Shown here: piece after piece, positions 1 through 64,000 of the stretch | How the letters are laid out: each line of letters opens with the position of its first letter | How positions within the stretch are numbered: position 1 is the stretch's first letter | The notes under the pieces: model-generated | What the model saw: only the letters and a program-made list of their open reading frames with translations | What the model was told of the DNA's origin: nothing | Databases searched by the model: none | Origin: Hydrolagus colliei | Lineage: Eukaryota | Direction of reading: 5' to 3' | NCBI GenBank assembly: GCA_035084275.1 | Contig: CM068748.1 | Location: 6,820,001 to 6,884,000, forward strand | DNA: 64,000 bases | Position numbers and translations under genes: made by a program

Positions 1-544
1 CATGAAGTCGATGACCAATTTTATTTGGGGTTTTCTTGTTTAGGGCCCCAGAAAAAACTCCCTTCACTTTTTGAATTCAAAAGGCAGACAGAACCTGTTA
101 ACATTTCATCTGATGAAGAGGACTGCTGACAATACAGGACTCTTCCAGCATTGCACTGGAGTATCAGCCCAGACTGACACTGCGGCATGAATCAACAAGC
201 TTCTGACGAGACTGATATCAATGGAGCCAGGTTGGCACCACAAAATAGTCCTATCACGGAAGGAAATGATGTGGGTCTACTACTATTTTATTATGATGTA
301 TGATGTATACTTTGGATAGATTAATATCTCCCGATTCCAAGGTGGGGGTGGGTGAAAATGGCAACCAAATTTGATTTATTTTTAACAGAAAAGGCTGGTA
401 TCCAGCCATCTACTCAATAACTTTAAATCTGTAAGGATGACCCTTTCAGCCTACGATTTTTGAAATCATTCTCTCACCACTGGCTCAGAAGGTTCAGTTT
501 AGTGGTACTTGAGCCCACAGTTTATTATTCCAGTGTAATACAGG

Positions 545-845
545 GTCCGTGCTAGAGAGTCAAAGGTGCTATATTTTTAAAGTAATATTCAGGCAAGGTG
601 CTGTTTAAAGCGGATGATCAAAATCCCTTGATACTATTCAAAAAGGGAAAGGAGTTTCTCCCATTGCCTTGACAAACAATTCTCAAGATTAATTGATCTT
701 TAACCGTAGGACTGCTTGTGAGGTGAAGCTGACTCAAATGGCTGCCATGTTTGCCTACAAAACATGTCACCACACTTGACAGTAATTCCCTGTGAAGTGG
801 TTCAAGGCACGGGCCACTGTAAAATGCAACTGCTTCTTTTTGTTT
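545..845 (+). mobile_element. Old Deu-domain SINE remnant (a second, minus-strand remnant at about 1-240)
   Basis: AAAATCCCTTGATACTATTCAAAAAGGGAAAGGAGTTTCTCCC...AAATGGCTGCCATGTTTGCCTACA resembles the Deu-SINE body; boundaries approximate. Confidence 0.55.
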
Positions 846-989
846 CATATAAATCTTGGCACAATTTTTTCAAAAATCACAAAATACTGGAGAGGTGCTG
901 GGGAAGTGGAGAAAGCCAGATGTTACTCATGTTTTTAAGAAAGGTACCAAATTGACCCAATATGGAGTTTATTAATAAGGATAAAATCA

Positions 990-2020
990 TGGGGCATCCA
1001 GACAGAAATAAAATCATAAATGATAGCTAATATGGGTTCACAAAGGGAAGGTCTTGCCAATCTAATTTACTGGTTTTCTTTGATGGTGAGACAAGGACGC
1101 TCGATAAGGGTAAAGCTGTGGTTGTTGTATATCTGGATTTCAATAAGGCCTTTGTTACAGTTCCTCTTGGGAACTGTAACAAAGGGAACTCCTCTGGTAT
1201 TGAGGAGCTCCTGTAGCTCAGTGGTTAGAGCACTCGCCTTACAAGTGTGAGACCTGTGTTCGAATCCAGGCAGATCAGGGCGTGAAAGTACAGAAAGCGG
1301 GAATCAGTGGAGGTATAGTACAGTGGATATGCAGTTGGTTGACTGAAGAACCCAGAGGGTGGTGGTAGAGGGAATGTCATCAGACTGGGAAAATGGTACC
1401 AGTGGAGTTCCACAAGGGTCTGTTTCAGGATCTTTTTTGTTCAATATGTTTATGAATGATCTGGAACTAGGAATTGCGGACTTAGTGGCTAAGTTTCCAA
1501 GCTAATGAAGGTGGAACATGGTAATTAAAGGAGGATTTGAATATTCTTGGGAATTGGGCAGATTGGTGGCAGATGAAATTCAATGCTGAGGAATGTAAAG
1601 TACAAAAAATCCTGGAAGGGAGTATTATTTGAATAGTTGGAAAATATGGATAGAAAATGAAGAGGACCTGGGGGTCCTGATTTACAATATTGAAGCTCTC
1701 CCAACAATGCTCTGAGGCAGTGAGTAAAGCAAATCAAATGTTGGGATGTATCAAAGGGGGAGGGAGAGAGATGGGAGGGCGGCAGAAGACACAATCGAAA
1801 AGGAGGGTCTTGAGACTGGCCATGAAAGAGGCAAAGGGACTGTGGGATGGAATTCTAGAGTGTAGGGGCAGAGAGGCTGAAAGCCGAGCCATTGATGGTT
1901 GGACGGGAAACATGGAGCAGACCAAAGGTTTGGACCGGACTGTGAGGAGCGACTAAGTAAATTGGGCATGTTCACGCTGGAAAAGAGAAGATTAAGAGGC
2001 AACATGATTGCTGTCTTTAA
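990..2020 (+). mobile_element. Degenerate CR1-type LINE ORF2 (reverse transcriptase) fragment
   Basis: Frameshifted RT motifs: GFTKGRSC..NL, DKGKAV.VVYLDFNKAF.TVP, SGVPQGSV.G..LFNMFMNDL, WQMKFN, AVSKANQMLGCIK, LGMFTLEKRRLRG.MIAVFK; boundaries approximate. Confidence 0.85.
1204..1290 (+). mobile_element. tRNA-derived SINE head nested in the CR1 fragment
   Basis: TAGCTCAGTGG (A box) and GTTCGAATCC (B box); same head as the SINE copies at 46404 and 62608. Confidence 0.7.
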
Positions 2021-3326
2021 GAGAAGTGGAAAGCGAACAAGATAGACTTTGGTCTTTTTTCGTCTCGTATTTCCCATGTTCTTGTGTTCATATGTGCTCC
2101 AGTTATATTTAAGTGAGTGGAAACCAAATGAAGTTTGCATTCCTGAAGTGATCTCAGGCTTTTTCTATTCATTGTTTCTGAAGCTGCAAACATCCTTACA
2201 GAATTGGTCAGTTTGAAATGACTTAATTGTCATACTGTAGCATACTGTTATGCTACAGTATGACAAGACTTAGAAATACCAGAATTCAGATTGCTTTGTT
2301 TTGAATGGCCAAATGTAATGTCTGCTGGTGTATTAGTTTCAATGAGGCTAGAGCTAAGCATTACGTTAATTCATCTAACGAAATCTAATATAATGACTCA
2401 TGTCAGCATTATAGAAAAAATGCTGTGTTCTATGAGAGATACAAAATGTTTGTTCTATCTCCTTTTCAACTATTTTGTTGATCAATATGCAAGCCTCGCT
2501 ATCTGAATAATTATTCTTATATTTAAAGTATTTCAAAATATGGTATACATTTAATCAAGAACCAAAGGTTTCATGGCTCATACAGTGGGATTTCAATCTC
2601 TATGACCTTTAAAACAATGTAGAAACGAATACGAGTCCATTCCTCAATGGATAGATGTCAGATATTCCCAAAAAATTCACTTCAGATAAATGATTCACTG
2701 AGTATTGCAGTATAAATTAATTGAATGAAAATTGATTTCTTGTGGGATCCTTGAAAGAGAGGATAATCCTAGCTCTTAATCAATTTTTGGAAACGGGAGA
2801 CTAGGAGAAAACAATAAATTGTGACCAGTCTGAAAAGTTCACGATGTTTTCAAAATGTGGCATTTAACCTATTTTACATTGGAAGAAAGACGTGCTTTAG
2901 TAGATGCAGTAAAATGAGTTTGTTCTGTTAATAAGACTGTGAGAGCGGGTCTTTGACCACGATCGTTCAGGCAAACGTAATTCCTTGCAGGCATTTTTTC
3001 ATCAAAAGATTTTGATGAACAGTTTTCTGGCTTTGAAAGTTTTCAACCTCCCTCAGAAAGAAATGCAATGGAAGCTTTATACGGTGAGCTATTACTTCCC
3101 CAATTTGCAGTTATTCTTAAAAATAAGATAACATCCTGGAGACTGGTTACTTCATAAACACAATTTTTGTTTTGTCCAGCGTAATTGGTAGTTTTCTTTC
3201 ATATAGATTTTGTTTGTTTGTGGCAATACACAAAATATCACCCTCGTGGGAGTGCTGACTGTTGGAATTTGCTCTTTGAACAAGTGCCTATCTCTATATC
3301 TGTGTTTCTTAACTACTAATGTAGTA

Positions 3327-3537
3327 CAGTAAAAGCCCGTTTATCCGTGATCCGATCAACCGTAACTTCCGTATAACCGGCACCTCAAAAAAAGGTCCCC
3401 TTTCGATTAATCGGAATTTATCTGGCACAATGTACTGTATTTTAAAAAAGTTTACATTTTTTTGTGTGTTTTCAGCCAAATATCTGACACATGCTTTAAC
3501 CAGGTCCCGAGGGTGCCGGATAAACAGGCTTTTACTG
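3327..3537. mobile_element. Non-autonomous Tc1/mariner (Tigger/pogo-like) MITE, 211 bp
   Basis: 21-bp TIRs CAGTAAAAGCCCGTTTATCCG / CGGATAAACAGGCTTTTACTG (one mismatch), flanked by TA on both sides. Confidence 0.88.
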
Positions 3538-6174
3538 TATTTGACTAATTCTCCAACAATATACACCACAGTGTTCCACAAATAGCCAAGACGCCTTTAA
3601 AGTTCAAAAATGTAATTCTTTTGGGTAGATTGGGGGGGAAACAAAAGTAAAGTGTTGCGATTACATTTTTCATTCTGATTTCATATGTGTTCAACATTAC
3701 CATTTGTTAGGCCATTCCAATTCTCAAGAATACATGTCTCTATAAGATTCTTGCAGTCGTGCAGAGGGACTATAATCTATAGAAGTCTCCACAAATCAGG
3801 ACATCAATGCTCATGATAATAAGCAATGGGCTTTCAAGTTCCTTCTTGAAAGCCAAATGAGCGAATGATTTTCCTCCTGCGTACTGTAATCCATAAAATG
3901 CTCCACCTAGTGGTCTAATAAAGAAATCAAGTATGGAAAGTACCAGTATTTTGAATCTTATGTTTTCTTACTTTAGTAGGAATTGTAACCTGAATTGTTT
4001 ACAGTTTCAACCTTCTGTCTTCAACTTTAAATGATCTATATTTATATATATATATATAGCGATATATAGATATATAAAACTAAATATATATACGTGTAGT
4101 TTAAAGTCTAAAATAAATTGTACATTATTTTGAAAAACGTGAAGATATTTAACTTTTTTTGTCAATTTGTTTTGAGGACTAAATAGCAAGTTTTCAAAAT
4201 CAGTACATTTTATATAGCATGTGAAGTGATTTGTAATGGAAAATTAGAAAAATTCCCAGCCTCCCAAATGAAATTTACTGATTTTTACGCACATTTTAGA
4301 CAAGTTTCTACCTACTGGTACTATCTTCTTGAATGTTAGTCTGCAGGGAATGAGTACAGAGATAGTAAACTAGAGGGAAAGATTGGTAGAGGAAGCATGA
4401 GACAAATGTTGGTGTCTTTACCACACTGAATACAAAGTTTCTGGAATCTTTGCCAAATTGATAGACAACTATTTCTCACGCAATTATTTCTATTGCCCCA
4501 AATTTACTATGTTAAAATCTCTAGTCATTAAAATACTATTTGGCTGATTTACCCCCCAGACTGTTGCAAGAAATGTGCACTAGTTTGACCAGATCAACTG
4601 AATTAAAATAGTCATTAATTCAAGAATAGGAATTTCTCATATCAATTGCTATATTATAGTACATTATTTTGATCAGTTGCTGCAGTTATCACACCACCGT
4701 TTAAGCAGTAATTACATTTGTAAATTATTTTACCTTATAAGTGACTCAATGAATTGTAAATATTTGGAAAATGATGAAATGTTATTAAACTGGTTGTTTA
4801 AAAGATGATTATTCTGAATGAGCCACTGATGTTGCAGCTGAAATAGTTTTGCATGCTAGTTTTGGAATTTCAGTCTGATTTTTGATGTGGCGCTGAAAAT
4901 AAAGCATCACCGTATGTTGCAAAATAAATTATTCCCTTGACAAGATATCATCAAAAGGCTGCTGCTTGTGATTACAGGATTCCCAATGCCCATTAAACAT
5001 TATGTTAACTATGGAGAGGAAAGCATCATCTAATATGTGATGATGGAGAAGAGGGAAGAGAGAGAACACAGATGTTAAATTAGGAGTTGAAATAGCTTTG
5101 TATCTTGGTACTTGCTCCAATTGTTGATCGCATTTAAGATTAGTTTGGATTCTTGACTTGGTAACTTGGTTACATTTAATTGGCTTACGGTGCTTATTGA
5201 AAGGAATCTGTGACATCTAGGTCTGAGCCTAGTTCAAGTAATAAGAAAAACTGCTTGCAAGCGTTATCAGACCATAAGAAAAGTTTAGGTTTTTTCTATT
5301 AAACTTGTAACTCTGTGAGTCTTTGCCTCATAATTTAAATCACAAAGCAGTAGAATTACCCAAATATGCCTATTTCTGAAGCCTGCAATGCATCAGCATT
5401 TTCACAAACTTCACTCAGTACTTTAAATGACCAGTACTCACTGGTCATGTAAAGGTTAGAATTACATCTTTTGATTTGTCAAAATGTCCCATGTCTCCTA
5501 GAATTTGTTTCCTTTCACATGAGCAGTTTAGATGATGGATGTCCTACGGTCCATTTCATCTCATTCTTCCCCAAAAAAACACTCCACCGCCCTCACATCA
5601 TCAGGTGTTTTTTTAGTCCAGTCTTCTGGCCTCACCCACATTTCCTGATCACCTGCTCTAGTTGTTAATTACCCTGGATAAAGAAATTCTTCCTGCTGTT
5701 TGTCCTGAAATTGCATCATGTAATCCACACCAGTGTCTTTTTCTGCTGCCAGTATATCTAAAAGTGTCCTGAATTTAAGTTCTCAGTCCTATTTAAACTC
5801 CTATGCATCTCTGTAATGTCTCCATTGAGACAAACTTCTTCAAGATTCCCATTTCGGTTGCCAATTCTTCACTATCCAGCACCTTGGGATGTCATCCCAA
5901 CGTGAAAGGAGCTATATAAATGCAGTTTGTTTTTGATTAGATATGTTGATTTGGTTGCAATTGATGCACTGTTGTCATTGAGTTCGTAGAGTCATCCATA
6001 AAATATATGCATGACATGACAATTGTGGCAAAGGTATCCAAAAGGTAAAATAATTTTCTATTGCATCCTGACTAACAATTATAAACTGACATTTTATTAC
6101 TAGGCTTATGGCTGATGCAATCAGTCTCAAGAGCAGGACATTTTCTTTGAACTTTTGTGGACTTTGATGTCAAA

Positions 6175-6465
6175 TCTTCCTTTGGATGAGACATTAAACC
6201 GAGGTCCCATCTACCTGTTTGGGTGGATGCTAAAGATCTCGAGACACTATTCTAAACAAGAATTTTTGCCAGTGTCCTCACCATCAAGCCCCCCAAATAA
6301 AATTGTTCATTCATTTCATGGCTTATTTGTGGCACAGTGTTGTGTGCAATTGGCTGTTGTGTTCACTCTGAAAACACACAGTCAAACCACATGAATTATT
6401 TTAAAGCATTTTGGAACATCCTGACATGAAAAATGCTATACCAAAAGCAAGAATTATTATTATAA
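6175..6465 (+). mobile_element. Deu-domain SINE (AmnSINE1/SacSINE1-like)
   Basis: GGATGAGACATTAAACCGAGGTCCC...GGTGGATG.TAAAGATC...CACTATT matches the Deu core as I recall it; CAATTGGCTG and a (TTA)n tail follow. Confidence 0.75.
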
Positions 6466-7434
6466 TTTTAAATTCCTCTGACCAGAATCTGCATGAGTGG
6501 CTTTAAGACAGAATATACCTTAATGTTTGTAGCTTCCCCAAGTTTCAAAGGGTGAGTAAGCTGCTAACCATTCCTACATCTTTTTTGGGGTAGCAAAGTT
6601 TCTCTAGATTGAGGCATGGTTATTAGGTTTCCCCTTATCTTTACTGATCATAGAGCAGGAGGATTGTTTTCTTCTTGATGGAAGCTGTATGTGTGCCTCA
6701 GCTTTAAAGATTCCTTTGTGCTGCTGGTTGGGCTAATCACGGTTTCTGCTCTTTGTTGCACATGGCTTTTTCCCATTGAGTTGGTGTCAAGATCAACGTA
6801 GAGTTCTACAAATATAATCTTGTTTTGAGCAAAATAGTGCCGCATGCTCTTTTTGTATTTGTAGCAAGGTAGATTATTTTCTATCTGGTTCTCTAATCTG
6901 CATACTCACACGTGATTCAACTAACTCTGTCAAATGGAAACTGAATTTCAAGACAATTTTAATTTTATGAATTTCATTATATATAACTCTGTTGTACTAG
7001 GATACAACATTTTGTTTCTAACAGTTGATCTAAATTTTATTTATTTCTATAGTATATATTATTTTCCAGTGAACTGTCAGATTACTACTACCAAACGGAC
7101 TTGGGCTAAACAGAATAGCACTTGGCATTTGAATCTGACTGGTTACACCTGTGTATAGTCCAAATCTGTTTTTCATTTTAAAAGTATCATCAGTACTTCA
7201 TTTAACAGTTTCCATCAGATTTTGATTCAAAATATAAATTTAAAACACTAGTACTGTAATTTGAATACTGTCCTACTCAAAATCTGCCTTTTCTTAAATG
7301 AAATACATTCCATTAAATCTAATCGATCGCTCTGCAGTCTTCTTCCAGATAGCATTCAAAGGAAATAATAAAATTGCACAAGATCATTCTTCTTAAAGAA
7401 AATTAATAATGTAATTACATATTTTATTTTGCAG

Positions 7435-9363
7435 CTGCTTGACCTGTTTATGGTATGGGACTGGTCTACATATCTAGCTGATTATGGGCAAGCTACATCA
7501 AAGTACCTAAGAGTAAATCCCAGCGCAGCTCTGACACTTCTTGAGAAGTAAGTAGTTTTTCGTTGCTTGTTTTTTATGTGCACATTTTAGAACATAAAAC
7601 TTAATATGTAACTGTGCAAGGTTTAAGCTTCAATATTTTGAAATGGGTTGCATTCTGGAAAATAATTAAACTGCTTTTGGTTTAGTCTATTGTGCTTCTT
7701 GCTTTCCCGTTTATTGTTTTGTATTTATTCATGCTCTGTTGCTTATTTTCTGCTTTAGATCAAAAACTAATATCATTTAAATATGTATACACATTTTCAA
7801 GCTGCACCTTACAAACTCTTGTGCATAAATATCACAATTAGAAACTAGAATTTTTTTTGCAAACCATTCAGTTACACCAGAATTTCAAGTGTTCATTCAA
7901 CAACAACAAATTGCATTTAAAAAATGCCTTTGATGTCAGGAGGACATCTTCTTATAAAGCATTTCTGTACATTAATACACATAGATCATCATCTTTTCAT
8001 GCTACCTGGAATTGTCCTTTCTAATTGTTTTGAACACCTTTGACTTTTTCTCATCATTATCATTCTTTTTGCTGAATTGTTGCAATACAGAGTCAACAGA
8101 GGGTAAGTATTTTGCATATTCGAGGTACTGGCACTCATTCAGTGTTGTAAATTACATTTTTGTGGTTCTATTGGGGATTGCACTTTCAATTTTGTTGGTT
8201 GCTTTCATGATGTGCCTGTTTGATCCACCAATAGCTGATTGGAAAAAAGCACTGCCTTGTATAGCATTAAGTCCTACAGAGAAAAGGGTCAAAGGTTCAA
8301 ATGCTGGATTTTGCTGAGCCTGCTCATCTTAGTCAAGGTAGCAGTAGTAGTGATGCTACATTGGTGGCTAGGGGCCCTGGATTAGGGAAGGAAAAAAATT
8401 GCCTTTATTCCTACTCTTGATTTAAGAATTGTGCACATAGGATGGTTGGGGGCAGGTTTCGGCTCAGCTTTCCTATCTCCATTGTGGAAAGACTTGCTGA
8501 CACTTTGTTCCCTCAGTTAAAAATGCTATGGGAAGAGAGCTGTCAGAACCTGTGGAAATGTTCTTGGGTTTTACTCTGTACCTTTGCACAACAGCTTGCA
8601 TGTAACTAAAAACTCTAGAAACCAATCTGTCACAGCTAAGTTGTCACAAACAAGATTTGGATGAAGAAAGCCCTTTGGCTTGTTTGGTTTTATCCTCCCA
8701 GAAAACCACCCTATCATCTTTCCCTTTCAGCATCTAGCTGTTTCTTAAATGAGTCCAGGCTTTGGTCCTCCACCACACTTACTGTCATGGTAATTCATAC
8801 CAGCTGCTGATTACCCTCTGTATAAATAAATACTTCCTGTTATCTGCCCCCAAACTTGCTCTGCACAACCCTAAACATGTGCTCTCTTGTCCCGAGGTGT
8901 CTGAAAGCATTATTGTGGGTTTATATTCTCTATTCTGTTAAGCACCTTGTATCTCTGTAAGGTCCTCTCTGAAAGGTCTCTTTTCAAAGCTTAAAAAGCT
9001 CCAGCTTATCCGGTTGTTCCTCAAAGCTCATCCCTTTAATGCTTTAATGTGATTTGCCACTCCAAGTCATACTATTAAATATCCTTATGTCAGATATTTC
9101 CTTCTGCTGTGGTTGATGATGTGCTCTTCTTTATTGTTTAATCAAGTATTGTTCGAATAAGTTTGCATGTATATTGGAAACGTTCACGTAAATATGTATA
9201 CAATTAAATAGGGTTTTTTTTTCTTCCCAGAATGAAGGATACCAGCAAAAAGAACAATATATTTTCTCAGTTCAGAAAAAATGACCGTGACAAGCAGAAA
9301 CTGATTGAGACTGTAGTGAAGCAACTGCGAAGTTTGGTGAATGGTATGTCCCAGCACACATAG
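7435..9363 (+). CDS. EXOC6: Exocyst complex component 6 (Sec15), 3' end; coding exons 7435-7547 and 9231-9363 (optional microexon 8091-8102); 5' exons lie upstream of the window
   Basis: Spliced translation LLDLFMVWDWSTYLADYGQATSKYLRVNPSAALTLLEK|MKDTSKKNNIFSQFRKNDRDKQKLIETVVKQLRSLVNGMSQHT* matches the vertebrate EXOC6 C-terminus as I recall it. Canonical ag/gt sites with a phase-2 junction (AA|A). Position next to CYP26C1/CYP26A1/MYOF favours EXOC6 over EXOC6B. Confidence 0.95.
8091..8102 (+). CDS. EXOC6: Candidate 12-nt alternative microexon of EXOC6 (gives LEK-VNRG-MKD)
   Basis: Pyrimidine tract ...ttgcaatacag|AGTCAACAGAGG|gtaagt; preserves frame between the phase-2 exons and has no stop codon. 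Confidence 0.75.
8645..9035 (-). mobile_element. CR1 LINE 3'-end remnant in the last EXOC6 intron (similar remnant at about 5600-5880)
   Basis: CATCTAGCTGTTTCTTAAATG...ATTACCCTCTGTAT...CTCTGTAAGGTCCTCTCT...CTCTTTTC resembles the reverse complement of a CR1 ORF2 end (LEKRRLRGDL); boundaries approximate. Confidence 0.5.
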
Positions 9364-10491
9364 ACCTGTTTCCTGATTTATTTTTCCCTGTCCTGGTCAT
9401 TCTTCAGCCAGCATTTGTATACAGTAAAACAGAATAACATTGAAATCTCGAAGAGCAAGGACTGAATCAAGTACAGAACAAACAAATTATGAATGTAGAT
9501 AAGCTTGGTGTAATGAAAGTAGGAGGGAAATGTTTTCTATGTAATTTTCGAACCATGACTTATTTGGTGTTTCTGAGATTTTGTGAATATGTGCAATGCC
9601 TTTACCACACACCCCTGATGTTCATCAAAGCCAACAATCAGTTTAAAGATGAAAATGTAATTGTTCTACATATGTTCAGAATTGCTGGGCCTTGTCAACA
9701 ATAATGAGGACATTAGTTGAACGCTTTAGCAATCACACCTTTCAACAAAATATTAACACAATGTATTGCAACTTTTTTAAAATTAGGATAACACTGTATT
9801 CTAATGTTGTGCAATGAATGGATTAACTGTGAAATTATTTTGTAAATTAGCCATATCACATTTTTAAAGCATGATGCTTCAATCTTGCATACAAGATGGT
9901 TGTTTGGGATTTTTGCCTTACCCACACTTCACATACCTGAAAGAGATATTTTTCAGGTCATTTGTGTCTTCTACCTGCTTTTATATTTAAGATAATATTG
10001 TGTCTCTTCGCACTGTACATTGTCCTTCGACATTGTCCTTCTTCGTGTTACAAAATATAGTGCACGTGGATTTTCTTTCAAGCTTTTACTCAGGGTTGCT
10101 TTTTTGAATTTGTATATTTTTCTCTGCAGAATTGTAAACTTGCTTCAAGCACCAGTCTGAGGCAATCGCAAGTAATAAGGCATTACTTTTGATCTGGTTT
10201 AGTCATTACCCTCCTTTCCTTTTGATATGGTTTTCACTCTGGTTGAACAGGTTATTGATGAATAATGATGATGGTTTTATTCTGATTGTTTCAGATTGGA
10301 TCCTTCTCTGCACTCCTAGAAGGAAACGTAGTGTATAGCTGTCTGCATTATCTTTACTTATTGTTTGAAATAGATCTATTTGAAACTTTCAATCTGTGGG
10401 CGGTTGGGTTTGTTTGTGAGGAAGAAAATGAAAGAAATGAGATTCTGTAAATTCATCTCCAAAATGCTCTTGTTGTACATTCTTACTATGT

Positions 10492-10497
10492 AATAAA
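10492..10497 (+). terminator. Likely EXOC6 polyadenylation signal AATAAA
   Basis: AATAAA ~1.1 kb after the stop, preceded by TGTA and followed by T-rich sequence; base composition changes shortly after it. Confidence 0.55.
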
Positions 10498-13400
10498 AGT
10501 GATCTTGAGCACCTTTTTAAATTATTTTCTGGCTTTGCATCATTTCACTGGCAGCAAATGCAAAATGTAAATTTGTTTGAGACTGACACTGTTTGGAAGA
10601 TGTGTGCAAATATTGCTTTTTGGAACTAAACTGATTTGGAAAATCCGCAGAGATTTTCTGCAGACTATTATTACGCCTTGCCTTGCCTAACAATTTGCAT
10701 TCTTGATTTCTCTGTGGTGCATAGATAGCATTGTAAGCTTTGACCCTTCAATCTAGCTTTCCCAATATCAAAAATATATCATTTATACCTATATATGATG
10801 TGTATATATATATAAATGGTCAGCTATATAGGAAAATACACGCTGAATAGCAAGTCGAGTGTTTGTTTTGTTTCAGTCGATCCAAAGCTATGTGAAGCAG
10901 GTAAATATACGTCCGGATCACTGCTCTCACAGGAATGAATGGAGTGACCGCTCTCAACAGAAAGACAAGTACTGTGTGTTTGGGTTTTGAGTTTTGTTTT
11001 ATTTTTTTTTAAAAAAAGATGAAGTCGCCTTGCAAAAAAAAAAGCGAGGGTTTGCATATTTTATTATAATTTGATTTGGGGTTGGTGACTTATAACTGTT
11101 ACTAATTGGCCGCAATGTATTTTGAATAACGTTGCATTTCATTCATTCGTTCATTTCATTTCAATTCATAAAAGCCACTCAAGTCTCTCAGTTTGACTGC
11201 CATTCAGCAATGCAGTGAATGTGCTCACGCCAGTTACTGTACTGTCCGCTCACGCCAAAGCAGACAGACCCTCGAATTGATGATAACTGGACCCCATAAA
11301 TCGCTCAGTTGTGTGTGTTTTTTTAAGCAAAACCAAATGGTTAATACCGTGAAAATCACTTCAAGACCGTCGTCTGCTCACGTAGTTCAGATGATGTTAT
11401 AAACCACCGTCCCTTTTTGCTGCTAAGGTTTAACCCGCCATCGGAACACATTGATTATACAGTGAAGCTGTCTCTGTAATCACTCTCGGATGTCCACCGT
11501 TCCCCTGTTTAAACTGTAACCTCACAGTCAGAATTCCTCAGCTGTCCAGCACATTTGCGTTTTCTTTTCTTTTTTAATTATATATCCCCCACCACCCAAA
11601 AAAAAACAATCTTTTTGAATTAAAATCCCAATCAAAAATAAAACCACTTGGTTGCGTTTTAGCTTTTTTTCCCCACGTCCACTAAGGCTGTAAACTTCCA
11701 TGAAGAACATTACTCCCAGCCTTGTTTTTTTGTGGTTGTGTTTATTCCGCGGGGAGATGGTTGGTCGCTGTTTGTCCTTTGGGGGAAACTGAGAGGGGGA
11801 AGAGTTTTCTCAAAAAGCTTATTCAAGCTGTGAGGAATTGGAAAGGTGGTCGTTTGGTTAATTATCTTTTTTGGGGGGAGGGGGGGGGCGGGGGGGGGGG
11901 GGGGGGGGGGTGGGAGTGGCTGTAATAGTTTTCCCATTGACTTGTCTTATTTAAGTCATACATTGTCAGAACCTGTTTCTTTTCCTATCCCTCCACCTCT
12001 TACTTTTTCCAACAAGTAAATGCCAGACACTCACTTACTTACTTGGAGTTGGAGACCAGGTATAACCCCCAAAAATGCATGTTTTTGCCATTGGTGCGTT
12101 AATTTGTTTCCCTTTTTTTAAAACAAAAGATTGAAAACAAAGCTGCTGCTGGAGAGAAATAAGGCAATCGGGTTTTTTTTTCATCTTTCCTGCGTTTTGT
12201 TTTCTCTAAATCGCCTCGACTCTGGTGGCTGTAATGGCTTTGGGGGAAACTGTCCAGGGAGAGATGCCGACAGAGAATTAAATCTGGGGGTGAATGAAGT
12301 GGCCAATCAGCTTTTTTTTAAATGAAACATACCATTCGTGTTTGTATAAAGTGGGGATTGAGACTCTTCTTCATCCAACAGACAGCCGAGGTGGGGGGGG
12401 GGGGGGCAGCAGCTTCCTAATGGACTAATTGGCTGGAAGTATGTTAGAAACCTGGGAGAAACTGTGCTCCGGAAGCAGGAAGACGGGGAGGGATTCCGGA
12501 GTTTCACTGAAGCATTTAATTTACCCCCAACACTGTTCCTGTTACTGCTATTGCTGCTGCTGTTGCTGCGGGAATGAGAGACAGTGTTTGTAGAGTAACA
12601 TTGCTCTCACTCCACAGTGGGGTAACCTGGGGTGCAAAGAAAATCGTGCTTTTATGAATGGAAAAGCACACTGATCCATTTGTGGTTTCTTACGTTTTGG
12701 GGGGAGATTTCTTTTTCCTTACACATCCTTCAAAAACGCCACTTGTGTGTGTGTGTGTGTGTGTGTGTGTTGGACTGGGGTGTGGGAAATTGCCTAGTCG
12801 GTGAATCTTCTACTTACAGAGAATGTAAATGTTATATCTTAACCATTAGAGACTTTTCAAATGGGCACTGTCATATTAATGGATAAGGACGTTTGTTTTG
12901 GGGTTGGACAAGTTAGAGTGCATTCACATTGCCTTCTGTTTAAGCCAGTGTTTGCAGATAGATATGCAGTAGTTTTAAATGTATTTAGCGGTTTAAAACT
13001 CTCCTTTGGGTAGACAGCTTTGCCTTCTGTATAAGTGCTTCCATCAAAGCAACCAAAACTCTGTGGACGGATCCTCAGATGAATAAGATTATCTGAATAC
13101 CACAGCTGCTTAAACTGTGTTGTCCAAGTAAATTGTATTCCGCATATAAATGTAACTTAATAGTCAAGTCAACGTGTCTTCGAAATTCAGGTTGGTTTCT
13201 CAGGAGTTGGGACATACAGAGCAAACCGAAGTGGAGGTGTAATGAAAGTGCAAGGTGGCTCCTTATTTAATTATTATTTATGCTCCAAATTTAGAAATAA
13301 GATAGAATATATTATGGATGTAAAAAAAAACTGCAAAGGTATGTTTCTTCAGTGATAATTACCAGCTAACGCGTTCATCTTTCTCAACAGTTAATACGCA

Positions 13401-16184
13401 TTAACTGAGATATATACCTATCCATATACGGTAAAGTGAATAGCATAGAGTTTACATCCCATCAGTTCACAGCATGCTGCACCGGCTGATCTACTGGAAG
13501 TCCAATCCAAAGTAGATTGACACCCATGTGGAACGGGTGCATTGAAAGAAGCTCTGGATGTAAACTAATTAAATTGCTTTTTAATTGCTTTCGTTTCCAA
13601 AACCTGACCCCCACCCCCCTCCAACCCCCCAAAATATAACCCAGAATGATTTATCAAGAGACCCCGGTGGAGCCTAACCGTTTGAGACTTGTCTCCTGGG
13701 AGTTACCTCGCTTTATGTTAAATTGACTTTGCCCTAAAGAGAAATCCTAACCAACATTGGGCAGGTGTCTGGTAGCTCGGGGTGGGGGGTACAATGGGGT
13801 TTAGCTGGAGCCATGGTTTAGATTCGGTAGGAAAATCGAAATGTCATTGGAGGGTGTTCCAAAGCAATCGAAAAGGAACAGAATTCATTTAGAGAGGTAA
13901 CTAACTGGGCTACAGCGAGTCGAAGGAAAGCCGGCGACTAACGGATTGTCGGTGAAATAGATTAAAACTAGATTGTGTAGAGGTTCAGAAAATCGTGAAG
14001 TTTGCAACTGACCATCAAACATTGTAAGTGAGGTTTCCCCCCCTCTGGATTCAATGATCCTCTGGGTTCAAACGGTGTTGTATTTGCAAGGATTTAGATC
14101 AAGTATACTTGCCCGGTTGGTGGTCTGGTTTAAAGGGAACCGTCGAAAAAGACAAACCCCCATGCAGATAATTAAATCCTATATTTAAAATTCAAGAGCT
14201 TCTTAAACCCATTTCAATGGCGGCCTCGAGAAGAAAAAAATGATTAGCAGCAAGAAAACCTTGTGAGGGAGAGAGGCCCGGGTTCTGAGCGAACTGTGAT
14301 AACGGGGACAAAAGGCTATTGTCATCGAAGAAATGTACAACAGATTAGACTGATGCCAAACACTACCTCGAAAATAATGGCAAAAAAAATAATGCATCAA
14401 CAAAAGTTCTGACTCGAACCGGGGCATTAAATGCAAGTGGGCGAGACTCTTCCATTACAGTTAAATGTTATCCTCCCGCCCACAAACTGCCACAAGCTCA
14501 ATCACTAAATAAACACAACATCTCTGAATAACAAGTGTCTGTCAAGCAGAACCTAACTAAGAAATGTTGGTACTTGCAGCTAAAAACGCTAGCTATCAAA
14601 ATACGTTTAATGCGAGTATTGATTCGGCAACTCCCTTCTGAAATCTCTTGTCCAATGTATTAACATTGACAGGATCAAGTTGTTTTCAATATATATATAT
14701 CTATACATTGCCTTCATTTTCTTTGATGATTTCCATTTCAGTATTCATTCTTCTTTGAATATATTTTCAAAGGCGAAATCCCAAACAGTTGTTCAGATCC
14801 GCCCATAATGCGAAACCACCGAATTAAAGAAAACACCATTTAATACTTTCTGACAGTAGTCGCTGTGAAGATCTGTCATTTTCATTCACAAAGAACCTTA
14901 GAATCCGCATATTTTCGCCACATCTTAAGGCTCAACCATAATATTTCGGGGGTTACAAAGTTATAAGACAGATCGAATAAGGTCAATGTCCCATATTGGG
15001 GTGGGGGGGACAAAAAATATCTGCAGTAGCAGACTGTGGTAATGACTTAATACTAACTTTTATTGTGATTAATACAAATTGCCAAGGTTTGATCTTTACA
15101 TGACAATATTCCTGGATTATAGCAATAATTGCCCTTCCCAATAAACGTGACCATAGCTTGGTTGACCCTATTACATTTAGCTTCGGTGCTTCTCTTCAGA
15201 TTAAACGTATCAAGTGAAAACACAAGATACCTTGTTTCAACAACCCCCCCCCCCCCCCCCCCCACCCCCAACCCCTTCCTCCACCCCACCGCCACATTGG
15301 GCAAACGGGAAAGGATGCAATTAGAGTAAACAGTGAAATTTTTTTTGACTTTAGAGACACAATACAAAAATTTCAAAGTGTAAATCGCTTAAAAGGCACA
15401 AATTAAAGCATGTACAAAGACCCACTCGCCTGTAGGTATCAGCTCTCCCGGCTAATCAATCACCAAATAAAAAACAAAATGACGTTTAAGTGTTATTTCT
15501 TTCTGTCTCACTGCTGAAATGCGAGTTTGTGGCTGCATTGCAGACACCGTGCGGTTCGGTGACCTGGAGTGTATTGAAGTGTTCAATGGGAGGATCTGTG
15601 GCAGTAGCTTTGCTGTGGATATGGGGCAGTTCCTGCTATTGGTTACCTGTTCTTTCATGAGCTTGACAGAGCAAATCTTAGCAGCGAGCGATCTGTCACA
15701 CTCACTGCCTGTGCTGCCGTGTTCTCTCTCTCTCTCTCTCTCTCTCTCAGTGTGTGTGTCTTGTCTCTCTGTGTCTGTCTCACTCTCCCACTCTGGCTGG
15801 CTCGCTGGATCTCAATCAATGTGATCACTTCCCTGTGGTGAAGGGAGGAGGGGGGGAGAGGAGTGGGGGGGGGGGGGGGGGGGGGGTGTCACTAACTTGC
15901 CAGGGATTATCACAATCTGATCGTTGCACTTTACAACGTATTTAAATGTTGCAAACGACGTCACTTTGGGGGAGGTGGATGGTTTATTCAGCGAACATCT
16001 ATAAAAAGGCCGTTCCCCCCACCCCCCCCAAAAAAAATGATCAGTGAAAACCAGGAACATGTTTTATGGTGGGATTTTGAATGAAACTCGCTCACGATCC
16101 GACACAGGGAATTTTCCAAGCTGAATGGTGTCAATTTGCACGTCTATCCGAACAGTAAGTATGAATGGGTCTCTCCTGTGACCA

Positions 16185-16186
<2 letters not shown>

Positions 16187-16219
<33 letters not shown>
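16187..16219. repeat. (AT)n microsatellite; other simple repeats include (GT)n near 12744 and 26615, (CT)n near 15723 and 23198, (GA)n near 17025
   Basis: Directly visible. Confidence 0.9.
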
Positions 16220-16220
<1 letters not shown>

Positions 16221-17736
16221 CCTATATCTAGTATAGTGTTTTCCTGACAAGTATGAAGTAAGCAATGTAAACTTTCACGCTTTGTCAATGGAGAGGTAAC
16301 ATTCTGCCAATGTGCTGTCTAGGATTGTAAGCAATGTGGGTTAGATATAAAGTTATATTCAGCAAATCACAGTGACGCTATCTCGAGTACTGGGGGAATA
16401 AACCCAATCCCACACTTAGTCAGATTTTCAGGGAATAAAAACCTCAAAGTGCATTCAAATTGATCACCACAGTAGAGATTATTAGTATTTGCTACACATT
16501 CTTGACAACGTGTTTCGTGTGATTAAATCGGATCTGTTTGGAACCTACCCACGTATTTTACAAGGAAAGTTCCGTGTTAACCTCTGTGATCACGAGTTTA
16601 GTCATGCGGTAAAATACGGGGCGGTGGGTTGTCCTGTTTTAAAATAAATTTTGTTTGGGAGTCGAGATTTTATCTAAGCGCTGAATGTACATATTATTTT
16701 ATGAATGTGGCCCATTACTTCTGATGAATCAACAACGATAATGAATTTTAAAAAAGTTTGATTTGATTTTCTCCCTAAATTAGTCAACCATATAGATTAT
16801 TTCCACAGATACATCTGATTATATACGATAATGACTGCTGTACTCTGCTGATATTACATGATCATTTCATTTGTGCATAAGAATAAACGTTACCTTACCA
16901 CGTACTTAATTCATTCGGAAAATAATGCAAGTTAGCAAAATAGAATTTGTCAAACTTTAATTCTACTTTAAAAGTCCCCGCAGTTTAAATGTTCAGGTTT
17001 TGTTTCTGAACATGTAATAGGATAGAGAGAGAGAGAGAGAGAGAAAGTGCAGAAGTAGAAAATTGGAAGTTGTAATCCAGACTCGAGTATTGATCTGTAA
17101 ATTGAAAGTTGACCAATTTAAATTTCATTCGAAAGTTTTATCCAAATACCCAGACACAATGTCAATAATAGTTGCGTTTGGCTTAATTTCTACGCAACGT
17201 AATATGTCGATATGTATTTCTATTGTAACATAATTGTTCCCAAATGTATTACGCCCACATATTAATTATCTTCATATTAAATCTTACACAGTTTTGAGTA
17301 TAGACCTAATTTTCAGACCAGCATTACAAATAAACAATGATGAACTCAAGCTGGCCTGTGTGGCAGGTTCTGTTCTTTTTTGAGTCATTTCTTTTTTATA
17401 TAATAATAAAATAAAATAATAAAATAAAATTCATTTACCTTTTCGTCTGTAGGGCATAAAAGAAGTGTGGAGTTTCACGGGCCTGACCGTCTGCCTGTCT
17501 GCCCCCAATCAGAAATCGTGAATGGTTCCCAACGCTAACGATGTGATATTGAAAAGAAAGTATTTGACTTCTTTCTATGTAAGGGTGGGGGGGGGGGGGG
17601 GGGGGGAGTAAAAAAAACAACTATACAAACTGTGAAGCGCATCGGCAAAGAGTTAAGAGCTGCAGAGTTCTCTGCTGTGGACAAATCCATCTATTTTGCG
17701 GGTCAGATCTGTGGCAGTAACAAGTGAATCCGAGCA

Positions 17737-17940
17737 ATGTTCCTGCTAGGAGTCGACTATCTGTCGGTCCTGGCCACCGCTCTCACCTCCCTGTTGTCGG
17801 TGGTGCTGCTGCTCGCTGTATCGCGACAACTATGGACTCTTGGCTGGAATATGACTAGAGACCGGGGCAACAAGCTGCCTCTGCCCAAAGGCTCAATGGG
17901 TTGGCCACTGCTGGGAGAAACCCTCCACTGGCTGGTACAG
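17737..17940 (+). CDS. CYP26C1: CYP26C1 exon 1 (coding part)
   Basis: ATG at 17737, [12 protein letters not shown]...HWLVQ|gtaaga. Confidence 0.93.
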
Positions 17941-20900
17941 GTAAGAAAGACACGTTTGTACTTGTTCATATTTTTTTTAAAAGCAAAGAATCACTTTTGT
18001 TTTCGCTAATACCAATATCTATTGAAACGTTTGATTGGTAATTGATTTCCTCCCGCTGTAAAGATGGGCAGCTAGCTCTGCTTCCATCGTGAAATGAGTT
18101 CCCTGCGAATTATGAAAATGCTGACAAAAGTCTTTTAGATATATGCGGGGGACGACGGGTTTGCGGGGTTATGGGGAGAGAGAGCCTTGACTTTGAATAG
18201 CTCTTTTCAAAGAGCCGGCACAGACTCGATTGGCCGAATGGCCTCATTTTGTGCTGTAAAATTCAATGATTCTACTGTATATATTTTCCATAGACAATGT
18301 TAGCCAGTGGGTAGCTACCAACAAATTCAGATTGCTCTGAAGTCGCTGGTGGGGTTTTCTCTACGGCTACTAAACACTCTTTTCATGGACGTCACTTGTT
18401 TTAAACAATTATTTAGATTTAGATTTATTTAATTGCTGTGATTCCCTTAAACGGTTCTTCCTTAACTGGCAGGAGCTCAGAGTTACTGTTCTTTGAAGCT
18501 GTAAAGATGACTAACGCGAAAATGTGCCCGAAGAAAAATTGCTTTCATATTATCAGATTACATCCCCAACCTACACGTAAAAATATAAATTATTGCCTTG
18601 GAAGTTTTCAATAACATGCGTAAGACAGACAGACACCAGGAGGACAGAAACTTTATAGAAAGGCCTTAAAAATAGTAATGGTAAATGTACTTAATCCGAA
18701 TGGAAAGCTGAAGCTTCTCATGATTTCCAAACTATATCGTTCCACACTCTATCGTGAGTTTTCGGGAAGGTGGTAGACTTAAAGTAAACACTGGGTTTGA
18801 TATTGTAGAGAGAGAGAGAGAGAAAGATGCGTCCCAATCGCAAGCAACTAAGAGGCGCTGGACTGTTTCTGCAGCTGTACTGTGCGTGTTAAGTGTTGCA
18901 AACGCATTAAACACGAATTAACGAAGGCTTGGGCGAGGCGAGAAGTAGACATATTTGCCTAAACATGATCAGATGAAAAGGTCTGAGGTCTGTCTCGCTG
19001 TTTCCTGGAGCGGCAGGCAGCTTCCCGAGGCTCTGAAAACACGCTTCAGGGTTTGATAGACCTTCGGGTTAGTTCTTCATGTCTCCAAACAAGCGGCCGA
19101 GAAAACTGAAAACAACTTAGTTTTTTTTGGGGGGTGGGGGGGTCGCATGGATTCTGATCTAGTTTGCTGTACAGGCGGTTGCAGTCACTTCGGAAAACAC
19201 TTCCTTAAAAGCTTCAGCGAACAGACAGGCTGCACAGATGAATGACTTTCTCTGTGAGGTTGTGTGTTTTTTTTTGTTGCTTCTTGCAGGGCTCCAACTT
19301 CCACGCTTCGAGGAGAGACAAGTATGGGAATGTCTTCAAGACGCATCTTTTGGGTAAACCGGTGATCCGAGTGACAGGTGCTGAGAACATCCGCAAAATC
19401 CTGATGGGGGAACACACTCTGGTCAGCGCCCAGTGGCCGCAGAGCACACGGATCATCTTAGGCTTCAATACACTGGCCAACTCCATTGGGGAGCTGCACC
19501 GCCAGAGAAGGAGAGTAAGTGTACAGCACTGGGGAGGGGTGGGGGGGGGGGGGGGGGGGGGGAGGTGGTGGGGGGGGTGGGGAGAGAGAGAGAGGCAAGT
19601 ATTTGTTTAGAAATAATAATATATATTGTTTAAAAAGCAACTGTCATACTGTGTGTGACTCCCCGAATTTTTTTTTTTTTTGCAACCTGTGGGTGAGTGA
19701 TCAGAAACACTGTTTGAGGGCAGCGGGACAGGACGGGGCAGGGCAGGGAATAGGACGGGAATGGACAGAAAGCCGCCGGTTACCGTCAGACCGAAAACCT
19801 CGGGTCTGTGGAGTGAATACAACCAGCCCTCACTAATGTCCGGCTTGTCCATTCGAATATCTCCCGGTCCTTCAGGGGTTGTGTCCATACGGTATCCTCT
19901 GGGTGTGCAGTAGTCGTCCGTTGCTACGCGAGTAGGCACTTTGCCAAGTGATTCGCTAAGTTAATCATTGGACAGACATGGAGATGGAACGACAACCACA
20001 ACAACCCTGATTAATTTTTTTTAAAGAAAAAAAATAAAACAATCTATATATCTCCACCAATTGGTGTTGGCAGATCTTGGCTAAAGTCTTCAGTCACTCG
20101 GCTCTGGACGGTTACATGCCTCGGATTCAGCAGGTGGTGAGCAGTCAGATCCGGGGCTGGTGTGGAGAGCGGGGCGCGGTGAGTGTCTACCCCGCCAGCA
20201 AAGCGCTGACTTTCCACATTGCCGTCCGCATCCTCCTCGGGCTGCGGGTCACAGAGCAGCAGCTCACTCACTTCGCCGACATCTTCGAGCAGCTGATGGA
20301 CAACATCTTTTCGCTGCCTTTGGACATTCCCTTCAGCGGTCTGCGCAAGGTAAGAGGCAAGGCGCCAGCCATGCTGTGTAGTGTATGTGTGTGTACATGC
20401 GAGTGTGTGTGTGTGTGTGTCTGCCTCTCTACCCGTCTCTCAGTTCATTCCTCACCAGCACCGCCGCCACAACCTGGTTCTCATCGACCCTTGCTCTCAG
20501 ATGGATTTCAGGCTGATTACATACAGACCAATGGAATAGACATAAAATATGTTTTTTTTTTAACCTTTCAGTTGTGTTCACATTTAAACTCAGTTTGTCA
20601 GTCCTGTGTCTTTTTTTGTTCCAGACTATGATGTTCTAGCAGATCAGTAGTGTACCCCCCCCCCCCCCCCCACCCCCTCCTCTCTCTCTCTCTCTCTATA
20701 TAATATATATAAGACTCTGTCGCTCCCAGTACAGTCATTTCTAAAGTCTTCTTCTCTACAGCTAGCCAAACAACACTGATGCCTTGGAACTTGAAACCGT
20801 GGCTCTCCTTCCATCGCCGGTGTTATGAATGTTGCAGGATTGTGTGTGTGTGTGTGTTAGAAAACAAAATGCACTTTCTTAATGCGCTAGAATTCTAGAA

Positions 20901-23900
20901 TTAATCTTTTCACGGGGTTTGCGTGCAAACGTTTGTTTCCAGGATATCATGTATTCCACCTGTGACATTTCAAACTGAATGCTGAGTGCTTGCGGGGTGT
21001 TTGATAAATGCCAACGCCTCAGTGAGCCGTGACGGTAGATTGATACTGGAACATCCCAACCTTTGCGGAAAATGGCGTAACTGAAAGAGACGTCGAATTT
21101 TCCCCACCTGTGTTAGAACATTATATGTCGGGAAATCTCCCAATGGAAACCGCACCGGGCGTGGATCCGTTTAAGTTATTGTTATTGCCATTTAAATAGG
21201 GTATCAAAGCACGCGATACACTGCACGAATATTTGGAGAAAGCAATTAGAGAGAAACTACAGAAGAACATTTCGGGCGATTACCCAGATGCACTGGATTT
21301 TATGCTGAACAGCGCCAGGGAGCATGGAAAAGAGCTCAGCCTCCAGGAGCTAAAGGTAATAGGATCCCAACTCCGAGGAGATCCTCATTTCTTTCATCCC
21401 ATATTCTCCTCCAGTGGTTTCCTTTCTGTTTACACAATGTTTAATTTGCCATTCCCATTACCTCTCCTCTTTGTTTTCCCCTCTCTCCCCCCCACCCCCC
21501 CCCCCCCCCCCGCAGCCTAATTCACAAACAAATACATTCGTTTGTATGATAGANNNNNNNNNNNNNNNNNNNNNNNNNNNNNNNNNNNNNNNNNNNNNNN
21601 NNNNNNNNNNNNNNNNNNNNNNNNNNNNNNNNNNNNNNNNNNNNNNNNNNNNNNNNNNNNNNNNNNNNNNNNNNNNNNNNNNNNNNNNNNNNNNNNNNNN
21701 NNNNNNNNNNNNNNNNNNNNNNNNNNNNNNNNNNNNNNNNNNNNNNNNNNNNNTGCCACTTTCTGGTCTAGAAATCATGTATTTGACTTCTAGATACTCA
21801 CGGAGTTTCACTTTTGAGGGGAAATCATTGGCTGCTCTTGGAAGAGAAGCTTTGCGCCTCGATTATTGTAGGACACATGCTAGAGCACGTGTATGGCAGA
21901 CATGGAAGGTACATGTAAAGTATATATGTGCGATACAAGTAGGGCACATGGAAGGTGCATGTACGACACATGTAGGGCATATGTATTATAAATACAGTTT
22001 AGTCCCTTGATCCCTTGAATTTTACTGTTTCACTGCCCATTTCAAGATCAGGCCAGTTGATTATTTTATCAGTTGGTTATTTTGCCTAACACACTATAGT
22101 ATTTTTTTTTACCGGAGGACGGTGAATGCTAAATGTTTTGATATTGGGTTGATCGAAGAATTTAACGGATTGAAAGTTTCAGAGGGGGAAAATGCCCAAC
22201 TTCACTCTTTTCTACTCTATTGCACGGATATGAATGAACATCTCGATTGACATCAATAAAAAACATCAATATTCTATTCATTCCTATCCACCGACACGCC
22301 AGTAGAGCTGAAACAATTAATGCTTTAGTAAATCCCATGCCCAAATCGTGGCTGAAACTTCATTAAATCGTTTTAAGATGCATAACTAGCGAGCAGTGAC
22401 AAGGTGGAAATATTCAATTGGCGTGGAGTTTGGGTAGGGATATTTTTTGATGGAAGAATTTGAGCAAAGTGGGCTTCAGCAATACTGGAGAAGGTCTCCG
22501 TCCAAGGCTATATACTAATAGACTAAACCTCGAGGAAACCCAATAAACTGATAATACTGGGGTTGGGATTGGCGGGGAGGGGGGTGGTGGGGGAGGGGGT
22601 TGCATGCAGGAGAGCTTGAGTCCCTCCTCTGTTCAGTGTTGGTACTGCTTGTAGCGGAACATGGAGAAATTTGAGCTCATTGACAAAAAGCGATGACTTG
22701 TACCATAATGTCTGGGTGCCACTGGTTGGGTCTTTTCAATAAAGATTCGGATTCCAGCGCTCAATTCACATGAACCATGGAATTACTGTAGTTGGGAAAT
22801 TCTCCATTGCTCAGCCGACTGATCGGAGCCAACATACAGATATGCAACCACTACTGCTTTGTGAAAAAAAATCTATTGGTCGTTAGCTTTAACGTACAAG
22901 GAAAAATAATAAAACATTAACAGAATTTTTTTTACACACACTGGATTTGACTCGATACCACTCACACTAGAAGCCCATTGGTCAAGAAATGGCTATTCGT
23001 GTTTAACCCAAACACCGAAAGGTGTAAGACCTTATATAACTTCACAGCTTTACAACTTGGACTTATCCAACATCCACATAAGGCACTTTTCTCAGAGAGG
23101 GCTGTGATGTGGGATTGCATTAGCGACCAGGACTGAGAACCCTGGTCGATACTTGTGCCCAGATCAGATGAGATTAGGCAGCTAAGGCGTCTTAATGTCT
23201 CTCTCTCTCTCTCTCTCTCTGAGCATTTTCCTTGTGTTTAGGAATCTGCCGTCGAGTTGATCTTTGCCGCTTTCGCCACCACGGCCAGTGCCAGCACATC
23301 ACTGATGCTGCAGCTGCTCCAGAACGGGCAGGTCCTGGAGAAAATGAGGCAGGAATTGGAACAGCACGGTTTGATCCGGGACGATTGCGAATGGAATCGA
23401 CAACTCGCCACCCAGGATAAAACGACTCTCCACAAGCCCAGTCAACAGCAGTCCTGCAGCCCCTCGGGCAATCTCACAACTCATCACAGAACCTCAGCCC
23501 TGGGGAAACGGACTCCGGATGCAAACTGCCACCAGTCTTCCTGCATCCAAGAGAACCCAGACCGAGACGGTGTTTGCCACACACCACACACCGCCGCCTC
23601 GGATAGAATAGTCCAGGGTAAGGATTGCCAACGGATAAACATCAGCGAAGAGAAAGGCATCCAGGATACAGAGGGTCTGCAATCCCACCACACCCCGGCT
23701 AGTGATTGCCGGCCCGACCCTCACTCACAGGGGAAGGGGACAGAGAGTGAGAAATGGCAAATGTCCCAGGACAGTGGACACCAGCGCTATCTGAACCTGG
23801 AAACGTTGAGTCGCCTGCGCTATCTGGACTGTGTGATCAAGGAGGTGTTGAGACTGCTCCCCCCGGTCTCTGGGGGCTACAGGACAGCGCTGCAAACCTT

Positions 23901-26127
23901 CGAGTTGGATGTAAGTGGCGTTGAGTGAGAACCAAAATACACACACACATACACACACACACGCTCTTTCCAAGTTAGCCTCGATAAACCGGAAACATTG
24001 TTGAGTAAAAGTCAAGTCGGTTTGATTTCAACTGTGATGCGAAAAAAAACAGTCCTCAAAGCGAATCACGCAGTTAAATCGTTTCTAACGATTATTTTTG
24101 CTTTGTTATCTTCTTTTAAAAAGAAACATCGCCTGTCTATTATGTTAAGCTTTAACTGTGTTGAGTGTGTCTCAGGAGAGCTGGCTATGGTTTGGTTTTC
24201 ATGTAGGGTTTATTGCCTCAAGCTACATTTTTTTTCCCTTTCATCCGTATAAAATCGTGATCATTCAAAAAAAAAGTCTCGTACACATTAGGAGCGAATA
24301 GATCCCCCCCCCCACATACACACACACACACACACATTCGGCAAACGTGGGAGTACAGCTGGGTTGAGAGAGAGGGGACATTTCAAAAGAAAGGCTTTAA
24401 GTGATGAAATCCACACCGTTTGATGAGATGAATCCGAAGTAATGATCAAAGATAAACATTTCCAATTCTTCCCTAATGCTGGGGGGAAGCCACACCTGCG
24501 AGATATTTCTCCTTGTGTGATGTGGTTCCTTTATACTTTAAAACATTCACAGCAGAATATCATATGACAATATGTAAAATACAGAGAGAGCTCCATATAT
24601 CAACAGAAGCTCTGTTGACGTTGATCTCTCCCAGTCCTTGGCATACTATTTTGAGGCTGATTTCTAGCAATTGATATGTACTACGTGTTTATTATTATTA
24701 TTATTTATAAGGAGGTGCGAGCCATGATTATTATCAGAAGATGAGCGAGCTTGTTCTAGCTACAATGAATTGAAAAATAATCCAGAACCCTGTGACACTC
24801 ATATGCCATACATCCTTTGATTCCTGTTTATTTCCACATTTTGGTTTGAGAAACGCTAAAGGGATCTGGTACACTTTGTACAGGCTTTTTAGGGGGGTTT
24901 AGAGTACACAGTGCATGTTGTGCTCTGTTCAAATATATAAAGTCTATATCAGGTCTAAATACGTTTTGGGACAGCTAAACAAATGGTGTGATAAATATAA
25001 GCATCTATCTTGCACATGTAAACCAGATGACAGATATACATGCAAACATTTAAACTAATGTATCTTAAAAGCTGTATCCTAGTGAAACACAGTCCATATA
25101 CATGTTTATACATATAAACTGTAACGTGTCCAAACACATAGGCAACCAAGTTTGTCTTGAAGCTTTTTCTGTTATTTGCTATTATTCCGAAGTGATTTTT
25201 CTTTTAACTACAATATTTCGAAAGAAGTGATATTCTCAGGTATCAGTTCACCTCAAACAAACCATTAAATCCAGATACAAAGTATTCGATGAAACCCAAA
25301 TTTTATTTCAATGAATGTACATGAGCAGATCTAAAATATTGTTTCTGAAGTGTTATACAGTATTTATAAAATAATGTGTATAGAACCATCTAAAACCTAC
25401 TGACCAACAGGATTAATTATATTCATGGGACAGGTACTGGCTGTATTGGTTAGTTATTAAATATGATATTATATTCATATTTCACTTAGAACCTACATTG
25501 TATTGTCCATGGAAATGCTGGTTAACCATCTAAAGGGTTCTGAGCAGTGATTTCGAAACAAAAATACATTTATTTAATGTTTTCATATTCAAAGGGAATT
25601 AGATAGCAGTGGCTAAAACAAATTCGAGTATGTGAGATAGAATATGTAGTAACATTTTGGTAGTATTTATTTCTAGCTGTCCAGATGGACTGAAAATGCC
25701 GTTTTCTCGTCTTGTGCATTCCTATGTTATAGATAGCAATGATCTGCCTTCTTCCTAGGGGTGCCAGATTCCCAAAGGTTGGAATATTATATACAGCATC
25801 CGTGACACGCAAGAGACTGCTGCTGTCTTCCTGAATCCTGACACGTTTGATCCTGATCGCTTTGGACCAGAACGGGACGAGAGCAAAAAGGGACGATTCA
25901 ATTACATCCCCTTTGGAGCTGGTGTTCGGAGCTGCATAGGCAAAGAGCTAGCACAGGTGATCCTAAAAATCCTGGCGATTGAATTAACCAGCGCGGCGAG
26001 GTGGGAATTGGTGACTGCGACCTACCCTAAGATGCAGACTGTTCCTGTGGTGCACCCCGTGGATGGGCTGAAAGTTAGATTTCATCGTGTGGATGCAAAG
26101 GGAAACAAGTTACCCACAGAGGAATAA
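17737..26127 (+). CDS. CYP26C1: Cytochrome P450 26C1 (retinoic acid hydroxylase); exons 17737-17940, 19290-19514, 20074-20349, 21200-21355, 23242-23910, 25759-26127; 632 aa
   Basis: N-terminal anchor, [23 protein letters not shown]-helix [16 protein letters not shown]-helix EVLR, PDRF and heme motif [10 protein letters not shown]. All six exons join in phase 0 with GT-AG. The GETLHWLVQ motif and the position between EXOC6 and CYP26A1 favour C1 over B1. Confidence 0.93.
19290..19514 (+). CDS. CYP26C1: CYP26C1 exon 2
   Basis: ttgcag|[22 protein letters not shown]...HRQRRR|gtaagt. Confidence 0.95.
20074..20349 (+). CDS. CYP26C1: CYP26C1 exon 3
   Basis: ggcag|[11 protein letters not shown]...[14 protein letters not shown]|gtaaga. 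Confidence 0.95.
21200..21355 (+). CDS. CYP26C1: CYP26C1 exon 4
   Basis: aaatag|[16 protein letters not shown]...LSLQELK|gtaata. Confidence 0.93.
21554..21753. other. Assembly gap (200 N) in CYP26C1 intron 4
   Basis: Run of exactly 200 N, typical of a fixed-size scaffolding placeholder; true length unknown. Confidence 0.98.
23242..23910 (+). CDS. CYP26C1: CYP26C1 exon 5 (unusually long, 669 nt)
   Basis: tttag|[14 protein letters not shown]...[24 protein letters not shown]|gtaagt; open frame throughout. Confidence 0.88.
25759..26127 (+). CDS. CYP26C1: CYP26C1 exon 6 (heme-binding exon; absent from the ORF track)
   Basis: ttcctag|[21 protein letters not shown]...FDPDRF...[18 protein letters not shown]...[11 protein letters not shown]...TEE*. 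Confidence 0.95.
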   Translation, partial: GCQIPKGWNIIYSIRDTQETAAVFLNPDTFDPDRFGPERDESKKGRFNYIPFGAGVRSCIGKELAQVILKILAIELTSAARWELVTATYPKMQTVPVVHPVDGLKVRFHRVDAKGNKLPTEE

Positions 26128-27176
26128 TATCCCCTCCCCACCCTCCTCCTCCTCTCCCCCAAAAAAAGTCTGGTGCCACTCCAGCTGAGTGCAGAGTCAT
26201 GTAGCCATTTTTTTTTAGTATTCCATTTCTAACGCTAGAATGAAATGTTATTGACCGACGTTTGCAAACCTACACATTTAATCAATTGCACTTAAACGGC
26301 AGAGTAGTTCTATAATTTATTAAGACCTTAGATTCGGTGTGAAGGCTGTCATCCAAACCAAGTTGCATATAATGGGCCGTTTGATACAATGGTTGTCGCT
26401 CAAGATTGTGTAAAAGCGGGCACTTCTGTGCTTGGAAGACTTCTGTGAAACAGCTATTAGGACCAATGGCTAGAAGATCGATTGTGTGAGAGATGGGAAT
26501 TAAGAGGGGAAAGTCGCTATGCTGGAGATGGTTCCCAGGAAAATGAAAACCTCTTTTACAATGTCTTCAATGCCAACAGCATCTCATAAATTGTTGAATA
26601 GACTTTAGATTTCAGTGTGTGTGTGTGTGTGTGTGTGTATGTGATAATTTATGTCATCTTTAGAACACTAAAGTAATTATGTTTGCGGTTCTATTACAAT
26701 ATGTTACAATAATATCAGTTCTATATATACCTCCCCTCAAAAAAGCGTTCAAACCAGTAGCTGTGGTCTGAAGGGTTAACTAGCAAGACAATGGCGACAC
26801 TTGGAAAATACCATCAACATGAGAAAAAGTCAATACAAGAACAAGATTCAGATTTGTCCAGTTTGGCTTGCATCCTCTCGATTTGGCACTTCGTTGGTGT
26901 TACTTCATTGCACACATTCCCGTCTGAAGCTTGTTAGAGATATTCTGTTCATAGCAACGACAGGATCAGCATAATTCTCACGTTGGACAGTTGTGGATGG
27001 TGAATATATATATATATATATATACACGCCTTGCTGTGAAAAAAAGAATCGATTTAAAATAAGCTAACTTTCCTGTTCACATATTATATTGTGTTTGTGA
27101 TGTTGGGATATGTTATATAATGTTTGATGTGTGTCTCTGTGTTGTGATATTTTATGAATAACAAATGAACGTACAT

Positions 27177-27182
27177 AATAAA
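27177..27182 (+). terminator. Likely CYP26C1 polyadenylation signal AATAAA
   Basis: AATAAA ~1.05 kb after the stop, at the end of a TG/AT-rich UTR-like stretch. Confidence 0.5.
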
Positions 27183-27681
27183 ACCCAAACAAATAATTTA
27201 AAACTACTGCTTGGAAATCTATTCTGGAACAACATGTCGCTGGAAATCGGGTTAGAAGCTGAGAAAGCTGATACTTTCCAATGACCAGTGTTCTTCCAGG
27301 TGAGTAAATGTAATTGAAGGTCGGGTTAAAAGTGTATTAAATTAATTTGACAACATCGGTGGCACCTGTTACTTGTAAAATTCTATATGTGCTACATGAA
27401 CGCATCACCACTTCTCTCTTACTCCGCCATTCGCTAAAGTGATGAGCAGCGCAAAATTCAATTTTACGAAGATATTGTGACATTCCTCACCCTGACAGTA
27501 TTGCTGAGCTAAGAAGGGAGTCCAAAATAGTGTCCAGTTAGCATCCAAATATGAACAAGTACACGAATATAACCTCCATCATGTATTCCAAAACATTTCT
27601 CGTGGCATTTGAAACCAACGGGTTTCAAATGAGGTCTCAGTGAGGAGGTCTCACCGCCTGAAATCAATAACTCAATTTGAG

Positions 27682-27766
27682 TAAAAAAAAGGAAGTTGCT
27701 GGGGAAACTCAGCAGGTCAGGCAGCATCCATGGAGAAAGGAAAATGAGTCAACGTTTCGGGTCTAC
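27682..27766. mobile_element. Short retroelement-derived insertion with a 13-bp direct flanking repeat
   Basis: GCTGGGGAAACTCAGCAGGTCAGGCAGCATC...AACGTTTCGGGTC flanked by AACTCAATTTGAG at 27669-81 and 27767-79; a related decayed copy lies near 60995-61100. Confidence 0.65.
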
Positions 27767-28810
27767 AACTCAATTTGAGGTCTGATTCCATTGCATCCCC
27801 CCCCGCCCCCCTCCCCCCCACACCCACCCTACATCCTCCCATTATATTTCTGAAGGTGTTTGAGTAGTTAAGTTTGGTGCAATCGTCATGACAGCAACCC
27901 CCACGATGGGACCCATCCTAACCACACATACACGGAGATTTCCTGGGATGATCTTGACTTGATCTGCCTGATCTCCCGAATCTACAGCAGCCAAACAGTT
28001 GTAGCCACTGCAGTCCTAGTGATTTGAGTTGATACAGGCGATCAGTGTGTCAGGCGAGCATTCCCTTCCTGTTCTTTACAACTGATCACCTCCCATACAC
28101 CTCCCACACAAATATACACGCAGAATTCCGTAGAAATTCCAGGGTTTATTTCCAGTTTGGGTTTGTTTTGTTTTGGTGCAACGTGTGTGTGTATTTGGTT
28201 TTAACATTTAATTCCTGGGACCTCATTTCGAAAGGTGCTATTTTCTCTCACGTTCATCTTGTTAAATGTCGACGAGTTGGTGTAAGACATCACATTTTTG
28301 TGTATGACATTGTAATAGTTCTCTCCATTATTGTATTTTAGAAATATGAAACATAATATAATAATAATATGATCATTGTTTGTTTGTGCAGACCTTGACT
28401 TCAATTGTCGGTACTGAAATTGTCCAAGTATTAAACTAATAAAATCATAGCGTTTAAAACTATTGCAATGAAAAATGCGAGATGTACTTTTTTGTATTAT
28501 CGTACTGGTTTTGCTGAAATTTTATGACTGGATTTCTCAAAGAGTATATAAGAATGTGGAAAATCGACGCTGAACAGCATGAATACTCCTACAGCCAAAA
28601 ACAAAGTAAGTTTGTTTCCCCATGTCTCGAATGTTTGTTATTCCGTTTACCGGTAAATTTAATGGCTTTGACTCTAGACGCTCCCTCGAAGTCACTAATC
28701 GTGAGAGATGAGAAATCATTCATGAAAGGAAAGACAATATATTCCCATATACACATGCACAAGAATTCCAGTTACCATAAGAAATGTTAGCACATCACAA
28801 CGCGAAAAGC

Positions 28811-29100
28811 TATTAGTATTATTATCATAATAATCCTTGCATTTGATATAACTCTTCTCACGTCTTCTAGACGTCTCAAAGCGCTTCACCGAATATACTG
28901 TAAAGTGAATTGACTGTATATTTGTGGAGAAATTTGGCAGCCAATTGCGCGCAGCAGCGTCCTCACAAACAGTCGTGGATTGAAATGACCGATTGAGGGA
29001 TTATTATTAGGCGGCGTGCTGCGGTAAGCGAAACCTGCCCAATGTTTCGCCCTGCCTGGAGTCGAACCCAGGTCTCTCGCTTGGAAGTCAAGCTACGCCA
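28811..29100 (-). mobile_element. tRNA-derived SINE with (TTA)n tail
   Basis: Reverse complement of the 62608-62914 family, including B box GGTTCGACTCC and tail GACGTGAGAAG..TATATCAAATGCAAGGATTATTA. Confidence 0.85.
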
Positions 29101-29291
29101 CGTAGCGAAAAGATTTGGAAAAGGTAATTCAAAACTAATTTGCAATGATAAAATATGACCAGAAATTAATGCGTGGCCTACATTGCTTTCCGCGACAATT
29201 CTCTTTCAAAAACGTTCAAGGCACATTAATCTGTCGTTTGCGTTTACTTCAAACCTTGTGGAAACCAGACAGTAAGCTGTTTACCTTTCAG

Positions 29292-29353
29292 CATATAATT
29301 ACACCATCCGGAATCATCAAACAGGTTTTTAAACATATAATTACACCATCCGG
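29292..29353. repeat. Tandem duplication with a perfect 20-bp core CATATAATTACACCATCCGG, period 42 bp
   Basis: Copies at 29292-29311 and 29334-29353. Confidence 0.9.
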
Positions 29354-30150
29354 GTTCAGCAAAAAACTGTAATCTGGTTTGAACTGTGGCTAACACACAT
29401 TTGTGTCAGAATATCAGATAACAGAAGGAAAACAAGATTGACCCTGTGGTCTGTATCTATTCTTTGGAGTCAAGGGTAAAATAAATTAAGATTATTTCTA
29501 ACAACAGGCGTGTATTTTTGTTACACCTTTCATGACCACGAATCCAATCATGTTTAAAACTCCAACGATGGCTTGCTGATGTGGTGGTGAGTGTCTCTTT
29601 CCTGTTTAGTTCCTGAACCGTGATTTATGTTTGAACCACAATAATTCACCTACAATACACCACATATTGTTCTGTTAACGTGGCATGGTGTCAGAATATA
29701 GACATATACAGTATATACGCGTGTGAAATTAAACAGCAGCGGCTCACTATTGTGTAAATCAGATTTGTATACGTGGGAATACTGCTCAACCAGTCATGCC
29801 TTAAATTGTGATATACGATGACAGGAACTGTAAAGGATCATTTAGCCGGCAAGAGATCCATTTGTCAATCAGGAGGTTAAAAAAAATACATTATCAGCGG
29901 TGTTCAGACTGACCAAATTCGTGGGAGCGACAGTCATAAAGACGTGGCAATGCATTCAGTACAATTACTCCAGAAAATACTTTAAAAACAGTTTATGGGT
30001 CAGATAAATTAATGCCGGTAAACGGAGAGGTGTTCTGTCAGGTGCCTTCTGATTTGGGTTCAGAACTAATAGTGTGTGTGTGTGTGGGGGGGGGGGGGGG
30101 TGTTGTAAACCTTGTTTGCCTGATTGGTGTAAATTGTCCATTTTACTGGC

Positions 30151-30190
30151 TGACCCTTCAATGAACTAGAAGCTCGTGTCCTTGTGACCT
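30151..30190 (-). promoter_or_regulatory. Consensus DR5 RARE plus adjacent DR2-like element
   Basis: Minus strand AGTTCA-ttgaa-GGGTCA (30151-67) and AGGTCA-ca-AGGACA (30177-90). Confidence 0.6.
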
Positions 30191-30680
30191 TGCCATTACG
30201 GTCAATCTTCATGGTCAGTAAGAGGGTAGATCTGTAGGTGGTACATACCTCACCCACGACTGGCCTGAACTAATGATTACTTTGGTGATTCTGAATCGTT
30301 TCAATCCTACATATGGTCCAGAGTGGAAAAATGCAAATTCGACGAAACCATAGCATTCTCACAAATTGTCTGTACAAACTGTATACCTTAGGTGCAAAAT
30401 CGACGCTTCCTAATATTATTCGTGAGTATATATATTAAAAAAAACTGGTTATGTTCAGTTTTTCTGCTGCGGAAATTGAACAGTTTGCAATATAGATTTT
30501 AAAACCAACTTCACACTATGAGGCTCAGGCCTCTGTGGTATTGCCTAAATTTGTCAACCGCAAAGCTGTGGCTTGGTGCCCAGTGTTATCATTATCTTTG
30601 CGGAAACTGTATAAGCCAAGGAGCTGTATGTGCTGACTAGCCATGTCCAACACCCTGCCATCTGTTTATTTGACGGACGG

Positions 30681-30751
30681 TGAACTTGACGAAGTTTCAT
30701 CCAAAGTTCACAGAAATGTCATGGTCCGTCATTTAGGTCAGATTCGGGCCA
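30681..30751 (+). promoter_or_regulatory. Distal RARE cluster, likely homologue of the Cyp26a1 R2/R3 enhancer
   Basis: TGAACT (30681-86), then GTTTCA-tccaa-AGTTCA-cagaa-ATGTCA (chained DR5s, 30694-30721) and AGGTCA-gattc-GGGCCA (30735-51). Confidence 0.7.
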
Positions 30752-33700
30752 GCCCGGGCTAGGAATGGGAACGAGCCTTGGGGGCAAAAAGCCCTGAAAT
30801 AGGCAACAAATGGGAGTCCCATTCAATTGACAATCCACGGGAACACAGACATCATGCTGCAATCCATACATTACTGTAAAAGTTTATGGACCAAAAAAAA
30901 AACTGTCACCCACTTCACCTCTGGGCTAAGTTGTAATCAGAGAAGAGCAAGTACAATGCATTTCTTTTAAAGCTGAACTCAAAAGGCTGACTTGGAACTG
31001 GTGGCTTTGGAAAACGCGAATCATCTGTCATTAACAGAATCAAAATGATTAGTATTTTGATTCTGACTCCAAAGTTCTCCAGACCTCCGAGGCATTATGA
31101 CATTCGATATAAATACTGCACTGTTTTTTTTAAAAAACTTAAGACTGAATTCTGATTTAATTCAATTACAGTAGCTTTGAAGGATCAGTAATTGAGAGAG
31201 ATGTCCTTAAGATTAATGTTGTTATGACTTCACGCCGCAACCCATAATTACACCATCTGGTGAGGCCAACAAACAAACGACCATAACGTTGATTAATAAA
31301 TAACTACTTTATTTCCACGCTGTAAAGAGTGCCGCTTGTACACCTTTTTAAAGCCACTTCTGACTATCTATAGAGCGAAGGGGTTTATAAATTACAACCA
31401 GTTTTGCGCGAATCACGGTTTCTATGGCCTGTTTCTAAAACCAAGCTTGTAACCATGAAATATCCATCTTCTCCACTCAACGATTCATAGTGTCATTAAG
31501 TGTAAAGCCAATATTCTGTAACACTTTTGGCTCAGTTGCTCTGATAATATTGTGCTTAACCGTGAAATCACAGATAACCGGGGGTCTATGTTGAATGTGA
31601 ATAATGCAATGAAGTGTTGGTCTAATGCGATTGAATGTGAAGCGATTTACCACATTGGAATGCTACGCTTAGATCAGGTATGCGACGCGTAATGAATAGA
31701 TCATTTTGAAAGAGATGTATTGCAGAATCAGCATGAGAGATATGCAATTCTTCTACTGCGAACCTGCTGTGTGCATTAGACATTCTTTGACTTGGGTTGA
31801 GATTCCAGTAATAGTCTCTCAACAATACAGGTAGAATAGAACCAGCCAGTCAATTTGATCCAGATTTTTGATTAACGCAATACCGATTTCACAGCTGCCA
31901 ATTTATATAGGGATATTCGTATACTATACACCCATTTTATAGATAACTGTGGAATAAACTGTCACCTTCATTACTCGTTGTCTCTGTTTTAAAAATCGAA
32001 ACCTTTGGGACAAAGATTATTGGTCACTGGAGGTTTGCAGACAAAAGTTTCGAGCTCCTCACAATACAAACGATCACATATTAGGTTCTACTGTGAGGGC
32101 ATTTATTAATTGGAAAGTGCTGTACTGTAGAGCGAACTGAAACTGATCTTGTAGAAACCACTGGGAATATTTGATGTATATCTTGGCATCGTGTTGTTGT
32201 TTTTAAAAAAAGTTCATTGACATTTTGGAGAACTTCGAGTTGTGGAGTGCTCATAGGAAGATACTGAGCTAATGTTGTCTCAGAGATTTAACATGACGAG
32301 AGCCGAATAGAATAGAGATATAAGGTGTTCGAGAAAGTGACCAGCAGTGAAGTGGATTCCGGATACTGTGAAGTAAAGGGACAGGGCAGGCGGACTTGCT
32401 GCGTCTAGTGGCCTATTTCTGTGCTGTAATATGATATGAATTCCCAGAGAATAGCATTGGAGAACTGTACGTATCAATAGAGATGGACTGAAAGGAACAC
32501 AATGATTGTGGAGCTGCTGGAGTAGGGGGAATGCGAACTGTGTAGCGAAAGAGGCCAGGTTGAATAGGAAAGATGGAGGGGGTGGATAATTATTCATGGA
32601 TTCATTTACTTAATTAACTTTGTGGTTTAGGGAGTGTCTGTACAGTTCTCCCCCTCTCTCTCTCCCCCCCCCCCCCCCACCCCAATCCCCCCCCCACCCC
32701 AATCCCCCCCCACCAAGTGATAGGGCGGTGGTGTGAAGTCCATGGTAGGGTTTAGGCTTTGTATGACTGTGGCAAGAGTGGGCGTCAGGCAAATGATCTT
32801 TCTTATATTCATCTATTTATCTTATTTTCCTATCGTGTCATCTACTCGAGACCGAATCTGAGTAGGAGTCAAGATAACGCAGAATGCATTTCAATGAGCA
32901 CCCATCCACAGATTGCGATCTGGAACACAGAAGCAAGTGATTTGTATTTGTGTTCTTTATTTTTAGGGGGGGGGGGTAGAGGGGGAGGGGGTGGTGGGAA
33001 TGGGTGAGGAACATTAACTCCCTATGTTTTGCAACTGACATTCTATCGAAGTATCCAAACAAGATATCTCCCAATTTGTAAATTTATATGTTAACCTGGA
33101 GTTTGGCATCATTATCAGATTTTAGCCGCATTCCCTTCTGATCTTAACGTTTGCAGCCAATAGAGACACCAGGGGAGCGTGTGAATAATGTGGTAGTTAA
33201 TCAGCGGAAAACAATGAAAGGTATTTCTGGCTTATTCTGAGGGACACGTTAACTTTTCTCACAGGTCATCTCTACCGCTTGACAATACACAAAAGGCGAT
33301 TAACACCGTCAGAGAATTCCTGGTTCTGCCCCCCACCCCTCCCCAAAACAACACTGTTTGGTATATTCTTTTAATACGTGCATTTGGGTGAAAATGTATT
33401 TAAATCCAGATGACAGAGGCAGTTGAAGTAAACGCCATGAAATTGTGTGTGGAGAATACATTGTGCTTCCATTCAGTACATTGTAAACATTCCCATGGTG
33501 TAAAATCATTCCAACGTCAAACCGCCTTCAACACTTCATTTTCGCCTGATTGACTGACCCATAATGTAGCTCCACATACAGTAGTGTGCTGAGCAGCACT
33601 CGATGTTAATAGCGTTTCTCTGTACAGTAGTTATTGCTGTAAATGCATTATGTAACATAATATGTGGAGTAAAAAGCCTTGCAATCAAATTAGCCTTTCA

Positions 33701-36599
33701 ACCGGGTTTCGGAAGCAGTTTGCAGAGTGTAAATATTTCATCCGTCAATGCCGAACCCAGGCAATCAGTTGCGCTGGTACTTTGTGGTGAGACTTTGTTT
33801 TCTGCCACGTAAACAAGCACCAACTGGGCTCGAACTGATTTGAAAACGGAATCCCAAAGCCGATCATTAGCAAGTGAATAGCGCCTGCAAGGTATGGTTA
33901 CCTCCCTCTCCATCAGCAAATAATTAAATATGTATTATTTATCGGCAAATGCACATATAATCACTGTATTAGTAACGTGAAGCCTCTCGGTGTTTTTTTT
34001 AAAAAGGGGGAGGGGAGGGGGGGGGGGAGGGGAGGGGGCGCCGATTTAAACTGTGAATAAAGAGTGAAGCTCTGTGCGGTGTAAAGCAATGTTCGAGACT
34101 TGAACTTCAGCAGTGGCACCTGTTAGCAGAATTCAGTGGAACAGGGACAGCTGGCTGTGTTGGCGATTTCAAACTCCGTGCACATGTTTAAGCGATTTTA
34201 CATTGACAACTTCCAGCCAAGGTCCAAACAGCTTCTCTTTCATTATATCGCAACACTGGCTGGCGTCCAAGCAATTAAGCGGCAGTAATATTATATCTCA
34301 TTAATACCCTGTCACAGCGGCTGACATAAAATGTGATTTTACAGCACAAAAGGGCTTATCCTGGAGGTGCTAGTTTCCCCTTAGAGAAATCGCTTCCTTC
34401 ATCACGTTAAGGGGCCAGGAATCTGTGAACTTAAAACAAACCTGCCATTGAAAATGTGTGGAATTATTTTTTTTTAAATCGCCGCCGTGAAGTTTCTAAT
34501 ATGCAGCTCGCGGCGTCCTCTTAATGCATCATTTGTAAATCTTTGTAACTTGGTGACCTTTGGTCCATCACGCACAAATGGATAGCGAAAACCATTGGCG
34601 ACGTTTTGACAGCATTCCTGCAATAAATACTCAACGCAGTGACCTGCACTGGTGTGGCAAGTGGAAGTGTTCCTCCGGCTATTATATTGTATTGTTTCTG
34701 GGCAAAGGTTAATGCTGTCGAATCACACATCCCACCCCCACCACAAAAAGGTATATGTGGAAATAATTGTTCCATTTCTACCGAGTTGAAAAGGTACAGT
34801 GATCGATTCATCACCAGTTCGCGTAAATGAAATGAATCACAATAAAGCCCGAGTAGTACCACTGCGCCTGTTATATACACAGTATCTCAGTTTCAGGATA
34901 AATTCCTTCAAGTATCTTAATTCCGTCTTAGGTTGATTTAGAAAGGCGAGCCCTCGATAAATATAGCGCTGCAATTACATTTTAAGGAAATCAAATTAGA
35001 ATTAAATAAATACGAGAGTTCAGGCGAGGGACAGCAGTCTTTGGACTTTGTTATATACTCTTCTCTGCTGTTTCCAGGAAATGGATACTTGGCTTGAGAG
35101 CAACAAGTCCAAATCTCCTTCTCCCTCTCTGCATCCTGGCAGCCTCACATAGGCTTTGCTGGGTTATAACTGACGCTGTTAACGTACCTATAAACTGCGG
35201 GTGGCAGTGACAGGCGTGTTTACTTTCTGCTGTAACCTTGCCTTTCCACTGTTTCCCTGGCTGACCCACGTTTGAACCTATGGTTAGCACGGGATCATAA
35301 TTTTAGGAATTCACATCTGAATGACGTTGTAGTTATTTCTCACACACAGTACCCAAGGCGCGGTTTAATCTGAAATCGAGGTTAACTCCAGGCCAGGCTG
35401 TTATTTTAGATAACTGTCAATCAGTGCTGGTGCCACGTCTCTCCCTCACTCTCTCTCCCCCCCCCCCCCCCCCCCCCATCCCTCCTCTCTCCCTCTCTCT
35501 CTGTGCAGAGATCTGTTCCCACTGCGATTACATAATTATCTTTGCAGTGAGTTCGGTCAGTCGGATTGCGGTCTAAGAGGAAGTGGAGACTTCGACTACA
35601 AAATTCCGATGGCACACTCACTTGGAATCAACCAAGGCATTGAAGGAAGACTTCTGTCGACTATTTTTCCTTTAATTTGTTTTTTTAAAAAAAGAAAACC
35701 GTATTTATTATCTTTCCACCAAAGTCTCAGCTAGATGTTTAACCATTTCATACATTTACAGTGTGTATCCCTAGGGTAAGGGAATAGAAAAGGGGGCATT
35801 TAACAATCAGGTTATAGCAACAATTGTTGAATTAATGGGAAAATATGACCAGATGGAGACCTAGCTATTGTATTGACACACATTTCAATCCCAAGGGTTT
35901 CGTGTGTGGCTATAAATATAAATATCCTGGCAAACGGGTGCTGCTATTCGATTATCTTATACTAATATTCATTCAATCGACATATGGACCTGATTAAGGC
36001 ATTTATATCTTAACAGCGTGTTATTCTCAATCGATTCTTATACCAGTGACCCGATAAGAACCTGGTATAAGAACATCCACAAGACTTTGATGTGAAAAAT
36101 GTAAACATGACAAAAGGCAGGTTACTCGTGGATGACAGTCTGGTTTTCGGGGGTGACATGACCAGAGCCATAAAGAAAGAACAAACCCTTGTTTTAATGG
36201 AATAATTATACTGGCTACCTGCCTAGTGGAAATTCATTGAGCCCATAAAGAATGGAACTCCCTCCCTCCAAAAAAGGTACCCCGAATCCTTTCTTATTTA
36301 AATGCGTCTTTTTTTTTTTACACACACACACAAGTTCCTGATATTTGATCTGAAATGCGTAATACTGAACCTCTGCGGTTACATATCTCGAGTGTAATTA
36401 AACCCCATTAACAAACCGAACCCCCCCCAAAAAAAAAAATGTGGGGATGGGTGCGGGGGGTGGGGGAGGCACATTTTGCTATTTGACCTCTTGGGATGAA
36501 AGCTGCAATCTGGGGGAATCAAGGGTTAAAGATTTTGGGGGGCTGCGTCATTGAACTAGGCGGAGTCAGAGGGGATGGCACAATCTACACAATTAAAGA

Positions 36600-36616
36600 T
36601 GAACTTTGTGTGAACT
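36600..36616 (-). promoter_or_regulatory. Proximal DR5 retinoic acid response element (R1) of CYP26A1
   Basis: TGAACTttgtgTGAACT within TAAAGA...AATT flanks, matching the known conserved vertebrate Cyp26a1 R1 element; ~50 nt upstream of the TATA box. Confidence 0.93.
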
Positions 36617-36664
36617 AATTTAACTGACCAAGGTATGAGGGGGGGGCTGAGACCTGGGAGCAGT

Positions 36665-36670
36665 TATAAA
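36665..36670 (+). promoter_or_regulatory. TATA box of CYP26A1
   Basis: TATAAA ~120 nt upstream of the ATG and downstream of R1. Confidence 0.8.
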
Positions 36671-36787
36671 GAGGCTTGAACCTGGAGCGTGAACAGTTTG
36701 GCAATTCATTTGCCCTCGCTCACCTCATTCCCGAGCGCAGCAAGAGCCCGAAGAGACCGACGGTTCCACTCTCCACGTCTTGTTAAC

Positions 36788-36976
36788 ATGGTTTTATTTA
36801 CACTGTTTGCTACTTTCCTGTGCACATGTGTGCTGCCGCTGTTACTGTTCCTCGCTGCTGTGAAGCTGTGGGAGGTTTACTGTATAAGCGGAAGGGACCC
36901 GAGCTGTAAAAGTCCTCTCCCTCCAGGTTCCATGGGGTTGCCCTTCCTGGGGGAAACTCTTCAGCTGGTATTGCAG
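36788..36976 (+). CDS. CYP26A1: CYP26A1 exon 1 (coding part)
   Basis: aacATGG, MVLFTLFATFLCT...QLVLQ|gtaaga. Confidence 0.95.
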
Positions 36977-39900
36977 GTAAGATGTCAGTTTGCTGCATCA
37001 GCTTTCAAGACTCAGAACGTTTTGAAATCCCATTATTTTCTGGTCAGGGAAACCTGTGTTTTGTGTGTAAAAAAACAAACAAACAAACAAACAAATGACA
37101 GTCCAGACAAACCAACGCGCGTTGCATTGTATCGAATCAATTTACGAGTTAATGGAGGTGGAGAGAATGAAAGAATATCAATTGCTTCTAACAGGTAGAC
37201 AGACACCAGCAGAGCGGTTTCAGTTAGAAAGGCAAGGACACCTGGCAAACTTGGATCAAGGCGATGGGTAGATGGATGGGTGGATGGGTGGGTGTGCAGT
37301 GCTGGAGTTCAGCAGGTGGATGGGTGTGAGGGGGGTGGGGGGAGCCAGGTTAGAGTTTTAGACAAGCCACAATTTGGCTCGTTTGAATGCCCAACACACT
37401 GATCGATTCTCTCCATGTGTGATAAGATGGCTAACGTTTGATTCTCTTCCCACACATCTCTCCATAATATTTTTGAAATATTTTTAAAAAAAGGAGAATC
37501 ATCTTGGAGCGTTTAACAAGTAATGCGGGTGGGTGGGTGGGTGGGTGGGAGGGGAGGGGGTGGGGGAGGTTGAATTAAGAAGAATCAATTGCTCTCTCGC
37601 CCCCCCCCCCCCCCCCCCCCCCCCCCCGTAATGCAACGTAATGTTTTGCGCGTACGCGTGCATATTTTGACAGAGGTACAAATTCCTGAAGATGAAGGTA
37701 CAGAAATATGGCTACATCTACAAGACTCACCTGTTCGGGAGCCCCACGGTGCGAATCATGGGAGCCGAGAACGTGAAACAGATTTTATTGGGGGAGCACA
37801 AGCTTGTCTCGGTGCAGTGGCCGGCCTCTGTCAGGACAATCCTGGGGGCCGCCTGTCTGTCCAGCCTTCACGATTCCGAGCACAAACACAGGAAACGAGT
37901 GAGTGCACCGTTCGTTCTCAGCACACACAAGACTGTTTAACAGCTCCAGGCTTCCGCGTGTGACCCATTAACTTGGAAATGTTGGGGTTTGCATGGGGTC
38001 TGTAAGCTATTTTTTCTCTCTTTCCCCCCCCCCCCCCCCCCAAACCACCCTCTAGTTTAAATCTCAAATGTGGACCCAATAAGCACAGAGAACAGCCTGT
38101 ATTTGCATTTAACGCGAGTTTTAGCAGAATATCATTTTTGTTTCTTGCTACAAGATTTACAAATCGTGTCCCCCGTCCCCCCCGTCCCCCCCCCGCCACC
38201 TCCCACCGCAAATTCCAGGGTTGTATGTATATTACAATATAAAAGAATGATAGCCTTGACATGTCACGGATGGATGGATGGAGAGATGGTCATATCGAAT
38301 AGATGCATCTTCAAGCTCTTCAGACTAAATGTGAAAGTGGATTTCTTTTTCCTAAACCCGTGTGTGTGTGTGTGTCTGTGTGTTTGTTGAAATATTGTAG
38401 GTTATTTTGAAAGCCTTCTCCCGCGAAGCTCTGCAGAATTACATCCCGGTGATGAGCGAGGAGATCAGGGCCGGGGTGCGGGGCTGGCTGGAGGGAGGCA
38501 CCAGGGTGTTGGTTTACCCCGAGATGAAGCGGCTCATGTTCGGAATCGCCATGAGGATCTTGCTTGGTTTCGAGCCAGGAGAGACCAACCAGCAAACCCA
38601 ACAGCAGCTGGTTGAAGCCTTCGAGGAAATGATTCGCAATCTCTTCTCTCTGCCCATCGACGTGCCTTTCAGCGGCTTGTACCGGGTGAGTTACCCACTC
38701 GACTGCAGCAGCTAAGATCCCCAACTCTAAATTTGACTCGGGGAGTTAAGGTTGGGAGAGGTTTCAGGCTGGGAGACGTATTATTTTTCCTTCTTTCTTT
38801 CACGTTAACCCTGTCATCATTAACACGATCGGTTATATCGCCTGATCTACTGCGTGTTACCGGGAAATTTCGGTGATAAGAGACAGAAATCGCCAAAGAG
38901 GCTACACCCAAACACCACATTAGATATTTTAATGCCTTTTAAGGTTTCTTCACAGGAGGATTTTGACCATGGCTTTGTTTGTTTGGTTTGTTTGACTGAC
39001 AGGGGCTGAAGGCTCGGAATGTAATCCATGCAAAAATTGAAGAAAACATCAGGAAAAAGATGGCTAAACGGGACACTACTGACCAGTTCAAAGACGTGCT
39101 GCAGTTACTGATTGAACACTCGCAAAGGGACGACGAACCTCTGCGTTTACAGGTAAAAATCCCAGCCCCCCTCCACTCCCTATCAGCACCCCCCCCACTC
39201 TACGCCTCCACCCCCTATCAGCACCCCCCCCACTCTCTATCAGCACCCCCACTCTCTATCAGCCCCGCCCACTCACTCCACCCCCCCCACTCCCTATCAG
39301 CCCCCCCACTCCCTATCAGCCACCACTCACTCCACCCCCCCCACAAACCTATCAGCCCCCCCACTCCATCCCCCCACTCCCTATCAGCCACCACCCACTC
39401 GTGTCAGAAAGTAACCCGAGACACTGAATCAGTCTTTTTTAAAAAGAAGTCACAAGGTTTTATTTTATTTTACAGTCAATTTTGGGGGGAAAATAGATCA
39501 CACGGTCACCGCCCAGTAAACCTGACTGGGCGCTTCCTCCATTCTCCAGCAATGTGCAAATGTCCACATTTCATACCAATGCAACATATTGCAACAACTG
39601 CATCTCCGCTCCCCTTTGCTGGCTTTCGTGAAGTCATTTGTGGGCAGACATTTGTGCATGAATGTAAGCATACATCTCTGTAAATAAATCTTAATATATT
39701 ATTACCCATACCGTACGGTATAAGCAACCGCAAATTTAGATTCTTCTCACCATGTGTCTGTTGCGATTACGCACCGAACGACTCAATTTTCATGGCTCAA
39801 ATTTGGCTACTGCTATTTTCTCTCTTGCATGTTAAGGAGTTGAAGGAATCTGCAACCGAGCTTCTGTTTGGGGGACACGAGACCACAGCCAGCACAGCCA

Positions 39901-41640
39901 CCTCCTTGGTCATGTTTCTGGGATTACATCCCGAAGTCGTGTGGAAAGTCCGAAAGGAACTGCAGGAACAGGTAAAGCCTCCCTCCCTCCCTCACTCACT
40001 GCCTCACTCCCTCACCCACTCACTCACTCCCTCCCTCACTGCCTCCCTCACTGCCTCCCTCACTCACTCACTCCCTCACTGCCTCACCCCCTTCCTCCCT
40101 CACTCACCCACTCCCTCCCTCCCTCACTGCCTCCCTCCCTCACTGCCTCCCTCCCTCACTCACTCACTCCTCCCCATCCTCTTCCCAATCTTAACTCCAA
40201 TCCTCTTGATAGCATTCCTTGTGTGAAGTTAAGAGATTATGGGAACTGGCGAACACCCATCCATTCATTCGCAACAGCAGCAAATTAACCAGTGGGGCTC
40301 GGTGTGGGACTGCTGTGTGTGGGTTTTTTTGTGTTTAACGTGGCTTTTCATGGGTTTGCAGGGATTAATGTCCAGCGATGCTCAAGAGAACAAGCAAATC
40401 ACGATTGAAGTCCTGGAACAACTTAAGTACACAGGAAGTATCATCAAAGAAACCCTTCGACTGAGTCCCCCTGTCCCCGGAGGATTCCGTGTGGCCCTAA
40501 AGACATTCGTGTTAAATGTAAGTTTTTAAATATATATATAAATAATACTAATAATTTATATATACTAATAATATATATATAATTAATACTACTAATAATG
40601 CACCATCATAAAATCATCCATTAGCGGATTCTGCATCGATTGCTTTATGTTTTTTCCGCTGCGATTTAAGGCTTCTAAGGTGAAAATCCATTTGCAAATT
40701 AACTAACCTTGAATAGCTCAAAGCTATACATCATGAATAGTTTAAAGCAGGTCTTTGTCAAGTCTCACTGATCAAGATAAGTAGTTTGGGATAATTAAGG
40801 CAAGCTGCACAGAGCTTTCACTTTCAAATAGCAAATATTACTGGCACAGCAAATAAAACTGGGAAAATTAACTTTCATGATGGATGGGTCACTTGGTTTA
40901 TCTAATGATAACTTATCAAAATCTAGGTCTGTAATCTGTGAGGAAATAATTGCAAATCTGATTTAGACAACTGAACTAGGTCCAAACCTTTTGCGTTGGA
41001 CGATTCATTGGAAATAAATAACAAACCTAGGTCATAAGGTCGTTTACAGAAGCAGTTGATAATATCTAACAATTTGTAACTAATTTCATGCTTGCCCTTT
41101 CACCCGTAGACCTATAAGGGGGCTAATTAGGGATGACTTTCAGATGTTTTAGCAGTACAGTCTAAGGAGAGAAAAAAAATAAGTATAATTCCAATATTTT
41201 AGTGACAAATTGTCTAAATCTTATTTTCGACAACTTAAAAATAGATATTCATAACAGATAGAAAATGATTCCAAATATTTTGTTTTTTTTTGCAGGGATA
41301 TCAGATCCCAAAAGGCTGGAATGTTATCTACAGTATCTGTGATACACACGATATAGCAGAAATTTTTTCCAATAAGGATGAATTTAACCCTGACCGCTTC
41401 ATGGAAGGTTGTCTGGAGAAGGATTCTTCCAGATTCAGTTATATCCCATTCGGTGGAGGCTCTCGGAGCTGTGTGGGCAAAGAATTTGCCAAAGTCCTTC
41501 TCAAGATCTTCATAATAGAGCTGGTGAGGACTTGTGATTGGGAACTTTTAAATGGACTGCCGACAATGAAGACCAGTCCCACAGTATACCCAGTGGACAA
41601 TCTGCCCACAAAATTCACAGAGTTTTATCACACAGTCTGA
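36788..41640 (+). CDS. CYP26A1: Cytochrome P450 26A1 (retinoic acid 4-hydroxylase); exons 36788-36976, 37674-37898, 38401-38685, 39003-39152, 39837-39971, 40362-40517, 41296-41640; 494 aa
   Basis: PLPPGSMGLPFLGETLQLVLQ, I-helix ELLFGGHETTAST, K-helix ETLR, PDRF, heme motif FGGGSRSCVG and C-terminal TSPTVYPVDNLPTKF. Seven phase-0 exons; the characteristic proximal DR5 RARE and TATA box lie upstream. Confidence 0.97.
37674..37898 (+). CDS. CYP26A1: CYP26A1 exon 2
   Basis: gacag|RYKFLKMKVQKYGYIYKTHLFG...HKHRKR|gtgagt. Confidence 0.95.
38401..38685 (+). CDS. CYP26A1: CYP26A1 exon 3
   Basis: ttgtag|VILKAFSREAL...FSLPIDVPFSGLYR|gtgagt. Confidence 0.95.
39003..39152 (+). CDS. CYP26A1: CYP26A1 exon 4
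   Basis: gacag|GLKARNVIHAKIEENI...EPLRLQ|gtaaaa. Confidence 0.93.
39160..39400. repeat. C-rich minisatellite (CCCCACTCCCTATCAGC-like units) in CYP26A1 intron 4
   Basis: CTATCAGC recurs 8 times between C-runs. Confidence 0.9.
39837..39971 (+). CDS. CYP26A1: CYP26A1 exon 5
   Basis: gttaag|ELKESATELLFGGHETTAS...RKELQEQ|gtaaag (AAG acceptor). Confidence 0.92.
39978..40175. repeat. Pyrimidine-rich low-complexity repeat (CCTCCCTCACTG/CACT) in CYP26A1 intron 5
   Basis: Directly visible tandem degenerate 4-12-mers starting just after the donor site. Confidence 0.9.
40362..40517 (+). CDS. CYP26A1: CYP26A1 exon 6
   Basis: ttgcag|GLMSSDAQENK...IKETLRLSPPVPGGFRVALKTFVLN|gtaagt. Confidence 0.95.
41296..41640 (+). 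CDS. CYP26A1: CYP26A1 exon 7 (coding part)
   Basis: ttgcag|GYQIPKGWNVIYSICDTHD...FGGGSRSCVGKEFAK...FYHTV*. Confidence 0.96.
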   Translation, partial: GYQIPKGWNVIYSICDTHDIAEIFSNKDEFNPDRFMEGCLEKDSSRFSYIPFGGGSRSCVGKEFAKVLLKIFIIELVRTCDWELLNGLPTMKTSPTVYPVDNLPTKFTEFYHTV

Positions 41641-42348
41641 TCTTTCAGCAGAGCTGCAGTCTCTCTAAACTTGACATAGCCTTAAGTGGCATTGTATTGG
41701 CATTTTTCAAACTCTTGCAATGTTAAACATGAGGCATTGTAAATGTTTTGTGAGGGGTGACCGAAGATTCCTTCAGCAATCGGTTGGCTTTGGGTTCAAT
41801 TTCATGAAATAATTTACACTAAAGCACATGTCCAAAGTAGGTGGCTCCAATGTTAGGTATTTTAAGTGTAAAGATGCTATGATTGGCATCGGTTTTATGA
41901 AAGGTTTCTGATCCTTTCGGATTTGGATTGACCTTACAAGATGCTTTATATTTGCACCTTTTTTCAGTATCAGTTTCATGCCAATAGTGGGAAGCAAGAA
42001 GAGAGAAAGTGATGAAGAAAACCTGTCAAACTATATTGTTTAATATTGTCACATATTACATATTCCCAATTGCTGTACAGATCTTTTTTTTTAATGATCT
42101 GTAAATAACCAACATTTTATACAATTAATCTTTAGTTTTTTTTAATCTCTTGATTTAAAATAATTTAATACTTTAGCTTGCAATAGGACAGTTAATTTAT
42201 GATGAGACTTGGACTGTAATTATTTTATAAATTTAACAAGCACAGGCTGGGTGCAAAGCATCTTCTGAGCACTAGGTCATGCATTGAGAGGATTTGTAAT
42301 GTATGACTTCCCTATATTGTGAATGTTCATCAATGTTATATATAATAT

Positions 42349-42354
42349 AATAAA
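42349..42354 (+). terminator. Likely CYP26A1 polyadenylation signal AATAAA
   Basis: AATAAA ~0.7 kb after the stop, followed by GT/T-rich sequence; an alternative AATAAA lies at 42496-42501. Confidence 0.6.
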
Positions 42355-42384
42355 TATTTTCACTGGTAGTCTATGATTCATGTC

Positions 42385-42390
42385 TTTATT
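42385..42390 (-). terminator. Likely MYOF polyadenylation signal (AATAAA on minus strand)
   Basis: TTTATT on the plus strand, ~640 nt downstream of the MYOF stop; the first canonical hexamer I can see in that direction. Confidence 0.55.
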
Positions 42391-43025
42391 AGTGAAACAT
42401 CCATTTTGTTGAAGTGTCATTTGTGGAAATACATGTTGATTACATATCTAGTGTTACAAAGTGAATTAGGTACAATCAGATGTACACAGCTGAAAAATAA
42501 AATGCCAGTTTTCTGTCTTGATTCAATACTGTAATTTGATATGGTCATAGGTAGGTTTGAGAAACATCTATTGAAGACGCTTATGTAAATGCACTCTTAC
42601 CAAATTGATTGTTTTCCCATACCTATAATGTAACCTTTTTCCATATTTATAATGCAACATTTAGCAAACCGACCACCTCAAATAGCTATGCTTTACAATT
42701 GCACTATTCTTAATATACAAAGAAACACCTGGTCTTTAATAACCACCTGCTAAAGGAGCTAACCAAGTTTCACAAATGCTGAGAGAAAAATCAGCAGGGC
42801 TCTGGTCATTGGGGTCAATGCATTAACATGGAATCACTGATAAAAAGCCCAGTCATGACCCCGTGAACCTTGACTAACCTTGGTAAACATAGAACTTGTC
42901 ACAATCCTAAACCCAGCCAATTTTTACCCTTAAAGCTTGGAGGCTGAAAACATAGGAAATTAGATCTCTTGGTCGAGCTACACAAAGCAGAGTAGGAGCT
43001 GCTGCTGATGGAGAACCGTCCGTTC

Positions 43026-58862
<15,837 letters not shown>

Positions 58863-61399
58863 TCAGAGATATCTTGAAATCAAATACAAGATGCGAGAAT
58901 TGTAAAAGATATAAATGAGAGAACAGAATTACAATTCAGAAAAGTTTCTCTGAAATTGCTACCATGCTGTTTGTCTTGTGAGTAGTTTCAAAAAAGAAAT
59001 TTAATTCCTTTTTTTAGACAGTAACTTGAATACATCTATATTGCAATTCCATTTTTCAGTAAAGCATTGTGTAAACGACAGCCAACAGAAACGGTACGTT
59101 AAACTGCAGGCATCCCAGAACAGCAGGAATTTTGAATCAGAGCAGGAAACTCCCTCAGTGCAGGGCATAAAACAAAATTAAAATCCGCTGCCTCTTGACC
59201 TGGGCCTGAATCCAGCCAAATGAGACTTATAATCCCCATTGACCTTATGAGTCCTATATGAAATGAGTTTGACTGGGCATGGGCCAGGAGCACAGAACTG
59301 CCAACAATTTTTGCACAAATGAACTCTAAACTGGCACGCTTACTCAAAGAGGCCATAGATCGTTTGTGTGAAAAAAAATGAGGGAAGGGGAGAAGAAAGG
59401 AAATCACTGGAGCAGAAGGGGACTAGATTCAGGAATATTAGAGGAGTAGAGAAGACAGCCATGCCTGACGTGGGAGTACATGATGCCAATAATGGATTGT
59501 TCTCCACTCCACTATTGGCAATTTATTTGTTTATATAAACATTTCTAAGAAAACTGTTCCCTTCTTTAGAAATCTCCTCATACAGCTCTCTACGTTCGTT
59601 AAGCATCCTTGGGTCATCCTCCCCTGATGAGTCCAAGGATTATGTTTACGAACTGCTTCTATGAAATTGGGACTCACAAATCTGCTCAATGTTGCTTGGA
59701 TGGGGGCGGGGGAGGGGGGGGGGGGGGCGGGGGGGGGGGGGGGCAGTGGGGTTGTGAGAGGGAGAGAAGGGGAAGAAAGATGGAAAATAGCTGGATTGCT
59801 GTTCCAAAATTGACCCCTTCAGAAAGTGCATGCATTTGGATGGCTTCCACAAGCAAGTTATCTTAGCGCACATGAGAATGATCATTCAGCTGAGGGACTA
59901 AAGAGCAACGAGCAGCTCTGGGAACATACGTCAGCATAAACAGCACCATCAGGGGAATCCTCCTTCTGCCACCCAGAAAACAATGCACCATATAGCATAT
60001 TTATTCATGGCGCACGTTTTATGTATCAAATTATATTTACATCCATTTATACTTGCCTTGGTTTCAATCTACTGCTCTACAACAGAAGTGAATGGAATAC
60101 CAGTACTTATGAAACACCAATAGTACTTTGCTAGCACAGAGTAACGTTTGCTTTACATTGCAGTATTGCCAACTACAGTATACAAACTTAAACACAAACA
60201 CCGTGTAAAATATAAAGAGTGTGACACTATTGCCTGGAAAGGAGCCAAGGTCCAGTTTCAAAGGCAGGAGGAAAAAAAGCATCTCATCCTGCCTCCTTGT
60301 TCCAGGTGGGCTGAGCTCTCAGTCAGCAGAAAATACCTGTCAGCTAGGAAAGGAACATCGTCAGACTACATGTGTGAATTTGTATGTGTTTGTTTGACTA
60401 TTATTTTGTTCTGTGAAATCAGTTCCCCATTGTATCCTTTGGGAAGGAGTGACAATCTCCCATTGTCCTTAAAATACATTACAACGTGTACATATCCAGC
60501 CTGAGTCCAGTTGTATTCAAACATTCAGATGTTGCTATACTTTCCATCAATAGATGGACTGCAGTCAAATCTTTCAGCTCATTCTTCCACAGGGACTGAG
60601 CAGGAGCTTGGTTTGGGAGATACATATCTTCTACTTCTCACCCTGGACACAGCCAAACATTGCAAATCTTTTCAGCAACTCAGCAGCCTTTGTTATGTTG
60701 ACTGTTCCATAGCACACATGAGCTCTGACCCAATTTCTCCCTTTCTGTTCAACAAGTCAAACAGCCACCTAGGTCAGCACAATCTGTTCCGTATGATGGA
60801 GGCTATGAGGATTATACTGTATGAGTGAACTTTAGAAATATGCAATAGATAGCCTTTTGTAATTCAATAACTCAATTTCTCATGTAATACCTGCTTTGAC
60901 AATTGATAAAGTGGAGGCTTGCAGTGATGCAGTACGTGGAGAATCAGCACATAGTCAGAGGACAAGGAATATCAATAGAAAAAATAAATGAATTGTGGAA
61001 ATCTGATATAAAACAAAAAAAATGCTGGAAACACAGAAGTTCAATCAGTTACTGAAACAAATACAATGGGTTTAGGTTTCAGGTGTGACCCTTCACCAGA
61101 GAGCATGAACCTCTGTCCATTTTGAACATCTTCTGTGGGTAAGGATTGAGAACAAGAAATTAAAGACGTGAGATTCAAAGTGAATGCCTCCCAGCTGCTT
61201 AGAGTTGGCTCAGAGCTGAATTAGGCACCTGGATACAGTTTGTGTGATTGCCTTCTCAGCCTCAGTTGCTGCATTATTCTGGGACAGAAGAAATTTGCTT
61301 TTACATTTGCCCAATAGAAAGTTGAGCTAATTAAGAAATTACTGTCTAAAATAGTAACTTTGCATGCAAACAATACAGCTAATTTATATATTGTACTGT

Positions 61400-61665
61400 C
61401 AACAACTTGCATTTATATAATGCCCTCCATGCTAGACGGCGTCTCACAGCGCTTAAGAGTGCTCAGAGTATACCTCATATAGTATTGACATGAATGGCAA
61501 TTGTCATGTTTTTGGCCAGGATACTAAGAATAATTCCCTATTCTTTTCATATTGTATAAAGGACCTTTAATGCATATTGGATTAGGCATTTGAGACTTTG
61601 GTTAACTCCCAATCCATAACCTTTTGACCCAGGTGCAAGCTGCTACCAACTGAGTCAAGCAGATG
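61400..61665 (-). mobile_element. Deu-domain SINE remnant
   Basis: AACAACTTGCATTTATATA tail, GGCCAGGATAC...TTCCCTATTCTTTTC body and CAACTGAGTCA head remnant. Confidence 0.55.
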
Positions 61666-62607
61666 CCTGAAACTATATATAAGCTATAGCTGTTTCTATT
61701 TTGATTTGAGATTTTATGGTAAAAAAAACCTGGCACCTAACTTGTATGTACATTACACAGGAGTATAGCTACTGGAACCAATTTCACACTCCTGAATTCA
61801 TAAAAATGCAGTAGGTTTCAATTGAAATACTGATAAACTCAGCTGCCCCCTCCTCCTTTAAAAACAGGAAATACTGGCAAGATCTGTAAAAATGTTAATG
61901 TTATACAATGAGTCAATGTTATATGGCATTAAATATTTAAGCAGCTGTTTTACCTTCTACACACAGGACATCTGGGAAATGAAACCCATTCTTCAAATTG
62001 ACCTTTTGTACCATTATGCAATATGGAACAATATAAAAAAAAGCAGTATTGTGCAAGGATTTTGTTTTAGAAATATTGCACGTATACAATGAAGGGCATC
62101 AGTTTTTAATTAAAAAGATTGAAGCTATAGTTCATCACATTATAAGTTCATTTAATTCAACCCGATCTGCCAAAACAGTAATCTTTTTTGGAGATTGGAT
62201 AGTAAAATTGCATTGAAGACATCAGGCAATGTAAATTCTCAGTTTAGGTAGAATAAGAGATTCACTTCACCTGGCAGAATAAAAACGCGTCCCATTTTAT
62301 TTAATTTCACTGTGGAGGACTAAACTTCACATACCTATAGATTAAATTCCCGTGTTACCCATGCATATTAAGAGACACTGACTCTTAAATGCTCAAGCAT
62401 TCTAATCTTAACAGTGGTCAAAGACTCCTTTGAGCTGGTTGATTTCAGAAACCTCAGTCACGGCTGGTCACAGAAACGGTTGCTGAAGACCATCATATAT
62501 ACCAAAATGCATGGATAGTCAATGGACCTGCACAAATTCCACCCATCGTCAACTGATGAGTGCTAGAGAGACATTGGCCAGGGATTATTCTTGCCACATT
62601 CATTTAT

Positions 62608-62914
62608 TCCTGTGGCTCAGTGGTTAGAGAACTCGCCTTGCAAGCATGAGATCTGGATTCAATTCCAGGCAGGATAAAACCTTGGGCAAATTTCCTTACT
62701 CCACATTTATTAATAATAATCCCTCAAAAAAAGTAATCAATTGGTCATTTCAATCCTTGACTGTTTGTGGGATACTGCTGTGTGCAATTGGCTGCTGCGT
62801 TTCACCCAGAAAATATACAATCAACGCATTTTACACTATATTCTGTGAAGTGCTTTGAGACGTTTAGAAGATGTGAAAAGCGCTATATCAAATCCAAGGA
62901 TCGTTATTATTATT
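62608..62914 (+). mobile_element. tRNA-derived SINE, near full length, with (TTA)n tail
   Basis: A box TGGCTCAGTGG, B-box-like GGATTCAATTCC, body TGTTTGTGGGATACTGCTGTGTGCAATTGGCTGC, tail GATGTGAAAAGCGCTATATCAAAT..AAGGAT..TTATTATTATT. Confidence 0.88.
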
Positions 62915-64000
62915 CCTGGACTACAGTCCAGGAGACCAGAAACACCATGACTGAAGGTTACAATCCCATCAACCTTGAGAGTTGTGACTACCGATTGGAA
63001 GCAAAGGGAGCAACTCAGCAGCATTTTATTGATGAAGCGTTACCTCCTTTCAAATGTGATGGTGTGCAAACCCCATCTCCCAAACATGCATAGCTAAACA
63101 TCTATATTTATATGCAACAAACAATACCAGTGATGCTTTTCTGGGCTCTGCTGTAACTGGAGAAATACCAACAGTTTGGGTGCATCTTGAAGGATAGGGG
63201 AATCTGAGGATGGAGAAGTTCAATGATGACTCAACAGAAGACTGACTGGCAAGTCACTGGAGACCATCAGTCAGGGTAAAAAGGAAACCCAATTTCCAGT
63301 CAAGCATTGTTTCAACCATCGAACAACAACAACAACAAACTGCATTTATATTGCTCTCATACTTTGCTCTCAACACATGCAGAAACTCACCAACATAAAT
63401 CTGATTTTCTGGGATCAAACTGTACAAATGCATACAGTATATAAGTTTGCAGATATGTTATCACTTTTGGAACAAAATTAAAATATTGTTACCCCTACAA
63501 CTAATTCTGTAATGTGCAAAACAGCAGCAGAAAGTGAACATTTTTCACATTATATGAATATTACTAATTTCTTTGACAGTTTAAGTGAAAGTTAAAAGGA
63601 AGTGTCCACTTTAAAGGTTGATTGAAATTAGATTTAAATTTATTCACAGGCTCGACAAGCTTTCGCCAATATATTGCTAGCTGTTATTTGATTCATCTTA
63701 AACCATTTATATATTTTCAGCCTTAGTCTGTTGCTCTACAGGCCTTGGCTCTTCAACCAGGTTTCCCATTAAAACTGTTAACTGTGAGCAATGTCACTAT
63801 CTAATTCAAATTTAAAATGTTCCCATCAGTAAAATACTGTCTGCTTGTCCTTGTTAAATCAATAATGCATCAATGTTGCATAGCAATTAAAAACCAACAT
63901 TTAAAAAAAGTTTTTAAACTGGTGGTGGATTTGACATTTAAATCACTTTCTAGATGACATGTCAAAAGTTTCAAACTGGTGGAGAGGAACTATAGTGCTG

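Follow-up and report, generated by a model that had tools for sequence, protein, structure and literature searches.

A probable 12-nucleotide cassette microexon in the last EXOC6 intron of the chimaera Hydrolagus colliei and a candidate counterpart in EXOC6B

Since EXOC6 is an exocyst subunit, a form of this protein that is specific to neurons or photoreceptors could bear on vesicle delivery in these cells. The locus described here raises the question of whether 12 nucleotides inside the last EXOC6 intron of Hydrolagus colliei are a real, optional exon, and if so, where and under which regulator this exon would be included. The whole stretch of DNA that was analysed, referred to as the window, is 64,000 nucleotides long.

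Judged by homology, tree position and neighbouring CYP26 genes, the gene in the window appears to be the orthologue of EXOC6 (Sec15A) and not of EXOC6B. The best protein matches of its last exon are EXOC6, and with shark EXOC6 as query, tblastn follows it over a stretch that starts some 66 kb upstream of the window and ends at position 9360. In a 19-row tree it was placed among the EXOC6 rows and outside the EXOC6B group, with a support of 94/92 that is not starred and with several forks of the tree open. Two CYP26-like genes are located downstream of EXOC6, at 17749-26085 (closer to CYP26C1) and at 36842-41604 of the window; PMC3710273 describes human EXOC6 beside two CYP26 genes at 10q23.33. 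The EXOC6B locus was identified on C1, where the last exon matches a Callorhinchus milii protein at 100% identity across 40 residues (tree grouping 100/99) and a CYP26 gene follows about 33 kb downstream. Besides this gene, one further CYP26 locus is present on C19. An exon at C15:6754274-6754399 matches one of the two alternative N-termini of fish EXOC6 isoforms.

The features of the last EXOC6 intron and its flanking exons, in positions of the window, are the following:

7435..7547, + strand: penultimate EXOC6 coding exon, ending in phase 2 (LLE-K), from translation, contigs of a relative and tblastn with shark EXOC6
8021..8044, + strand: two predicted branch-point-like motifs, at -70 and -51 from the microexon, from a simple motif scan
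8045..8090, + strand: acceptor region of the microexon with a set-back pyrimidine tract, from sequence and motif scan
8091..8102, + strand: probable 12-nt cassette microexon adding VNRG between K and MKD, from sequence and from the same or similar peptides in NCBI EXOC6 isoforms
8103..8108, + strand: donor of the microexon, consensus GTAAGT, from sequence and unchanged in the relative
9231..9363, + strand: last EXOC6 exon, coding part, 43 residues and stop, from homology and the junction 7547^9231 in contigs

The candidate exon is in phase 2/2, and its inclusion would change LEK|MKD to LEK-VNRG-MKD without a frameshift. Its acceptor CAG occupies 8088-8090, and TGC triplets are found at 8070-8072 (-21) and 8081-8083 (-10), between the pyrimidine tract and the AG. 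The original prediction had given these coordinates, the phase, the GTAAGT donor, the two TGC triplets and the resulting peptide, all of which hold in the sequence. A GTAAGT donor also directly follows the penultimate exon, and in the last exon an ATG is located at 9232 and the stop codon at 9361-9363. Applying strict signals to the 1683-nt intron yielded just two candidates, the exon at 8091-8102 and a 3-nt piece at 8100-8102 that begins after an internal CAG and shares the same donor. The 3-nt exon was set aside because a single-residue insert was found in 0 of 281 parsed EXOC6 records.

With 12 nt between CAG and GTAAGT, the candidate falls within the range of vertebrate microexons (3-27 nt, canonical AG/GT). 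Microexons regulated by SRRM3/4 are described (bioRxiv 2024.09.17.613571, PMC12871342) as having a strong donor, a branch point and a pyrimidine tract that are both set back, and UGC ahead of the AG. The chimaera exon has this layout, with a strong donor, a set-back tract and predicted branch point, and an AG-free zone of 104 nt compared with 17 nt at the acceptor of the last exon. The UGC motifs, present between tract and AG, are weakly diagnostic: the TGC background in this intron is 0.51 per 20 nt, and UGC is reported to be neither required for nor predictive of SRRM4 sensitivity. Three YCAY motifs were found at -40 to -31 upstream of the microexon. A cluster of UAG in the proximal downstream intron, as for photoreceptor exons driven by MSI1, was not found; the first TAG downstream of the donor is at +130, and the 6 TAG within 250 nt (background 2.8 per 250) are mostly beyond +225.

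The support for a real exon comes from EXOC6 proteins of other vertebrates. Among the 120 proteins listed as matches of the last exon, 93 lacked an insert at LEK|MKD, 16 carried VNRG, 6 VYRG and 3 YVx; the remaining 2 were unparsed. A second search used a query junction containing VNRG, so that its ranking favours insert-bearing forms, and returned 98 new proteins, with VYRG in 57, VHRG in 19, VNRG in 17, and IHRG and IDRG in one each. These 95 parsed records are all of the form [VI]xRG, and the remaining three, from lizards, read VHRG by eye. The carriers include teleosts, gar, the horse family, a seal, cats, the devil (a marsupial), birds, turtles, lizards and the bamboo shark, and the zebrafish record XP_017213933.1 has VNRG at the site, identical to the Hydrolagus peptide. 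Single species are annotated with both forms, the insert-bearing and the insert-free one, as NCBI isoforms. Altogether, 628 proteins were examined and 281 were parsed as EXOC6, with no insert in 143, [VI]xRG in 135 and YVx in 3, counts that refer to isoform records and not to independent observations.

The insert thus preserves the frame and is conserved across vertebrates, and we consider 8091-8102 very likely to be a real cassette exon that is already known and annotated from sharks to mammals. The prediction of a real, frame-preserving exon in the last EXOC6 intron is supported by the EXOC6 matches and the orthologous peptides. Two further expectations did not stand. Gene predictors had been expected to miss the exon, yet NCBI isoform models of many species include it, so annotation pipelines did not overlook it. 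A deeper dating had also been considered; it offers nothing new because an EXOC6-like model of another cartilaginous fish, bamboo shark isoform X4 (P0260), already carries a four-residue insert at the same site, IDRG in place of the VNRG of Hydrolagus. The chimaera is one further species for an exon that NCBI isoform models and two published tables contain already.

Beyond the vertebrate records, 50 of 148 new representatives of distant Sec15 clusters at 50% identity span the insert site, and none of the 50 has an insert of the [VI]xRG kind, a result that, coming from a single representative of each cluster, does not amount to absence; in two of them there are extra residues of an unrelated sort. 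An origin by duplication of the 5' end of the last exon was rejected as too weak, R being third after LLEK in just 3 of 47 distant Sec15 sequences. In two cyprinid NCBI models (P0145, P0148) the reading frame runs through VNRG into the downstream intron.

The tissue pattern and regulators of such an exon have been catalogued in zebrafish and human. The supplement of PMC12626424 lists a 12-nt exon of zebrafish exoc6, DreEX0031112, in the class MIC_Neural, with PSI values of 92.7 in neural tissue, 47.7 in endocrine pancreas, 28.1 in muscle and 0 in liver, testis and ovary, a rise from 0 to about 78 through development, and a dPSI of -32.3 on loss of srrm3/4. In eyes of srrm3 mutants, the tables of PMC9303857 give changes of +10.5, -1.2 and -8.9 at 48-72 hpf and of -32.3 at 5 dpf; the srrm3 dependence in zebrafish is partial and late. 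The human genomic orthologue listed in the former source, HsaEX0023471, is also 12 nt long and is classed there as NO_REG for neural regulation. The latter source gives it as a retina-enriched microexon (RetMIC) with PSI 39.1 in retina, 3.65 in neural and 1.67 in other samples, and with dPSI of +10.8 and +82.2 on MSI1, 0 on SRRM3, and 1.25, 0.52, 1.23, 0, 1.35, 0 and 10.6 in the SRRM4 columns. Unlike the zebrafish exon, the human exon is hence retina-enriched, responsive to MSI1 and nearly blind to SRRM3/4.

These VastDB events were matched to 8091-8102 by gene, length and isoform comparison rather than by mapped coordinates, and we infer that they are its orthologues. In the eight isoform pairs compared, once the alternative N-termini are set aside, VNRG is the sole internal indel of four residues. 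The zebrafish event is of the same gene and length, the zebrafish protein has VNRG in the corresponding place, and the two exons are very likely orthologous; mammalian proteins carry VHRG or IHRG there. Inclusion and srrm3 dependence have been measured for the zebrafish exon, whereas the Hydrolagus exon is known from its sequence. As the control of the human exon differs, regulation is not safely transferable between species.

In the Hydrolagus genome, a match to the SRRM_C domain at C28:6448655-6448783 (55.7 bits, above the cut-off), followed by an RS-rich exon, points to a gene of the SRRM3/4 type; an exon neighbouring the match seems to resemble the eMIC domain. The layout of the exon, the presence of this SRRM_C gene and the lack of a UAG cluster suggest that the chimaera exon resembles the zebrafish case and not the human one. 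By this analogy its inclusion would probably be enriched in neural tissue, and a dependence on SRRM3/4 appears reasonably probable, if with less assurance. In the mechanism that we propose, U1 would be recruited by the strong donor, while the acceptor would be weak because its branch point and pyrimidine tract are set back, leading to skipping by default; SRRM3/4 bound at the UGC motifs could rescue this acceptor in neurons. As a whole, we regard it as the probable explanation that 8091-8102 is an optional exon that would be skipped by default but, with the aid of SRRM3/4, spliced in by neurons and certain endocrine cells, lengthening a helix of the protein. The original assignment to the SRRM3/4-regulated neural and endocrine type stands in so far as the zebrafish counterpart is neural and endocrine and partly srrm3-dependent, while the UGC motifs on which it drew do not settle the regulator and the human exon responds to MSI1.

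The exon could also be real and biased to photoreceptors, with Musashi (MSI1) rather than SRRM3/4 as the main driver, as in human. The RetMIC status and the MSI1 and SRRM3/4 values of HsaEX0023471 speak for this, the srrm3-mutant effect in zebrafish was itself recorded in eyes, and the three upstream YCAY motifs would agree with PMC9303857, which reports that RetMICs show Nova enrichment on their upstream side. Against it, the region near the donor has no UAG cluster, with the first TAG at +130, and the zebrafish exon, which encodes the identical peptide, shows pan-neural inclusion (PSI 93) in the PMC12626424 tables. We consider MSI1-driven retinal control unlikely for the chimaera exon.

Contigs of a relative, from three runs of one study whose RNA nature is our guess, bear on the intron in two respects. 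Contigs of three runs span exactly 7435-7547 joined to 9231, and the skipped junction 7547^9231 (GT..AG) is bridged in 3 of 4 runs. The intron piece differs from the relative at 73 of 1184 nt (about 6% divergence), while 8050-8150, where a conservation peak had been predicted, contains 1 listed difference in 101 nt (binomial P about 0.012), and 8044-8109 contains none; 14 of the 15 differences in the contig piece across the microexon region were listed by place. Among the contigs listed, none joins the microexon to a neighbouring exon, which is uninformative either way since contigs drop rare variants. In three runs, contigs with a depth of 11-14 give unspliced cover of 7939-9257 through the microexon. 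This cover and the cyprinid read-through could reflect slow splicing of the last intron, or DNA in the runs. Short high-copy repeat pieces are located inside the intron at 7896-7949 and about 8650-8900, where many unrelated contigs align.

The included form was not seen in the contigs listed, and the exon might be a relic that was functional in ancestors and is seldom or never included in this lineage. Both splice sites are nevertheless of consensus type, the reading frame has no stop, zebrafish has the identical peptide and 8044-8109 is free of listed differences in the relative, which makes a relic very improbable.

The splice signals were compared with chance in 2000 dinucleotide shuffles of the last intron, a candidate being defined as a stop-free in-frame YAG|3-27 nt|GTRAG. 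Such a candidate was present in 23% of the shuffled introns, together with a pyrimidine tract and an AG-free zone in 4.9%, and with TGC in addition in 2.2%. By themselves the splice signals exceed chance just modestly and are suggestive, so that what decides the matter is that other vertebrates carry the orthologous peptide at this site. An AT-rich intron may hold splice-like signals by chance, comparable ones occurring in 2-5% of shuffles and looser ones in 23%, but chance would produce no such peptides, and this explanation is refuted by the equal or matching inserts at the site in 135 of the 281 parsed NCBI EXOC6 records, isoforms though these are and not independent.

With regard to the protein, the insert of the proposed optional exon would add about one turn to a helix near the C-terminus. 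The basic loop and the last helix behind it would be shifted, which would tune a contact surface instead of the fold. The LLEK helix before the site is conserved and nearly invariant in length across eukaryotic Sec15, and most distant Sec15 sequences have a hydrophobic residue directly after LLEK; because the insert starts with V or I in place of M, the hydrophobic register of the helix would be kept. AlphaFold2 models of two catfish isoforms that differ by VNRG, both models being of low confidence (mean pLDDT 53.1 and 59.8), place the helix end at residue 785 with the insert and 781 without it. A one-turn extension that tunes a contact is our best guess, and a weak one. The Drosophila Sec15 domain 2A2F aligns up to residue 738 of the bamboo shark protein P0260, about 30 residues before the insert, and the structure therefore does not show the site. 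The solved fly domain binds Rab11. According to the abstract of PMC12626424, deleting individual microexons in zebrafish mostly had a mild effect or none, and the VNRG insert may likewise matter little.

A second microexon candidate was identified at the paralogous site of EXOC6B in the same genome, and this counterpart is the new element of the present analysis. The last EXOC6B intron of Hydrolagus, 1310 nt long, contains a 12-nt candidate at C1:6370673-6370684 in the same phase (K-ISRA-M). Its acceptor is CAG and its donor GTAAGT; upstream there are a TGC (-14) and, further out, a branch-point-like motif (-40). Among 143 parsed EXOC6B records, 10 have an insert of the ISRA/ISRV/IHRV type, 132 have none and 1 has VVRE; ISRA is found in catshark and coelacanth, ISRV in birds, tortoise and caecilian, and IHRV in Xenopus. 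The tables of PMC7935315 list a 12-nt exon of human EXOC6B, HsaEX0023494, with PSI rising from 1.7 to 98.4 (dPSI 96.7) on SRRM4 in HEK293. Gene and length suggest that it is the ISRx exon, and the event of the paralogue would thus be strongly SRRM4-responsive in human.

The exons of the two paralogues share a length of 12 nt, the protein site, the phase and the pattern hydrophobic-x-R-small, and their likeness extends to IHRG in EXOC6 and IHRV in EXOC6B. On these shared characters, a single origin before the EXOC6/EXOC6B duplication is the simplest reading and in our view a highly probable one. A more far-reaching reading, to which we give even weight for and against, is that one pre-duplication microexon, ancestrally neural and of the SRRM3/4 type, turned in human EXOC6 into a retinal exon driven by Musashi; the SRRM3/4 architecture would then have been kept in the chimaera, and the corresponding behaviour in zebrafish exoc6 and human EXOC6B. 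If this were true, the chimaera pair would serve as an outgroup for finding the cis changes that rewire a microexon between regulators. Two 12-nt exons that occupy one site in paralogous genes and answer to different regulators in human amount to a small natural experiment on the evolution of microexon control.

Our literature search listed no paper that deals with what the four residues do or with the pair of paralogous exons; Irimia 2014, Torres-Mendez 2019 and further supplements may state the conservation between paralogues. The 12-nt exoc6 exon was not found in the supplements of PMC12626420 (12 of 13 files) and PMC7821500 (8 of 8 files), and that of PMC8797185 holds just two other Exoc6/Exoc6b exons and no Sec15.

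Another microexon candidate of EXOC6, 30 nt long and in phase 0, is located at C15:6791759-6791788, about 28 kb upstream of the window, and encodes NNVNHHAAMS. It has a TGC at -18 and an AG-free zone of 97 nt. The peptide matches an insert of the NNNNDHAAMS type that 94 of 253 parsed EXOC6 records contain, and 19 of 106 EXOC6B records have a ten-residue insert related to it; a 30-nt exon in both paralogues across species fits the pre-duplication origin of the 12-nt exon. In the Hydrolagus EXOC6B intron near C1:6343160-6344640, three AG-30-GT candidates were found, none of them matching, and the 30-nt EXOC6B exon was possibly lost in this lineage. At about 1000-2000 of the window, the sequence looks by eye like what we take to be a decayed LINE-type retroelement, with a tRNA-like SINE piece near 1205-1280.
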